A stretch of 64,000 bases of DNA from an uncultured Candidatus Rokubacteria bacterium (GCA_963826115.1 CAWGVS010000005.1:960001-1024000), one strand, 5' to 3'. Shown: positions 1-64,000, counted from the first letter of the stretch. Made by a program: numbers and translations. Notes: generated by a model not told the origin, from the letters alone.

Positions 1-2371
1 TCTGGGGGTACTTGAGGTCGGGGTACATCGACGGGAGGTTCGCGTGCTCCGGCGCCTTGCCGCCGCGCTCGAGCTTCACCGCCTCCGAGAGCCCCACCGT
101 CTCGAAGATCTCGCGCGAGTGGTCGATCTCGGTCACGCCAGCGGGCGAGGCGAGCTTCTCGCGGCGGCCCGTCTTCTGGAGCTTGACGCGCACGCCGAGC
201 CACCGGGGCCCGCCCGACGACGCGGTCGCGTCCCCCGGCAGGAGTCCGTACGGGCTCTGACCGACGCCTCGCGCGAAGCGCCCGTACGCCGTGTGACCGA
301 GCCCGGTCGGCATCGCCACCGTCCCGGGGGCCAGCGTGTCGGACACGTACGCCGGGGCCTCCACCGCCCCGTGGGGCGACTCCACCTTCAGCACGTCCCC
401 GTTCTGGACACCGAGGGACTGCGCCGTGGCCGCCGGGACCTCGACCCAGCTCGCGTAGACCACCTGGGTCATCGGGTCGGGCGCCTCGTGGAGCCACACC
501 TTGTTCGCGCCGCGCCCGTCGAGGTAGCGCGAGGACGGCACGACGAGGAGGACGGGATCGCCGGCGCCGCCGTCGAGCGTCGCCGCCTGGCCCGACACCT
601 TCACGCCCGAACGGAGCGCGACCTTCGCGGCCGGCACGTCCGTCCAGTACCCGCCACGGCGCAGCGCCGCCTCCCAGAACTCGTCCCACCCCGTCTTCGG
701 GGCTGCGGTCTTGGCCATCGCGCGCCACGCGTCGCGGAGGTAGTCGGCGAACGTCTTCGCCTGGAAGACCGTCTTCTCCGAGCCGGGGACCAGGGCGCGG
801 CCCACGTCGAGGAGGAGGTCGCCGGTCGCCTTGGTGTCGACCCCGGGGAACGTCTCGGGCGCCTTCTTGCCCAGCGCATCGCGGACCGCGTGGAGCTGCG
901 GGAGGTCGAGGGCGTCGAGGTTCGTCGGTCCGACCTTCGGCACCGGCCCCATCGACGGCTGGATGAGCCCGACGACGCCGTCGCGCGGCGAGTAGTCGCC
1001 CCACGACTCGAGCGGGGTGAGGTCGGGGATGACGAGGTGCGCCCGGGCGGTGGTCTCGTCCATGTGGCTCGACAGGCTCACGACGAACGGGACCTTCGCG
1101 AGCGCCTCCGCGAAACCGGCCTTCGCCGGCAGCGTGAAGGCGGGGTTCGCGTCCTTCACGATGAGGACGGCGATCTCGCCCCGCGCCATGGCCTGCGTGA
1201 GCGCGACCACGTCCGCGTACCGGCTGGCCCGGGCCAGGGTCGATCCCGGCCCGAAGCGGACCGTCCGTCCCACGTTCCCGAGCGCGTAGTTCAGGAGATT
1301 CACCGCCACTGCCGCCTCGGCGCCGCTCCCGCCGCTCGACGCGACTCCGCCCGCGAGGACGAGGCTCGGCGCGCCCTTGACCAGCGTCTCGGCGAGGTGC
1401 TTCAGCTTGGCTGCCGGCACGCCGCTCTGCTTGGCGACGGCCTCCACCTCGACGGAGCGGGCGGCCGCGGTCAGGGCCTCGAGCTCCTTCGCCGGGAGCG
1501 CCGGCACCTGACGCGCCTCCAGGACCAGCCGGAGGAGGGCGAGCGCGATCGCCGCCTCGCTGCCCGGGAGGCTCATCACCCACTCGTCCGCGTTGGCCGC
1601 CGTCATCGAGTACCGCGGCTCGACGTGGATGACGCGCGCGGCGTGCTCGTCGCGAAGGGCGTGCGCCCGCCGGAACGCGCCCGCGTAGCCGACCGGCGAG
1701 ATCCACGTCTCGAGGAAGTCCGCGCCCAGGGACAGGATCGTCTTCGCGTCCTCGAAGGCGTGGTACGGGATGGCGTCGACGCCGAAGACCGTCTGGCTCG
1801 CCGCTCGGAGGTCCTCGTGGGCGAAGGTCTCGTAGGCGACGCGCGGCCGCCCGCCCACCGTCTTGAGCCACTCGTCGGCCAGGCGCCCGAGGCTGCCCGT
1901 CTCGAGCCGCGTGATCATCGCCACCCGGCCCGCGCCGGCCTGCTTCGCCGCCGCGAGCTTGTCGACGAGGAGCTTCTGCGCGTCGGCGACCGCCAGCGCC
2001 TTCCAGGCCTCGCCCTCGCGGACCCGCGGCGCCGGGATGCGATCGGGGTCGTAGGTCGAGAGGAGGCTCGCCTGCCCCGAGGCGCAGAGGGCGCCCCGGT
2101 TCACGGGATGCTCCGGGTTGCCCTCGAGCTTGACGATGCGGCCCTCGCGGCTCTTCGCCAGGACGCCGCAGCCCGCCGGGCACTCCCGGCAGACCGTCGC
2201 GAACCAGGTCGCCACGCCGGGCACCAGGTGCTCGGGCGGGATGACGTACGGCAGGATCGCCTCGGTCGTCTTGCCGCAGCCCGCCGCGGCGGCGGCCGCG
2301 CCGCTCACCCCGACGATCCGGAAGAAGCCCCGGCGGTCCATCCCGTCTCCCCCGCGCCGTCCGTCCGCCAT
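1..2371 (-). CDS. actB: Alternative complex III / Qrc subunit B (molybdopterin-oxidoreductase-like Fe-S protein); 3' end truncated by window
   Basis: Manual translation: MADGRRGGDGMDRRGFFRIVG..AAAGC (Tat signal plus lipobox), CRECPAGC..KLEGNPEHPVNRGALCASGQ. The frame is still open at position 2 (SMYPDLKYPQ, the linker to the ferredoxin domain). Directly downstream of the pentaheme cytochrome. Confidence 0.85.
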   Translation of the reverse strand, partial: MADGRRGGDGMDRRGFFRIVGVSGAAAAAAGCGKTTEAILPYVIPPEHLVPGVATWFATVCRECPAGCGVLAKSREGRIVKLEGNPEHPVNRGALCASGQASLLSTYDPDRIPAPRVREGEAWKALAVADAQKLLVDKLAAAKQAGAGRVAMITRLETGSLGRLADEWLKTVGGRPRVAYETFAHEDLRAASQTVFGVDAIPYHAFEDAKTILSLGADFLETWISPVGYAGAFRRAHALRDEHAARVIHVEPRYSMTAANADEWVMSLPGSEAAIALALLRLVLEARQVPALPAKELEALTAAARSVEVEAVAKQSGVPAAKLKHLAETLVKGAPSLVLAGGVASSGGSGAEAAVAVNLLNYALGNVGRTVRFGPGSTLARASRYADVVALTQAMARGEIAVLIVKDANPAFTLPAKAGFAEALAKVPFVVSLSSHMDETTARAHLVIPDLTPLESWGDYSPRDGVVGLIQPSMGPVPKVGPTNLDALDLPQLHAVRDALGKKAPETFPGVDTKATGDLLLDVGRALVPGSEKTVFQAKTFADYLRDAWRAMAKTAAPKTGWDEFWEAALRRGGYWTDVPAAKVALRSGVKVSGQAATLDGGAGDPVLLVVPSSRYLDGRGANKVWLHEAPDPMTQVVYASWVEVPAATAQSLGVQNGDVLKVESPHGAVEAPAYVSDTLAPGTVAMPTGLGHTAYGRFARGVGQSPYGLLPGDATASSGGPRWLGVRVKLQKTGRREKLASPAGVTEIDHSREIFETVGLSEAVKLERGGKAPEHANLPSMYPDLKYPQ

Positions 2372-2382
2372 CCCCTGCTCCG

Positions 2383-2919
2383 TCAGTGGTGGCACGTCAC
2401 GCACTCGAGCGGGCCCTTGCGCTCGGCGTGGCACGACACGCACCAGCCCATCGTGAGGGGAGCCACCTGCGCGACCTCGGTCATCCCCTGCACCTCGCCG
2501 TGGCACTGCTGGCACGCCAGGCCCGTCTGCACGTGGCGCTTGTGGGGAAAGTACACGAAGCCGGCGACCTTGTGAACGCGCACCCACTCCACGGGCTTGC
2601 CGTCCTTCCAGAGGGCGCGCAGCTTCTCGACCTCCTTCTGGAGCTCCGCGTCCTTGGAGGCGACGATCTGGTGGCAGCCCATGCACCGCTTCACCGACGG
2701 GATCCCGGCGAAGGTCGAGCGCCGGGCGTCCGCGTGGCAGTACTGGCAGTCGATCTTGAAGTCCCCGGCGTGGATCTTGTGGCTGAAGAGGATCGGCTGC
2801 TTGACGGGCGCCGCGATGGGCGCCTGCGCCTCGGCGGGCGCGAAGGCGATGGCTTGCAGGAGCGTCGCGGCGATGGAGACGGTCAGGCCGGCGAGCACTT
2901 CTCGCACGCGGACCTGCAT
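2383..2919 (-). CDS. actA: Pentaheme cytochrome c (ActA/QrcA-like, cytochrome c3/c7 family)
   Basis: Five CxxCH motifs (CQYCH, CMGCH, CQQCH, CVSCH, CVTCH), QPILFSHKIHAG, N-terminal hydrophobic segment. Confidence 0.9.
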   Translation of the reverse strand: MQVRVREVLAGLTVSIAATLLQAIAFAPAEAQAPIAAPVKQPILFSHKIHAGDFKIDCQYCHADARRSTFAGIPSVKRCMGCHQIVASKDAELQKEVEKLRALWKDGKPVEWVRVHKVAGFVYFPHKRHVQTGLACQQCHGEVQGMTEVAQVAPLTMGWCVSCHAERKGPLECVTCHH

Positions 2920-3017
2920 CCGCCCCGTCCTCGTCTGGCTCGGCCTCAGCCGGTAACGCCCGCGCCCGGTCAGGGCGGGCTAAGAAGGCAAGTACGCTCT
3001 TTCACAAGGGCACGCGG

Positions 3018-3046
3018 ATGATAGCAGCGGCCTCCGGACCCGTCAA
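3018..3046 (-). promoter_or_regulatory. Sigma70-like promoter for the actAB operon
   Basis: TTGACG-N17-TATCAT with a TG extended -10 on the minus strand. Confidence 0.6.
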
Positions 3047-3546
3047 CGGCTTTCTGCCCGGGCGGTCGCCTCGCCCACGACGAGCGGGACCTCGACGAAG
3101 TCCTGGCGGTCCGCGCTGAACCGGTGGGCGCGCGTCTCCGCCACGCGGCCCTCGGTCACCGCGACCACGACGTAGGTCGCCTGCGGGTACGCGGGCGCGC
3201 CGTCGACCATCGCGTTCCGGCGGTCGGTCTCGGAGAAGTACGCGCCGACGTCGACGTGCGAGTGATAGATCGCCCGCACGTCGAAGCCCTCGCCTTCCCG
3301 CCGGCCGATCTCGAGGAGATCCGCGTGAGCGATGTAGTACGCGGTGCGCGAGGTCCGCGGGAAGCGCTCGGGGTCCTTCGCGTGCAGCTCGTCCTGGATG
3401 TTCCGGCAGGCGAGGAGCCGCCGCTCGTCGGCCTGGCCCGAGGCGCCCGGCCGGACCAGCAGGACGCCGCAGCACTCCGCGGGGTAGTCCGCGCGGGCGT
3501 GCCGCTCGATCGTCTCGAGCTCGGCCGGGGTGAGGAGAGGCCTCAC
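3043..3546 (-). CDS. mec: JAMM/MPN+ (Mov34) metalloprotease, Mec-like
   Basis: YPAECCG ... YHSHVDVGAYFSETD JAMM motif; adjacent to a ubiquitin-like sulfur carrier. Confidence 0.85.
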   Translation of the reverse strand: MRPLLTPAELETIERHARADYPAECCGVLLVRPGASGQADERRLLACRNIQDELHAKDPERFPRTSRTAYYIAHADLLEIGRREGEGFDVRAIYHSHVDVGAYFSETDRRNAMVDGAPAYPQATYVVVAVTEGRVAETRAHRFSADRQDFVEVPLVVGEATARAESR

Positions 3547-3821
3547 GCGCCGCCCGCGAGGGCCGGGATGATCGACACCTCGTCCCCGGCCTTGAGCGGC
3601 GTGGCCGGGCCCTGCAGCGCGCCGATCTCCTCCCCGTTCACGTACAGGTTCACGTGGTGGTGCAGCTGCCCGGTCGCGTCGCGCACCAGGCCGCGGAGGC
3701 CCTCGAAGCGCTCCTCCAGGGTATCCAGGAGCTCCTTGACGTCGGCGGCGTCCACCTCGACGCGCGCCGCGTTCCCCGTTGCCCGCCGGAATGGTGTCGG
3801 GATGTACACGCTCACTGCCAT
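3543..3821 (-). CDS. MoaD/ThiS/CysO-family sulfur carrier protein
   Basis: 92 aa beta-grasp pattern VYIPTPFR..NLYVNGE..GDEVSIIPALAGGA; GG followed by one extra Ala. Confidence 0.9.
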   Translation of the reverse strand: MAVSVYIPTPFRRATGNAARVEVDAADVKELLDTLEERFEGLRGLVRDATGQLHHHVNLYVNGEEIGALQGPATPLKAGDEVSIIPALAGGA

Positions 3822-3843
3822 GGCTCTGTCTCCTCCGGGTTCC

Positions 3844-4782
3844 CTAGCGTTCCGCGCCCTCGAGCGGGACGCTCAGGTACCGCTCGCCGGTGTCGCAGAG
3901 GACCGTCACGACCGTCCGCCCGGCGCCGAGCCGCTCGGCGACGCCGAGGGCCGCCCACACGTTCGCGCCGGCCGAGACGCCCACGAGGAGCCCCTCCTCG
4001 CGCGCCAGCCGGAGCGACATGGCCATCGCATCCTCGTCCTTCACCTGGACGATCTCGTCGACCACCGAGCGGTTGAAGATCCCGGGCACGAACGAGGCGC
4101 CGATGCCCTGGATCCCGTGGACGCCGAACTTCCCGCCCGAGAGCACGGGCGAGCGGGCCGGCTCCACCGCGACGATGCGGATCCGCGGAATCCGCTCGCG
4201 CAGGACCTCCCCGACCCCGGTGATCGTCCCGCCGGTGCCGACGCCCGCCACGAAGCCGTCCACCTTCCCGCCGGTGGCCTCCAGGATCTCGAGGGCCGTC
4301 GTGCGGCGGTGGGCGTCCGGGTTCGCCGGGTTCTCGAACTGCTGCAGCATCACGTAGTCGGGGTGCGTCCGGCAGAGCTCCTGCGCCGCGAAGACCGCCC
4401 CCGTCATCCCCTCGATCGCCGGCGTGAGGACGAGCTCCGCGCCGAGCCGCGCCAGGAGGCGCCGCCGCTCGAGGCTCATGTCCTCGGGCATCGTCAGGAT
4501 GAGGCGGTACCCCTTGACCGCCGAGACCAGCGCCAGGCCGATCCCGGTGTTCCCGCTGGTCGGCTCGACGAGGGTCGACCCGGCCCGGAGGACCCCGCGG
4601 CGCTCCGCGTCCTCGATCATGGCCCGTGCGATCCGGTCCTTGACGCTGCCGCCGGGGTTCTGGGACTCGACCTTGGCCAGGACCGTGGCGCTTCCCGCCG
4701 CGGGGACCCGGTTCAGCCGGACCAGCGGCGTGTTGCCGATCAGATCGAGCACGCTCTCCGCCACCCGCGATCGCCCGGCCAT
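3844..4782 (-). CDS. cysK: Cysteine synthase A (O-acetylserine sulfhydrylase)
   Basis: IGNTPLV, NPGGSVKDRIA (PLP lysine), EPTSGNTG, GVGTGGT, HGIQGIG, DTGERYLS. Confidence 0.95.
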   Translation of the reverse strand: MAGRSRVAESVLDLIGNTPLVRLNRVPAAGSATVLAKVESQNPGGSVKDRIARAMIEDAERRGVLRAGSTLVEPTSGNTGIGLALVSAVKGYRLILTMPEDMSLERRRLLARLGAELVLTPAIEGMTGAVFAAQELCRTHPDYVMLQQFENPANPDAHRRTTALEILEATGGKVDGFVAGVGTGGTITGVGEVLRERIPRIRIVAVEPARSPVLSGGKFGVHGIQGIGASFVPGIFNRSVVDEIVQVKDEDAMAMSLRLAREEGLLVGVSAGANVWAALGVAERLGAGRTVVTVLCDTGERYLSVPLEGAER

Positions 4783-4807
4783 GCGCGTCCCCCCGCGGCT
4801 CACCGAC

Positions 4808-5254
4808 TCAGATGTGATAGATCGTGCGTCCGGGCGAGCGGCGCGCCTTGACCTGCTCCGCGAGGTCGCCGAACGTCGTGCGGTCGATCACCGCGGCCAC
4901 CGCCCCCGCGATCTCCCGCCAGAGCGGCGCCAGGTCGGACGCGCCCGCGTCGCTCGTCTTGCTCGGATGACGGCCCGCGACGTCCAGCGCGGTGACGCGC
5001 CCCTCGACGGCCCGCAGGACCTCCCCCACCGAGATCCCCGCCGGCGGCCGCACCAGCTGGTATCCGCCCGCGGAGCCGCGCTTGGACTCGAGCAGGCCCG
5101 CGCGCTTCAGGAGGAGGAGGACCTGCTCCAGGTAGCGCTGGGGGATGCCCTGGCGGCGGGCCACCTCCTGGATGGGTACGAGGCCCTCGCCGTGGTGGAC
5201 GGCGAGGTCGAGGAGGGCCCGGATCGCGTACTCACCCTTCGCCGAAATTCGCAT
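4808..5254 (-). CDS. cymR: Rrf2-family regulator, CymR-like
   Basis: Rrf2 wHTH (KGEYAIRAL..YLEQV..SKRGSAGGY); no Fe-S cysteines; C-terminus IYHI resembles the CysK-docking tail of CymR; directly upstream of cysK. Confidence 0.8.
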   Translation of the reverse strand: MRISAKGEYAIRALLDLAVHHGEGLVPIQEVARRQGIPQRYLEQVLLLLKRAGLLESKRGSAGGYQLVRPPAGISVGEVLRAVEGRVTALDVAGRHPSKTSDAGASDLAPLWREIAGAVAAVIDRTTFGDLAEQVKARRSPGRTIYHI

Positions 5255-5300
5255 ATCCGGTCAAGAATGGAGTGTACCGACCGGATCTGGGGAGCGTCAA
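5255..5300 (-). promoter_or_regulatory. Promoter of the cymR-cysK operon overlapped by an inverted-repeat operator
   Basis: TTGACG(5300-5295)-N18-TACACT(5276-5271); ATCCGGTC(5255-5262)-N16-GACCGGAT(5279-5286) flanks the -10. Confidence 0.6.
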
Positions 5301-5342
5301 GGACGGGGCGGACGTCTCCGGCCGCCGTCGCGGCGAGGCCCG

Positions 5343-6221
5343 TCAGTCGTTCCGGAGGCGGGGGTTCAGCATGTCCTGGAGGCCGTCACCCAGGAAGTTG
5401 AACCCGAGGACGACCGACAGGATCGCGAGTCCCGGAAAGGTCGCCGCCCACCAGTACTCGAACTTGCTCTGGCCGGCCGCGATCATCGCGCCCCACTCCG
5501 GGGCGGGCGGGATCGCGCCGAGCCCGATGAACGACAGGGCGGCGGTCAGGACGATCGCGTTCCCGATGTCGAGGGTCCCCTTGACCACGATCGGCGGGAA
5601 CGCGTTCGGGAGGATGTGGGTCAGGACGACGCGCGACCCTGTCGCTCCGAGCGCCCGCGCCGCGACCACGTAGTCGTTCTCCTTGATCGACAGGACTTGT
5701 GCGCGCATCAGACGGCTGAACTCCGGCCACGAGACCAGGAGGATGGCGAACATCGCGTTGCGGAGCCCGGCACCGAGGCTCGCCGTGATCGCCATGGCCA
5801 GCACGATCGGCGGGAATGCCAGGACGACGTCCACGACGCGCATGAGGACCTCGTCGACGCGGCCGCCGGCGTAGCCGGCGACCGCCCCGACACTCGCGCC
5901 GAAGAGACTCGCCAGCACGATCACCACGAAGGCGACTGGGATCGTGACCCGCGCCCCGTACAGGACCCGGGAGAAATTGTCCCGGCCCGCCTCATCGGTG
6001 CCGAACAGGTGGCCCGCCTGGGGAGGCTCCAGCCGGCTCATGACGTCGAGATCCGTCGGACTGTGCGGGGCGAGCCACGGCACGAACGCCGCCACGAATG
6101 CCCACAGGCCGACGACGATGACGCCCACGATGAGCGCCGTGTTCCGGCGTCTGCGCGTCCGGGGCGCCTCGCGGGCGAGGAGGAGGAGCTGGGAGTCGGC
6201 GACCGGCTGGGCGGCAGGCAT
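5343..6221 (-). CDS. dppC: Dpp/Opp ABC transporter permease (DppC-like)
   Basis: HLFGTDEAGRDNFSR, EAA-like loop YVVAARALGA, LSFIGLG..PEWG, NFLGDGL. Confidence 0.9.
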   Translation of the reverse strand: MPAAQPVADSQLLLLAREAPRTRRRRNTALIVGVIVVGLWAFVAAFVPWLAPHSPTDLDVMSRLEPPQAGHLFGTDEAGRDNFSRVLYGARVTIPVAFVVIVLASLFGASVGAVAGYAGGRVDEVLMRVVDVVLAFPPIVLAMAITASLGAGLRNAMFAILLVSWPEFSRLMRAQVLSIKENDYVVAARALGATGSRVVLTHILPNAFPPIVVKGTLDIGNAIVLTAALSFIGLGAIPPAPEWGAMIAAGQSKFEYWWAATFPGLAILSVVLGFNFLGDGLQDMLNPRLRND

Positions 6222-6230
6222 CCCGGTCGT

Positions 6231-7247
6231 CTATCGAACCCGGATGCGGGGATCCAGCACCCCGTAGATCAGGTCGACGATGAGATTGACGACGATGTAG
6301 ATCACGGCGGTCAGCATCGTCACGCCCAGGATCGCCGGATAGTCGAGTCGCGTCGAGGCGGTCACGGCGTAGCGTCCGATCCCCGGCCACGCGAAGACCG
6401 TCTCGGTCAGCACGGCCCCCGACAGCAGGCTCGCGAAGGTCAGGCCGATCACGGTCACCACCGGGATCAGGGCATTCCGCAGAGCGTGGAATCCGACCAC
6501 GAAGCCTTCTCGGAGCCCCTTCGACCGAGCGGTGCGAACGTAATCGGCCGCCAGCACCTCGAGCAAGGAGGATCGGGTGGTCCGGGCGATCAGCCCCATG
6601 ATGAACCATCCGAGCACGAGGGCCGGAAGGACGAGGTGGCGGACGGCCGCACCGAACAGCTCCCAGTCCCCGATGACGAGGCTGTCCACGAGCAGGAACC
6701 CGGTGGTGCGGGGCGGCATCGTTTGGTGACTGTCGAGTCGCCCGGGTCCCGGCGCGAGCTCGAGCCGGTAGTAGAAGACGTACAGGGCGATCAGGCCCGT
6801 CCAGAAGATTGGCGATGCGGATCCCACCAGGGACACGGCGCGGGCGACGTGGTCGGCCAGGTGGTTGTGGCGCACGGCGGCCCACACCCCCAGCGGCACG
6901 CCGACGCAGATCGCCACGGCGAGGGCGGCAAACGAGAGCTCGATGGTCGCCGGAAGGAACTGCCTCAAGTCCTGAAGGACCGGGCGGCGCGTCGTGAAGG
7001 ACTCCCCGAGATCCCCGTGCAGCACGTTGGTCAGGTAGGTGACGAACTGCTCGGGCAAGGACCGATCGAGGCCCCAGCGCTTGATGAACGCGGCGCGGAT
7101 CGTGGGGTCCTTCGTGGCCTGTTCCGAGAGCACCATGGCGAGCGGGTCGGCGGGCACGCTGTGGGCGACGAGAAACGCGGTGAGGATGACGCCGAACAGG
7201 GCGATGACGGCGAGGATCAGCCGGCGCCCGAGATAGGTCAGCAGCAT
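6231..7247 (-). CDS. dppB: Dpp/Opp ABC transporter permease (DppB-like)
   Basis: GDLGESF, LPATIEL, DYVRTARSKGL, HALRNAL, ETVFAWPGIG, LDPRIR. Confidence 0.9.
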   Translation of the reverse strand: MLLTYLGRRLILAVIALFGVILTAFLVAHSVPADPLAMVLSEQATKDPTIRAAFIKRWGLDRSLPEQFVTYLTNVLHGDLGESFTTRRPVLQDLRQFLPATIELSFAALAVAICVGVPLGVWAAVRHNHLADHVARAVSLVGSASPIFWTGLIALYVFYYRLELAPGPGRLDSHQTMPPRTTGFLLVDSLVIGDWELFGAAVRHLVLPALVLGWFIMGLIARTTRSSLLEVLAADYVRTARSKGLREGFVVGFHALRNALIPVVTVIGLTFASLLSGAVLTETVFAWPGIGRYAVTASTRLDYPAILGVTMLTAVIYIVVNLIVDLIYGVLDPRIRVR

Positions 7248-7251
7248 GGCA

Positions 7252-7298
7252 GCGGCTTGCCGGGGGCGCCCCCGGCGGCAGGACCCCCGGCAAGCCGC
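7252..7298. repeat. 15-bp perfect inverted repeat between the binding-protein and permease genes
   Basis: GCGGCTTGCCGGGGG (7252-7266) / CCCCCGGCAAGCCGC (7284-7298). Confidence 0.8.
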
Positions 7299-7310
7299 GT
7301 CACGTGGTCG

Positions 7311-8900
7311 TTACCGGCTCAGGTTCGCGACGGTGACCCACCAGATCGGGTGGATGGCGTAGCCCTTGATCGCGGGATTCACCCCGACGAAGTTCTTGGG
7401 CTGGATCAGCATGATCTCCGGAACGTCCTCGAGCGCGATCTTGTTCATCTCCATGTACAGCGCCTCGCGCTTCTTGACGTCCTGCTCCTTCTTCGCGGTC
7501 GCGATGATGTCGTTGATCTTCGGGTTCGAGTACTTCACCCGCTTCGGCACCGGTCCGGCGCCGTAGAAGGCGTCAGCGTACGGGTCGGGGTCGAGGTAGT
7601 CCGGCGACCACGAGGCCAGCATGAGCTGGATCTTGCCGGCCCGGTACTCGGCGATCGCCACCGAGCGCTCCTTCGCGTCGAGCGTGACCTTGATGCCGGC
7701 CTGCGCCAGGTCGGCCTGGAGCTTGGCGGCCAGCGGCTCGGAGGGCACGCCGAGGAGCGGCGCGGTCCAGTACATGAGCTTCAGCTCGATGCCGTTCGGG
7801 TACCCGGCCTCGGTGAGAAGCTGCTTCGCCTTCGCCACGTCGCGCTTGCGCGCCAGCGTCTTGTCGCCGCCGAGGATCCCGAGCGGGATCATGGTCGAGG
7901 GCCGTTCCCCCGCGCCACGCACGATGCCCTTGATGATCCCATCGTAGTCGATCGCGTAGGCGACCGCCTGGCGGACCCGCTTGTCGCCGAGCTCCTTGCT
8001 CTGCTCGGCGCTGTTGGTCACGCCCAGGTACACCTGGTTCATCGACAGGCCCTCGAGCACCTTGATCTTCGGGCCCTGGGTGATCTTGTTCACGATGTCG
8101 ACGTCGAAGTCGTGGGCGATATCCGCGTCGCCCCGCTCGATCATCTCGCGCTGGGTCGTGCCGTTCGGGACGTGCTTGAAGATGATCTTCGCGAAGTAGG
8201 GCTTCTTGCCCCAGTAGTTCGGATTCCGCTCGAGCACCGCCTCGACGTTCTTCGTGAACGCCACCAGCTTGTACGGGCCGGAGCCCTCGGACTGGTTGTT
8301 CAGGTGCTCGGTGGCCTTGTCCTTGTCCTTCGCGTCGTCGGCGTCCGTGCCGCCCTTCGCCATGATCACCTTCGAGTCCGCGGTGCCGCACGGCACGGCC
8401 GCGAGCGCGGCGAGGAACGAGGCGTCGGGTGCCGCCAGGACGATCCGGATGGTCAGGTCGTCGACCACCTGGATGTCCTTGACCGGGTCCATGAAGAAGG
8501 ACGGGTTGTCCTTCAGGTTCTTGAGGCGGCGGAGCGAGAACCGCACGTCGTTCGCCGTCAGCGGGTTGCCGGAGGTGAACTTCACCCCGGGACGAATCTT
8601 GAACGTGTACGTCGTCCCGTCGGGCGACACGGTCCAGGAGCTCGCCAGCCGCGGCTGGATCTTCGTGAAGTCCGGCGCGTCCACCGTGACGAGCGTGTCG
8701 TATGCGGCGGTGTCCAGGATCTGCGAGGTGTACTCGTAGGTCCGGTGGACGTCGTTGGTGACGTAGTCGTCGATGTTCCGGGCGATGATGAGCGTCTCCT
8801 GCCGGCTTTGGGCCTGGACGGGACCGCCCAGGGCGACCAGGACCGCGAGGGCCGCGGCCCCGAGGGCCAGGACCTTCGTGATTGTTCGCGTGCTGCGCAT
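7311..8900 (-). CDS. dppA: ABC transporter substrate-binding protein, family 5 (DppA-like)
   Basis: Signal peptide ending AQA, YDTLV, LASSWTVSPDGTTYTFKIRPGVKF, GSGPYKL, RVRQAVAYAID; GGAGG RBS before ATG 8900. Confidence 0.9.
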   Translation of the reverse strand: MRSTRTITKVLALGAAALAVLVALGGPVQAQSRQETLIIARNIDDYVTNDVHRTYEYTSQILDTAAYDTLVTVDAPDFTKIQPRLASSWTVSPDGTTYTFKIRPGVKFTSGNPLTANDVRFSLRRLKNLKDNPSFFMDPVKDIQVVDDLTIRIVLAAPDASFLAALAAVPCGTADSKVIMAKGGTDADDAKDKDKATEHLNNQSEGSGPYKLVAFTKNVEAVLERNPNYWGKKPYFAKIIFKHVPNGTTQREMIERGDADIAHDFDVDIVNKITQGPKIKVLEGLSMNQVYLGVTNSAEQSKELGDKRVRQAVAYAIDYDGIIKGIVRGAGERPSTMIPLGILGGDKTLARKRDVAKAKQLLTEAGYPNGIELKLMYWTAPLLGVPSEPLAAKLQADLAQAGIKVTLDAKERSVAIAEYRAGKIQLMLASWSPDYLDPDPYADAFYGAGPVPKRVKYSNPKINDIIATAKKEQDVKKREALYMEMNKIALEDVPEIMLIQPKNFVGVNPAIKGYAIHPIWWVTVANLSR

Positions 8901-8947
8901 CGTAGGATCTCCTCCGGGTGAAGGTTGGACGGCCAGAGCGGCGCCCG

Positions 8948-9178
8948 TCACGAGTTCGGGCGCACCACCAGGGTCTCGGTGACCGTCACGCCGTCGATGG
9001 CCCGGATGCGGCCCACCACCTCGGAGGCCGCGTGCAGGTCCAGGGAGCGGATGAGCGCCACCATGTCATAGCGGCCAAACAGCTGGTACACGTAGGAGAG
9101 CCCCTCGATCTTGCGGAGGGCATCGAGCACCTCCGTCTCCTGCTGGGGCCGGCACCGGATCAGAACGCCCGCGACCAT
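8948..9178 (-). CDS. Stand-alone Lrp/AsnC ligand-binding (RAM) domain protein
   Basis: 76 aa, LFGRYDMVALI..IRAIDGVTVTET, no HTH; AAGGAGG RBS. Confidence 0.8.
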   Translation of the reverse strand: MVAGVLIRCRPQQETEVLDALRKIEGLSYVYQLFGRYDMVALIRSLDLHAASEVVGRIRAIDGVTVTETLVVRPNS

Positions 9179-10271
9179 CGGATTCCTCCTTGGCGGCCCG
9201 GAGGGCCTCTACCGCCTCGTCCCGTCCCCCCGCCCCGCGCCGGGCGACGCCTCGCTCCCGGCTACCGAGAGGATGGCCTTCACGCCCTGGCGCGACAGCA
9301 CGAACTCGAACGCCTCCTGAGCTTGGTCGAGCGGGAACACGTGGGCCGTGAGCGGCTCGACGTCCACGCCGTCCCTGGGCCAGAAGGCCCAGGGCGCGCT
9401 GATACTCCCGGTACGAGTAACAGATCGCCCCCATCAGGTGCAACTCCCCCCGGACGGCGGGCTCGAGATCGACCTGGACCTGCTTGTGGACGGTCAGCAG
9501 CACCACCGAGCCGCCCTTCCGCGCCATGCCGATGGCCTGCCCGAGCGCCTCGGCGTTGCCGGCGGCCTCGTAGACGAAGTCCGCCCCCCCGTCCGTCAGC
9601 TCGCGGACGGCGGCCACCGCGTCGCGCTGGCGCAGGTTGACGACCTCGTCGGCCCCCATGGCCCGGGCCAGCGCCAGCCGGTCGTCGCGGGTCCCGATGA
9701 CGACCACCCGGGCCCGGAGGATGCGCTTGATCACCTGGGTCGCAAAGAGCCCCATCTGGCCGGGACCCAGGACGGCCACCCACGACCCGGAGGTGACCGT
9801 GATCATCTCGAGGCCACGGATGACGCAGGCGAGCGGGTCCGCCAGCACGGCCGCCTCGTAGGATAGCCCCGGCGGCAGCAGGTGGACGTTGCGCGCCGGG
9901 ACGGCGACGAATTCGGTCATGCCCCCGTCGACGGTGACCCCGAGCTCCTCGAGTTTCTCGCAAAGGTTCACCCGGCCGACCTTGCAGTGGCGGCAGATGC
10001 CGCACCCGATGCAGATCTCGACCGCCACCGGCACGCCGAGCGGGATATCGGTGACCCGCTCCCCCACCGCGACGACGTCGCCGGCGATCTCGTGACCGAT
10101 GACGAAGCGGCGGCGCCGCGCCAGGTTCACCTCGGTGTAGATGCGCTGGTCGCTCCCGCAGATGCCGGCCATCCGCACGCGCACGAGCACCTCCCACGGC
10201 CCCACCGTGGGGACGGGGACGTCCTCGAGCACGATGCCGCGCTTGGCCGGATCCTTGACGACGGCGAGCAT
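9160..10271 (-). CDS. Zn-dependent alcohol/threonine dehydrogenase-like protein, frameshifted near the 3' end
   Basis: GICGSD, GHE, CGICRHC..C, GPGQMG. The conserved C-terminus VDVEPLTAHVFPLDQAQEAF..KAIL lies in another frame after about 9370; true end uncertain (9262 or 9160). Confidence 0.8.
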
Positions 10272-10284
10272 GCGGCGCAGTCCC

Positions 10285-11280
10285 CTAGAGCGAGCTCGCG
10301 TACCGCTGCCGCTCGAGCAGCCGCGCCGCCTCGCGCGCGAAGTAGGTGATGATCAGGTCCGCGCCGGCGCGCCGGATCGCCGTGAGGGCTTCCAGCATGC
10401 AGCGCTCCTCGTCGAGCCAGCCGAGGCGGGCGGCGGCCTTGATCATCGCGTACTCCCCCGACACCGAGTACGCCGCCAGCGGGAGCCCGAACTCCTGGCG
10501 CACGCGGGCGATGACATCGAGATACGGCAAGGCCGGCTTGACCATGACGATGTCGGCGCCCTCGTCGACGTCGAGTCCGACCTCGCGCAGGGCTTCCGAT
10601 GCGTTCGCGGGGTCCATCTGGTACGACCGACGGTCGCCGAACTGCGGCGCGGACTCGGCGGCCTCGCGGAAGGGGCCGTAGAAGGCCGACGCGTACTTCG
10701 CCGAGTACGCCATGATGGGCGTCTCGGTGTAGCCGGCCTCGTCGAGGGCCTCCCGGATCGCGCCGACGCGCCCGTCCATCATGTCGGACGGCGCGACCAC
10801 GTCCGCCCCCGATTCCATGTGCGAGAGCGCGACCCGCGCCAGGAGCTCCACGCTGGCGTCGTTCTTGACCCGGCCGTCCTCGACGAGACCGCAGTGCCCG
10901 TGGCTCGTGTACTGGCAGAGGCACACGTCGGTGATGACCAAGAGGTCCGGGATCGTCTCCTTCACCGCGCGGGCGGCCTGCTGGACGATGCCGTCCTCCG
11001 CGTAGGCCTCGGAGCCCCGGGGGTCCTTGCTCTGGGGCACGCCGAACAGCAGCACCGCGGGGATGCCCATGCTGGCCGCGTCCTTGGCTTCCTTCAGGAG
11101 CTCGTCGAGGGACAGGCGGGCCACGCCCGGCATCGACTCGACCGGGTCCCGCACGCCGCGGCCGTGGACCGCGAAGAGGGGCAGGATGAGGTTGTCGACG
11201 CCGAGTCTCGTCTCGCGCACCATGCGGCGGATCAGCGGCGACTCGCGGAGCCGTCGCGGGCGATACAGGGGATGGGCCAT
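10285..11280 (-). CDS. hemB: Porphobilinogen synthase (ALA dehydratase)
   Basis: [52 protein letters not shown]. Confidence 0.97.
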
Positions 11281-11304
11281 GGAGTCCTCCTGCCTGGTCC
11301 CGGG

Positions 11305-12111
11305 TCAGTGCCGCAGCGCGGCCGGTGGTGACGTCGCGAAGTATCCGGCAATCGCGTCGGCGAGCGCCGGGACCGTGTATTCGTGGGGGATGACGCTGAC
11401 GTGGAGGCCGTGCTCGGCGGCGGTCTCGGCCGTGATCGGACCGATGGCGGCCACGACGACGCCGGCCAGCAGCCGGCCGGCGTCGCCCCGAGGAAGCTGG
11501 GCGAGGAGCCCGCGGACGGTCGAGGAGCTCGTGAAGGTCACGGCGTCGATCCGCCGCGCCTCGAGGAGCGCCACGACACGGCCCGCGTCCTCCCGCGCCG
11601 GCTCGGTGCGATACGCGGGCGCCACCGTGACCGGGACGCCCCCGGCCTCGAGCTCCCGGGGCAGCACGTCCCGGGCCTCGGCGGCTCGCACCAGGAGCAC
11701 CGTCTCGCCTGGCTGAACCCGCGAGAGCAGCTCGGCGACCAGGCCCTCGGCCCGATACTCCGCCGGGACCAGGTCGGGCTCCACGCCGTGCCGGCGGAGC
11801 GTCTCGCCGGTCTCGGGGCCGATCGCCGCCACCCGGATGCCCGCGAGGCTCCGCGCGTCGAGCCCCGCGTGCGTGAGGCGCTCCCAGAACGCCGCCACGC
11901 CGTTGACGCTCGTGAAGACGACCCAGCGGTAGGCGCCAAGCGATCCCACCGCGCGGTCGAGCGGTCCCCAGTCCTCGGGGGCCCGGAGCTCGATGGCGGG
12001 AAGCGTGACCGTCTCGGCGCCGTGGGCCTCCAGGAGCGCGGCGAGCCGGCTCGCCTGCGCCCGGGGGCGGGTCACGAGGATCCGGCGCCCTTCGAGCGCC
12101 CGCGCGCTCAG
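11305..12111 (-). CDS. hemD: Uroporphyrinogen-III synthase
   Basis: LEGRRILVTRP, FTSVNGV, AAIGPET, FTSSSTV, AIGPITA. Probable CTG start at 12111 overlapping the hemC stop, with GGAGG upstream; next GTG is at 12075. Confidence 0.9.
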   Translation of the reverse strand: MSARALEGRRILVTRPRAQASRLAALLEAHGAETVTLPAIELRAPEDWGPLDRAVGSLGAYRWVVFTSVNGVAAFWERLTHAGLDARSLAGIRVAAIGPETGETLRRHGVEPDLVPAEYRAEGLVAELLSRVQPGETVLLVRAAEARDVLPRELEAGGVPVTVAPAYRTEPAREDAGRVVALLEARRIDAVTFTSSSTVRGLLAQLPRGDAGRLLAGVVVAAIGPITAETAAEHGLHVSVIPHEYTVPALADAIAGYFATSPPAALRH

Positions 12112-13034
12112 GCGACCCTCCCGGTCCGGACGATGTCCGCGGCTCCGGCGTCGAGGAGTCGCGCCGCGAGACGGCGGCCGAGGGCCTCGGGCTCGTCGGG
12201 GCTCCCCACCTCGCCATCGCGGAGCGCCCGGGCCCCGTCGGCCGTCGCGATGAACGCGTCGAGGCTCAGCCCACGCTCGACCCGGCGTGCGTACCCCGCC
12301 AGCGGCGTCGTGCAGGTTCCGCCGATCGCCTCGAGGAACGCGCGCTCGGCCAGCGTGGCCGTCCGGGTCTCGGCGTCGGTCAGCACCGCGGCCATCGCGA
12401 GGATCTCCGCGGCGTCCTCGCGCGCCTCGACGCCGAGGGTCCCCTGCCCTACGGCGGGCAGCATCTCCTCGGGCTCGAGCACCGTCGCGCTGGCATCCAG
12501 GAGCCCGAGACGGCGGAGCCCGGCCGCGGCCAGGACGATCGCGTCGTACTCGCCCGCCCGAAGCTTCCGGAGTCGCGTGTCGACGTTGCCCCGGATCGGC
12601 GCCGCCACGACGTCCGGCCGGCGCGCCAGGAGCTGGACGCTCCGTCGCGGGCTCGACGTGCCCACGCGCGCTCCCGGCGGGAGCGACGCGATGCCGGTCG
12701 GACGGCCGGCGACCAGCACGTCGCGCGGATCCGCGCGCCGAGGGAACGCGGCCAGGACGACGCCCTTCGGCCGCTCGGCCGGGAGGTCCTTCAGACTGTG
12801 GACGGCGAGGTCCACGCGACCCTCCCGCAACGCCTCGTCGATCTCCTGGACGAACAGCCCCTTGCCGCCGACCTCCGCCAGGGGCGCGGTGGCGAGACGA
12901 TCGCCGGAGGTCCGGATCGGCACCAGCTCCACGACGAGACCGGGCCAGGCGCGCCGGAGGCCCGCCGCGACCTCCTCGGCCTGTCGCAGCGCCAGCTGGC
13001 TGCCGCGCGTGCCGATGCGCACACGCTCGGTCAC
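12108..13034 (-). CDS. hemC: Hydroxymethylbilane synthase
   Basis: RIGTRGSQLAL, GGKGLF, AVHSLKD, GTSSPRR, RGNVDTRL, GGTCTTP; GTGA overlap with ttcA. Confidence 0.95.
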   Translation of the reverse strand: MTERVRIGTRGSQLALRQAEEVAAGLRRAWPGLVVELVPIRTSGDRLATAPLAEVGGKGLFVQEIDEALREGRVDLAVHSLKDLPAERPKGVVLAAFPRRADPRDVLVAGRPTGIASLPPGARVGTSSPRRSVQLLARRPDVVAAPIRGNVDTRLRKLRAGEYDAIVLAAAGLRRLGLLDASATVLEPEEMLPAVGQGTLGVEAREDAAEILAMAAVLTDAETRTATLAERAFLEAIGGTCTTPLAGYARRVERGLSLDAFIATADGARALRDGEVGSPDEPEALGRRLAARLLDAGAADIVRTGRVA

Positions 13035-13888
13035 CGTGCCCCGTCCACCGCGGGGACCGCGCCGGCGAGCGCCCGGCCCGCGAGTCCGGCCAGGAGCGGC
13101 AGTGGATCGCCCGGGCGCACGCCGCGTCGGGTCGGGATCGGCAGCGACCCGAGATCGACCCGCCCCAGGGCGCCCAGGAGGCTCCGCTTCAGGCCGGGGT
13201 GCGTCCGCTCGAGCTCGCGGAGGAGCCGCTTCATGCGGTGGCGCTGGAGCGTCGGGTCCTTGCACCCGGGGCACGCGCAGCACACCACCGGGAACGCCCG
13301 CTCCCGGACATACTCCGCGATGTCCTCCTCCCACGCGTACACGAGTGGGCGGATGACGGTGTGGCGGCCGTTGGTGGCGCGAAGCCGGGCATGCATGCCC
13401 TTGATCTGTCCGTTGAAGAACAGGTTCAGGAGCAGGGTCTCGATGAAGTCGTCCGCGTGGTGGCCGAGGGCGATCTTGTTGCAGCCGAGCTCGTCCGCGT
13501 ACTTGTAGAGCGCCCCCCGACGGAGCCGCGCGCAGAGCGAGCAGAACGTCTCGCCCGGCTGGATCTTCTCCTTGACCGTCAGGTTGATGCGGGCGCTCCG
13601 CATCTCGTAGGGGTACCCCTCGCGGGCGAGGTAGTCCTCGATCAGGTCCGCCCGGAACCCCGGGAAGCCCTGGTCCACGTTGAGCGCCAGCAGGTCGAAG
13701 CGCACGGGCGCCCGCCGCTGGGTCATCCGGAGGAGGTGGAGGAGCGCCCAGGAGTCCTTGCCGCCCGACACGCCGACCAGGATCCTGTCGCCGGGCTCGA
13801 TGAGGCCAAAATCGCCGATCGCTTCGCCGAACCGGCTCGAAAGGCGCCGCTCGAGCCGCTGCTGGTCTTCGCTCACGCTGGTCGTCAC
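13031..13888 (-). CDS. ttcA: tRNA 2-thiocytidine(32) synthetase TtcA
   Basis: PP-loop SGGKDS, CSLCARLRRG, GHHADD, IRPL, second Cys motif CCACPGC; start 13888 or 13876. Confidence 0.9.
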   Translation of the reverse strand: MTTSVSEDQQRLERRLSSRFGEAIGDFGLIEPGDRILVGVSGGKDSWALLHLLRMTQRRAPVRFDLLALNVDQGFPGFRADLIEDYLAREGYPYEMRSARINLTVKEKIQPGETFCSLCARLRRGALYKYADELGCNKIALGHHADDFIETLLLNLFFNGQIKGMHARLRATNGRHTVIRPLVYAWEEDIAEYVRERAFPVVCCACPGCKDPTLQRHRMKRLLRELERTHPGLKRSLLGALGRVDLGSLPIPTRRGVRPGDPLPLLAGLAGRALAGAVPAVDGAR

Positions 13889-14054
13889 CCTCCCGGCAGG
13901 ATTGAAGAATTGTAGCGCCCCCCGTCCGGGCACTTCAACCGACGTTCCCCGCCCGCGGCGCCAGGGGGCCGGACCCTCACCGCCTTGGCGGCCTGGCCCG
14001 GCGGCCACTTCGAGCGTGGGACTCCGGTTGACAGCCGGGGCCGCCTCGACCTAA

Positions 14055-14828
14055 ATGGCGGGCGTGATGGATCCGACGTTCCGGCTCGACGGCCGGGTGG
14101 CGGTCGTGACAGGCGGGAGCCGCGGCATCGGCCGCGCGGTGGCCCTCGGCCTAGCCCGGGCTGGCGCGGACGTGGTCGTGGCGGCCCGGAAGGTGGCCGA
14201 CCTCGAGCCGGTCGCGGAGGAGGTCCGGGCCCTTGGCCGTCGCGCCCTGGCGGTGCCGGCCCACCTCGGGCGGCGCCCGGACGTCGACCGGCTGTTCGAC
14301 GCGACCCTCGAGGCGTTCGGGCGGCTCGACGTCCTGGTCAACAACGCGGCCACGAATCCGGTGTTCGGCCCGCTACTCGACATCGAGGAGGAGGCGTGGG
14401 ACCGGATCATGGCGCTGAACGTGAAGGGGTACCTCCTCGCCGCGCAGCGGGCCGCGCGCGCAATGGCGCCCCGCGGCGGCGGCGCGATCGTCAACGTGGC
14501 CTCCACCGCCGGGCTGCGCGCGAGCGCCGGACTCGGAGCCTACTCGGTCTCGAAGGCCGCGGTCATCATGCTGACCCGCGTCCTGGGCCGGGAACTGGCG
14601 CCGCTCGGGATCCGGGTGAACGGCGTCGCGCCCGCGCTCATCGAGACGCGCTTCAGCGAGGCCCTGTGGAAGAACCCGGAGATCCTGTCGACCTACCTCA
14701 AGAGCACGCCGCTCGGCCGAGCCGGGCAGCCCGAGGAGGTGGCGGGCGCCGTCGTGTACCTCTGCTCGGACGCGGCCAGCTACGTGACCGGGCAGACGCT
14801 CCTCTTGGACGGCGGCCACCTGGCCTGA
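14055..14828 (+). CDS. Short-chain dehydrogenase/reductase
   Basis: [17 protein letters not shown]. Confidence 0.9.
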
Positions 14829-14842
14829 CCCCGGGGCCCTCC

Positions 14843-16518
14843 CTACCCGCCGACCGTCCCCAGCGCCCGTCGCTCCGGGCAGGTTGCGGCGACCAGGCGA
14901 ATCGTCCCGGCGGAGCCCTGCCACACGATCTCGTGCGGGCCCGGCGTGAGCGGGAGCCAGCCCCGCGTCGCCGGCGTCCCGTCGATCGTGACCTCGAGCC
15001 CCGGCGAGAAGAACAGGAGGTAGGGGCCGTCGGCCAGGAGGTCCGCCACCATGCGGCCGCCTCCCTCCTCCGCCGTCACTCTCCGCGCCGGCCACCAGGA
15101 GACCCGTCGGGGCCGGCGACGTAGTGCTTCCGGAGGAGATCCGCCACCGGGCCGACCATCCCGCGGATCCGGAAGTCGACGTGCGCGATCGGCGCGCGCG
15201 CTTGGCGCATGTCGCCCGCGATCAGTTCCTCGGGGATGACGCCCCGCGCAACCCACTCGCGCACGCCGCGGATCAGGGCGCCGTACCGGTAGGCGGCCGG
15301 ACGGAAGACGTACAGCGCCGTCCCGTCCAGCACGGCGTCGCCCGGACACGCCAGACGCAGCTCGCGCCGCATGAGCCGGAGGTCGGCGCCGTTCTGGTTG
15401 CGCACGGCGAACACGAGGGTCTCGCCGGCGGGCACCACGACGGCCAGGGCGATCGCCGCCACCGCGAGGGTTCGCCGCAAGCGCGTGGGCTCCCGGCGGG
15501 CCCATTCCACCAGCGTGGCGAGGGTGAGGCCGGCGTACACCGCCACGATTGGAAGCAGCGGCAGCCAGGCGTGCTGGTAGACGGCCGGAGTCCGGGGCCA
15601 GAACAGGACGAGCACGCTGGTCAGGGTCGGCAGGAGGAGGACGCCGTGCACGGGGTGAGCGAGGATCCCCACCCTCCGCACCCGGACCACGAGGGCGAGC
15701 CCCAGCGCGGCGGCCACGAACGCGCCGATCTCGCTCCCGAACACGGGCCACGTCTTGCCGAAGTCCACGAAGCCGACCGAGTCCCGCACCACGTTCTGGT
15801 AGAGCCCCCGGAGCGCCGGCAGACCGCCGCCCACCGCGAAGGCGCCGAAGAGCAGCGCCAGCACCGCGAGAAGTCCGGCCCCGACCGTCGCGATCGCTTT
15901 CACCGCCCCCGTCCACCCCCGGGCGCGCCACGTCGGACCGCTCAGCACCACGATCGCGATCCCGGGGAGGGCGAAGACCGCCTTCAGCGACAGCGCCACC
16001 GCGGCGCCCTGCCACGCGCCGGCCGCCCACAGCCACCGAGCCGCTCCTTCCTCGCGCCACCGCACCAGGGCGATCAGGCTCGCGAGGTGCGCGACGAGGG
16101 CCAGGACGTCGGGACGGGTCTCCGTCGAGGTCTCGGCGAACTGCGGGAGGAACAGGAGGACCAGCACCGTCCACACCGCGCCCTGGGCCGACAGGCGCCG
16201 CGCGAGACGCCAGGTCAGGACGACCGCCCCCGCCGCGGCGAGCGTCATGAGCGCGCGCGCCGCGAAGTAGACCTCGGGCCGCTCGGCGAGCGCCGCCGTC
16301 AACGGCGCCATGAGGTAGTAGAAGAACGGAAGGTGATGCTCCCAGAAGTCGCGGTAGGGCACCTGGCCCTGGGAGATCAGCCAGGCCACGTGGAGGTGCT
16401 GGCTCTCGTCCGGGTCGATCCGGCGGTTCAGGACGACGCCGGCCCGGAGGACCACCGCCAGGGCCGCGAGGGTGATCAGGACCCCGGGGGCGAGCCGACG
16501 CATGGCGAGGCGCATCAT
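14843..16518 (-). CDS. GT-C (ArnT/PMT-like) membrane glycosyltransferase, frameshifted near 15075-15105
   Basis: DPDESQH, PYRDFWEHHLP, ETRPD and many TM helices. The natural C-terminal domain (MVADLLADGPY..GPHEIVW) continues in another frame to the stop at 14843. Confidence 0.7.
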
Positions 16519-16566
16519 ACCGCGGCCGGCCGCGTGAACCACGCGGCGCGTCCTGTGTGACGCGTT

Positions 16567-17685
16567 CTACGGCACCACGGCAAGGAAGAGAAACGCCGCG
16601 AAGATCACGAGCTGCACCACCCCGAGCATGATGCTCGTCCGAGCTCCCGAGCCGATCCCGATCGTGCCGACGACGAAGGTCAGCGCGAGGAGCGCCATGT
16701 CCTTCGCGTCCAGGCCCAGGACGAGCGGGGTGCCCAGGACGAGGCACACCGCCACCACCACCGGGATGGTGAGGCCGATGCTCGCGAGCGCGGAGCCCAG
16801 GGCGAGGTTCATGCTCGTCTGCAGGCGATCGGCGAGGGCGGAGCGGATGGCCGCGAGGGACTCGGGCATGAGGACCAGCAGCGCGATCGCGACACCGACC
16901 ACCGCGGGTGGCGCCCCCGCGCGGCGCACCGCGGCCTCGATCACCGGCGACAGCACCTTCGCCAGTCCGACCACCGCCACCAGCGCCGCCAGCAGGAGCC
17001 CGACGCTCGCCCAGGCCTGCCCGGTGGTGGGCGGAGCCGCATGGGCGGACTCGTCGGCGACGGCGCTGTCCGGCGGCAGGAAATAGTCGCGGTGCCGGAC
17101 CGTCTGGAAGAACACGAACACGCACCACATGACGAGCGACGAGACCGCCACGAAGCCGAGCTGCGCTGACGTGTAGCGGGGACCCTCCGCGCTGACGGTG
17201 AAGGCCGGCAGCACCAGCACCAGGGTCACGAGCGTGGCGAGCGCGGCCAGCGCCGGGCCGGCGCCCTCGATCCGGAAGCTCTGCTCCCGGTGGCGCAGCG
17301 CGCCGAGCAGCACGCAGGCGCCGACCACGCCGTTCGTGATGATCATGACGGTGGCGTACATCGTGTCGCGCGCCAGCTCGGCCTTGCCCTCGCCCCCGGC
17401 GAGCATCACCGACACGATCAGCGACGACTCGATGGCGGTCACCGCCAGCGCGAGCACCAGCGTGCCGAACGGCTCGCCGACCCGGTGAGCCACGAGCTCC
17501 GCATGATGCACGGCGGCCACGACCGCGCTCACGAGCGCGAGGCCGCAGGCGAGGCCCAGGGCCACTCCCAGCGGCTGCTTCAGCGACACGACGAGCAGCG
17601 CCACGGCAAGGACCGGCACGATCACCGGCCAGCGGCGGAGAAGCGCGCCTGTCCCTCGGCGGCCTGGATCGACGGCGGCGGTCAC
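16567..17685 (-). CDS. chaA: Ca2+/H+ antiporter (CaCA family, ChaA-like)
   Basis: HHAELVAHRVGEPFGTLVLALAVTAIE, QTVRHRDYF, PESLAA..QTSMNLALGS. Confidence 0.9.
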   Translation of the reverse strand: MTAAVDPGRRGTGALLRRWPVIVPVLAVALLVVSLKQPLGVALGLACGLALVSAVVAAVHHAELVAHRVGEPFGTLVLALAVTAIESSLIVSVMLAGGEGKAELARDTMYATVMIITNGVVGACVLLGALRHREQSFRIEGAGPALAALATLVTLVLVLPAFTVSAEGPRYTSAQLGFVAVSSLVMWCVFVFFQTVRHRDYFLPPDSAVADESAHAAPPTTGQAWASVGLLLAALVAVVGLAKVLSPVIEAAVRRAGAPPAVVGVAIALLVLMPESLAAIRSALADRLQTSMNLALGSALASIGLTIPVVVAVCLVLGTPLVLGLDAKDMALLALTFVVGTIGIGSGARTSIMLGVVQLVIFAAFLFLAVVP

Positions 17686-18500
17686 GGGGCGGCCCGCGCC
17701 GAGCCAGCCCGCGCGTGGCGGCCGCCAGGGAAGAGCCTCCAGGGGTAGAGCACGCGCAGGAGGTAGAGCCCGTGGGCTTCAGCCGTGGGTCCGGCCGCCC
17801 GGCGGTCGCGCCCGGCCAAGACCTCCCCCACCCATTCGGGCGGGCGCCGCCCGAGCCCGACCTCGACCAGCGTGCCGACGATGTTCCGCACCATGTGGTG
17901 GAGGAAGGCGTCGGCCGAGATCAGGACGCCGATCCTCCCGACCCCCGCCGCCACGACCCGTGCGGCGCGAACCGTGCAGACCGGGTCGCGCTCGCGGCCC
18001 GGCGCCGCGCAGAAGGCGGAGAAGTCGCGCTTCCCGCGGACCGGTGCGAGGGCGCGAGCCATCGCCGATCGATCGAGGGTCCGTCCCACGTGGAGCGCGA
18101 GCCCGCGGAGGAACGGCGACGGCACGGACGTCGTGTCCAGGAGGTACCCATAGCGCTTCAGGCGGGCGGCCCGGCGGGCGTTGAAGCCCTCCGGCGCGCC
18201 GCGCGCGGCCAGGACGCGGACATCCCGGGGGAGCGTCGCGTTGAGGGCCGCCATCGCGACACGCGGCAGGATGGGACGGGCGCTCTCCACGCTCGCGACC
18301 TGGCCGAGCGCGTGGACGCCCGCGTCGGTCCGGCTCGCGCCGACCACCCGGACGTCGTCGCCGGCGAGCGGCCGGAGCGCCTCGGCGACCAGGCCCTGCA
18401 CGGTCGGCGCGCCGGGCTGGACCTGCCAGCCGTGGTAGGCCGTGCCGTCGTAGGCGAGCAGGAGGGCGAGGCGGGCGGACGGCGCGCCGGGGTCGATCGC
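17682..18500 (-). CDS. truA: tRNA pseudouridine(38-40) synthase TruA (start codon unclear)
   Basis: LAYDGTAYHGWQVQ, GASRTDAGVHA, FLHHMVRNIVGTL, AGPTAEAHGL; frame open from the asd TAG. Confidence 0.9.
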   Translation of the reverse strand, partial: AIDPGAPSARLALLLAYDGTAYHGWQVQPGAPTVQGLVAEALRPLAGDDVRVVGASRTDAGVHALGQVASVESARPILPRVAMAALNATLPRDVRVLAARGAPEGFNARRAARLKRYGYLLDTTSVPSPFLRGLALHVGRTLDRSAMARALAPVRGKRDFSAFCAAPGRERDPVCTVRAARVVAAGVGRIGVLISADAFLHHMVRNIVGTLVEVGLGRRPPEWVGEVLAGRDRRAAGPTAEAHGLYLLRVLYPWRLFPGGRHARAGSARAAP

Positions 18501-19517
18501 CTACCGGCTCGGGGTCACGCCGCCGAGCAGCTCCGCGATCTGCACGGCGTTGGTCGCCGCGCCCTTGCGGAGCTGGTCGCCCACGACCCAGAAGCTGAGC
18601 CCACGGTCGTGGGAGAGATCCTCTCGGATCCGCCCCACCACGCAGTCGTCCTGTCCCTCGACCGTCACCGGCATCGGGTACCGCGCCTGGTCCGGATCGT
18701 CCAGGACCCGGAGGCCCGGGAACCGTCCGAACAGCTCGCGCGCCCGCTCGACCGTGACCTTCTCCTCGGTCTCGACGGTGACCGCCACGGAGTGCGCGGT
18801 GAACACCGGCACCCGGACGGTGGTGGGCGAGATCCGCATGGCGGGCGCCTCGAGGATCTTGCGGGCCTCGTGGACCAGCTTCCACTCCTCGCCGGTGTAG
18901 CCGCCCGGGCCGAACTTGTCGATGTGCGGGATGAGGTTGAAGGCGATCTGGTGCTGGAAGAAGCTCGGGACGATCGCCTCGCCGCGCGCCCACGCGAGCG
19001 TCTGCTCGCGGAGCTCCTCGACGCCGCGGACGCCCGCGCCCGAAACCGCCTGGTAGCTGGTCGCCACCGCCCGCGTGACCCGGGCGGCGCGGTGGAGCGG
19101 CGCGAGCGCCATCACCGTGACCACGGTCGTGCAGTTCGGGCTCGCCACGATGCCCTGGTGCCCCTTGATGGCGTGCGCGTTGATCTCCGGGACGACGAGC
19201 GGCACCGCCGGGTCCATCCGGAACGCGTTCGACTTGTCCACCACCATGGCGCCCGCGCGGACGGCCAGCGGCGCGTGCTCCTTCGACTGCGAGGTCCCGG
19301 CCGAGAAGAAGGCGATCTCCACGCCGCGGAAGGCCTCCGGCGTCACCTTCTCGACGCGCACGGAGTCCCCCGCGAAGGTGACCGTCTTGCCCACCGAGCG
19401 CTCCGACGCGAACGCCCGGAGCTCGCGCACCGGGAACTTCCGCTCCTCGAGGATCCGGAGCGTCATCTCCCCTGCCGCGCCCGTCGCTCCTACCACCGCA
19501 ATCCGATGCCCTGCCAT
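18501..19517 (-). CDS. asd: Aspartate-semialdehyde dehydrogenase
   Basis: VVGATGAAG, PLVVPEIN, SPNCTT, SYQAVSGAG, RVPVFTAHS, DQLRKGAATN. Confidence 0.96.
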   Translation of the reverse strand: MAGHRIAVVGATGAAGEMTLRILEERKFPVRELRAFASERSVGKTVTFAGDSVRVEKVTPEAFRGVEIAFFSAGTSQSKEHAPLAVRAGAMVVDKSNAFRMDPAVPLVVPEINAHAIKGHQGIVASPNCTTVVTVMALAPLHRAARVTRAVATSYQAVSGAGVRGVEELREQTLAWARGEAIVPSFFQHQIAFNLIPHIDKFGPGGYTGEEWKLVHEARKILEAPAMRISPTTVRVPVFTAHSVAVTVETEEKVTVERARELFGRFPGLRVLDDPDQARYPMPVTVEGQDDCVVGRIREDLSHDRGLSFWVVGDQLRKGAATNAVQIAELLGGVTPSR

Positions 19518-19563
19518 TCCCGTCCTCCGGTCGCCGCCTGGCGGCGGACCCCGCGCTCCCGCC

Positions 19564-20664
19564 TCAGCGGTAGAGCGCTTCCAGCTCCTGGATCACCCGG
19601 TCGGCCATCGCGGTCGTGCCGACCAGCGAGGTCCCGGGAGTGTGGATGTCCTTGGTCCGGTGCCCGGCTGCGAGCGTGCGCTCCACGGCCTGCTCCACGC
19701 GTTCCGCGTCGGTCGGGCGGCCGAGGGAGTAGCGCAGCAGCATCCCGACCGACAGGATCGCGGCCAGCGGGTTGGCGATCCCCCGACCCGCGATGTCGGG
19801 CGCCGTGCCGTGGATTGGCTCGTAGAGCCCCACCGGGCGCTCCCCTCGCGCCTCGCCGAGGCTCGCCGACGGCAGCATGCCCATCGAGCCCGCGATGATC
19901 GCCGCCTCGTCCGACAGGATGTCGCCGAACGTGTTCTCGGTCACGATCGTGTCGAACCGCCGCGGGTCGGCCACGAGTGCCATCGCGCAGTTGTCCACCA
20001 GCAGATGGTCGAGCTGGACGTCCGGGTATCCGCGCCCGACGTCCGTGACGATCTCGCGCCAGAGCTGCGACACCACCAGCACGTTCGACTTGTCGACCGA
20101 GGTCAGCTTGCGCCGCCGGCCGCGGGCGACCCGGAACGCGAGCTCCGCGATCCGCTGGATCTCCCGCGCGGTGTACACCATCGTGTTGACCCCGCGCCGG
20201 GCGTCCCCGCTGCCCTCGATGCCTCGCGGCTCGCCGAAGTAGAGGCCCCCGGTCAGCTCGCGGATCACGAGAAGGTCCGCGCCCTCGACGATCGAGCGCT
20301 TGAGCGGCGAGCTGTCCACCAGCATCGGGTAGAGGCGGGCGGGGCGCAGGTTCGCGTAAAGGTCCAGCTCCTTGCGGATGAGCAGGATGCCGCGCTCGGG
20401 TCGCTGCTCGGGGCGGAGGTGGTCCCACTTGGGCCCGCCCACCGCGCCGAACAGGATCGCGCTCGCGTCCCGGCAGATCCGGAGGGTCGCCGGCGGGAGC
20501 GGCGTCCCCTGGGCGTCGATCGCCGCGCCGCCGATCAGGCCCTCCTCGAGCTCGAGCTCGAGCCCGCTCTCCTTGGCCACCACGCCGAGCACCCGCGAGG
20601 CCTCGGCGGTGACCTCCACGCCGATGCCGTCGCCCGGCAGGACCGCGATCCGATGCGTCGTCAT
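19564..20664 (-). CDS. leuB: 3-isopropylmalate dehydrogenase
   Basis: LPGDGIGVE, GAVGGPKWD, RELTGGLYFG, NTFGDILSDEA, EPIHGTAPDIAG. Confidence 0.96.
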   Translation of the reverse strand: MTTHRIAVLPGDGIGVEVTAEASRVLGVVAKESGLELELEEGLIGGAAIDAQGTPLPPATLRICRDASAILFGAVGGPKWDHLRPEQRPERGILLIRKELDLYANLRPARLYPMLVDSSPLKRSIVEGADLLVIRELTGGLYFGEPRGIEGSGDARRGVNTMVYTAREIQRIAELAFRVARGRRRKLTSVDKSNVLVVSQLWREIVTDVGRGYPDVQLDHLLVDNCAMALVADPRRFDTIVTENTFGDILSDEAAIIAGSMGMLPSASLGEARGERPVGLYEPIHGTAPDIAGRGIANPLAAILSVGMLLRYSLGRPTDAERVEQAVERTLAAGHRTKDIHTPGTSLVGTTAMADRVIQELEALYR

Positions 20665-21477
20665 CTACGTTCCTTCCGGGCCCGGGCCCCGCACGGCCTC
20701 TCGCAGCACCATCGGGGGCGCCGGCTCGCGCTGCCGCAGCAGCAGCCAGCGCACGGGTCCCGAGGCGGCGTACGCGGAGAACAGCACGAACACCGCGACG
20801 TCGGGCTGCGCGAACACGATCAGGATGCCGAGCGCCACGACCAGCAGCACGCCGAAGGGGTGCCGCTTGGCGAAGTTCAGGTCCTTGAACGAGTAGTAGC
20901 GGATGTTGGAGATCATCAGGAACGCGATCACGTATGTGGCGCAGGCGATCGCGAAGAGCTCCGAGCGCCCGAAGTTCCGCTCGTCGAGGAACACGACGGT
21001 CGACGCGACCACCCCCGCCGCGCCGGGGATCGGCAGGCCGATGAAGTACCGCCGGTCGGTGACGCCCGTCAGGACGTTGAACCGCGCGAGCCGGAGCGCC
21101 CCGCAGATCACGTACAGGAACGCCGCGCCCGCGCCTACCCGCCCCAGCGGCTGGAGCGCCCACGAGTACAGAAGGAGGCCCGGGGCCACCCCGAACGACA
21201 CGACGTCGGCCAGGGAGTCGAACTCCACGCCGAACTGGGTGGTGGTGCGCGTGAGGCGCGCGACCTTCCCGTCCAGCATGTCGAGCACCATGCCGATGAA
21301 GAGCGCGAGCGCCGCCCACTGGTGCCGGCCGTCGAACGTCAGCACGATCGAGTAGAACCCGCAGAGCAGGTTCCCCGTCGTGAGGAGCCCCGGCAGGAGG
21401 AAGATCGTCTGGCGCCGGCGCTCCCGCAGCTCCGACCACCGTCGCCGGCGAAGCGCCGACGGCGGCCGCCGCCTCAC
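20665..21477 (-). CDS. pssA: CDP-diacylglycerol-serine O-phosphatidyltransferase
   Basis: DMLDGKVAR..FGVEFDSLADVVSFGVAP, RLARFN, GLPIP. Confidence 0.92.
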   Translation of the reverse strand: MRRRPPSALRRRRWSELRERRRQTIFLLPGLLTTGNLLCGFYSIVLTFDGRHQWAALALFIGMVLDMLDGKVARLTRTTTQFGVEFDSLADVVSFGVAPGLLLYSWALQPLGRVGAGAAFLYVICGALRLARFNVLTGVTDRRYFIGLPIPGAAGVVASTVVFLDERNFGRSELFAIACATYVIAFLMISNIRYYSFKDLNFAKRHPFGVLLVVALGILIVFAQPDVAVFVLFSAYAASGPVRWLLLRQREPAPPMVLREAVRGPGPEGT

Positions 21478-22112
21478 GGCAGCACTCCCATGACGGTCTC
21501 GCCCCCGCGCACCCGGTCGCCGACCTTGACGGAGAGGCGAGCGGAGGCGGGAACGATGAGGTCCGTGCGCGAGCCGAACTTGATGAGGCCGAACCGCTCC
21601 CCCGAACCGAGCTTGTCCCCGGGCCGGACCCGGCAGACGATCCGGCGAGCGAGCACCCCCGCGATCTGGCGCACGACGACACGGGCGGACTCGCCCTGGA
21701 TCGAGATCGTCGTGCGCTCGTTCCGCTCGGAGGCCTCCGCCCGGTAGGCGGCCATCTTCTCCCCCGGACGGTGCTCCACGCCGACCACGAGACCCGCCAG
21801 GGGCGACCGGTTCACGTGGACGTCGAGCGGCGACAGGAAGATCGACACCGCCTGGGCCGGCCCGACGAACGGATCGTCGAGCGAGGCCCGGACGTCCGTC
21901 ACTCGGCCGTCCGCGGGCGCCAGGATCACGCCCGGCCCGCCTGGCGCGGTGCGCTCCGGGTCACGGAAGAAGAACGCCATGAAGACGGTGACCACGCCCA
22001 AAACGACCGCCGCCTTCATCCATCCGGCCCACGCCAGGAGGAGCGCCAGCGCCAGCGGGACGAGGATGAACGCCCACCCCTCCGCGGCGATCGGCAGCAT
22101 CCGTTCCGACAT
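21474..22112 (-). CDS. psd: Phosphatidylserine decarboxylase (short type)
   Basis: FFRDPER, APADG, IFLSPLDVHVNR, QIAG, IKFGSRTD. Confidence 0.92.
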   Translation of the reverse strand: MSERMLPIAAEGWAFILVPLALALLLAWAGWMKAAVVLGVVTVFMAFFFRDPERTAPGGPGVILAPADGRVTDVRASLDDPFVGPAQAVSIFLSPLDVHVNRSPLAGLVVGVEHRPGEKMAAYRAEASERNERTTISIQGESARVVVRQIAGVLARRIVCRVRPGDKLGSGERFGLIKFGSRTDLIVPASARLSVKVGDRVRGGETVMGVLP

Positions 22113-22124
22113 CCGCGACAGCCG

Positions 22125-23132
<1,008 letters not shown>

Positions 23133-23164
23133 CCCTCTGGTCTCCTCGGACGCATCCCGTCCGG

Positions 23165-23773
23165 CTAGTCGGCGAACCCGGTCACGCGCGGGTCCTGGCT
23201 GGGCTCGCTGTCGCGGCGGCGCCGCTGGGCGTCGGCGGCCTTGCCGAGCGGCTCTTCCGCCCGCCGGCGCGCGGTCTTCGAGCCTCGCGCGATGGCCACC
23301 TTGCCCGTGCGAACCAGCTCCTGGATCCCCATGGGCCTCAGGAGCTCGATGATGGCGGTGAGCTTGGACTCTTCTCCGGTGGCCTCGAGCGTGTACGTGG
23401 TGGGCGTCACGTCCACCACCTTCGCCCGGAAGATGTCGGCCACCCGGAGGATCTCGGCCCGATGCTGGGCCTCGGCGTTCACGCGCACCAGCACGAGCTC
23501 GCGCTCGACGTGGTTCTCCTGCGTGAGGTCGGTCACCTTGATGACGTCGATCAGCTTGTGCAGCTGCTTCACGACCTGCTCGAGCACGAACTCGTCACCC
23601 CGCACCACGAGCGTCATGCGGGAGACGGTCGGGTCCAGGGTCTCTCCGACGGACAGGGACTCGATGTTGTAGCCCCGCGCGCTGAAGAGGCCGGCCACCC
23701 GGGACAGGACGCCGAACTTGTTCTCGACGAGGACCGCGATCGTGTGCTTCCGGATGCCGTGGCCGTTCTGCAC
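23165..23773 (-). CDS. ilvN: Acetolactate synthase small subunit
   Basis: [40 protein letters not shown]. Confidence 0.95.
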
Positions 23774-23782
23774 CGCGGCCTC

Positions 23783-25540
23783 CTAGAAGCCCGTCTGGGA
23801 CTTGGCGGCCTTCGCCTTGACGTCCTTGTTGGGGCGCTCGAGGAGCATGTCCTTGTTCGCCCCGCCTGCCGGCACCATCGGGAAGCAGAACTCGTTCTTG
23901 TCGACCATCACGTCGACCAGGACGGGCCCGGGGATCGCGAACGCCTTCTCCAGCGCCGGCACCACCTCGTTCGGCTTCGACGCGCGGATGCCGACCGCCC
24001 CGTACGCCTCGGCCAGCTTGACGAAGTCGGGGCTCGCCGACAGGTCGATCGAGTGGAACCGGCCGCCGTAGATGATGTCCTGCCACTGGCGGACCATCCC
24101 GTGGCCGCCGTTGTTGATCACCACCGTCTTGATCGGGAGCTGGTTCTCGACGATCGTCGCGAGCTCCTGGGAGCTCATCACGAAGCTCCCGTCGCCGTCG
24201 ACGAGCACCACGAGCCGGTCCGGCCGTCCCACCTGAGCGCCGATGGCCGCCGGGAGCCCGTAGCCCATCGTCCCGAGCCCGCCAGAGGTCAGCCAGTGCC
24301 TCGGGTGGCGGAAGCGATAGTGCTGGGCCGCCCACATCTGGTGCTGCCCCACCCCGGTGACGATGATCGCCTCGCCCTTGGTGAGGTTGGAGATCTCCTC
24401 CACGACGTACTGGGGCTTGATCAGCTCGTCGTCCCAGTCGTAGCGGAACGGGTGCTTCTGGAGCCACTGGCCAAGCTGCCGAAGCCACTGCTCGCGCGCG
24501 TCCCGGACCGCGGCCCCGGCGGGGCCGGCGCTCTCCTGGCGGACGGCCTCGACCAGCTGGGCCAGCACCCTTCGGGCGTCGCCCACGATCGGCACGTGCA
24601 CCTTGATGTTCTTGGAGATCGAGGACGGGTCGACGTCGATGTGGATGATCTCCGCCTGCGGCGCGAACTGGTCGACCTTCCCGGTCACGCGGTCGTCGAA
24701 CCGGGCCCCCACGGCGATCAGGCAGTCCGCGTTGTAGACGGCCATGTTCGGCGCGTAGCCGCCGTGCATGCCGAGCATGCCGAGCGACAGCGGGTGGTCC
24801 GACGGGAACGCGCCCAGCCCCATGAGCGTGGTCGTCACGGGGATCCGCGTCATCTCGGCGAGCTCCCGGAGCTCTTTGGACGCGTCCGCCCCGATGACCC
24901 CGCCGCCGACGTACAGGACCGCGCGGCGCGCGCGCATCATCGCCTTCGCCGCCTTCTTCACTTGGCCCGGGTGCCCCTCGAACGTCGGGTTGTACGACCG
25001 GAGGTGGACTTTATCCGGGTACTCGAAGTCGGCCTGCTTCATCAGGACGTCCTTCGGCAGGTCGACGTGCACGGGACCGGGGCGGCCGGTGGCCGCGATG
25101 TGGAACGCCTCGCGGATCACCGGCGCGATGTCCTTGATGTCCTTCACGAGGTAGTTGTGCTTGGTGCACGGGCGCGTGATGCCGACGTTGTCGGCCTCCT
25201 GGAAGGCGTCGTTGCCGATGAGGTGCGTCGGCACCTGCCCCGTGAAGGCGACGATGGGCATCGAGTCCATGTACGCGTCCTGGAGGGCCGTGACCAGGTT
25301 GGTCGCCGCCGGACCGGACGTCACCATGCACACGCCCACCTTGCCGGTCACGCGGGCGTAGGCCTCGGCGGCATGGCCCGCCGCGGCCTCCTGACGGACC
25401 AGCACGTGGCGGAGGGGCCCCGGGAAGTCGTACAGGGCATCGTAGAGGGGAAGGACCGCCCCGCCGGGCAGCCCGAACACGACGTCCACACCCTCACGCT
25501 GAAGCGATTCCAGGACGATGCGCGCGCCTGACATCTTCAT
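23783..25540 (-). CDS. ilvB: Acetolactate synthase large subunit
   Basis: FGLPGGAVL, TSGPAATN, AFQEAD, GMHG, VGQHQMW, GDGSF..NNG; AGGAG RBS before ATG 25540. Confidence 0.96.
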   Translation of the reverse strand: MKMSGARIVLESLQREGVDVVFGLPGGAVLPLYDALYDFPGPLRHVLVRQEAAAGHAAEAYARVTGKVGVCMVTSGPAATNLVTALQDAYMDSMPIVAFTGQVPTHLIGNDAFQEADNVGITRPCTKHNYLVKDIKDIAPVIREAFHIAATGRPGPVHVDLPKDVLMKQADFEYPDKVHLRSYNPTFEGHPGQVKKAAKAMMRARRAVLYVGGGVIGADASKELRELAEMTRIPVTTTLMGLGAFPSDHPLSLGMLGMHGGYAPNMAVYNADCLIAVGARFDDRVTGKVDQFAPQAEIIHIDVDPSSISKNIKVHVPIVGDARRVLAQLVEAVRQESAGPAGAAVRDAREQWLRQLGQWLQKHPFRYDWDDELIKPQYVVEEISNLTKGEAIIVTGVGQHQMWAAQHYRFRHPRHWLTSGGLGTMGYGLPAAIGAQVGRPDRLVVLVDGDGSFVMSSQELATIVENQLPIKTVVINNGGHGMVRQWQDIIYGGRFHSIDLSASPDFVKLAEAYGAVGIRASKPNEVVPALEKAFAIPGPVLVDVMVDKNEFCFPMVPAGGANKDMLLERPNKDVKAKAAKSQTGF

Positions 25541-25671
25541 GGCCGGTCTCCTACTCTCCATGCGGCGTTACCCAACCCCTCGCCGTCGTGCTCGTCGGTT
25601 CCCGTGCCGCCGTCCGTGAAGTATCGGGCGGCGGTCGGCCTCCGCGTGGCGTCGCCGGCAGGTCGCAAAGT

Positions 25672-25707
25672 CTGATCAGGATAGCACCTAAACCCTGATC
25701 GGGTCAA
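25672..25707 (-). promoter_or_regulatory. ilvB promoter with palindromic sites
   Basis: TTGACC-N18-TATCCT with TG extension; CTGATCAG (25672-25679) and CCTGATCGG within or next to the promoter. Confidence 0.55.
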
Positions 25708-25747
25708 TCCGAAACGGGCTTGATGGGAAACGCGGGAGACCGGGCGG

Positions 25748-26512
25748 TCAGCGAGAGGGCCGGCGGGGGCGCCGCTCGGGGGGCGCGTCGGCGCGCCCCA
25801 CGACCAGGCGCTCGACGCCGACCAGGTGCGCCAGCATCGCCTGCTCGGCCTTGCGCGGGTCGCCGGACTCGACGGCCGTCAGGATGTGGCGGTGGTCGCC
25901 GTGCGAGCGCACGGGTCGGCCTGGCTGGGACAGGGACTCCTCCCGGCTCTGGGCGAGGAGGTCCATGAGGGTGGTGACGATCCGGGTGATCGCCCGGTTG
26001 TGGGTCGAGTGGGCAAGCGCGGTGTGGAACGCCGCGTCCTGGGTGAGTCCGGTCCGTCCCGCGGCGACCTCGGCCCCCTGCTGCTCGAGGATGCGGGCCA
26101 TGTCGGCCACCTCCTCGGAGCTCGCCCGGCGCGCGGCCAGGGCGGCGATGGGCGGTTCGAGGAGCCGGCGCGCCTCGTAGAGGTCGGCGATCGTCTCGCG
26201 CTGCGCGAGGATCACGAGGGCGAGCGGCTCGACCAGGGACTCCACCGAGACCTCCCGGACGAACGCGCCCTCCCCGGGGCGGATCCCGATGAGGCCACGG
26301 CTCTCGAGGGCCCGCATCGCTTCCCGCACCGAGGTCCGGCTGACCCGGAACCGCTCCGCCAGGTCGCGCTCCGGCGGGAGCCGGTCCCCGGACTTCAGGT
26401 GCCCGTCCGCGATCAGGAGACGGATCTGGCGGACGATCTCCTCGTAGATGCGGGTGCTTCGGACGGGCTCGAGGCTGGGCCAGTCGACGTCGGAGCTGCG
26501 ACGGCGCGCCAC
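25748..26512 (-). CDS. FadR-subfamily GntR regulator (PdhR/LldR/GlcC-like)
   Basis: GDRLPPERDLAERFRVSRTSVREA HTH; FCD domain DAAFH..HN..H. Confidence 0.92.
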   Translation of the reverse strand: MARRRSSDVDWPSLEPVRSTRIYEEIVRQIRLLIADGHLKSGDRLPPERDLAERFRVSRTSVREAMRALESRGLIGIRPGEGAFVREVSVESLVEPLALVILAQRETIADLYEARRLLEPPIAALAARRASSEEVADMARILEQQGAEVAAGRTGLTQDAAFHTALAHSTHNRAITRIVTTLMDLLAQSREESLSQPGRPVRSHGDHRHILTAVESGDPRKAEQAMLAHLVGVERLVVGRADAPPERRPRRPSR

Positions 26513-26528
26513 GATTCGGCCTCCCCGA

Positions 26529-27260
26529 TCAGCGGCTGGTTCCGGCGCGGACGGCGACCGCCGCTCGGCCGCGGCGCCGGGCCCACGCGCGCCCGACGAC
26601 GATGACGAGGATGGCCAGGGCCCCCTGGCACCCGCGCGTCACGACCGCGTTCGGATGGCCGCCGAGCCATCCCTGCACCATGCGGTCTCCGAGGATCATC
26701 TCGGCGGCCACCCAGCCGAGGATCGCGGCGCCGACGTCCACGATCCACCAGAAGCGCGCCATGAGACGCGCGAGCAGCCCGCTCCCCCAGATGACCAGCG
26801 GGATGGAGAGCCCCACGCCGAAGATGACCAGGACCATGTCCCCGTGCGCCGCACCGGAGATGGCGAGCACGTTGTCGAGGCTCATGATCACGTCGGCCAG
26901 CACGATGATCCAGATGGCCTCGAGGAGCGTGGTGCCGGACCGGACCGACTGGTGCTCCTCCGACTCGCCGTGGCCTTCCTGCGACAGCAGCTTCACCGCG
27001 ATCCAGACGAGGACCAGCCCTCCCACCGCCTGGAGGAGCGGGATCCGGAGGAGCACGCTGATGATCGCGATGAAGACGATGCGGAGCCCGACCGCGCCGA
27101 CCGTTCCCCACAGACGCCCCTGCCACTGCTGGTGCTTCGGGAGCTTCCGGACCGCCAGCGCGATCACGAGGGCGTTGTCGCCGGCGAGCGTGAGGTCGAG
27201 GATCACGATCTGGATCCAGCGGAACCAGAACTCGGTGGTGAGAAGCTCCGCCCAGTTCAC
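26529..27260 (-). CDS. TerC-family (YjbE-like) membrane protein
   Basis: DLTLAGDNALVIALA, LADVIMSLDNVLAI; GTGA overlap with the upstream gene. Confidence 0.88.
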   Translation of the reverse strand: MNWAELLTTEFWFRWIQIVILDLTLAGDNALVIALAVRKLPKHQQWQGRLWGTVGAVGLRIVFIAIISVLLRIPLLQAVGGLVLVWIAVKLLSQEGHGESEEHQSVRSGTTLLEAIWIIVLADVIMSLDNVLAISGAAHGDMVLVIFGVGLSIPLVIWGSGLLARLMARFWWIVDVGAAILGWVAAEMILGDRMVQGWLGGHPNAVVTRGCQGALAILVIVVGRAWARRRGRAAVAVRAGTSR

Positions 27261-28069
27261 CGGACAGGCCTCCGGAACACGCGGATCTCGTCCGACAGCC
27301 CCGCCACGCCCGGCACCTCGCGCGAGATGGCCAAGGCGGCCGCCCGTTCCCCTTCCGACGCCACGATGCCCACCAGCCGCACCTGTCCTTCCGTCGCGTG
27401 CACGTCGAGGTCCACCTGGGCCGTCAGCGGCGTCGCCTTCATGGTCGCGCGGACGCGCGCGGCAAGCGTGCGGTCGGCCAGCGCCTGCCGCGACGCCGTC
27501 GTGGCCCGGAACTCTGCCGCGTCGACCAGGTCCAGGACCTGTCGGACGGCCGTCGCCACACCGACGGTCTCCGTGTTGACGACGAGATCGTACAGGAGGG
27601 GGTCCGTCCAGTCGACATCGAACATCTGCCGCATGCGCGCCCGCACGCCGTCGTCGTACGCGGCGATGCGGCGCGCGGCCTCGTCGGCGTCGATGCCGTG
27701 GCGCTCCATCACCCGGCGCGCCCGCACGGCCGGCGGCGCGCAGACACGCACCCGCACCGCGTGCTGGATGCCGCGCAGGAACAAGGTCGACCAGCGGCCG
27801 ACCAGGACGACGCGATCCACCAGTGCCGCCTCGAGCACCGCCGCCTCGAGGTAGGCCCGGTACCGGAGCCGCGGCCGCCGGAAGCGCTCGACGAATCCCG
27901 GCGCCTCCTCGACCATCCCCACGAGGCGGGACTCCCGCACCCGGTACTCCCGCGCCGCGTCCCGCAGGATGTCGTTCCGCAGGAACTCGTAGCCGAGCCG
28001 CCGGGCCACCTCCTGGGCGATGGGCGAGCCGAGGCTCCCCATCTCCCGCGTCATCGCGACCACCGGCAT
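27257..28069 (-). CDS. Cytidylate-kinase-like protein with C-terminal BON domain
   Basis: TREMGSLG, VLVGRW, RVCAP..R, DPLLYDLVVNT; C-terminal DVHATEGQVRLVG..VPGV. Confidence 0.8.
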   Translation of the reverse strand: MPVVAMTREMGSLGSPIAQEVARRLGYEFLRNDILRDAAREYRVRESRLVGMVEEAPGFVERFRRPRLRYRAYLEAAVLEAALVDRVVLVGRWSTLFLRGIQHAVRVRVCAPPAVRARRVMERHGIDADEAARRIAAYDDGVRARMRQMFDVDWTDPLLYDLVVNTETVGVATAVRQVLDLVDAAEFRATTASRQALADRTLAARVRATMKATPLTAQVDLDVHATEGQVRLVGIVASEGERAAALAISREVPGVAGLSDEIRVFRRPVR

Positions 28070-28081
28070 GGCGGGCGTCCC

Positions 28082-29596
28082 TCAGCCGCGAGTGGCCTCG
28101 GACGGGCGGAGCCGAGGACGCCGCATCAGGGGACCGATGACGGGCAGGAGGAACAGCACGAGGGCCGCCAGGGTGATGGCCCCCGCGATCGGGCGGGTCG
28201 CGAAGATGAGCACCGACCCTTGGGACATGATGAGGCTCTGCCGGAGCGCGTTCTCGGCCAGGTCCCCCAGCACGAGCGCGAGCACGAGGGGCGCCAGCGG
28301 GTAGTCGAGCTTCTTGAACACGTACCCGAGAACGCCGAACCCGAGCATGTACCAGATGTCGAGCATGCTGTTGCTGACGGTGTACGCGCCGATCGCGCAG
28401 ACGAAGACGATCAGGGGCACGAGGACCGCGAACGGGATGCGGAGGATGGCGGCAAACGCCGGCACGAAGAAGAGGACCATCACGACGCCGATGACGTTGC
28501 CCGTGTACATGCTGGCGATCAGGCCCCACACGAACTCGGGCTTCTCCACGAAGAGCATCGGACCGGGCTGGAGGCCCCAGATCAGGAGGCCTCCCAGCAT
28601 GACCGCCGCGGTCGGGGACCCCGGAATGCCGAGGGTGATCATGGGCAGCATCGCCGCGACCCCCGCCGCGTGCGCGGCGGTCTCGGGAGCGACCACGCCC
28701 TCCAGGACCCCCGTGCCGAACTTCTCGGGGTGACGCGAGAACCGGCGCGCGAAGCCGTAGCTCATGAACGAGGCCGGAGTGGCGCCCCCTGGCTTGAACC
28801 CCATCCAGAAGCCGATCATCGCGCTGCGGATGAACGTCCGCCAGTAGCCGGCCAGCTCCCGCCACGTCGCCAGGATGTCCCGAAAGCGCACCCGCGGCGT
28901 GACGCCCCGGAAGTGGAGCCCTTCCTCCACGGTGAGGAAGATCTCGCCGAGGCCGAACAGTCCGATGACGGCCACGATGAACGAGACCCCGCGCATGAGC
29001 TCGACCGAGCCGAACGTCAGCCGGAGGCTGCCGGTGACCACGTCGAGACCGATCGCGCCCAGGATGAAGCCGAGGACGATGGACGCGAATGACTTGATCG
29101 GGCTGCCCCCGCCGAGCCCAATGAAGCTCGAGAAGGTCAGGAGCTGGATGGCGAAGAACTCGGGGGGACCGAACTTCAGCGCGATCTCGGCCAGCGGCTG
29201 GGCGAAGAATGACACGAGCAGGATGGCGAACAGCGCCCCGATGAACGACGAGGTGAAGGCGGCGGTGAGCGCCTGCGCCCCTTTCCCCTGCTTCGCCATC
29301 GGGTAGCCGTCCAGCGTCGTGGCGACGGACCACGGCTCGCCGGGGATGTTGAAGAGGATCGACGTGATGGCTCCGCCGAAGAGCGCCCCCCAGTAGATGG
29401 ACGTCAGCAGGATGATCGCCGACGTCGGCGGCATGGTGAACGTGAGGGGCAGGAGGATCGCCACCCCGTTCGCGCCTCCCAGCCCCGGGAGCACGCCGAT
29501 GATGGTCCCCAGCACGATCCCGATCACCGCCATGACGAGGTTGAACGGCGTGACGGCGATCTGGAAGCCGAGGAGGAGGTGCTCGATCCCGCTCAT
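28082..29596 (-). CDS. tctA: Tripartite tricarboxylate transporter TctA
   Basis: GVLPGLG, NIPGEP, DGYPMA, APETA, LGIPGSPTAA, LQPGP. Confidence 0.95.
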   Translation of the reverse strand: MSGIEHLLLGFQIAVTPFNLVMAVIGIVLGTIIGVLPGLGGANGVAILLPLTFTMPPTSAIILLTSIYWGALFGGAITSILFNIPGEPWSVATTLDGYPMAKQGKGAQALTAAFTSSFIGALFAILLVSFFAQPLAEIALKFGPPEFFAIQLLTFSSFIGLGGGSPIKSFASIVLGFILGAIGLDVVTGSLRLTFGSVELMRGVSFIVAVIGLFGLGEIFLTVEEGLHFRGVTPRVRFRDILATWRELAGYWRTFIRSAMIGFWMGFKPGGATPASFMSYGFARRFSRHPEKFGTGVLEGVVAPETAAHAAGVAAMLPMITLGIPGSPTAAVMLGGLLIWGLQPGPMLFVEKPEFVWGLIASMYTGNVIGVVMVLFFVPAFAAILRIPFAVLVPLIVFVCAIGAYTVSNSMLDIWYMLGFGVLGYVFKKLDYPLAPLVLALVLGDLAENALRQSLIMSQGSVLIFATRPIAGAITLAALVLFLLPVIGPLMRRPRLRPSEATRG

Positions 29597-29603
29597 CGCC
29601 CCC

Positions 29604-30068
29604 TCAGTACCCGAGCCGCGTCTCGAGCGGCCCCTTCGGCAACGGGACCAGGAACCACACCTCGAAGATCAGGAAGGTCACCACCGGGATCCCGATCGCG
29701 ACCAGCAGGGTCGTGATCCACCGGTGCCGGCCGATCCATCGCATGTAGCTGGCGAGGTAGAGCGCGCCGCTCACGTACAGCCCGAGGACGTGGGTGAGGA
29801 TCACCATGCCCACGGCGGGAAAGAAGACCGTGGCCACCGAGCGCATCTGCGGGCCGGTCACGAACCGCGCGGTCGGCGAGCCGCGCCGGACCGCTCCGAC
29901 CACCACGATGGCCGCGGAGGCGAGGAGGGCCGCGCCCAGGTAGAAGACGAAGAATCCGGGGCGCGGCCCGTCGGTGCTCCAGCGGATGCCGAGCCCGAGG
30001 CCCTCGACCATCACGACGGCCGCGACGACCGCCAGGACCACGCCGCAGACGATGTCAGCCGTGCGCAC
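29604..30068 (-). CDS. tctB: Tripartite tricarboxylate transporter TctB
   Basis: Four to five TM helices, GPRPGFF, FEVWFLVPLPKG. Confidence 0.88.
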   Translation of the reverse strand: MRTADIVCGVVLAVVAAVVMVEGLGLGIRWSTDGPRPGFFVFYLGAALLASAAIVVVGAVRRGSPTARFVTGPQMRSVATVFFPAVGMVILTHVLGLYVSGALYLASYMRWIGRHRWITTLLVAIGIPVVTFLIFEVWFLVPLPKGPLETRLGY

Positions 30069-30140
30069 GCGGCATCTCTCCTTGAGGGTCGTCAGGATCG
30101 CGGCGCCCCGCCGCGGGGACGAGGCGCCGCTTCGGTGCGA

Positions 30141-31142
30141 CTACTTGAGGAGACCTCCCTTGCCCATGAGGTCCTTGTGCAGGGCCTCCGCGCCTTCCAG
30201 CCACTTCACCAGCTCCGGCCCGGTCTGCCACGCGGGGTTGAGCGCGCCCTGCGCCAGGTACTCCTTGAACTCCGGGGTCCCGTAGACCTTCTGCAGCATG
30301 CCCTGGTAGAACGCGACGGCGTCCGCCGGCATGCTGGGCGCTCCGAAGATCCCCCGGAGCATGAGGTAGCTGATGTCCGCGCCGAGCGCTTCCTTGATCG
30401 TCGGGATGTCACCCCAGCCGGGCGCGGCCAGGCGCTTGGTGTCGAAGACGGCGAGCGGGCGCACGCGTCCGGCCTTGAGGTGGCCGGCGCACTCGATCGG
30501 GTTGTTCACGGTCGAGTCCACGTGGTTGCCCACGAGGTTCACGCACACCTCGCCTCCGCCCTTGAAGGGCACGTAGATGAACTTCACGCCGAGCGCCTGC
30601 TCGAGCAGGATCGTGATGATCTGGTCTTCCTGGGCGGCCCCGGTCCCGCCCATCTTCATCCTGCCGTCGCCGCCCGAGACCTCCTTGGCCGCCGCGATGT
30701 AGTCCTTGGCGATCTTGAAGTCCTTCTTGTCGGGCCGATCCGTGTTGACCCACAGGATGAACTCGTCGAGCGCGAGCCGCGCGACGGGCGTCAGATCCTT
30801 CCAGTTGAAGGGCACGCCGGTGTGGAGCGGCGTCGTGAAGAGGTTCGACAGCGTGATGATGATCGTGTGGGCGTCGCCCGACTTCGCCTTGACGTACGTG
30901 AAGCCCTCGGCGCCCGCGCCGCCGGCCTTGTTCACGACGACCAGGGGCCGGGGCGACAGCTTGTACTTGTCCACCAGGGGCGCGATCAGGCGCGCCATCT
31001 GGTCCGCGCCGCCACCCGTCCCCGCGGGGACGATGAACTCGACCGGCTTGGTCGGCTCCCACGCCTCCGCGGGCGCGACGCCACCCCCGACCAGAGCGAG
31101 TCCTAGGAGAGCCGCGGCGGCTGCCATCAGTCGCTGAACCAT
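30141..31142 (-). CDS. tctC: Tripartite tricarboxylate transporter substrate-binding protein TctC/Bug
   Basis: Signal peptide, WEPTKPVEFIVPAGTGGGAD, NKAGGAG, VPFKGGG. Confidence 0.93.
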   Translation of the reverse strand: MVQRLMAAAAALLGLALVGGGVAPAEAWEPTKPVEFIVPAGTGGGADQMARLIAPLVDKYKLSPRPLVVVNKAGGAGAEGFTYVKAKSGDAHTIIITLSNLFTTPLHTGVPFNWKDLTPVARLALDEFILWVNTDRPDKKDFKIAKDYIAAAKEVSGGDGRMKMGGTGAAQEDQIITILLEQALGVKFIYVPFKGGGEVCVNLVGNHVDSTVNNPIECAGHLKAGRVRPLAVFDTKRLAAPGWGDIPTIKEALGADISYLMLRGIFGAPSMPADAVAFYQGMLQKVYGTPEFKEYLAQGALNPAWQTGPELVKWLEGAEALHKDLMGKGGLLK

Positions 31143-31184
31143 GGAGCCTCCTTCGTTCGAGCGTTGGGACGCTTGGCCGGGCCC

Positions 31185-31224
31185 GGAACAACGAAAGGGG
31201 CCGCCAGCAGCCTGGCAGCCCCTT
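31185..31224 (-). terminator. Intrinsic terminator-like hairpin after the oxidoreductase genes
   Basis: Minus strand AAGGGGCTGCCAG-GCTG-CTGGCGGCCCCTT followed by TCGTTGTT. Confidence 0.5.
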
Positions 31225-31276
31225 CCGTCGCTACGACGACCGCAGTGTCATCGTCTCGATGTCGCGCGGTGCCGGT

Positions 31277-32302
31277 TCAGGTCGGCATGGGGATCTCCGC
31301 GGGCGCCTTGCGGAACGACACCACGCCCGGGATGTCCCAGTTCTCCCACATCTCGTCGACCTTGGCCTGGAAGTACGCGAGGTCCTCCTCGTTGAAGTGC
31401 GCGAAGCGGCCCTGCTTGAGGAGGTACTCGCGGACGGGCTTCCGCTTCCGGCCCTCCACGATGGCCTTGGTCTTGCCGTAGTACTTCACGACGCCGTCCT
31501 CGACCTCGTAGAGGGGGAAGATCCCGGTCTCGACCGCCAGCTCTCCGAGCTCGTGGGAGAGCATCGGGTCGTAGTCCCAGCCCTTCGGGCACGGGTCGAG
31601 GGAGTGGATGAAGGTTGGCCCACCGATGCTCAGCGCCCGGCGGACCTTGTTCATCATCTCCACGGCGTAGGATGCGCAGACCGTGGCCACGTAGCGGCAC
31701 TCCGGATGCCCGGCGGCCAGCATCCCCGCCATGTTCTTCTTCCAGCGCGTGTGGATGATCCGCTTGACGGCGCCGGGAGGGCTGAACGTCGTGTGGGCGC
31801 CGTACGGCGTCATCCCCGACAACTGGATGTCGGTGTTGGCGTAGGACTCGTTGTCGTAGAGCAGGATCAAGGAGTTGTACTCCTTGTGGGTCAGGGTGGC
31901 CGAGATGGCCCCGAGCCCCATGTCGGCTCCGCCGCCGTCTCCGCAGAACGCGATGACGTTGATGGGCTCGGCCTTCATCTTGCCCTTCTTCATGAGCGCC
32001 TTGAGGCCCGCCGCGGTGCCGAGCGCCGCCGACCCCGACGAGCCGAGCTGCGTGTGCATCCACGGCACCACCCACGGGGTGGTGTAGTACGTCGTGTTCG
32101 CGACGTACATGCATCCGGTGGAGCCCAGCACGATGGTGCGAGGCCCCGAGGCCTTCACCATCAGCTTCATCACCAGGGCCGATTCGCAGCCCTGGCAGGT
32201 CCGGTGACCCGAGGTGAAGTACTCCTCGATGGCGACCTTCTTGACGCCCTTGAAGGGCAGGAGGACCTGCGTGTCGTTGGTGAACGTCGTGGCGTCAGCC
32301 AT
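31277..32302 (-). CDS. oorB: 2-oxoacid:ferredoxin oxidoreductase beta subunit, oxalate-oxidoreductase-like
   Basis: GHRTCQGC, STGC, TPP-binding GDGG..DNESYANT, PCPKGW. Confidence 0.8.
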   Translation of the reverse strand: MADATTFTNDTQVLLPFKGVKKVAIEEYFTSGHRTCQGCESALVMKLMVKASGPRTIVLGSTGCMYVANTTYYTTPWVVPWMHTQLGSSGSAALGTAAGLKALMKKGKMKAEPINVIAFCGDGGGADMGLGAISATLTHKEYNSLILLYDNESYANTDIQLSGMTPYGAHTTFSPPGAVKRIIHTRWKKNMAGMLAAGHPECRYVATVCASYAVEMMNKVRRALSIGGPTFIHSLDPCPKGWDYDPMLSHELGELAVETGIFPLYEVEDGVVKYYGKTKAIVEGRKRKPVREYLLKQGRFAHFNEEDLAYFQAKVDEMWENWDIPGVVSFRKAPAEIPMPT

Positions 32303-32316
32303 GGTCTCCCTCTCCC

Positions 32317-33552
32317 CTACTCGCGAACGCCCAGCCAGTAGGTCGCCCGCTCCGCGCGGCCCTTGCCGGCCGCAGCGTAGCAGATGTCCACCGCCTTGTT
32401 CACGTCTTCGAGCGTGACCTCGCGCCCGCCCAGCCCGCAGATGAACCCGATCAGCGGCGGCCGGTGCTCCGCGTTGTAGAGCGCGGCGCGCACCTCGTTC
32501 GCGACGACGCCCGAGCCGAAAGGCGACCCGAACGAGTAGTCGCGGTCGATCACCCCGATTGCCTTCGCGGGCCCGAGCGCCCGCGCCAGTTGCTCGTACG
32601 GGAACGGCCGGAACCAGCGGAGACGGATGAGGCCGACCTTCTTCCCCTGCTTCCGCAGGCTGCGGATCGCGACCTTCACCGGCAGGGACAGCGTCCCCAT
32701 CCCCATGAGGATGATGTCGGCATCCTCGGTCATGTACTCCTCGAACCAGGGATTCTCGGGGCCCCGGCCGAAGACCCGGCGGAAGTCGGCGTACGCCTCC
32801 TCGATCACGCCGTAGGCGCGCTTGATCGCCTCGTCGTTCTGGCGCCGGATCTCGATGACCCAGTCCTCGTTGACCTGCGGGGCCACCGTGATCGGGTTGT
32901 CCGGGTGAAGCAGGAGGTCTCCCCGGTTGTACGGCGGGAGGAACTGCTTGACGCGCTCCTGGGTCGGGACCCGGGTGATGGTCTGGGAGTGGGTCAGGAA
33001 CGCCCCGTCGGCGGAAATCGCGATCGGCAGGAACACTCGCCGATCCTCCGCCACGCGGTAGGCGATGAGCGTCGTGTCGATCGCCTCCTGCGCGGTGTCG
33101 ATCCAGACGAGAAGCCACCCCAGGTCACGCACCGACAGCGCGTCGTTGTGCTCGACGCCGAACGCGCCGGGATCGTCCAGGGCCCGGTTTCCCACCAGCG
33201 CCACCATCGGCACGCGGAGCGCGGGCGTGACCGTGATCGCCTCCATGGCGTACATCCAGCCCACGCCGGAGGACCCGCAGAACACGCGCGCGCCCACGGT
33301 CGACGCGTGCTTCACGATCTCGAACTGGCTGTGCTCGCCCTCGGCCACGATGTACTCGGCCACGAGCTTGCCGTTGGCGATCTTCTTGGCGATCGCCTGC
33401 ATCACGGTGTCGTAGGGACGGATCGGATACGCCGTGACGACGTCGATGTCGGCCAGCGTCAGGCCTTCGGCGACGGCCTCGCTGCCCGAGATGAGCATCT
33501 CGGTTTCGTCGTGGACCGCCGCACCCCCGGCGGGCTTGGTCGCGACTGCCAT
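32317..33552 (-). CDS. oorA: 2-oxoacid:ferredoxin oxidoreductase alpha subunit, oxalate-oxidoreductase-like
   Basis: AYPIRPY (Arg in place of the PFOR YPITP Thr), EGEH, GSSGVG, NRALDDPG, FRPFP, GLGGR. Confidence 0.82.
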   Translation of the reverse strand: MAVATKPAGGAAVHDETEMLISGSEAVAEGLTLADIDVVTAYPIRPYDTVMQAIAKKIANGKLVAEYIVAEGEHSQFEIVKHASTVGARVFCGSSGVGWMYAMEAITVTPALRVPMVALVGNRALDDPGAFGVEHNDALSVRDLGWLLVWIDTAQEAIDTTLIAYRVAEDRRVFLPIAISADGAFLTHSQTITRVPTQERVKQFLPPYNRGDLLLHPDNPITVAPQVNEDWVIEIRRQNDEAIKRAYGVIEEAYADFRRVFGRGPENPWFEEYMTEDADIILMGMGTLSLPVKVAIRSLRKQGKKVGLIRLRWFRPFPYEQLARALGPAKAIGVIDRDYSFGSPFGSGVVANEVRAALYNAEHRPPLIGFICGLGGREVTLEDVNKAVDICYAAAGKGRAERATYWLGVRE

Positions 33553-33587
33553 GGACATCCTCCTCCGTCTGTTGGCGTTCGCCGGGG

Positions 33588-34865
33588 TCAGGCGCCCGGT
33601 GCTTCGGGCACGCCGGTCACGATCGACGCGGTGTCGTGCATGTGGCGCCGGGGCTCGACGCCCTTCGCCTTCGCGTTCTCACCGGGGATTCCCTCGATCA
33701 CCGGAGTGCCGCCCATCTCCAGCGGACCCTGGGACAGCTCCTCCTCGTACTGGCCGCGATACCGGAACCCGTGCGAGCGCACGGTGGTGACCTTGTCCTT
33801 GATCTTGTCGGCGGCCCAGACGCGGTACGAGTCCTTGTCCTGGCGCCACATCTCCCACTGGCTCTGGTTGTCGTCGAAGGCGGCCTCGTTCACCATCGTG
33901 ATGCAGTCCTTCACCGGGCACACCGCCTCGCACACTCCGCAGCCGCAGCACGCCTCCATGTTCGCGTCGTACAGCCCGTCCGGCGTCACGTCGAAGACGC
34001 TGTCCGGGCACTGGATCCAGCAGAGCGTGCACTTGACGCAGGTGTCGAAGTTCACGACCGGCCGCATCGTGCGCGTCGTGAACTTCTTGAAGTACGGGTT
34101 CCGCTCGGGCCGGTACCCCTTCCCGCCCTCGACCGGCTTGCCGACGGGGATCGCCGGGATCGTCAGGCCCTCCCGCATCTCCCACCACTTCGGCATCTCG
34201 AAGGAGAACGGCACCTCGTCGTTGCCCTCGGTGCTCTGGATCCGCCGGCCCTCGGCGCGCTCGTACGCTTTCCGCGCGGACTCGGCCTTCAGCTCCGAGC
34301 CCCACTCCGCCTCTCGGACGGCGGCGCAGACGGCATCGATGTCGAGGAACTCCGACGCGATCTTGGCCAGCGCCCCGAGGACCCGCGCCTCGGTGTGATC
34401 CTCCTTGAACACCCACAGCCCCGAGAACGACGCCTTCCCGGGCAGGATCCACAGGTGGTAGGGCGCGTCCTTCTTGTGGATGTCCCGCAGGAGCTCGCTC
34501 GGCGCTCGCGTCGACGTCACCATCAGGTGTCCACTCGGGAGCAGCAGGCGGTTGATCGGCTGGAGGCCGTACCACGCCCACGACTCCACGCCCTTGCAGA
34601 GCGTGTCGTCGACGCAGATGGTGACGTGGAGCTCCTTGGGCTCGTAGCGGGCCATGTGCTGCTCGAGCTCCTCCTTGGTGTCCGCCACGATCGCGAAGTC
34701 CTTGGCCGGGATGCCGTTCCGCTGCGGGCTGTCGCCGTAGCGCCCGAACGCGATGCCCCACCGCCCCGCCTTGCGGGAGGAGAGCACGATCCCGCGGGTG
34801 ATCCGCGCCGCCAGATTCTTCTGGAAGATGCCCCGGTAGACCACCTCGACGGTGAGATGCGCCAT
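33588..34865 (-). CDS. oorD: Fused gamma/ferredoxin (delta) subunit of the 2-oxoacid oxidoreductase
   Basis: RGIFQ..FGRYGDSPQRNGIP; two 4Fe-4S motifs CVKCTLCWIQCP and CCGCGVCEAVCP; GGAGG RBS. Confidence 0.8.
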   Translation of the reverse strand: MAHLTVEVVYRGIFQKNLAARITRGIVLSSRKAGRWGIAFGRYGDSPQRNGIPAKDFAIVADTKEELEQHMARYEPKELHVTICVDDTLCKGVESWAWYGLQPINRLLLPSGHLMVTSTRAPSELLRDIHKKDAPYHLWILPGKASFSGLWVFKEDHTEARVLGALAKIASEFLDIDAVCAAVREAEWGSELKAESARKAYERAEGRRIQSTEGNDEVPFSFEMPKWWEMREGLTIPAIPVGKPVEGGKGYRPERNPYFKKFTTRTMRPVVNFDTCVKCTLCWIQCPDSVFDVTPDGLYDANMEACCGCGVCEAVCPVKDCITMVNEAAFDDNQSQWEMWRQDKDSYRVWAADKIKDKVTTVRSHGFRYRGQYEEELSQGPLEMGGTPVIEGIPGENAKAKGVEPRRHMHDTASIVTGVPEAPGA

Positions 34866-34915
34866 GCACGGCCTCCTGCCGGCCCCGGGCAAGCCGGGGC
34901 GTGGTTGCGGTATGG

Positions 34916-34964
34916 TGGTCTGACCTCTCAACCGACGCTACCGGGTAAGCGCCACCCCTGTCAA
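34916..34964 (-). promoter_or_regulatory. Operon promoter and FadR-family operator
   Basis: TTGACA(34964-34959)-N18-TAGCGT(34940-34935); TGGTCTGACCT (34916-34926) is a 1-mismatch match to the TGGTCNGACCA FadR/PdhR/LldR-type palindrome. Confidence 0.65.
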
Positions 34965-35034
34965 CAGGCTTCGCCCGCCGACGGGACCCGGGAGTCCCGT
35001 GGCGGGCGCGCGGCTCCGCCGTCGGGCCGGCGGC

Positions 35035-35436
35035 CTAGCCCATCCCGCTCGCGCGCTCGGGCTGGATCTTGTAGATGACCCGCACCTCTCCGGCCCGGCG
35101 ATAGGGATAGCGGTCCTGGCCGAGGTACTTCTTGGCGAGGCTGTCGATGTGGGCGTCGCCCCCCTGCTCGGTGATCTCGACCACGCGGCCGAGGACGCCC
35201 AGGTAGCGGTAGGCGTTGGCCGGGTCGACGATCGACAGCGAGACGGCCGCGTTCCGCCGCATGTTGCGGTCCTTCACCCGCCCCTTCGCCGAGTTCACGC
35301 GGAAGAACTTCCCGTCGTAGTCGAACCAGACCGGAGTGACCTGGGGTCCCCCGTTCGGCATCACCGTTCCCAGGTGCGCCAGCACCTTCTGGTCGGTGGT
35401 CAGCAGGTCTCCGTACTTCTTCAGCGTGTCGTTCAT
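35035..35436 (-). CDS. PPOX-class (pyridoxamine 5'-phosphate oxidase-like, putative F420-dependent) oxidoreductase
   Basis: LGTVMPNGGPQVTPVW, KDRNMRRN, LAKKYLG. Confidence 0.88.
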   Translation of the reverse strand: MNDTLKKYGDLLTTDQKVLAHLGTVMPNGGPQVTPVWFDYDGKFFRVNSAKGRVKDRNMRRNAAVSLSIVDPANAYRYLGVLGRVVEITEQGGDAHIDSLAKKYLGQDRYPYRRAGEVRVIYKIQPERASGMG

Positions 35437-35469
35437 CTCGCTCCTCCCGATTCGGGCAGATTCGTCGCC

Positions 35470-36687
35470 TCAGGCCCCGGCCGCCCGGAGGGCCAGGTCC
35501 AGGGACGCCTTCAGGTCCTCCACCGCTTCGATCCCCACGGACAGTCGCACGAGCCCGGGACCGATGCCAAGCTTCGCGCGCTCGTCGTCGGACAGCGGTC
35601 GATGTGACGTCCTCGCCGGGTACGTCCAAGTCGTCGCGACGTCGCCGAAGCTCGGCGCGAACGCGATGAGCGGCTCGCCCTCCGGCGACCCCGCCTCGCG
35701 GGCCAGCACGCGGAACAGCCGCTCCACGGCCGCCGTGCCCCCGGCGAGCTCGAAGGACAGCATGCCACCGAAGCCGTCCGGGAGCAGCGTCCGGGCGAGC
35801 GCGTGCTGCGGATGTTGGGGCAAGCCCGGATAGTGGACGCGCGCCACCTCGGCGCGCCCGGCGAGGAACTCGGCCAGCGCGAGCGCGTTGGCCGAGTGAC
35901 GCTCCATGCGGAGCGCGAGCGTCCGCGCGCCGCGGAGCGTGAGCCAGGCGTCGAACGGCCCGAGGTTGAGACCGACCCGCACCGCCTGCGCCCGCGCGGC
36001 CTCGACGAGGGTCCGGGAGCCGACCAGCACTCCCGCCGTGACGTCGCCGTGGCCGGACAGGTACTTGGTCGCGCTGTGGTGCACCGCCGTGGCGCCGTGC
36101 TCGAGGGGGCGCAGGAGCGCGGGGGACGCGAACGTGCTGTCCACGAGGAGCGTCAGGTTCCGGTGGCGCGCGAGCGCCGCCAGCCGGGGCAGGTCCGCCA
36201 GACGCAGGAGCGGGTTGGACACCGCCTCGACCACGATGGCCCGCGTGGCCGCCGTCAGCGCCGCCTCCACCGAGGCCGGCTCCGTGGCGTCCGCGAAGGT
36301 CACGCCGATCCCCCACCGCGCCGCCTGCTCCCGGAGGAGCGCGGTGGTCGCGCCGTAGAGGTCCTGACCGGCGACGAGGTGGTCACCCGGCCGCAGGCCG
36401 CCGAGCAGGAACGCGCTCAGCGCGCCCATGCCCGACGCCACCACGAGCCCCGCCTCGCCCCCTTCGAGGGACGCGAGCGTGTTCTCGAGCATCGTGTGGT
36501 TCGGGGTCCCGAACCGGCCGTAGACGTACCCCGCTTCCCGCCCTTCCCAGACGGCGTCGACCTGCGCCATGTCGTCGAACACGTAGACGTTGGCCAGGTG
36601 GACGCTGGGGACCAGTGGCGTCGAGGCCGAACGGGGAGACGGCGCGGCCCGCGCGACCCGTGTCGCGAACCTGAGCGGCGCGCTCAC
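35470..36687 (-). CDS. Cys/Met metabolism PLP-dependent enzyme (cystathionine gamma-synthase / methionine gamma-lyase family)
   Basis: YVYGRFGTP, ASGMGA, LYGAT, DSTFASP, HSATKYLSGHGD, RLSVGIE. Confidence 0.92.
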   Translation of the reverse strand: MSAPLRFATRVARAAPSPRSASTPLVPSVHLANVYVFDDMAQVDAVWEGREAGYVYGRFGTPNHTMLENTLASLEGGEAGLVVASGMGALSAFLLGGLRPGDHLVAGQDLYGATTALLREQAARWGIGVTFADATEPASVEAALTAATRAIVVEAVSNPLLRLADLPRLAALARHRNLTLLVDSTFASPALLRPLEHGATAVHHSATKYLSGHGDVTAGVLVGSRTLVEAARAQAVRVGLNLGPFDAWLTLRGARTLALRMERHSANALALAEFLAGRAEVARVHYPGLPQHPQHALARTLLPDGFGGMLSFELAGGTAAVERLFRVLAREAGSPEGEPLIAFAPSFGDVATTWTYPARTSHRPLSDDERAKLGIGPGLVRLSVGIEAVEDLKASLDLALRAAGA

Positions 36688-37000
36688 CGGGGCTCCCGTA
36701 CGAACGCGGTGCCTGCGCTCCGTCCTTCGAGGGCAGTTCTTTCTGAGCGACGTTGCGCAACATTGCATTTAGATCGACACAACGGATACTTGGAACATGT
36801 CACCGGAGAGTCCTCCTCAGTGCGTGACGCTCATCGCGCGACACTGTGTGTTCTCGAGCGCTTCCAAGCGCCCGAGCGCTGAAAAACTTGGGCCCCTCCG
36901 GGCCCTGGCGTAAAGTGGGCGAGCTTTGGGGACCGGCCCTCCGCTGGGGGCCGCGGTCGCCGACGCGAGCGGTTCCTCGACGGACGGGATCAGAGGGTCG

Positions 37001-37708
37001 ATGAGCACGATCGCTGCGATTCTTTTCGACATGGACGGGGTCCTCATGGACTCCGAGCCCCTCCACCTCCGAGCCACCCAGTTCGCGCTCGGCGTCCGGG
37101 CCCAATCCTACACGGAGCGGGACAGCCAGGCCTTCTTCGGCTCGACCGACGGCGAGACGTTGCGGATCCTCCGGATCCTCTTCGACGTCGACGCGCCGAC
37201 CGACGAGCTGGTCCGCCGGAAGCGCGAGCGGCTGATCTCGCTCGTGAGGGCCGAGGGCCAGGGTCTCCCCGGCGTGCCCGAGATCCTGCTCCGCTTCCGG
37301 GCGGCCGGCGTCCGCCTGGGCCTCGTGTCCGCCTCCGCCCGGCCGGAGATCGAGGCTATCCTGGAGACCGTGGGCCTCAAGGGCGCGTTCGAGACCATCG
37401 TCTCCGGCGACGAGGTGGCGCGAGGGAAGCCGTCGCCCGACGGCTACCTGATGGCGGCCCGCCGCTTGGGGCTCGAGCCGGAGTGCTGCTTCGTGGTCGA
37501 GGACACCCGCAGCGGCGTCCTGGCCGGCAAGGCCGCCGGCATGACCGTCGCGGCGGTGCCGGGCCCAGTGAGCATCCAGGAGGACTTCTCCCCCGCCGAT
37601 CTCGTCCTGCCGAGTCTCGAGGCGCTCCCCAAGGTGCTGCCGCTGAACGGCAACGGGAACGGAAATGGGCACGATTCTGACGCATTCACACGGGAGCGAC
37701 CAGCATGA
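37001..37708 (+). CDS. HAD-superfamily phosphatase (beta-PGM/CbbY-like)
   Basis: FDMDGVLMDSE, KPSPDGY, VEDTRSG. Confidence 0.92.
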   Translation: MSTIAAILFDMDGVLMDSEPLHLRATQFALGVRAQSYTERDSQAFFGSTDGETLRILRILFDVDAPTDELVRRKRERLISLVRAEGQGLPGVPEILLRFRAAGVRLGLVSASARPEIEAILETVGLKGAFETIVSGDEVARGKPSPDGYLMAARRLGLEPECCFVVEDTRSGVLAGKAAGMTVAAVPGPVSIQEDFSPADLVLPSLEALPKVLPLNGNGNGNGHDSDAFTRERPA

Positions 37709-37751
37709 CCCACCTGAGCATTCGCGCCGCTCGACTCGCGAGGGCCGCCCG

Positions 37752-37940
37752 GTGAGCCTGGGCGAGCCGAACGTCAAGCGCGCGCTCGACTGGATACTCG
37801 ACCAGCTCACCGACGACCCGGACGCCAAGCGCGGCCCGCTCATCGACGAGGCGTCCCGCCAGTTCGACCTCACGCCGCTCGAGGCGGACTTCCTCTACCG
37901 GCAGCTGAACGACGTGCTGAAGCAGAAGAAGCCGGGCTAG
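37752..37940 (+). CDS. Small hypothetical helical protein (62 aa)
   Basis: GC3-rich codons; VKRALDWI..LIDEASRQFDLTPLEADFL. Confidence 0.7.
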   Translation: MSLGEPNVKRALDWILDQLTDDPDAKRGPLIDEASRQFDLTPLEADFLYRQLNDVLKQKKPG

Positions 37941-38005
37941 TCGCCCGCGTCGCGACCCCGCCGCCCGCCGAAGGCGCGGCGGGCCTTCACATCTCCGGTG
38001 GCCCG

Positions 38006-38200
38006 TTACGGGGCCCGGTAGCGCTCCTTGAGCTCGCGAGGCGCGATGGCGATACGCTTGCCGGAGACGTCGTCGAGGACGTAAACCTCGTCCGTCAGGG
38101 AGCCGCTCGCGAAGACCTCGAAGACTTCGAGGACGGTCTCGAGTGTCCCGCCCGGTCGTTCCGCCATCATCGCCTCCACGTCGGACACCGCGAGCCGCAT
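38006..38200 (-). CDS. Small hypothetical protein (64 aa)
   Basis: GAGGGG RBS, typical codon usage, last gene of a three-gene unit. Confidence 0.65.
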   Translation of the reverse strand: MRLAVSDVEAMMAERPGGTLETVLEVFEVFASGSLTDEVYVLDDVSGKRIAIAPRELKERYRAP

Positions 38201-38213
38201 CGATCGTCCCCTC

Positions 38214-39641
38214 TCACTGAGCCGCGGCAGGCGCCGGACGCCGCCGGTGGATCAACACGAGCGTGAGCGCCGCCAGCCCGGCCACCACGATGACGGTACC
38301 CGCATTCGGCCGGAAGAGGTAGCCGCGCGCCCAGGCGAAGGCCGCGTTCCGCAAGACGAGGCTCCGCGGCACCAGCTCGAGATCGAGCCGCCCTCCCGGC
38401 TCGCCGGCCGGCTCCCACGCGTCCCCTTCCCCGTCGGTGACGATGGTCCCGGGCCGACCGACGAAGTAGAGCCCGTATCGCGGCACCACCACCCGCGTGA
38501 GCCGCGCGGCCGGCAAGGGCACGAAGAGCGGGATCTCGACACCGGCCCGGCCGTCGAGCGCGGCGACGACGAGGGCATCGTCCCCGTGCCCCGGCGGATC
38601 GATCCCGAGCCGCTCGAACGCGAGCTGACGGAGGGGCGCGCGCACCGGACGGGTCGTTGCGGGCTCCGACCAGGCGAGGCTCACCGTGACACCGCGCGGC
38701 GCGGGCTCGAGCTCGAGCCAGCCCCCGGGAGGGACCGGCCGCTCCGCCTCGCCGCCGGGTGCGTAGGCGATCGCGAGGGGGATGCCGGACGGCGCCGCGC
38801 TCCGGAACGCGCGCATCTCGACGCGGAGGAGGCGCACCGCCGGCACTCCGGCAACCGCGTAGCGGGTCTCCCAGCGCGTCTCCTTCCGGTCCTCGTCGTG
38901 CCGGACCGCGGCGATCGTCGTCACGGTCGGGACGCCGCCGCCCAGGACGCGGACCAGCGCCTCGACCGCCGCGCCGGCTGCCGCCAGGTCCTCGCGCACG
39001 GGACGTAGCGACACGTGGGCCATGGCCGCGGGATCGATGGCCCGGAGGATCGCAGTCGCCTCGCTGCCGTCCCGCGCGCTCTCGAGCCGGTGATCGAGGT
39101 CGCCAAGGTAGGTCGCGATCGCCGCGCGCCGCGCCTCGAGGTCCCGGAACTCGGTCGCCGACAGCGTGCGCGCGAGCCGACGCGCCGCCGCCTCGACGCC
39201 GACGGCCTCGCGCGGCGCCGACGCGCGCAGCGGGTCCATCCGCCGGCTGAGGGCTATCACGGCGCCCGCCCGCTGCTCGATCTCCGGGCCGGTGAGACGG
39301 AGCTCCTCCCGGCGGAGCCCGGCCAGTCGCTCGCGCGCGGCCGCGACCCCGGGATCACGCGTCCCGATGGGATCCGGCGCCGCCGCGCGTGGCGCGGCCC
39401 ACGCCGGGATCCAACCCGTCTCGTAGGAGATCGGCGCCGGCGGCGCGAGCCAACCCTGCTGGCCGCCCCACACGGCGAGCGTCGCCGCGGCGAGCAGGAC
39501 GAGGATCGGCGCGAGGCTGAGCCGCCGTCGAAGCAGGAGCACGCCCACGAGCGCCAGCACCCACAGGGCCCCGAGCGCGAGGTCCAGCGCGCTCGCCATC
39601 AGGACGACGGCGAGGAGCGCCGCGACCGCGAAGGTCCTCAC
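38214..39641 (-). CDS. Hypothetical membrane protein (N-terminal TM helices, large soluble domain, C-terminal TM anchor)
   Basis: Hydrophobic N-terminus, C-terminal TVIVVAGLAALTLVLIHRRR; GTGA overlap with the upstream gene. Confidence 0.65.
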   Translation of the reverse strand: MRTFAVAALLAVVLMASALDLALGALWVLALVGVLLLRRRLSLAPILVLLAAATLAVWGGQQGWLAPPAPISYETGWIPAWAAPRAAAPDPIGTRDPGVAAARERLAGLRREELRLTGPEIEQRAGAVIALSRRMDPLRASAPREAVGVEAAARRLARTLSATEFRDLEARRAAIATYLGDLDHRLESARDGSEATAILRAIDPAAMAHVSLRPVREDLAAAGAAVEALVRVLGGGVPTVTTIAAVRHDEDRKETRWETRYAVAGVPAVRLLRVEMRAFRSAAPSGIPLAIAYAPGGEAERPVPPGGWLELEPAPRGVTVSLAWSEPATTRPVRAPLRQLAFERLGIDPPGHGDDALVVAALDGRAGVEIPLFVPLPAARLTRVVVPRYGLYFVGRPGTIVTDGEGDAWEPAGEPGGRLDLELVPRSLVLRNAAFAWARGYLFRPNAGTVIVVAGLAALTLVLIHRRRPAPAAAQ

Positions 39642-40249
39642 GCCGGGGACGCGGGCTCGGGGCGGCGGAGCCGGACGACGGTCGCTCCCCAGCCCCCGCG
39701 CGTGGGCGACGCGTCGGCGAAGCGAGTCACGTCCGGTGTCTCCGCGAGCACGCGCCGGACGATCGCCCTCTGGACTCCGCGGCCCCGCCCGTGCACGATG
39801 CGCACTTCGTCCAGGCCGGCCTGCCTCGCCTCGTGGAGGTACTCGGCCAGGACCGCCGCCGTCTCCTCGGGCCGGAAGCTGTGCAGATCGAGCACGTCCG
39901 CGAGCGGGACGGCGACCGCCTCCAGGCGCACCGGATCGCCCGGCCGCACGATGCCAGGCTCGAGGATCTCCGCGGGGACAGGATCGCCGGGGCCGTCCTC
40001 GAGCAGCCCGCCAGCCTGGACGCGGGTCGCGCCAGCACCCGGGCCTTCGTGGAGCACCAGCCGCGCGATCGCCGTGGCGCCGAGGCGAAGGCGCGCGCCG
40101 TCGGGCAGGTCGCCGATCGGGCACCCGTCGATCACGACGACGAGGGTCAGCGGGCCACGCTCGAGCACCCGCGACGCGAACCCGGCCCCGCCCACGCTCG
40201 GCTCGCGAACGTCCACGACTCGGCCGTCCGGCGAGCCCGAATCGTCCAT
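39638..40249 (-). CDS. Degenerate MOSC-like domain fused to an Smr/MutS2 endonuclease domain
   Basis: LPDGARLRLG..AEILEPGIVRPGDPV followed by LDLHSF..VRIVHGRGRG..GGWGATVV. Confidence 0.75.
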   Translation of the reverse strand: MDDSGSPDGRVVDVREPSVGGAGFASRVLERGPLTLVVVIDGCPIGDLPDGARLRLGATAIARLVLHEGPGAGATRVQAGGLLEDGPGDPVPAEILEPGIVRPGDPVRLEAVAVPLADVLDLHSFRPEETAAVLAEYLHEARQAGLDEVRIVHGRGRGVQRAIVRRVLAETPDVTRFADASPTRGGWGATVVRLRRPEPASPA

Positions 40250-40336
40250 TGCGGTCCTACTATACCGTCCGGCCCGCGGCGCCACGGTCTTCGCGTCGAG
40301 CGCGGTTCCGCGAGAGCGATGGTCTAGAATGACGCC

Positions 40337-42190
40337 GTGCCAGGCGTCACCGTCACCATCCAACCCGATCGCCGCACGGTCACCGTCGAACCCGGCAACG
40401 TCCTTCTCCGCGCGGCTCACGCCGAGGGGGTCGACGTCACCGCCACTTGCGGCGGGCGCGGCCGCTGCACGTCGTGTCGCGTGAAGGTGCTGGAGGGCGT
40501 GGCCCCGCCGGGGACGATCAACGACCAGCTCCAGCTCGGCGACGACCTCGTGCGCGAGGGATACCGGCTGGCGTGCCAGCTCGCGCCGACGGAGCCGCTC
40601 GTCGTCCAGATCGCGCCGCCCCTCGACGAGCGGGCGTTCCAGATCCTCGGTGTCGACCGAGGCGCGGTGGCCCGGGCGCGCGTCGAGATGGACGCCGGGG
40701 TCCGGAAGACGGCGGTCCGCGTGGAGCTCCCGCAGGAGGAGCACCACCAGACCTCGGATCTCGAGCAGCTCGCCGTGGCGGCGGGCATCGCGCCGGAGGA
40801 CGTGCCGCTCGACGTGGTCCGCGTGCTCCCCGAGACCCTCCGCGAGGCGAAGAGCGAGGTCACCGTCGTCACGTTCCTCGGCCGGCCACTCGGCGTCGAG
40901 CGCGGCGACACGACCTCGATGGCCTTCGGCCTCGCGATCGACGTCGGCACGACGAGCGTGGTCACCACGCTGCTCGAGCTCGCCTCGGGCGAGGTCATGG
41001 CTTCGGTGTCGAGCCTCAACACCCAGGCGACGTTCGGCGGCGACCTCATGTCCCGGATCGCCTTCGCCCAGTGGAATCCCGCCAACCTGCGGAAGCTCCA
41101 GAGCCGGATCATCGGCCTTCTGAACGAGCAGATCGACGACCTCCTCGCGCGCACCGGCGTCCTGGCCCAGTGGATCTACAAGGTGACCGTCGTCGGCAAC
41201 ACGTGCATGCACCACATCCTGCTCGGCGTCGACCCGACCTACGTGGGCCTCTCCCCGTACTCCGCCGTGCTCCGGCATCCGATCGTCGTGCCGGCGCGGA
41301 GCCTTCGCCTCAAGGTCAACGCCGAGGCCCGGGTGTGCTTCCTGCCGATCGTCGCGGGGTTCGTCGGCGCGGACGCGGTCGGCGCCGCGCTCGCCACGCG
41401 CCTCGACGAGAGCGTCCAGGTCCGCGCCGTCGTTGACATCGGGACCAACGGCGAGGTGGTCATGGGGACGCGGGAGCGCCTCATGGCGTGCTCCGCGCCC
41501 GCCGGGCCCGCGCTCGAGGGCGCCCAGATCCGCCACGGCATGCGCGGCGCCGCGGGCGCGATCGATCGCGTGTGGGTCGGGGACGGGGACCTCCGCTTCC
41601 ACGTGCTCGGCGACGGCCCGCCGCAGGGCATCTGTGGCTCCGGGCTGATCGACGCCGTCGCGGCGGCTCTCGATCTTGGGCTGATCGACTGGACGGGGCT
41701 CATCCAGATCGAGCGGCGCGACCGCTTCGCGCCGGCTCTGGCCGCGCGACTGGCCGAGCGGGGCGAGGAGCGCCTCCTGATCCTGGCCCCCCGCGGCGAC
41801 GCGGCGAGTGGCGGCGAGATCGTCCTCACCCAGGACGACGTCCGCCAGGTGCAGCTCGCCAAGGGAGCGATCGGCGGCGGCATCCGGATGCTCCAGCACG
41901 TGCTGGGGGTTCCGGACGAGGCGCTCACCGACCTGATGCTCGCGGGCGGCTTCGGGAACTACCTGTCGATCCGCAGCGCAGTGCGGATCGGGCTCATTCC
42001 CCCCCTGCCGGCCGAGCGGATCCGCTACGTCGGCAATGCGGCCGCGCTGGGCGCACAGCTCGCGCTGGTGTCCGAGACGGAGCGGACGCGGGCGAATCGG
42101 CTCGCGCGGTCCATCGAGCACCTGTCGCTCGCGACGCACCCGGACTTCCAGGACCTGTTCGTGGAGGCGATGAACTTCCCGAAGGCCTGA
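40337..42190 (+). CDS. ASKHA ATPase with 2Fe-2S domain (RACo / DUF4445 corrinoid reactivase family)
   Basis: CGGRGRCTSC..RLACQ, DVGTT, GGDLMSRI, DIGTNGE, AGPALEG, GICGSG, LAGGFG, VGNAA. Confidence 0.92.
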   Translation: MPGVTVTIQPDRRTVTVEPGNVLLRAAHAEGVDVTATCGGRGRCTSCRVKVLEGVAPPGTINDQLQLGDDLVREGYRLACQLAPTEPLVVQIAPPLDERAFQILGVDRGAVARARVEMDAGVRKTAVRVELPQEEHHQTSDLEQLAVAAGIAPEDVPLDVVRVLPETLREAKSEVTVVTFLGRPLGVERGDTTSMAFGLAIDVGTTSVVTTLLELASGEVMASVSSLNTQATFGGDLMSRIAFAQWNPANLRKLQSRIIGLLNEQIDDLLARTGVLAQWIYKVTVVGNTCMHHILLGVDPTYVGLSPYSAVLRHPIVVPARSLRLKVNAEARVCFLPIVAGFVGADAVGAALATRLDESVQVRAVVDIGTNGEVVMGTRERLMACSAPAGPALEGAQIRHGMRGAAGAIDRVWVGDGDLRFHVLGDGPPQGICGSGLIDAVAAALDLGLIDWTGLIQIERRDRFAPALAARLAERGEERLLILAPRGDAASGGEIVLTQDDVRQVQLAKGAIGGGIRMLQHVLGVPDEALTDLMLAGGFGNYLSIRSAVRIGLIPPLPAERIRYVGNAAALGAQLALVSETERTRANRLARSIEHLSLATHPDFQDLFVEAMNFPKA

Positions 42191-42211
42191 GGTCGCCGCC
42201 CCGGCGGGGCG

Positions 42212-43279
42212 TCAGCGACCGACGTTGAAGCGGAAGTGGCAGACCTCGCCGTCCTGGACGGGATACTCCTTGCCCTCGAGCCGGAGGAGGGCGCGCTTTC
42301 GCGCCTCGGCCAGCGACCCCGCCTCGAGGAGCTCTGCCCACCCTACGACCTCGGCCCGGATGAATCCGCGCGCGATGTCGGAGTGGATGGCGCTCGCGGC
42401 GTCGACGGCGGGCGCGCCGGCGGTGATCGTCCACGCCCGGACCTCGTCTTCGCCCACCGTGAAAAAGCTCGCCAGGCCGAGCAGCGCGTAGGCGTCGCGG
42501 ATCACGCGGTGAAGCGCCGGCTCGGGCAGGCCGAGGGCGTCGAGGAAGCTCCGCTGTTCCTCCGGCGGAAGGGCCGCGACCTCGCCCTCCACGGCCGCCG
42601 AGACCCAGCCGACGAGCGTCTTGGCGCGCTTGGCGGCGTCATCGAGCTCGGCCAGCGCCGCGTCGCGGGAGGACACGGCGTCCTCGGCGAGGTTCAGGCA
42701 GTGGAGGATCGGCTTCAGGGAGAGGAACTGGAATCCCCGCAGGAGGCGATCCTCGTCGCCGCTGAGCGCCTGGGCGCGCAGGGCCACGCCCTCCCCGAGC
42801 GGTCCCTGCACCCGGTCGAGGAGCGCCTGCTCGCGCTGCTCCGCGTCCGTCGGCTTCCGCTTGAGCCCGGGTCCCAGCTTCTGGAGCCGCCGCTCCACGA
42901 CCTCGAGGTCGGCCAGGACCAGCTCCTCCTCGAGCGACTGGACGTCGCGCGCGGGCTGGGCAGCCCCGAGCGCCGGCGACGGGAACGCGCGAACGACGTG
43001 GAGGAGCGCGTCCGCCTGGCGCAGCTCGCCCACGTCGAGCGTCGCCCGCTCGCCGCGATCGAACCCCGCGAGGTCCACGACCTCGACGCTCGCGTAGACG
43101 GTCTTCTTGGGCTGGAACAGCGCGGAGAGCTTGGTCACCCGATCGTCGGGCACGCGCGCGACGCCCACGTTCAGGCGCCCGCGGCCCGGCGGCTGCGCGA
43201 CACTCGCGTCCGCGCCGGTGAGGAGATTGAAGAGCGTGGTCTTTCCGCTGCCCGGGAAGCCGATGATGCCGAGTCTCAC
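42212..43279 (-). CDS. ychF: Ribosome-binding ATPase YchF
   Basis: GFPGSGKTT, VPDDR, DLAG, FFTVGEDEVRAW, IHSDIARGFIRAE, RLEGKEY. Confidence 0.93.
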   Translation of the reverse strand: MRLGIIGFPGSGKTTLFNLLTGADASVAQPPGRGRLNVGVARVPDDRVTKLSALFQPKKTVYASVEVVDLAGFDRGERATLDVGELRQADALLHVVRAFPSPALGAAQPARDVQSLEEELVLADLEVVERRLQKLGPGLKRKPTDAEQREQALLDRVQGPLGEGVALRAQALSGDEDRLLRGFQFLSLKPILHCLNLAEDAVSSRDAALAELDDAAKRAKTLVGWVSAAVEGEVAALPPEEQRSFLDALGLPEPALHRVIRDAYALLGLASFFTVGEDEVRAWTITAGAPAVDAASAIHSDIARGFIRAEVVGWAELLEAGSLAEARKRALLRLEGKEYPVQDGEVCHFRFNVGR

Positions 43280-43308
43280 GTCGAACGAGTGTACACTGCT
43301 TCGGGTCC

Positions 43309-44265
43309 ATGGCGCCGTCGACCCACGCTCCCCGCGATCTCGATGCCGGCGCCATCGCACTGGTGGTCCTGCTCTCCGCGCTCTGGGGCGGGAACACCGT
43401 GGCCGTCAAGGTTGGCGTGGCCGATTGCCCGCCGCTCATGCTGGCGGCGCTCCGGTTCGCGATTGGCGGCGTGTGCGTCGTCGCGTGGGGACTCTGGACC
43501 GCCGCGCCGTTCCGGCTGCAGCGCGGCGAAGCCGTGCCGCTCGTCGGCCTCGGGCTCCTCTTCGCGACCCAGCTCGGGCTCCTGAACGTCGGGGTATGGC
43601 TGTCCACGGCCGGGCACGCGTCCGTCCTCCTGAACGCGTATCCCGTCTACATCGTCCTCCTCGCGCACTTCCTGGTGCCCGGCGATCGGCTCACGCTGGG
43701 GACCATGGGCGGCGTGGTCCTCGGATTCGGCGGCATTCTGGTGCTCTTCGCGAGCCAGCTCCGGGCGCCTCAGGAGGCGGGCTCGACCATCCTCGCCGGC
43801 GACGTGGTCCTGTCGGTGAGCGCGGTTCTCCTCGCTCTCCGCCAGGTGGTTCTCAACCGCCAGCTCCAGCGCATCCACCCCGTGAAGCCGCTGCTGGCCC
43901 AGGTCGTCATCGGGACGCCCCTGTTCCTCCTGCTCTCCTGGGTCCTGGAGCCGACGCCCACGGTTCTGACGTGGCGGCTCGGCGCCTCGCTCTTCTACCA
44001 GGGCGTCGTGATCGCGGGGTTCAACTTCATCGCGAACATGTCCCTCCTGAAGACGTACCGCCCGAGCGCGCTGGCCGCGTTCACCCTGACCACGCCGCTC
44101 TTCGGTGTCATCGCCACGGCCCTGGTGATCGGCGAGCCGATCGGCTGGCGGCTCGCCGTGTCGGCGCTCCTGGTGGCCGGCGGAATCGCCGCGGCCACCC
44201 TGCTGCGCGACCGCGGGCTCCGAGTGCGAGGCCGCGCCGCCAGCGCCGCGCCCGGCAGACCGTGA
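43309..44265 (+). CDS. DMT/EamA-family transporter
   Basis: Ten TM helices in two EamA repeats, LWGGN..LRF, GEPIGW. Confidence 0.9.
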   Translation: MAPSTHAPRDLDAGAIALVVLLSALWGGNTVAVKVGVADCPPLMLAALRFAIGGVCVVAWGLWTAAPFRLQRGEAVPLVGLGLLFATQLGLLNVGVWLSTAGHASVLLNAYPVYIVLLAHFLVPGDRLTLGTMGGVVLGFGGILVLFASQLRAPQEAGSTILAGDVVLSVSAVLLALRQVVLNRQLQRIHPVKPLLAQVVIGTPLFLLLSWVLEPTPTVLTWRLGASLFYQGVVIAGFNFIANMSLLKTYRPSALAAFTLTTPLFGVIATALVIGEPIGWRLAVSALLVAGGIAAATLLRDRGLRVRGRAASAAPGRP

Positions 44266-45566
44266 GGCGCGCGGACCGCGCTCCCGTTCCGAGCGGCTCT
44301 CGGCGCCGCCGGGGTCGCTGGACCTGCCTGGCCGTCCTCGCGCTCGGCACCGTCGCCTCCGCCCAGGCCTTCGTCGCGCCGGAGCTCCGAGCCGAGGCCG
44401 GCCGCCTCCTGGTCGAGCTCGCAAGTCTCCGGGGTCTTCCGCCGCCCGGCCCCGCACCTCGGCTCGTCATCCAGAGTCTGGAGGAGCGGCGCCGGTTCGT
44501 GGTCGCCGAGCTCTCGAGGAAGTACTCCGCCGCCCGTCTGGAGGCCGAGAGGCGCGCCCTCATCGCATGGGGTCTCGCTCCGGCGGACTTCGATCTGGCG
44601 AACTTCTACGCCGACCTGCTCGCGGAGCAGGCCGCGGCGTACTACGACCCGTCGGCGAAACGGATGGTCCTCGCCAACTGGCTCACGCCGGAGCTCCGTC
44701 GCGACGCGGTGACCCACGAGCTGGTGCACGCGCTCCAGGACCGGCTGGTCGACCTCGAGCGGTTCCTCGGCGGCGCGCCCGGCCGCAGTGACGAGGGTCT
44801 CGCCCGCCAGGCCCTGGTCGAGGGCGAGGCCGTCGCGCTATCGCACGACCTCGCTCTTCGCCGAGAGGGTCGCGACTTCGCGACGCTCCCCGACGTCGCC
44901 GACCTCCAGCGCGCCATCCGCACGTCGGCTACTGGGCCGGTCCTGGCGCGGGCGCCCGCCTACGTCCGGAGCATGCTCACGTTCCCGTACGCCGCCGGGC
45001 TCGGCTTCGTCCACGCGTTCCGCCAGCGACACGCATGGGCCGAGCTGTCGCCGCTCTACCGGGACCCGCCGCGCTCCTCGTCGCAGATCCTTCACCCCGA
45101 GCGCTATTTCGACCGCCGACTCGATCCCGTGCCCATCCCCATGGCCGAGCTCGGCGCGTTCTTGCCGAGCGGGTCCACCTTGCTGCTCGAGGACGAGCTC
45201 GGCGAGGTGGGTTTCGCGGAGGTCCTGCGGCAGGTCCCGGGCGGGCAGGCCGATGCCGCCGGCTGGCGCGGTGACCGCTACGTCCTGTGGAATGTTCCGT
45301 CGAGCGGCGCGCTCCTGGTCGCGGTCACCGTGTGGGACACGGAAGAGCTCGCGATCGAGTTCGCGGGGGCCTACGCGCGCGCGCTGGTCGCGAAGCGGGC
45401 GCTCCCCCCTTCGCCGCCCACCGGCGCCGTCGTCGCGTGGACCGTCGGGGCCGTCGGATTCGCGATCGAGCGCCGCACCCGGACGGTGCTGCTGATCGAG
45501 GGCGCGCCGGTGGCCGCGATCGACGCCGTCCGCGCGGCGGTGTGGGCGAAGCCGGTGCTATACTGA
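44262..45566 (+). CDS. Secreted zincin-like metallopeptidase (hypothetical)
   Basis: Signal peptide ending AQA, AAYYDP, HELVHALQD, LVEGEA, FPY, PPRSSSQILHPE, GWRGD. Confidence 0.75.
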   Translation: MRRADRAPVPSGSRRRRGRWTCLAVLALGTVASAQAFVAPELRAEAGRLLVELASLRGLPPPGPAPRLVIQSLEERRRFVVAELSRKYSAARLEAERRALIAWGLAPADFDLANFYADLLAEQAAAYYDPSAKRMVLANWLTPELRRDAVTHELVHALQDRLVDLERFLGGAPGRSDEGLARQALVEGEAVALSHDLALRREGRDFATLPDVADLQRAIRTSATGPVLARAPAYVRSMLTFPYAAGLGFVHAFRQRHAWAELSPLYRDPPRSSSQILHPERYFDRRLDPVPIPMAELGAFLPSGSTLLLEDELGEVGFAEVLRQVPGGQADAAGWRGDRYVLWNVPSSGALLVAVTVWDTEELAIEFAGAYARALVAKRALPPSPPTGAVVAWTVGAVGFAIERRTRTVLLIEGAPVAAIDAVRAAVWAKPVLY

Positions 45567-45577
45567 GCGCCGCTGCG

Positions 45578-46015
45578 ATGCCGAGCGCCCCATCGAAGGA
45601 CCTCCGGCGGGTTCCCAACGCCCACGCCGACCGGGACTACGAGGTCGACCACGTCGTCCCGGAGTTCACGTGCGTGTGCCCGATGACGGGGCAGCCGGAC
45701 TTCGCCACGATCCGGATCCGGTATGTTCCCGACCGCTGGCTGGTCGAGCTGAAGTCGCTGAAGCTCTACATGTGGGCCTACCGGAACGAGGGCGCCTTCC
45801 ACGAGGACGTCACGAACCGGATCCTGTCCGACCTGGTGCGCACGCTGGCGCCCCGTCGGATGGAGGTCGTCGGCGACTGGAACGTGCGGGGGGGCATCAA
45901 GACGGTCGTGACCGTGCGCTACGAGCGCCCGGCCTCCGGCCGCGACGCGGGAGTCCGCGCTGGGGCGAGCGCGCGGGCCCACCGCGCTGCCCGGTCCTCC
46001 TCGCGTCGGTCCTGA
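45578..46015 (+). CDS. queF: NADPH-dependent 7-cyano-7-deazaguanine reductase (unimodular)
   Basis: PEFTCVCPMTGQPDFA, ELKSLKLY, FHE, RGGI. Confidence 0.95.
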   Translation: MPSAPSKDLRRVPNAHADRDYEVDHVVPEFTCVCPMTGQPDFATIRIRYVPDRWLVELKSLKLYMWAYRNEGAFHEDVTNRILSDLVRTLAPRRMEVVGDWNVRGGIKTVVTVRYERPASGRDAGVRAGASARAHRAARSSSRRS

Positions 46016-46037
46016 CCGCCGGCCCGTCGGCCGGCGC

Positions 46038-46379
46038 CTACGCCTCGGCGACGCTCACCCGCAGGCCGATCTCCGCCAGGACGCGACCGACCCGCTCGCA
46101 CTCCGTCCGGGCGCCGACGCGCACGACCGCCTTCCCGTCGTTGTGGACGCGGTCGGCGATGGCCATGCCCTCGTCGTGGGAGCACGAGATCGCCTTCATC
46201 AGCTGGCGGGCCACCTGCTCGAACGTGTGGCAGTCGCAGTTCCAGAGGATCGTGATCCACGGCGGCTCGACAGCCGTCTCGCTCTCCACCTCCTGCTCGA
46301 CGGTGGGTCGGCTCTCCGGGATCGCCGCCAGCCGGACGGCCGGCCGCGCGCCCCGCCGCGAGCGGCGCGCGAAGGTCAT
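46038..46379 (-). CDS. clpS: ClpS-like adaptor protein
   Basis: PPWITILWNCDCHTFEQV..VHNDGKAVV. Confidence 0.75.
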   Translation of the reverse strand: MTFARRSRRGARPAVRLAAIPESRPTVEQEVESETAVEPPWITILWNCDCHTFEQVARQLMKAISCSHDEGMAIADRVHNDGKAVVRVGARTECERVGRVLAEIGLRVSVAEA

Positions 46380-47404
46380 CCCGCCGAGCCGTCGGGGAAG
46401 ACGGCCACCTTGATCGAGGCCGGGTCCCGGTGCGCCGTCAGCGCCGCGTCGATCGCGGCCAGGGGGAAGCGATGCGTGAGGAGCGGCTCCACGCGGATCC
46501 GCCCCTCCGCCAGGAGCGCCACCGCTTCCTTGAACTCGGTCCGGTAGATCATCGAGCCCCGGATGTCGATCTCGCGACGGACGACCCAGAAGAACTCGAC
46601 GCGCGCGGGCTCGTGCGGGAGGCCGGTCAGCACCACGCGGCCTCCCGGCCGGACGAAGCCCACCTGACCGACGGCGAGCTCCACCGCCTCGGCGGTGCCG
46701 GCCGTCTCGATCACGAGATCCACCCCGTCGCGGCCGCTCAGACGGCGGGCCGCGTCGGCGACCCCCTGGCCCCCGCCGACGACGGTCTCGGAGGCGCCGA
46801 GCTCGCGCGCCAGGCCGAGCCGACGGTCGGTGCGCCCGACGGCGAGGACGCGACAGCCCCGCGCGCGCAGCAGCTGGACGGCCAAGAGGCCGAGCGTGCC
46901 GGCGCCCACCACGGCGGCCGACTCGCCGGGTCGCGGCGCGGCGCGCCCGACGGCGCGCGCCACCACCGCCAGCGGCTCGGCGAATAGGAGGACGTCGGAC
47001 GAAAGCGACGGAGGCGCGGGCCAGCATGCCCGCTCCGGCAGGATCGCGAGCTCCGCGAGTCCGCCGTCCCGGTCGATGCCCACCGCGGTCCGGGCGAGGC
47101 AGATGTTGCCGCTCCCCTCGCGGCAGAGGTCGCAGACCCCGCAGCCCCAGTTGGGCTCGATCGCCACCCGGTCCCCGGCCTTCACCCGGGTGACGCCCGG
47201 GCCGATCGCCGCGACGGTGCCGATGAACTCGTGCCCCAGGATCAGCGGGTAGCGCACCGGCCGCTCGCCGGACCAGATCCGGTAGTCCGTCCCGCAGATC
47301 CCGGTCGCCCCGACCCGGACCAGCACCTCGCCGGCGCCGGCGCTCGGGTCCGGCACTCGCTCCACCCGGAACGTGCGAGGGGCCGTCAGGACCGCCGCTC
47401 TCAT
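46376..47404 (-). CDS. Zn-dependent alcohol/sugar-alcohol dehydrogenase
   Basis: GICGTD, GHE, CGVCDLC..C, GAGTLG. Confidence 0.92.
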   Translation of the reverse strand: MRAAVLTAPRTFRVERVPDPSAGAGEVLVRVGATGICGTDYRIWSGERPVRYPLILGHEFIGTVAAIGPGVTRVKAGDRVAIEPNWGCGVCDLCREGSGNICLARTAVGIDRDGGLAELAILPERACWPAPPSLSSDVLLFAEPLAVVARAVGRAAPRPGESAAVVGAGTLGLLAVQLLRARGCRVLAVGRTDRRLGLARELGASETVVGGGQGVADAARRLSGRDGVDLVIETAGTAEAVELAVGQVGFVRPGGRVVLTGLPHEPARVEFFWVVRREIDIRGSMIYRTEFKEAVALLAEGRIRVEPLLTHRFPLAAIDAALTAHRDPASIKVAVFPDGSAG

Positions 47405-47411
47405 CGCGTCC

Positions 47412-48179
47412 TCACGCCGCGTTGAAGCCGCCGTCGATGAAGACGACCTCGCCGGTCACGTAGTCGGCGGCCGCCGACGCGAGGTAGACGACGAGCGCGC
47501 CCAGTTCCTCGGGCCGCCCGGTGCGCCGGGCCGGGACGTCCCGCAGGAGGCGCTCGCGGACCCGGTCGTCCGCGAACGCGCGCTCGTTCATCGACGTGAC
47601 GAACCAGCCGGGCGCGATGGCGTTCACCTGCACGTTGTGGCGCGCCCACTCGACCGCCAGCCCTCGCGTCAAGGCGAGGAGCCCGCCCTTGGACGCGCTG
47701 TACGCCGCGTACCCCGGCAGCCCGTGCGCGCCCAGGACCGAGGCCACGTTGACGACCTTGCCGCGACGCCGGGCGATCATGCCCGGGCCGGCCGCGCGGC
47801 AGCAGTTGTACGCCCCGGTGAGGTTCGTCTCGAGGATCCGGCTCCACTCGGCCGGCGTCGTCTCCACCAGCGGCTTCACCACGGCCACCCCGGAGTTGTT
47901 GACCAGGATGTCGACCGCGCCGAGCGTCTCGGCGGCGCGCCCGACTGCCGCCTGCACCTCCGCCTCGCGGGCCACGTCCGCCGGAAGGGCCAGAGCCCGC
48001 CGGCCGAGCGCCGTGACCGCGGCCGCCGTCTCCGCGAGTCCATCCGGGGAGCGCGCGACGAGGGCGACATCGGCGCCCGCCTCGGCGAGGGCCACCGCCA
48101 TGGCCCGCCCCAACCCGCGGCTCGCGCCCGTCACGAGCGCGACGCGCCCGTCCAAGCGCAGCTGATCGAGGACCGTCAC
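47412..48179 (-). CDS. Short-chain dehydrogenase/reductase (KduD/gluconate 5-dehydrogenase-like)
   Basis: TGASRGLG, NNSG, YSASK, NAIAPGWF. Confidence 0.9.
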   Translation of the reverse strand: MTVLDQLRLDGRVALVTGASRGLGRAMAVALAEAGADVALVARSPDGLAETAAAVTALGRRALALPADVAREAEVQAAVGRAAETLGAVDILVNNSGVAVVKPLVETTPAEWSRILETNLTGAYNCCRAAGPGMIARRRGKVVNVASVLGAHGLPGYAAYSASKGGLLALTRGLAVEWARHNVQVNAIAPGWFVTSMNERAFADDRVRERLLRDVPARRTGRPEELGALVVYLASAAADYVTGEVVFIDGGFNAA

Positions 48180-48183
48180 GCGC

Positions 48184-49986
<1,803 letters not shown>

Positions 49987-50117
49987 GACCTTCCCCCTTG
50001 AGGCGCCGCGGATGACTCAGACGAATAAAGTACTGACTTCACAGGCAGATTCAATCGATCATTGGCCGGCTCGCGACGGTGGCCGTTCCACGCCGCATGA
50101 CACGTCGCACTATCAAC

Positions 50118-50147
50118 TTGACGCACTGCATTAGTTACTGCTATAAG
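50118..50147 (+). promoter_or_regulatory. Sigma70-like promoter of the phasin-like gene
   Basis: TTGACG-N18-TATAAG with a TG extended -10 in an AT-richer intergenic region. Confidence 0.65.
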
Positions 50148-50219
50148 CCTGTCACGATGCGTCATCACCCGGAACCGTCGGGCAAGGCCCCGCGCCGGGC
50201 CACAAGGAGACGAGAAGCC

Positions 50220-50666
50220 ATGAACGTTCCCCAGTCGCAGCTGTCCCCCGAGTTCTTCGCCGAGATGCAGGGCAAGGCCCTCGAGGCCTTCTCCGTCCTC
50301 GCCGACATGAACCACCGGGTCCTCCAGGGCTTCGTGGGCCTTTCGGCGTCGACCGCGAAGGAGGGGCTCCGCACCTACGCCGAGCTGCAGACGGCGACGG
50401 TCGAGGCCGCCCGCGCGTCCCAGGCCCCGGTCGGTCCCGACACCGTCGACGCGCTCCGCCAGAACCCCTTCGCGTGGTACCAGAAGAGCCTGCTCGCGCT
50501 GGTCGAGGGCACCCAGAAGTCCTTCCGCGTCGTCGAGGCCAACGCTCAGGTGGTGACCCGGACGGCCGAGCGCGTCCAGGCGTCGGCCGAGCAGACGGGC
50601 CAGGAGATCCAGGAGACGCTGGCCACGTCCGTCAACCGGCTCAAGGAGATCTACGCCCGGGCCTGA
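50220..50666 (+). CDS. Phasin-like PHA granule protein
   Basis: 148 aa Ala/Gln-rich amphipathic helical protein; AAGGAG RBS; next to phaR. Confidence 0.7.
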   Translation: MNVPQSQLSPEFFAEMQGKALEAFSVLADMNHRVLQGFVGLSASTAKEGLRTYAELQTATVEAARASQAPVGPDTVDALRQNPFAWYQKSLLALVEGTQKSFRVVEANAQVVTRTAERVQASAEQTGQEIQETLATSVNRLKEIYARA

Positions 50667-50711
50667 CCGGGCGAGTCGTTCCGCGTTCCGAGCCGCACAC
50701 GCACGCACAGG

Positions 50712-50737
50712 GCCGGGGGAGGGCCTCCTCCCCCGGC
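50712..50737. terminator. Hairpin between the convergent phasin and phaR genes
   Basis: GCCGGGGGAGG-GCCT-CCTCCCCCGGC, 11-bp perfect stem without a U-tract. Confidence 0.6.
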
Positions 50738-51232
50738 TCAGCCGCCCAGGCGCGACTCGAGATCCTTCAGCTTCTGCTTCAGCGCCGCGACCTCCGCCTT
50801 GAGTCCCGCGGCGTCCGCCGGTTCCGCCTGAGAGGTCGGCCGCGCGCCCTCGTGGTCCGACGGCCACCAGCCGGCGCGCGCGCCCCAGTCTCGCAGGGCC
50901 CGCTCGGCCTCGCGCTGACTCGCCACGATTCCGGAAAGACCGGACTGCAGCGACTCCTCCACGAACGCCTGCCACGCCGTGCCGTGCTGGATCAACTGAT
51001 GGAGGAACGCGACCGGTAGCGTCGACCGGCGGCCCCGGGCGGTGTCGAGGATGATCTGGGCCAGGGTCTGGCTCGTCAGGTCCTCGCCGGAGACCGCGTC
51101 GACGACGCGGATCTCTCGCCCCTGCCGGATCAGCTCCTCCAGCTCCTCGAGCGTGACGTAGCGGCTCCGGCCCTGGTCGTAGAGCTTGCGGTTCGCGTAG
51201 CGCTTGATGAGGATGGGCTCGTCGCTTGGCAT
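50738..51232 (-). CDS. phaR: Polyhydroxyalkanoate synthesis regulator PhaR
   Basis: IKRYANRKLYD..SRYVTL..GEDLTSQTLAQII..LHQLI. Confidence 0.9.
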   Translation of the reverse strand: MPSDEPILIKRYANRKLYDQGRSRYVTLEELEELIRQGREIRVVDAVSGEDLTSQTLAQIILDTARGRRSTLPVAFLHQLIQHGTAWQAFVEESLQSGLSGIVASQREAERALRDWGARAGWWPSDHEGARPTSQAEPADAAGLKAEVAALKQKLKDLESRLGG

Positions 51233-51397
51233 GCTCTGCCCTTTGGCGCACGCAGTTTAACACCCCGCGTCAACACAACAAGGCGGCCTGCCCGGCGGGC
51301 CGTCACGTGCCCCCGATTGATCGCCCGTAACCGCCGTGCTACCCCTGGAAGGGCGTCGGACCCCGGCGCCCCCCACGACCCGACGAGGAGGACCGCG

Positions 51398-52144
51398 ATG
51401 AAGCTCGAGGGACGGAAGGCGATCGTGACCGGCGCGTCGCGCGGCATCGGGCGAGCCATCGCCATCGCGCTGGCCGAGGAGGGCGCCGACGTCGCCGTGA
51501 ACTACATGTCGAGCGAGGCGGCGGCCCAGGCGGTCGTCCGCGAGATCGAGAAGCGCGGCCGGCGCGGTCTCGCCGTCCGGGCGGACGTGAGCGACTTCCC
51601 GGACACCTTCCGGATGGCCCAGGACGTCCTCGGCGCCTTCGGGCACATCGACGTCCTCGTCAACAACGCCGGCATCAACAGCGACAAGACCTTCGTCAAG
51701 ATGGACCACGCCTCCTGGCGCAAGGTCCTCGCGATCAACCTGGACGGCGTCTTCAACTGCACCAAGGTCTTCATCGACGACATGCTGAAGCGCAACTACG
51801 GGCGGATCGTGAACATCACCTCGGTCATCGGCCAGATCGGCAACTTCGGCCAGGCGAACTACGCGGCCTCGAAGGCGGGCGTGACCGCCATGACGAAGTC
51901 GCTGGCCAAGGAGCTGGCCTCGAAGGGCATCACGGTCAACGCGCTCGCGCCTGGCTTCGTCGAGACCGAGATGGTCGAGTCCATTCCCGAGAAGGTTCGC
52001 CAGCGCCTGCTCGACCAGATTCCGCTGAAGCGGTTCGGCAAGGCCGAGGAGGTCGCGCGGGCCGTGATCTACCTGGTCTCCTCGGACGGTGACTACATCA
52101 CCGGCGAGGAGCTCTCCCTGAACGGCGGCCTCTCGATGCGCTGA
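51398..52144 (+). CDS. phaB: Acetoacetyl-CoA reductase / 3-oxoacyl reductase
   Basis: TGASRGIG, NNAGI, GNFGQANYAASK, LSLNGGL; PHA gene context. Confidence 0.8.
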   Translation: MKLEGRKAIVTGASRGIGRAIAIALAEEGADVAVNYMSSEAAAQAVVREIEKRGRRGLAVRADVSDFPDTFRMAQDVLGAFGHIDVLVNNAGINSDKTFVKMDHASWRKVLAINLDGVFNCTKVFIDDMLKRNYGRIVNITSVIGQIGNFGQANYAASKAGVTAMTKSLAKELASKGITVNALAPGFVETEMVESIPEKVRQRLLDQIPLKRFGKAEEVARAVIYLVSSDGDYITGEELSLNGGLSMR

Positions 52145-52166
52145 GCCGCCGCGCCCCGTTCGCCCG

Positions 52167-52790
52167 TCAGGGTCGGACGGGGTCGGGCTCGCTGGCCGCG
52201 GGCGTCCTCGCCCCGCCGGCCGCCACCGGGGTGGGCAGGAGCCGGAGTCCCTGGCTCGCCAGCGTCAGGCCGCTCGTCATCCAGATCGACATCATCTCCA
52301 CCGCGAGCGCGGCCGGCAGGAGAAAGGCCGGCGTGCTCTGGCGCGCGGGGCGCGGCATCCCGTACTCGATCCGCGTCGCCGACGGGAGCACCCACGCCTC
52401 GCCCTCGAGGAGCATCTCCCCCGCCTGGTTGGCGCACGTCGTGCGGAGCCGCAGACGGTTCCGCTCCGCGAGCCGCTCGACCACTTCCACGCGCGCGATG
52501 ACCCGGTCGCCGATGTAGACGGGGCGGAGGAAGCGGAAGCTCTGTGAGAGGTAGATGGTCCCCGGGCCCGGGAGGCGCGTCCCGATCACGCTCGAGACGA
52601 AGCTCCCCGTCAGCATGCCGGGGGCGATGACGCGACCGAAGCGCGTGCCCGCGGCGAACTCGGGATCCGAGTGGATCGGGTTGTCGTCGCCGCTCGCCGT
52701 CACGAACTCGCGGATGGTCTCCGCGGTGACGGTGTAGGTGACTTCGGCGACGTCGCCGACGGCCACGTCCTCGATCGTCAGTCCGGTCAT
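52167..52790 (-). CDS. phaJ: MaoC-family (R)-specific enoyl-CoA hydratase
   Basis: SGDDNPIHSD, LPGPGTIYLSQ, PVYIGD. Confidence 0.85.
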   Translation of the reverse strand: MTGLTIEDVAVGDVAEVTYTVTAETIREFVTASGDDNPIHSDPEFAAGTRFGRVIAPGMLTGSFVSSVIGTRLPGPGTIYLSQSFRFLRPVYIGDRVIARVEVVERLAERNRLRLRTTCANQAGEMLLEGEAWVLPSATRIEYGMPRPARQSTPAFLLPAALAVEMMSIWMTSGLTLASQGLRLLPTPVAAGGARTPAASEPDPVRP

Positions 52791-53413
52791 CGTGCCTCCG
52801 GGGAACTGGGAGGGGAACGGCGCGCCGGTCGCGCGGGGCGTCTCTGCGCCGCGCGCCGGCTCTCGGTGGCGCTGCCCGAGCGGTCGGCCGGACCCGCCGT
52901 CGGGCCCAGCAGCCGCCGGATCTCGTCCAGGCGGTCCTCCAGGCCCTCGATCCGCTCCTCGAGGGCCACGAGCTGCGACGCGACCGCGACCACCTGGCCG
53001 CGTGACGGGAGCCCGAGCGTCCGGACTGCCTGGTCCGTGTACTGCTCCATGCCCTTCTTGAGCGGCCCCTGGGCGGCGAGCGTCTGGTCGAGGTAACGGC
53101 CGAGCGCCTGGGCGAAGCCCTCGGTGCTCATCGCCTGCCCCAGGACCTTGGACCAGGCCTCGATCCACTGGTCCATGAACGACTTCCACTGCTGGGCGAA
53201 CTCGGGGCTCACGCCCCCCTGGGCCGCGGCCTTCTGCCAGATCTCCATGCCTTGCCCGAGGATCGGGCGCCAGAACTGGCTGAAGTCGGGAGCGCCGGGC
53301 GGCGCCGTGGGCGAGGGCGTCTGGCCGAGGGTCCGCACCCAGGCCTGGGTGCCGTCCTCCAGAGCCTTCTTCCAGAGCTCGAACGCGTCCTGGACCGGAT
53401 TCTGGGCCGTCAT
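52787..53413 (-). CDS. phaE: PhaE-like subunit of class III PHA synthase
   Basis: Trp-rich helical N-terminus, LGLPSR motif and C-terminal coiled coil (LEERIEGLEDRLDEI); next to phaC. Confidence 0.7.
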   Translation of the reverse strand: MTAQNPVQDAFELWKKALEDGTQAWVRTLGQTPSPTAPPGAPDFSQFWRPILGQGMEIWQKAAAQGGVSPEFAQQWKSFMDQWIEAWSKVLGQAMSTEGFAQALGRYLDQTLAAQGPLKKGMEQYTDQAVRTLGLPSRGQVVAVASQLVALEERIEGLEDRLDEIRRLLGPTAGPADRSGSATESRRAAQRRPARPARRSPPSSPEAR

Positions 53414-53430
53414 GTCGACCGGCACAGTAT

Positions 53431-53464
53431 GCCACGTTGCGTCATGACGCGGAAGCGTTGCGTC
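53431..53464. promoter_or_regulatory. Putative PhaR-type operator upstream of phaE
   Basis: Palindrome GCGTCATGACGC (53439-53450); CGTTGCGTC repeated 21 bp apart; near-copy at 50151-50165. Confidence 0.5.
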
Positions 53465-53471
53465 GTCGGCC

Positions 53472-54545
53472 CTATCCCAGCCGAGCGGCCAGCCAGTCCG
53501 ACACCTTGGGCCAGCAGTGAACCGACGCCGAGCGGCCGGCGATCAGCGAGATGTGCCCGCCGGGGAGCTCGAGGTAGCTCTTGTCCGTGCTGCCGACCCG
53601 GTCGACCAGCGCGCGAACGCACGCGGGCGGCGCGATGTAGTCCTCCTTCGCGCCGACCACGAGGATGGGGCAGCGGACCTGCCCGAGATCCACGGGGTGG
53701 CCGCCGAGCCGGAGGCTGCCCCCGACGAGACGGTTGTCCTGGTAGAAGTCCTTGACCCACTGCCGGAAGAACTCGGCCGGGAACGGGACGTACTCGTTCG
53801 CCCACCGCGAGAGCGCGCGGTAGCCGTCGACGTACCGGGGGTTGTCGAGGTTCCACCAGAGGTTGAGCGCCGTCGTCACGTCCATGGTGGGCCGGAGGAG
53901 CTTGAAGCCGACCTTGACCCAGTCCGCGGGGATCGCCCCGACCGTGTCGACGACGCGGTCGACGTCGTAGAACCGCTTGTCGAGCCACTGCGCGAACAGT
54001 CCCGCGTGGGCGAAGTCGATGGGACCCGCCATGTTCACGTACGCCCGGACCGGCACCTCGGGGTGCTGCGCGACGAAGGACACCGAGAGCGGCGCGCCCA
54101 TGCAGTACCCGATGACCGCGAGCCCGTCGGCGCCCGAGGTCTCCAGCACCTTCCGCACCACGCGCGGCAGGAGGCGGGTCACGCACTCGTCCACCGTCAG
54201 GCCGTTGTCCTCCTCGCCGTAGACACCCCAGTCGAGGAGGTAGAAGTCGAACCCCTGCCGGCACATGTGCTCGACGAACGAGGCCCCGGGCTGGAGGTCG
54301 AAGATCGACGGCCGGCTGATGCCGAGGTTCGGGACGAAGAGGACCGGCACCGGCCGCGTGCGCGGGGATTCGTAGCGGTAGAGGCGCGCCTTGTTCCGTC
54401 GGTAGACCAGCTGCTTCGGCGAGAGCCCGATCGAGGGCTCGGGGGCCGAGGCGAGCTCGAGGGCCCGCGTCGCCCGGGTCAGGGTCCGTGTCCACTCGGC
54501 GGCCAGGCTCTGCGCCGCATCCTCCACCTTCGTCGCTCCCGCCAT
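53472..54545 (-). CDS. phaC: Class III poly(3-hydroxyalkanoate) synthase PhaC
   Basis: 357 aa, DLQPG, LDWG, lipase box GYCMG, Asp in EDYIAP, His in GGHIS. Confidence 0.9.
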   Translation of the reverse strand: MAGATKVEDAAQSLAAEWTRTLTRATRALELASAPEPSIGLSPKQLVYRRNKARLYRYESPRTRPVPVLFVPNLGISRPSIFDLQPGASFVEHMCRQGFDFYLLDWGVYGEEDNGLTVDECVTRLLPRVVRKVLETSGADGLAVIGYCMGAPLSVSFVAQHPEVPVRAYVNMAGPIDFAHAGLFAQWLDKRFYDVDRVVDTVGAIPADWVKVGFKLLRPTMDVTTALNLWWNLDNPRYVDGYRALSRWANEYVPFPAEFFRQWVKDFYQDNRLVGGSLRLGGHPVDLGQVRCPILVVGAKEDYIAPPACVRALVDRVGSTDKSYLELPGGHISLIAGRSASVHCWPKVSDWLAARLG

Positions 54546-54563
54546 GGGTGTCGTTCCTCCACG

Positions 54564-55880
54564 CTAGATGATACCGCGAGCCGCGAGCTCGGCCAGCTTC
54601 GAGGGCCCGAGACCGAGGTGCCGGGCGTAGACGTGGGCCGTGTGGTACCCCTGGGGCCGCCCGGGAACCTTGAGTCGCGGCGGCGTCCGGGTCATCCGCC
54701 AGGCGGGGGCGGCGAGCGTCAGCGGCCCGTAGACGGGGTCGTCGACGCGGGCGAAACAGCCGCGCTCCCACCAGTGCGCCTCGGCGAGGGTCTGGGTCGG
54801 CCGGTTGACGGGGCCGAAGACGACCGTGCCCGGACCCGGGTCCGCGAGGACCTTCGCGAGGATCTCGCTCGCCGTGTGGTTGACCGACCACCGGGCGATC
54901 TCGTCCCGGAGCGCCTCGCGCTTGTCCGGGTGGGTCCGGTCGAGCGTCGTCCGGAACCGCGGGTCCTGCGCGAGCTCGGGCCGCCCCATGATCCGGCAGA
55001 TCGCGCCGAAGTTCGGGTCGGTGTACCCCGCGATGAACGCCCAGCCGTCCTTCACCGGGACGAACGTGTAGACGGACACCGCGACGTCCATCCCGCCGAG
55101 CCGCTCCCGCACCTCGCCGCTTCCGTGATAGAGCAGGAGCGTGTACTCGAGATAGCGCATGAGGGCCTCGGCGCCGGAGACGTCGATCATTTGCCCCCGC
55201 CCCGACGTGTCCCGCCAGTGGAGCGCCGACAATGTCGCGACGCCGGCCCACACCGCCTGGGCGTAGGCGCTGACCCAGCTGCCGACCCGGGTCGGCCCGT
55301 TCTCCGGTCTCCCTTCCCCGGGCTCGCCCGTGATGTAGGCGAGGCCCGAGAGCGCCTGGTCGATCAGGTCGTACTCCGGGCCGCTCCCCTCGCTCCGGGG
55401 CCCGAACTGCCCGTGGGTCGAGAGGGCGACGTACACCAGGCGGGCGTTGAGCGGCGCGAGCTGCCGGTAGCCGATGCCCCACGCGTCCATCTGCCCCGGC
55501 GGGAAGCCCTCGATGACCACGTCCGCCCGCGCCGCGAGCTGGCGGAAGAGCGCCCGGCCGTCCTCCTCGGCGAGATTCAGCGTCGCGTAGTAGCGGTTCC
55601 GGCCCTCGGCCAGGTACGCGAGTCCCTCACCCCCGACCCACACGTCCGCGGGGCCCCAGGCGCGCGCGGGATCCCCGCCCGGGGGCTCGAGCTTGACGAC
55701 CTCCGCCCCGAGCTCGCCGAGGAGCCCGCCGAACACGTGGCCGCCGTAGTGCGAGACCGAGCAGTCCAGCACGAGCAGATCGTCGAGAGCCTCGGGCTTG
55801 CCGGTCGCGGTGCGCGGGTCCTCGGCCGCGCGGGCCCAGTCGGCCCATCGCTCGGCCGGTCCGCGCGATGGTGTGGTCAC
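54564..55880 (-). CDS. Family III (CaiB/BaiF) CoA-transferase subunit, catalytic Asp apparently absent
   Basis: LGAEVVKLEPPGGD, ADVVIEGF, GQFGP, PTRVGSWVSAY; GTGA overlap with its paralog. Confidence 0.88.
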   Translation of the reverse strand: MTTPSRGPAERWADWARAAEDPRTATGKPEALDDLLVLDCSVSHYGGHVFGGLLGELGAEVVKLEPPGGDPARAWGPADVWVGGEGLAYLAEGRNRYYATLNLAEEDGRALFRQLAARADVVIEGFPPGQMDAWGIGYRQLAPLNARLVYVALSTHGQFGPRSEGSGPEYDLIDQALSGLAYITGEPGEGRPENGPTRVGSWVSAYAQAVWAGVATLSALHWRDTSGRGQMIDVSGAEALMRYLEYTLLLYHGSGEVRERLGGMDVAVSVYTFVPVKDGWAFIAGYTDPNFGAICRIMGRPELAQDPRFRTTLDRTHPDKREALRDEIARWSVNHTASEILAKVLADPGPGTVVFGPVNRPTQTLAEAHWWERGCFARVDDPVYGPLTLAAPAWRMTRTPPRLKVPGRPQGYHTAHVYARHLGLGPSKLAELAARGII

Positions 55881-57232
55881 AGTGCCTCCGCCTCGCCGGA
55901 CCAGTCGTCGGGCGGTTTGGCGCCACGCCGGTCGCCCCAGCGGCCCACCACGCCGAGCCGCTCCAGGCTGGCGATCTCGTCGTCGGGGAGGCCGAGGATC
56001 CCCTGCAGCACGTGGCGGTTGTGCCACCCCACGGGCCGCCCCGCCCACTTGTGGCGGGCCGGGGTCGCCGAGAGCTGCGGCGCCGGGCCGTAGTCCACCA
56101 CGCGCCCGTACACGCGGTCGTCCAGCTCCTCGACGCTGCCGCGGGCGCGGAAGTGGGCATCCTCGTACTGGTCGCGCGCGCTCTTCACCGGCGCGGCGGC
56201 GAAGCCGTGGCTCCGCGCCGCGGCCTCGACCTCGTCGCGCGAGCGGTCCCTGCACCACTCGCGGATCGAGTCGTCCAGGAGGTCGGCATGACCCGGCCCG
56301 CGCCGGGCCGCGGCGCTCGCGAACCGCGGGTCGGCGGCGAGATCCGGCCGTCCGAGCGCCTGCGCAAGGCCGCGGAACTCGTCGTCGGTCCCCGCGACGA
56401 TGGCGACGTGGCCGTCCCGGCACGGGTAGATCCCGGAGGGGGCGAACGCCGGGTCGCGATTGCCGGTCTTCGGGCGATCGCGTCCCGTCAGACCTGCGTG
56501 GAGCCAGGTCCAGTCGAGCGCGCGCAGGATCCCTTCGCACTGGGCCATCTCGACGAACTGCCCCTCGCCCGTGCGGTCGCGCCAGCGGAGCGCCGCCAGC
56601 ACGCCCATCGCCGAGAGACACGCGCCGAACCAGTCGCCGAGGTAGTTGCCGGACTTGATCGGGAGCGCGTCCTCGAAGCCCGAGATCCCGACGAGCCCCG
56701 CCACCGCCTGCGCGAGACCGTCGTAGGAGGCGCGCCCCTCGGCGAAGGGCCCCCACTGGCCGAAGCCCGTGTTCGCGACGTAGATGAGCCGCGGGTTGAC
56801 CTCGCGGAGCTGCCGGTAGCCGAGCCCCCACTTCGCCTCGGTGGTGCCGGGCTTGAAGTTCTCGACGACGATGTCCGAGCGCGCGGCGAGCTTCCGGATC
56901 AGCGCCTGGCCCTCGGCGTGGTGCATGTCGACGCCGATGTGGTACTTCCCGTGGTTCTGCGGGAAGAACGCGACCGACACGTTCTTCCAGAAGCAGCCGG
57001 CGTGCCCGAGGATCCGGGTCACGTCGCCCTGACCCGGCATCTCGACCTTGATGACCTCGGCCCCGAGCTCGCCCAGGAAGTCGGCGGTGGCCGGGCCGAA
57101 GATGATGACCGACAGGTCGAGAACCCGGATCCCCCGGAGGGCCTCGGGCTTCGCGTGGCGATTTGCGGGATCGAAGAGGCGCGCCGCCCACTCGGCGTAG
57201 GCCTCGCGGTCAGGCTCCGGGCGGGCGGTCAC
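55877..57232 (-). CDS. Family III CoA-transferase subunit
   Basis: RVLDLS, GAEVIKVE, VENFKPG, GFGQWGP, GNYLGDW. Confidence 0.9.
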   Translation of the reverse strand: MTARPEPDREAYAEWAARLFDPANRHAKPEALRGIRVLDLSVIIFGPATADFLGELGAEVIKVEMPGQGDVTRILGHAGCFWKNVSVAFFPQNHGKYHIGVDMHHAEGQALIRKLAARSDIVVENFKPGTTEAKWGLGYRQLREVNPRLIYVANTGFGQWGPFAEGRASYDGLAQAVAGLVGISGFEDALPIKSGNYLGDWFGACLSAMGVLAALRWRDRTGEGQFVEMAQCEGILRALDWTWLHAGLTGRDRPKTGNRDPAFAPSGIYPCRDGHVAIVAGTDDEFRGLAQALGRPDLAADPRFASAAARRGPGHADLLDDSIREWCRDRSRDEVEAAARSHGFAAAPVKSARDQYEDAHFRARGSVEELDDRVYGRVVDYGPAPQLSATPARHKWAGRPVGWHNRHVLQGILGLPDDEIASLERLGVVGRWGDRRGAKPPDDWSGEAEAL

Positions 57233-57278
57233 CTCATCCTCGGGTCGCGGTCGGGAACGCCCGCGCGGAGGCCGATGG

Positions 57279-57599
57279 TCAGATCCCGAAGAGACTGGGC
57301 AGCCGCATCAGCAGGCTCATGTCCCCCTTGTGGCGGAGCTTGCCGGACATGAAGGCCACCTGGCCCGACAGCTTCCCGCCCAGCATGTCCAGCCAGTCCT
57401 GCGCCGCCATGGTGAGCGTGAGCGCGGGCGGCGTGGCCGACGCGCCTTCGCGGATCGCGCACTGCCCGTCGGCGATGTTGACGTGGTACGTGCAGCCCTC
57501 GGGGCCGGTGATGTCGTACTGGATCACCGTCTGGAGCCCCTGGGCGCGCTCCGGCCGGAAGCGAGTCGCCATGGCCTCGAACGTTTCCTTGACCGTCAT
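57279..57599 (-). CDS. SCP2 sterol/lipid-binding domain protein
   Basis: IQYDITG, AFMSGKLRHKGDM. Confidence 0.88.
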   Translation of the reverse strand: MTVKETFEAMATRFRPERAQGLQTVIQYDITGPEGCTYHVNIADGQCAIREGASATPPALTLTMAAQDWLDMLGGKLSGQVAFMSGKLRHKGDMSLLMRLPSLFGI

Positions 57600-57647
57600 C
57601 CCGATCTCCTCCGTCCCCGGGCGGGGCGGCGCCCCGCTCCGGTCCCG

Positions 57648-58427
57648 TCATCTTCCCTTGAAGTCCGGCGGCCGCTTCTGAAAGAAGGCCTGGATGCCCT
57701 CGCCGGCGTCCTCGGTGCGAAGCGTCTCCAGGAACCCCCGCACCTCGGCGTCCAGCCCCGCGTCGAGCGGCCCGTCGAGACCCTGATCCACACACTCGAT
57801 GATGAGGCGCGTGGCGGCCGGGGCTCGCTTGGCGATCGTGCTCGCGAGGGCTCGCGCGTCGGCCAGCGTCTCGCCCTCCTTCGCCAGGCGGTTGACGAGC
57901 CCGAGCGCGAGGGCCTCCGCCGCCGGGATCTGCGTCCCGAGGATGAGCAGCTCCAGGGCCTTCGTCCGTCCGATCAGCCGCGGGAGGCGCTGCGTGCCGC
58001 CGAATCCCGGAATGATCCCGAGATTCGACTCCGTCTGCCCGATCCGTGCCGTCTCCTTCATGATCCGAAGGTGGCAGGCCATCGCGATCTCACAGCCGCC
58101 CCCGGTCGCGTGGCCCTGGATCGCCGCGATCACCGGTTTCGGGAAGCGCTCGATCCGCCGGAGGAGCCCCTGCCCGCGCCGGATGAACCCGTCGAGGTCG
58201 TCGGGGCCGCCGCCGAAGGCTCCCGACAGGTCCGCGCCGCCGCAAAAGATGCGCTCGCCCGCGCCCGTCAGGACGACCGCGCGCACGCCCTCGTCCCCCC
58301 GGAGTGCCTCCACCACGGCCTCGAGGTCGGCGACCATCTGCCCCGAGATCGTGTTCGCCGGCGGCCGGTTCAGGATCACGACGGCGTGGCCGTCGCCTCG
58401 CTCGACGGTGAGGGTCTCGTACGTCAT
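57648..58427 (-). CDS. Enoyl-CoA hydratase/isomerase (crotonase)
   Basis: FCGGADL, GGGCE, ESNLGIIPGFGGTQRL, EGIQAFFQKR. Confidence 0.93.
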   Translation of the reverse strand: MTYETLTVERGDGHAVVILNRPPANTISGQMVADLEAVVEALRGDEGVRAVVLTGAGERIFCGGADLSGAFGGGPDDLDGFIRRGQGLLRRIERFPKPVIAAIQGHATGGGCEIAMACHLRIMKETARIGQTESNLGIIPGFGGTQRLPRLIGRTKALELLILGTQIPAAEALALGLVNRLAKEGETLADARALASTIAKRAPAATRLIIECVDQGLDGPLDAGLDAEVRGFLETLRTEDAGEGIQAFFQKRPPDFKGR

Positions 58428-58443
58428 GGCGCGTCTCCCCGTT

Positions 58444-59655
58444 TCAGGCCGCGACCGTCGAGCCTAGCGCGCCCGAGGCGCGGAGCTCGGCAATGGCCGC
58501 CGGCGCGAGGCCGAGAACGTCGCGGAGGACCGCGTCGGTGTGCTCGCCCAGATTGGGCGGCGGGCCCTGGACGGCCGCCGGAGTCCCGGCGAACTTCACG
58601 GGAATCCCCGGAAGGCGCACGCGCCCCGCGGTGGGATGGTCGACCTCGACCGCCATGTCCCGATACCGCACCTGCGGATCCTCGAACACCTCGCGGATGT
58701 CGTTGATCGGGCCCGCCGGGAGTCCCGCCTCCGCGAAGCGGGCGACCCACTCGTCGCGGTCTTGGGCCTGGAGCCGCGCCTCGATCTCGCGGACGAGCTC
58801 GGCCCGGCACGCGACGCGGCGGGCGTTCGAGCCGTAGCGCGGGTCGTCGGCCCACTCCGGCGCCCCCAGGACCTCGCAGAACGCCTTCCACAGCCGCTCG
58901 TTCCCGGCGCCGACCATCATGTAGCCGTCGCGAGCCCGGAAGGCCTGGTAGGGCACCAGGGACGGATGCGCGCTTCCCCAGCGTCCCTGCACCTCGCCGC
59001 CCACGAGATACGCGGTCGCCGCGTTGATCAGGGCGGCGATCCCGCACTCCATCAGCGAGAGCTCGAGGAACTGCCCCTCGCCCGTGCGGTCCCGGTGCCG
59101 CAGCGCCGCGAGGATCGCCCCGTGGGCGTAGAGCGCGGTGATCGCGTCGATCAGTGCCACGCCCACCTTGACCGGCGCGCCGCCGCTCTCGCCGGTGATC
59201 GACATGAGGCCCGTGAATCCCTGCAGGATGGCGTCGTAGCCGGCCCGCTCGCGGTACGGCCCGGTCGCCCCGAACCCCGAGATCGCGCAGTAGACCAGCC
59301 GGGGGTTGACCGCCCGCAGCGTCGCCCAGCCGAGCCCGAGGTCGTCCATGGTCCCCGGCTTGAAGTTCTCGATCAGGACGTCTGCGCGCCGCACGAGGTC
59401 CAGGACCAGGGCCTTCCCTCGGGGGTGCTTCAGGTCGACCGTGATGCTCCGCTTGCCGCGGTTCACCGCGAAGAAGTACGACGCCTGCCCGTCGGCGGCG
59501 CGCGGCGGCGACCACTGCCGGCTGTCGTCGCCGCCCTGCGGGTGCTCGACCTTGATCACCTCGGCGCCATAGTCACCGAGGATCTGGGTCGCGAACGGGC
59601 CCGCGACGATGCGCGAGAGGTCGATGATCCGGAGGTCTTCGAGCGGGCCGGGCAT
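58444..59655 (-). CDS. Family III CoA-transferase (CaiB/BaiF)
   Basis: DLSRIVAGP, NRGKRS, ENFKPG, GFGATGPY, GVALID, LGEHT. Confidence 0.93.
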   Translation of the reverse strand: MPGPLEDLRIIDLSRIVAGPFATQILGDYGAEVIKVEHPQGGDDSRQWSPPRAADGQASYFFAVNRGKRSITVDLKHPRGKALVLDLVRRADVLIENFKPGTMDDLGLGWATLRAVNPRLVYCAISGFGATGPYRERAGYDAILQGFTGLMSITGESGGAPVKVGVALIDAITALYAHGAILAALRHRDRTGEGQFLELSLMECGIAALINAATAYLVGGEVQGRWGSAHPSLVPYQAFRARDGYMMVGAGNERLWKAFCEVLGAPEWADDPRYGSNARRVACRAELVREIEARLQAQDRDEWVARFAEAGLPAGPINDIREVFEDPQVRYRDMAVEVDHPTAGRVRLPGIPVKFAGTPAAVQGPPPNLGEHTDAVLRDVLGLAPAAIAELRASGALGSTVAA

Positions 59656-59810
59656 GCGTCCTCCTCGAGGTTGGCGCTGTCACTATACCCGCCGCACGCA
59701 CCGCCTTCAACGCGCCGGAGCGGGTCCGCGCGCCCCGGCCGGCATCGCGCCACGCGGCCTCCGCGCTTGCCGCGTCTCGGGATTGCGACTATTCTTCGGC
59801 CTGCGCCGTC

Positions 59811-61247
59811 ATGAGCTGGGTCACCACCAACCAGGGCTTCAGCGAGGTCTTCACGCCCGACGGCACCCCGCGCCCCCACTACGCTCCGCTCGTCGGCAGC
59901 CTCGACGCCTTCACGCGCGCCGAGATCGATCGGCGCGAGCGCCTCCAGACCCTCGCGCTGATGAGCCAGGGCGTCACCTTCACCGTGTACGGCGAGAAGG
60001 AGGGGCTCGAGCGGATCTTCCCGTTCGACTTCGTGCCCCGCATCATCCCCGCCCACGAGTGGAAGACCATCCAGGACGGGCTGGTCCAGCGCATCACGGC
60101 GCTGAACCTCTTCCTGCTCGACATCTACCAGGAGCAGCACTGCCTGCGCGACGGCGTGCTCCCCGCGGAGCTGGTCCTCTCCCGCAAGGAGTTCAAGCGG
60201 CCGCTCCTCGGGATCGTCCCGCCGCGCAAGATCTTCACCCACGTGGTCGGCACCGACATCATCCGCGACGACCGGGGCCAGTACCTCGTCCTCGAGGACA
60301 ACTGCCGCGTCCCGAGCGGCGTCTCGTACGTGCTCGAGAACCGGCACCTCCTGAGCCGCGTCTTCCCCGAGCTCTTCGCCTCCTACCCCGTCCGCCCGGT
60401 CCACGACTACCCGACGCTGCTCCTCGAGACGCTGGGCTTCGTGGCGACCCGGCAGGGTCAGAGGCCGACGGTCGTGACGCTGACGCCGGGGGTGCACAAC
60501 TCCGCGTACTTCGAGCACTCGTTTCTCGCTCGCGAGATGGGCGTGCTGCTGGTGGAGGGGACGGACCTCATCGTCGAGGACAACCACGTGTTCATGCGCA
60601 CGACGCAGGGGCGCCAGCGCGTGGACGTCATCTACCGCCGCGTGGACGACGATTTCCTCGACCCGCTGACGTTCCGGCGGGGCAGTCTCCTCGGCGTCCC
60701 CGGGCTGATCAACGCCTACCGGGCGGGCAACGTGGCCCTGGCGAACGCCCCGGGCTCGGGCGTGGCGGACGACAAGGCGGTGTACGCGTTCGTCCCGAAG
60801 CTCATCCGGTACTACCTCGACGAGGATCCCCTCCTGCCGCAGGTTCCGACGTACGTGGGCTTCGTCGAGGACGATCTCCGGTACATGACGGAGCACCTCC
60901 ACGAGCTCGTGGTCAAGGCCACCGGCGAGTCGGGCGGCTACAACATGCTGATGGGGCCGTTCGCGTCCCGCGAGGAGATCGACCGGTACCGGGCGCAGCT
61001 GCTCGCGGACCCCGGAAACTACATCGCCCAGCCGCTCGTGCACCTGTCGTCACATCCGACCTACGTCGGCGGGAACTACGAGCCACGGCGGATCGATCTC
61101 CGGCCGTTCATCCTCTATGGGGACCGGATCCGCGTCCTGCCCGGCGGTCTGAGCCGGGTCGCCCTCCGCGCCGGCTCCTACGTCGTGAATTCCTCCCAGG
61201 GTGGCGGCAGCAAGGACACCTGGGTCCTCGCGCCCCGCGAGGCCTGA
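59811..61247 (+). CDS. Circularly permuted type 2 ATP-grasp protein
   Basis: PFDFVPR, LEDNCRVPSGVSY, NSAYFEH, VIYRRVDD, GVADDK, DLRPF, VNSSQGGGSKDTW. Confidence 0.95.
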   Translation: MSWVTTNQGFSEVFTPDGTPRPHYAPLVGSLDAFTRAEIDRRERLQTLALMSQGVTFTVYGEKEGLERIFPFDFVPRIIPAHEWKTIQDGLVQRITALNLFLLDIYQEQHCLRDGVLPAELVLSRKEFKRPLLGIVPPRKIFTHVVGTDIIRDDRGQYLVLEDNCRVPSGVSYVLENRHLLSRVFPELFASYPVRPVHDYPTLLLETLGFVATRQGQRPTVVTLTPGVHNSAYFEHSFLAREMGVLLVEGTDLIVEDNHVFMRTTQGRQRVDVIYRRVDDDFLDPLTFRRGSLLGVPGLINAYRAGNVALANAPGSGVADDKAVYAFVPKLIRYYLDEDPLLPQVPTYVGFVEDDLRYMTEHLHELVVKATGESGGYNMLMGPFASREEIDRYRAQLLADPGNYIAQPLVHLSSHPTYVGGNYEPRRIDLRPFILYGDRIRVLPGGLSRVALRAGSYVVNSSQGGGSKDTWVLAPREA

Positions 61248-62198
61248 ATGCTGTCGCGGGTGGCGGACGGACTCTACTGGATGGGGCGATACCTCGAGCG
61301 CTCGGAGAACCTGACCCGCCTCCTCCTCGTCACCGAGGAGCTCTCCACCGAGGTGCTCGGGCTCGACGAGGACCTCGCCTGGGCCGAGTGGCGCGATCTC
61401 CAGCGCGTGTTTCCCGGACCCGAGATCCAGGAGGACGGGGCGGTGCCGTTCTTCGGGGCGGCGCATCTCGCCGCCTACTCGTTCGACGGCCGGAACCCGA
61501 ACTCCCTCGTGTTCTCGCTCCGGAAGGCGCGCGAGAACGCCCGGGCGGTCCGGGAGGCCTTGACCGTCGAGGTGTTCGTCACGCTCAACGACACCTGGCG
61601 GGAGCTGGAGGCCTACACCGGGCGGGCCGCGCTGGACGCGCCCAGCTTCCGCGAGGCGCTCTCCCGCGTCCAGCGTGGGATCCTGGCGACCGTCGGCGCG
61701 ATCGATCACACCCTGACCCGCGACCAGGGATGGCTCTTCCTGAAGCTCGGCGAGTCGCTGGAGCGCGTGGTGCGCACCGCCACCGTGCTCCGGACCAAGC
61801 TCCCCGGCCTCCTGGCGCCGGAGCCCAAGCTCGGCCTGCCCCTCGTCTACACGCGATGGCGGGCGCTCCTCCGCGAGCTTTCCTCCCTCGAGAACTACCG
61901 CCAGGCGTACGGCGCCCGGATCGAGCCCGCGCACGTTCTCGGCTTCCTCCTGTTCTCGCCCGGCTCGCCCCGGTCCCTCCGCGCCGGCACCGCGGCGGTG
62001 AAGGCTCAGCTGGACCGCCTGGCCGAGGGCGTCGCGATGACCCCTGGCGGCCGCATCGTCGGCCGGCTCGACGCGGAGCTCGCCTACCGGGACGAGACCC
62101 TGCCCGGGCGGGCCGACCCGCTGCCTCTCCTCGACCACGTGCTCGCCGAGCTGACGCGCACCCACGAGGCGCTCTCCGCGCAGTTCTTCGAGGCCTGA
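61248..62198 (+). CDS. Alpha-E domain protein (DUF403)
   Basis: MLSRVADGLYWMGRYLERSE, ARENAR, LGESLER, PRS. Confidence 0.92.
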   Translation: MLSRVADGLYWMGRYLERSENLTRLLLVTEELSTEVLGLDEDLAWAEWRDLQRVFPGPEIQEDGAVPFFGAAHLAAYSFDGRNPNSLVFSLRKARENARAVREALTVEVFVTLNDTWRELEAYTGRAALDAPSFREALSRVQRGILATVGAIDHTLTRDQGWLFLKLGESLERVVRTATVLRTKLPGLLAPEPKLGLPLVYTRWRALLRELSSLENYRQAYGARIEPAHVLGFLLFSPGSPRSLRAGTAAVKAQLDRLAEGVAMTPGGRIVGRLDAELAYRDETLPGRADPLPLLDHVLAELTRTHEALSAQFFEA

Positions 62199-62201
62199 GC
62201 C

Positions 62202-63179
62202 GTGCACCTCGAGATCGAGCACCAGCTGAGCCTCGAGTACGACGCCTGGATCCGGGAATCCTTCCTCGAGCTCCGCATGCAGCCGAAGTCGAGCCCCCAC
62301 CAGACGCTCCACTCCTTCGTGCTCGCGGTGGGGCCGCCCAGCAAGGTCTCGCGCTATCGGGACTGGAGCGAGAACGTCGTGCACCACTTCACCATCGCGA
62401 ACTTCCACGAGCGGATCGAGGTGGCGGCTCGCTCGCAAGTCACCACGCACCCCTCGGCGCCGGCCCTCGACATCGTCGTGGATCCCATGCCGCTCGGGAC
62501 CCTCCCCTGGACCGTCCTGGACTACCTCCGCCTCGGGGGACCCGTGGTGGAAAGCGGCGACCTCGGGGAGTTCAGCCGCTCCGTCGAGGTGGCGGCGTCG
62601 GCCCCGCTCGGCGAGCAGGTGCGGGCGGTCGGCCACGCGATCCGGCGCGGGTTCACGTACCGGAAAGAGGTCACCCGGTACGACTCGACCACGGACGAGT
62701 TCCTGCGGCTCCGCGCCGGCGTCTGCCAGGACTTCACCCATCTGATGCTGGGCGCGCTCCGTCTCCGGCGGATCCCCTGCCGCTACGTGAGCGGGTACCT
62801 CCACGTCGAGCACGCCGGCGCCGAGGCGTCCCAGAGCCACGCCTGGATCGAGTTCTTCTCGCCGGCCGCCGGCTGGGTCCCGTTCGACCCGACCCACTAC
62901 CGGACGGTCGACGAGCGATACGTCGTCGTCGCCCACGGGCGCCACTACGACGACGTACCGCCCAACAAGGGAATCTTCCGCGGCAACGCCCGCGAGGCGC
63001 TGCGGGCCGAGGTCATCACCCGTTTGTCCGCCCCCAAGGCCATCGCCACGCTTCATGAGGAGGTCGAGCACATCGACCTGCCCGTCTACCAGGAGATCCC
63101 CGGGCGCACCCACGAGTGGTCGAGCGCGGTGGCGGACGACGCGGTGGCGCAGCAGCAACAACAGCAGCAGTCGGGCTGA
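62202..63179 (+). CDS. Transglutaminase-family protein with C-terminal polyQ
   Basis: GVCQDFTH, RYVSGY, SHAW, FDPT, GRHYDDVPP; ends AQQQQQQQSG. Confidence 0.93.
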   Translation: MHLEIEHQLSLEYDAWIRESFLELRMQPKSSPHQTLHSFVLAVGPPSKVSRYRDWSENVVHHFTIANFHERIEVAARSQVTTHPSAPALDIVVDPMPLGTLPWTVLDYLRLGGPVVESGDLGEFSRSVEVAASAPLGEQVRAVGHAIRRGFTYRKEVTRYDSTTDEFLRLRAGVCQDFTHLMLGALRLRRIPCRYVSGYLHVEHAGAEASQSHAWIEFFSPAAGWVPFDPTHYRTVDERYVVVAHGRHYDDVPPNKGIFRGNAREALRAEVITRLSAPKAIATLHEEVEHIDLPVYQEIPGRTHEWSSAVADDAVAQQQQQQQSG

Positions 63180-63207
63180 CCCGGCGTATACTACGAAGCC
63201 GTCGACC

Positions 63208-64000
63208 ATGCGTCACGGCCTCGTCCGGCTCGCCGTCTCGCTTCTGTGCCTCGCGGGTTGCAGTGTCGTCTCGATCGACCTCACGCCGCGCGTCCGGCCG
63301 CTCGAGGAGTCCACGCTCGAGGGGACCGGCTCCGGGAAGGTTCTCCTGATCGACGTGTCCGGCGTGCTCGCCGAGGAGCCGATCTTCACCCTGGAAAGCC
63401 GGCCGCAGGTCCCGCTCCTCGCCCGCATCCGGGAGGAGCTCAAGAAGGCCGAGGACGACGACCAGGTCCGGGCCGTGGTGCTTCGCATCAACAGCCCCGG
63501 CGGCACGGTCACCGCGTCGGACATCCTCTACCACGAGGTCATGAGCTTCAAGGCGCGCCGGAAGGTGCCGGTCGTGGCGTCCATCCTGGACGTCGGCGCC
63601 TCGGGCGGCTACTACGTGGCGCTGGCCGCGGACCGGATCGTGGCGCACCCGACGACGGTCACCGGCTCGATCGGCGTCCTGATGCTCACGGTCAACGCCA
63701 GCGGGCTCCTGGAGAAGATCGGGGTCAGCGCGAGTTACGTGAAGTCCGGCGACTTCAAGGACATGGGAAGTCCCTTCCGGAGTCTCCGGCCGGAGGAGCG
63801 GGCTCTCTTCCAGGACCTGATCGACCGCTTCTACGGGCGCTTCGTCGAGCTGGTCGCGCGGTCGCGGAAGATGGACGAGGCCCGGGTGCGGTCCTTCGCC
63901 GACGGCCGCATCTACACCGCCGGAGAGGCGCTGTCCCTCGGGCTCATCGACCAGATCGGCTACCTGGAGGAGGCGATCGCCGCCGCCAGGACCGCCGCCG
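63208..64000 (+). CDS. sppA: Signal peptide peptidase SppA (S49), lipoprotein; truncated by window end
   Basis: Manual translation: lipobox LAGC, LRINSPGG, GASGGYY, TGSIGV, KSGDFKD, DGRIYT. Confidence 0.92.
   Translation, partial: MRHGLVRLAVSLLCLAGCSVVSIDLTPRVRPLEESTLEGTGSGKVLLIDVSGVLAEEPIFTLESRPQVPLLARIREELKKAEDDDQVRAVVLRINSPGGTVTASDILYHEVMSFKARRKVPVVASILDVGASGGYYVALAADRIVAHPTTVTGSIGVLMLTVNASGLLEKIGVSASYVKSGDFKDMGSPFRSLRPEERALFQDLIDRFYGRFVELVARSRKMDEARVRSFADGRIYTAGEALSLGLIDQIGYLEEAIAAARTAA

Follow-up and report, generated by a model that had tools for sequence, protein, structure and literature searches.

The closest described counterpart of the locus analysed here is the oxalate oxidoreductase (OOR) of Moorella thermoacetica (MtOOR; PDB 5c4i, 5exd, 5exe; NF045790-NF045792), a three-subunit enzyme in which domain III is fused to the ferredoxin domain. 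Passages of PMC5020499 describe the alpha-subunit motif YPIRP as unique to MtOOR, with Arg31 holding the charged substrate, state that the enzyme needs no CoA and give Asp116 an important part in its 'bait and switch' mechanism. A different route, via oxalyl-CoA reductase, is described in passages of a review (PMC13409138) that name oxc, frc, oxdC and oxlT as survey markers and in which the term 'oxalate oxidoreductase' does not occur. The searchable literature yielded no description of a TTT protein that binds oxalate.

We analysed a 64,000-nt stretch of DNA from an uncultured Candidatus Rokubacteria bacterium (the window), in which gene calling and a domain search placed nine co-oriented genes, all on the minus strand, at 25748..34964, just as the initial annotation had proposed (Table 1). 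Of the three oxidoreductase subunits listed there, alpha and beta stand, whereas the presumed 'delta' is better described as a gamma (domain III) fold fused to a ferredoxin domain (gamma+delta). The genes are separated by 5-29 nt, save for the gaps between beta and tctC (134 nt) and between tctC and tctB (72 nt).

Table 1. Genes and non-coding features of the locus, with positions in the window.
Feature	Position	Strand	Remarks
Fused gamma (domain III) + delta (2x[4Fe-4S] ferredoxin) subunit	33588..34865	-	425 aa; Fer4_21
Alpha subunit (domains I-II)	32317..33558	-	POR_N + PFOR_II
Beta subunit (domain VI; TPP site, proximal cluster cysteines)	31277..32302	-	TPP_enzyme_C
TctC-type periplasmic binding protein	30141..31142	-	PF03401, 93.7 bits
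TctB small membrane subunit	29604..30068	-	PF07331, 64.1 bits
TctA large membrane subunit	28082..29596	-	PF01970, 499.5 bits
Cytidylate-kinase-like + BON protein (Cmk-BON; Cytidylate_kin2+BON)	27257..28069	-	PF13189 + PF04972
TerC/YjbE-family membrane protein	26529..27260	-	TIGR03717 (YjbE), 218.6 bits, cut-off 134.8
GntR-family regulator with FCD domain (FadR subfamily)	25748..26512	-	PF00392 77.9 bits, PF07729 102.1 bits
-35-like TTGACA	34959..34964	-	read in sequence; conserved in relatives
Weak -10-like TAGCGT	34935-34940	-	18-nt spacer after TTGACA
Palindrome AGGTCAGACCA (family form TGGTCnGACCA), candidate FCD-GntR operator	34916..34926	-	conserved upstream of relatives
GC-rich hairpin then TTTCGTTGTT, terminator- or attenuator-like, beta/tctC gap	about 31187..31222	-	terminator scan

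Compared with solved structures, alpha matches Moorella OOR (5c4i_A, E = 1.9e-101) better than the pyruvate:ferredoxin oxidoreductase (PFOR) 9bt4_B (E = 3.7e-61). The YPIRP motif noted earlier is confirmed by the alignment to 5c4i_A, which places its Arg at Moorella Arg31, and the motif recurs in 78 of 80 related loci, the remaining two sequences being truncated. Arg125 corresponds to Moorella Arg109, the carboxylate-binding Arg common to OFORs, and is invariant in the alpha alignment; Asp112 and Phe117 are also shared with the Moorella subunit. The switch loop (ALDDPGAFGVEH) departs from the Moorella form in that ALDDPGAFG replaces TLDPPGDFG: the Asp116 position is Ala in all 80 clade members, so that the switch-loop Asp is missing there, and Pro113 has given way to a new Asp. 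The loop reads GNRALDDPGAFG[VTE]EH in 80/80 relatives versus RTLDPPGDFG in 5c4i_A and in the library representative P0134. The Asp that precedes position 116 by three residues (ALDD, 80/80) could stand in for Asp116.

In a tree of the alpha subunit, built from 64 rows by a quick method, all 14 [YF]PIRP rows group together (SH-aLRT 100), separate from the 50 rows of the YPITP type, and the phylogeny of this one of the three subunits thus bears out the proposed grouping with OOR, apart from the YPITP types. Within the clade, window alpha belongs to the sister group of the Moorella-type rows, which include P0134 (E = 1.4e-152 to 5c4i_A; 41% identity to window alpha). Of the 104 library representatives that have 360 aa or more, 8 carry [YF]PIRP, the top-scoring ones among them. 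Alpha scores 376.7 bits with the OOR model NF045791, short of the cut-off of 500, and 333.9 bits with PorA_Arch, which is below both the cut-off of that model (550) and the OOR score.

Beta likewise matches 5c4i_C (E = 9.6e-89) better than PFOR 9bt4_C (E = 3.3e-59), its CxxC, GC and PCP cysteine positions and its TPP motif GDG...N align with 5c4i_C, and it scores 348.4 bits with NF045792 (cut-off 590). Residues 8-331 of gamma+delta align with the OOR delta subunit 5c4i_B (E = 3.7e-14), Fer4_21 covers residues 271-324, and two CxxCxxCxxxCP motifs are invariant across 19 orthologues; on the NCBIfam OOR delta model the protein reaches 75.9 bits (cut-off 230). A Pfam search of the window proteins gave no match on its N-terminal domain. 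Foldseek, run with an AlphaFold model of mean pLDDT 59 that is well modelled only at residues 1-215, ranked the 5c4i/5exd/5exe delta chains best (E = 6e-16) and PorC gamma subunits next, and the C terminus carries an extension of about 95 aa that Moorella does not have. Beta and gamma+delta between them contain the cysteines for three [4Fe-4S] clusters and the TPP site, and the three-subunit make-up is alpha (domains I-II), beta (VI) and a fused III+V. The top NCBIfam models for the three subunits are the three OOR equivalogs, with every score below its cut-off; judged by these scores, the Asp116 to Ala replacement and the C-terminal extension, the enzyme is not an OOR equivalog.

TctC, TctB and TctA are encoded together, each above the cut-off of its Pfam family. 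The best PDB match of TctC, 4x9t (E = 1.3e-29, full-length alignment), has no ligand in its name, 25hk is a further nearest solved relative, and these structures give no clue to the ligand; we regard TctC as a candidate oxalate receptor. A neighbourhood survey of loci that are relatives of one another, not independent samples, upheld the predicted linkage: wherever a Rokubacteria-type locus extends far enough, it has the order gamma+delta-alpha-beta-tctCBA-FCD regulator, with gamma+delta linked to alpha in 64/64 and beta in 73/74 related loci, tctC after beta in all 64 Rokubacteria-type loci that continue for 2.4 kb or more beyond alpha, and tctB, tctA and GntR present in 63/64, 58/58 and 51/51 Rokubacteria-type loci, respectively. 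TerC and Cmk-BON do not share this constancy, contrary to what had been supposed; found in 37 and only 5 of 51 Rokubacteria-type loci, they are optional passengers, TerC being a frequent one. We found no evidence bearing on the metal-handling role suggested for TerC, and an Rfam search of 24000-37000 returned neither a Mn riboswitch nor any other Rfam family.

The regulator has the make-up of the FadR subfamily, an N-terminal GntR winged helix followed by a C-terminal FCD domain, and reaches no NCBIfam equivalog (best NanR, 151 bits; cut-off 260). In Rokubacteria-type loci its gene is always downstream (51/51), and in the other loci (7/7) it sits immediately upstream of the enzyme genes. TTGACA is kept in 47 of 56 Rokubacteria-type upstream regions and NGGTCNGACCN in 51 of 56 related ones. 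In 32 of 46 upstream regions this palindrome occurs 30-32 nt after the start of TTGACA, whereas its occurrence within the window alone does not exceed chance expectation; it may resemble FadR-type operators. The TTGACA site is absent from the list of a consensus promoter scan, whose criteria it misses because its -10 TAGCGT is weak. The earlier assignment of one promoter-like site to all nine genes needs this correction, although TTGACA is conserved; and because the hairpin between beta and tctC is followed by a T-tract, a single transcript for the nine genes is only presumed. The 3 terminator-like sites found across the region amount to no enrichment over the 2.4 expected.

In the Acidobacteriaceae locus L079, an MFS protein directly after the enzyme scores 475.4 bits with the oxalate/formate antiporter model TIGR04259 (cut-off 335) and also passes an L-lactate MFS cut-off with the lower of its two scores (325.5 versus 320 bits); upstream of the enzyme are genes for GntR/FCD, a PanE-like reductase, an acyl-CoA ligase, a BhcA-like class-V aminotransferase and a malate-synthase-like protein. 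OxlT homologues follow beta in L074 and L080 and, within the Rokubacteria type, in L025, where the homologue (457.1 bits) occupies the tctC slot; coordinates place OxlT next to the enzyme in G153, G122 and G017 as well. No TTT was found in the Acidobacterial loci. In soil metagenome loci the Moorella-type enzyme likewise sits in a ligase-PanE-GntR...OxlT cluster, Moorella-type loci of at least 14 kb have GntR in 21/21 and OxlT in 13/21 cases, and the window type replaces or joins the Moorella type within this one kind of cluster. The genomic context, namely the OxlT-type antiporter slot and the Acidobacterial cluster, favours oxalate as the probable substrate.

The host genome contains a single copy of the enzyme, 4 TctC matches and 5 TctA matches, and profile searches of it returned no OxlT, frc or oxc above their cut-offs, which leaves the TTT system as the only transporter tied to the enzyme. 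For the ligase, PanE-like reductase and malate-synthase proteins of L079, the best host matches are encoded away from the locus (31-35% identity), and a search for an electron sink found no Rnf and no RuBisCO in the host. Across the phylum, 181 of 251 genomes carry the alpha gene (83 of 104 when only high-quality genomes are counted), and it also occurs in Acidobacteria. Rokubacteriales are an abundant uncultured soil lineage.

Considering the gene content, clade, Arg31 and Arg109, subunit architecture, synteny and the exchange for OxlT observed in relatives, we read the window, with moderate confidence, as carrying an oxalate-utilisation locus of Rokubacteria (Methylomirabilota) with TTT import, oxidation by an OOR-clade enzyme and FCD-GntR control. 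TctC would bind periplasmic oxalate and TctBA would bring it in; by homology to Moorella, the alpha/beta/fused gamma+delta TPP/[4Fe-4S] enzyme would convert oxalate to 2 CO2 without CoA and pass two low-potential electrons via its three clusters to a ferredoxin-type acceptor; and the FCD-GntR regulator would repress the conserved promoter through the TGGTCnGACCA operator until an effector comes. The initial annotation had likewise proposed an OOR-like enzyme, a TTT system and a FadR-type regulator, with oxalate or a related acid as substrate, for which the alpha tree, OxlT in the tctC slot, the Acidobacterial cluster and the conserved order speak, and against which the replaced Asp116 and the sub-cut-off NCBIfam OOR scores must be set.

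The altered switch loop and the divergent gamma domain would mark a change of substrate if the OOR-clade enzyme acted on another TTT-imported small acid, charged or polar at C2 (glyoxylate, oxamate, mesoxalate or similar). Such a change would suit the loss of Asp116 throughout the 80 relatives, the three missed equivalog cut-offs and the glyoxylate-handling enzymes (malate synthase-like, BhcA-like aminotransferase) on which the L079 cluster is centred; window and Moorella types moreover lie side by side in L171 and L173-L175, with a GntR for each in L174 and L175, which could mean different substrates. However, the window type retains Arg31 and Arg109, stands in for the Moorella type in the ligase-PanE-GntR...OxlT cluster and has OxlT-type antiporters above the curated cut-off directly after beta, while the Asp of ALDD could take the role of Asp116, and we consider another substrate unlikely. 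We give slightly less credence still to an enzyme that does act on oxalate beside a TTT system that is a separately transcribed, conserved neighbour for some other carboxylate, oxalate entering otherwise. This arrangement would account for the hairpin and T-tract in the 134-nt gap, which none of the metatranscriptome contigs listed bridges although they bridge gamma+delta-alpha and alpha-beta, for the absence of TTT from Acidobacterial loci, and for the TTT proteins at this slot in L010, L011, L058 and L076, whose TctC is only 36-46% identical, suggesting a different lineage. Yet tctC follows beta (64/64), and with the regulator always on the far side of the TTT genes (51/51) these are framed within one unit; OxlT takes exactly the tctC slot in L025, and the genome has few TTT systems and no OxlT above the cut-off.

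In databases the relatives carry the name 'pyruvate ferredoxin oxidoreductase alpha subunit', and the PorA_Arch match of 333.9 bits, together with the near-universal occurrence and high conservation of the gene across the order, features expected of a core enzyme, is what an ordinary PFOR would show. We nevertheless hold this to be very improbable: the PorA score falls short of its cut-off and of the OOR score, the Thr of YPITP is Arg, the split from all 50 YPITP-type rows has a support of 100, the gamma+delta fusion is common to OOR, and the context is that of oxalate antiporters.

Returning to the reading as an oxalate-utilisation locus, we tentatively extend it to the proposal that Rokubacteriales may be unrecognised soil oxalate consumers, equipped with the first oxalate TTT and with a CoA-free OOR variant, nearly universal and strongly conserved, that would supply low-potential reductant and in which the loop Asp would be relocated and the C-terminal extension may shield the clusters from O2. 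In soil, oxalate ranks among the major acids of plants and fungi; if the proposal is true, soil oxalate surveys by frc, oxc and oxlT markers miss a major sink, two dominant soil phyla gain an oxalate sink, OOR reaches beyond anaerobic acetogens, the TTT family acquires a new substrate, and the loop offers a natural experiment on the OOR 'bait and switch'.

With the four-subunit PFOR of Methanosarcina acetivorans (PDB 9bt4) the enzyme has a common fold and cofactors, and alpha, beta and delta align lengthwise, but the PFOR has YPITP and separate gamma and delta subunits, scores lower and falls in a separate clade. Among TTT systems (TctCBA; Bug, TphC and AdpC-type binding proteins), the window TctC aligns full length to the solved ones. 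Oxalobacter-type OxlT with frc/oxc and the oxalyl-CoA reductase routes presumably have their substrate in common with the window, and the OxlT, acyl-CoA ligase and PanE-like reductase beside window-type enzymes in relatives recall CoA-linked oxalotrophy; in contrast to Oxalobacter-type genomes, that of the window has no frc, oxc or OxlT above cut-offs, and its presumed route would be CoA-free, to CO2 and reductant only. Moorella-type OOR clusters of soil Acidobacteria-like origin (L098-L177) resemble the window type in that a GntR/FCD regulator adjoins the enzyme and an oxalate transporter is linked to it, and differ from the window type in having TTT in 0/80 loci; one of them (L136) has a separate gamma subunit, with a 610-aa Fer4_20 + Pyr_redox_2 protein and a CDC48-like AAA ATPase before alpha. 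From Moorella OOR itself the window enzyme differs in its sister subclade, the changes of Asp116 to Ala and Pro113 to Asp, the sub-cut-off scores, a gamma+delta N-terminal domain barely recognisable by sequence, the roughly 95 extra C-terminal residues and its host, a soil phylum with a TTT importer as opposed to an acetogen, whereas both share YPIRP/Arg31, Arg109, Asp112, Phe117, the TPP motif, the three-cluster cysteines and the [YF]PIRP clade.

All nine co-oriented genes claimed in the initial annotation were found, with family matches over the Pfam cut-offs (see table). The G+C content of the window is ~72%, and many of its open frames are therefore spurious. Genes of the cluster are spaced by 5-29 nt, except for the beta-tctC (134 nt) and tctC-tctB (72 nt) intervals, and ilvB, ilvN and ilvC lie downstream. 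The 5' neighbours on the same strand encode an F420-dependent PPOX-class protein (TIGR03618, above cut-off) and a Cys/Met-metabolism PLP enzyme, a pair that we place outside the system because it is retained only in the closest relatives (window-type loci L001, L002, L004-L007 and L078). The Cmk-BON protein has two paralogues (37-38% identity) in the window's genome, G000 (C4:201970-202755 and C10:407070-407861).

Features of the cluster and its flanks, with tblastn detection of each window protein in 80 related loci; per gene, only loci long enough to reveal it were counted, and the counts are non-independent events because the loci are relatives
Feature	Position	Strand	Detected in
F420-dependent PPOX-class protein and PLP enzyme	35035-36768	minus	
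TTGACA element	34959-34964	minus	
Palindrome NGGTCNGACCN	34916-34926		
gamma+delta-like subunit (gd)	33588-34865	minus	64/64 loci
alpha	32317-33558	minus	
beta	31277-32302	minus	73/74 loci
tctC	30141-31142	minus	64/64 Rokubacteria-type loci
tctB	29604-30068	minus	63/64 loci
tctA	28082-29596	minus	58/58 loci
cytidylate-kinase-like + BON protein (Cmk-BON)	27257-28069	minus	5/51 loci
TerC/YjbE	26529-27260	minus	37/51 loci
GntR + FCD regulator	25748-26512	minus	51/51 loci (beyond TTT genes)
Promoter-like site in regulator-ilvB gap	25678-25707	minus	

Residues 8-331 of gd align with the 'delta' chain of oxalate oxidoreductase (OOR; E 3.7e-14), and Foldseek with an AlphaFold model of gd (19 orthologues as input; mean pLDDT 59, residues 1-215 being the well-modelled part) placed OOR delta chains at the top (E 6e-16), followed by PorC gamma subunits (2raa, TM 0.79 on target). 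These matches identify gd as a gamma+ferredoxin fusion, as in Moorella OOR, so that the ferredoxin part of the 'delta' subunit proposed earlier stands and a plain delta does not; ~95 additional gd residues are conserved across its orthologues. Several relatives carry gd and alpha as one open frame of ~820-870 aa (e.g. L018:8723-11191), and alpha also lies within open frames of 808-869 aa in genomes G245, G108, G182, G188, G155 and G190; these single frames are either fusions that arose naturally or cases of a lost stop codon.

Alignment bore out the YPIRP motif attributed to alpha and revealed the Arg109 equivalent (Moorella numbering). The best NCBIfam models of the three subunits are OOR equivalogs, each scoring below its cut-off. 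Searching alpha against 1.84 billion representatives (E <= 0.001) yielded 3944 matches; among the matches listed, [YF]PIRP was present in 8 of the 104 representatives of at least 360 aa, the other pattern-matching ones carrying mainly YPITP or FPITP and in a few cases YPISP or other variants. The subunit phylogeny against the wider oxidoreductase family (OFORs) that had been called for was run for alpha as a quick IQ-TREE of 64 rows, in which the window and 8 locus sequences were combined with the first 55 representatives that reach 360 aa (P0121, P0133, P0136, P0137, P0143 and P0161, partial or odd, were omitted, as were shorter rows and the lower-scoring rest). It united the 14 [YF]PIRP rows, the window among them, in a single clade (SH-aLRT 100) apart from the 50 other rows. 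Within this clade, P0134, P0206 and P0208 are sister to P0132 joined with a group of P0122, the Acidobacteria rows and the Rokubacteria rows with the window; P0134, the Moorella-type representative, matches 5c4i_A at E 1.4e-152 and retains Asp116.

The neighbourhood survey supported the linkage of enzyme, TTT genes and GntR regulator and argued against TerC and Cmk-BON as constant members (see table); these two are optional, and the idea that TerC handles metal found no support. Four loci (L010, L011, L058 and L076) carry diverged TTT genes after beta (TctC 36-46%, TctA 53-65% identity, against 66-92% and 74-94% in the other Rokubacteria loci), and it looks from the sequences as if another TTT lineage sits in the same slot. 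In seven other loci (five Acidobacteria, L019 and L032), tblastn found no TTT genes, and the regulator lies directly 5' of the enzyme in all seven.

With regard to expression, the promoter-like site noted initially was only partly upheld: TTGACA is present, followed after an 18 nt spacer by TAGCGT, and the hexamer recurs in relatives, but a consensus promoter scan does not list it. In an alignment of the 140 nt 5' of gd (63 sequences), the 56 Rokubacteria-type regions contain TTGACA in 47 cases, the palindrome NGGTCNGACCN, mainly of the form TGGTC[ACG]GACCA, in 51, and both in 46. The palindrome starts 30-32 nt 3' of the start of TTGACA in 32 of these 46 regions and 38 nt 3' of it in the window, where its occurrence taken alone is not above chance (1 match versus 2.08 expected). 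It has an apparent likeness to FadR-type operators (TGGTnnnACCA). The beta-tctC interval contains a GC hairpin with a T-tract, and Rfam gave no match in 24000-37000 at E <= 0.1. The only site meeting the promoter-scan criteria (TTGACC, 18 nt, TATCCT, with TG) is located in the 186-nt gap from the regulator gene to ilvB, and ilvBNC therefore probably have their own transcript from there. Soil metatranscriptome contigs (4 runs, 3 studies) are 90-99% alike, mostly 90-95%, to the gd, alpha, beta and tctC genes, and some run from gd into alpha and from alpha into beta; most derive from relatives, and the contigs are silent on level, strand and single transcript. No contig across beta-tctC was among the matches listed, which was not counted as evidence, and contig depth differences between genes were likewise left out.

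The strongest evidence on the substrate comes from gene context in relatives. In the Acidobacteriaceae locus L079, a single strand encodes in order a malate-synthase-like protein, a class-V aminotransferase (best model BhcA, score below cut-off), an acyl-CoA ligase, a PanE-like reductase, GntR/FCD, gd, alpha, beta and an MFS protein that scores 475.4 bits with the oxalate/formate antiporter model TIGR04259 (cut-off 335); the same protein also exceeds an L-lactate MFS model (325.5 bits, cut-off 320). A PanE homologue acts as oxalyl-CoA reductase in Methylorubrum. An oxalyl-CoA reductase route is cited in excerpted text of a review (PMC13409138). OxlT homologues also lie 3' of beta in L074 and L080; none follows beta in L075, and L077 is too short to judge. 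Rokubacteria-type L025 likewise has OxlT after beta, in the exact tctC slot (fragment, 457.1 bits). PDB relatives gave no ligand clue for TctC. Across the phylum, OxlT is above cut-off in 16 of 251 genomes and adjoins alpha by coordinates in G153, G122 and G017.

A metagenome scan with P0134 as query recovered 80 Moorella-type loci, of which 40 carry GntR/FCD, 22 OxlT, 9 the ligase, PanE and GntR together, and none TTT or TerC; when only loci of 14 kb or more are considered, all 21 have GntR and 13 have OxlT. Identity to the L079 counterparts is 80-89% for their ligase, PanE and GntR proteins, so the same cluster hosts either enzyme type. Both types are adjacent on one contig in L171, L173, L174 and L175, and in L174 and L175 each enzyme gene set has its own GntR/FCD gene. 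In the metagenomic Moorella-type locus L136 (L136:3202-7987), three genes precede alpha in the place of Moorella's fused delta: one encodes a CDC48-like ATPase with two AAA domains (764 aa), one a free-standing POR gamma subunit (215 aa) and one a GltD-like protein of 610 aa (Fer4_20 + Pyr_redox_2). They hint that soil bacteria may have an OOR linked to NAD(P).

Alpha was matched (E <= 1e-60) in 181 of the 251 genomes of the phylum and in 83 of the 104 high-quality ones, tallies that include the unpublished genomes G217, G218, G034 and G044, all of which match; in one family only 1 of 20 genomes has it. Copies in Acidobacteriota records are 70-73% identical. Rokubacteria-like contigs under other taxon labels (L009, L017, L019, L029, L032, L033, L044, L055, L057, L059 and L066; labels include Acidimicrobiia, Binatia, Thermodesulfobacteriota, Verrucomicrobiia, Nitrosocosmicus, Vicinamibacterales, Acidoferrum and Limnocylindria) have an alpha ~80-86% identical to that of the window, show Rokubacteria-like synteny wherever they are long enough, and probably reflect binning errors rather than gene transfer. 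The window's genome (6.24 Mb, 12 contigs, 99% complete) has a single copy of each subunit, a second, KorA-like OFOR elsewhere and few TTT genes (4 TctC and 5 TctA matches); frc, oxc and OxlT gave nothing above cut-offs. Searches of this genome for a carbon route or electron sink did not find RuBisCO or, as a sink, Rnf; for the NiFe hydrogenase family they gave two short matches, both N-terminal.

We favour, with moderate confidence, the reading that the cluster, controlled by an FCD-GntR repressor, serves oxalate import via TTT and oxidation by a distinct member of the OOR clade. That the enzyme is a plain PFOR strikes us as very improbable, although pyruvate ferredoxin oxidoreductase is the annotation of the Rokubacteria/Methylomirabilota MAG relatives (79-99% identical). 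For alpha, the match to the Moorella OOR chain 5c4i_A has E 1.9e-101, with 9bt4_B as the nearest PFOR at 3.7e-61; for beta, 5c4i_C is matched at 9.6e-89 and the PFOR counterpart at 3.3e-59. A different small acid as substrate is unlikely, though less remote. We give somewhat less credence to a TTT system that has nothing to do with what the enzyme oxidises.

The literature searched contained no paper joining 'oxalate oxidoreductase' with Acidobacteria, Rokubacteria-oxalate papers did not overlap with oxalate oxidoreductase papers among the matches listed, and papers naming both 'tripartite tricarboxylate' and 'oxalate' did not, judged by titles and abstract openings, deal with an oxalate TTT system. 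A single paper in this literature has YPIRP in the sense of this motif. The preferred reading, oxalate import and oxidation, bears on soil carbon cycling, OFOR mechanism and TTT specificity. According to excerpted text on the Moorella enzyme, only MtOOR has YPIRP, the charged substrate is bound by Arg31, which together with Asp116 serves a 'bait and switch', and the enzyme has no need for CoA (PMC5020499). Asp116 is replaced in 80 of 80 related loci, by Ala in the window's alpha, whose switch loop reads ALDDPGAFG, in contrast to TLDPPGDFG in Moorella.
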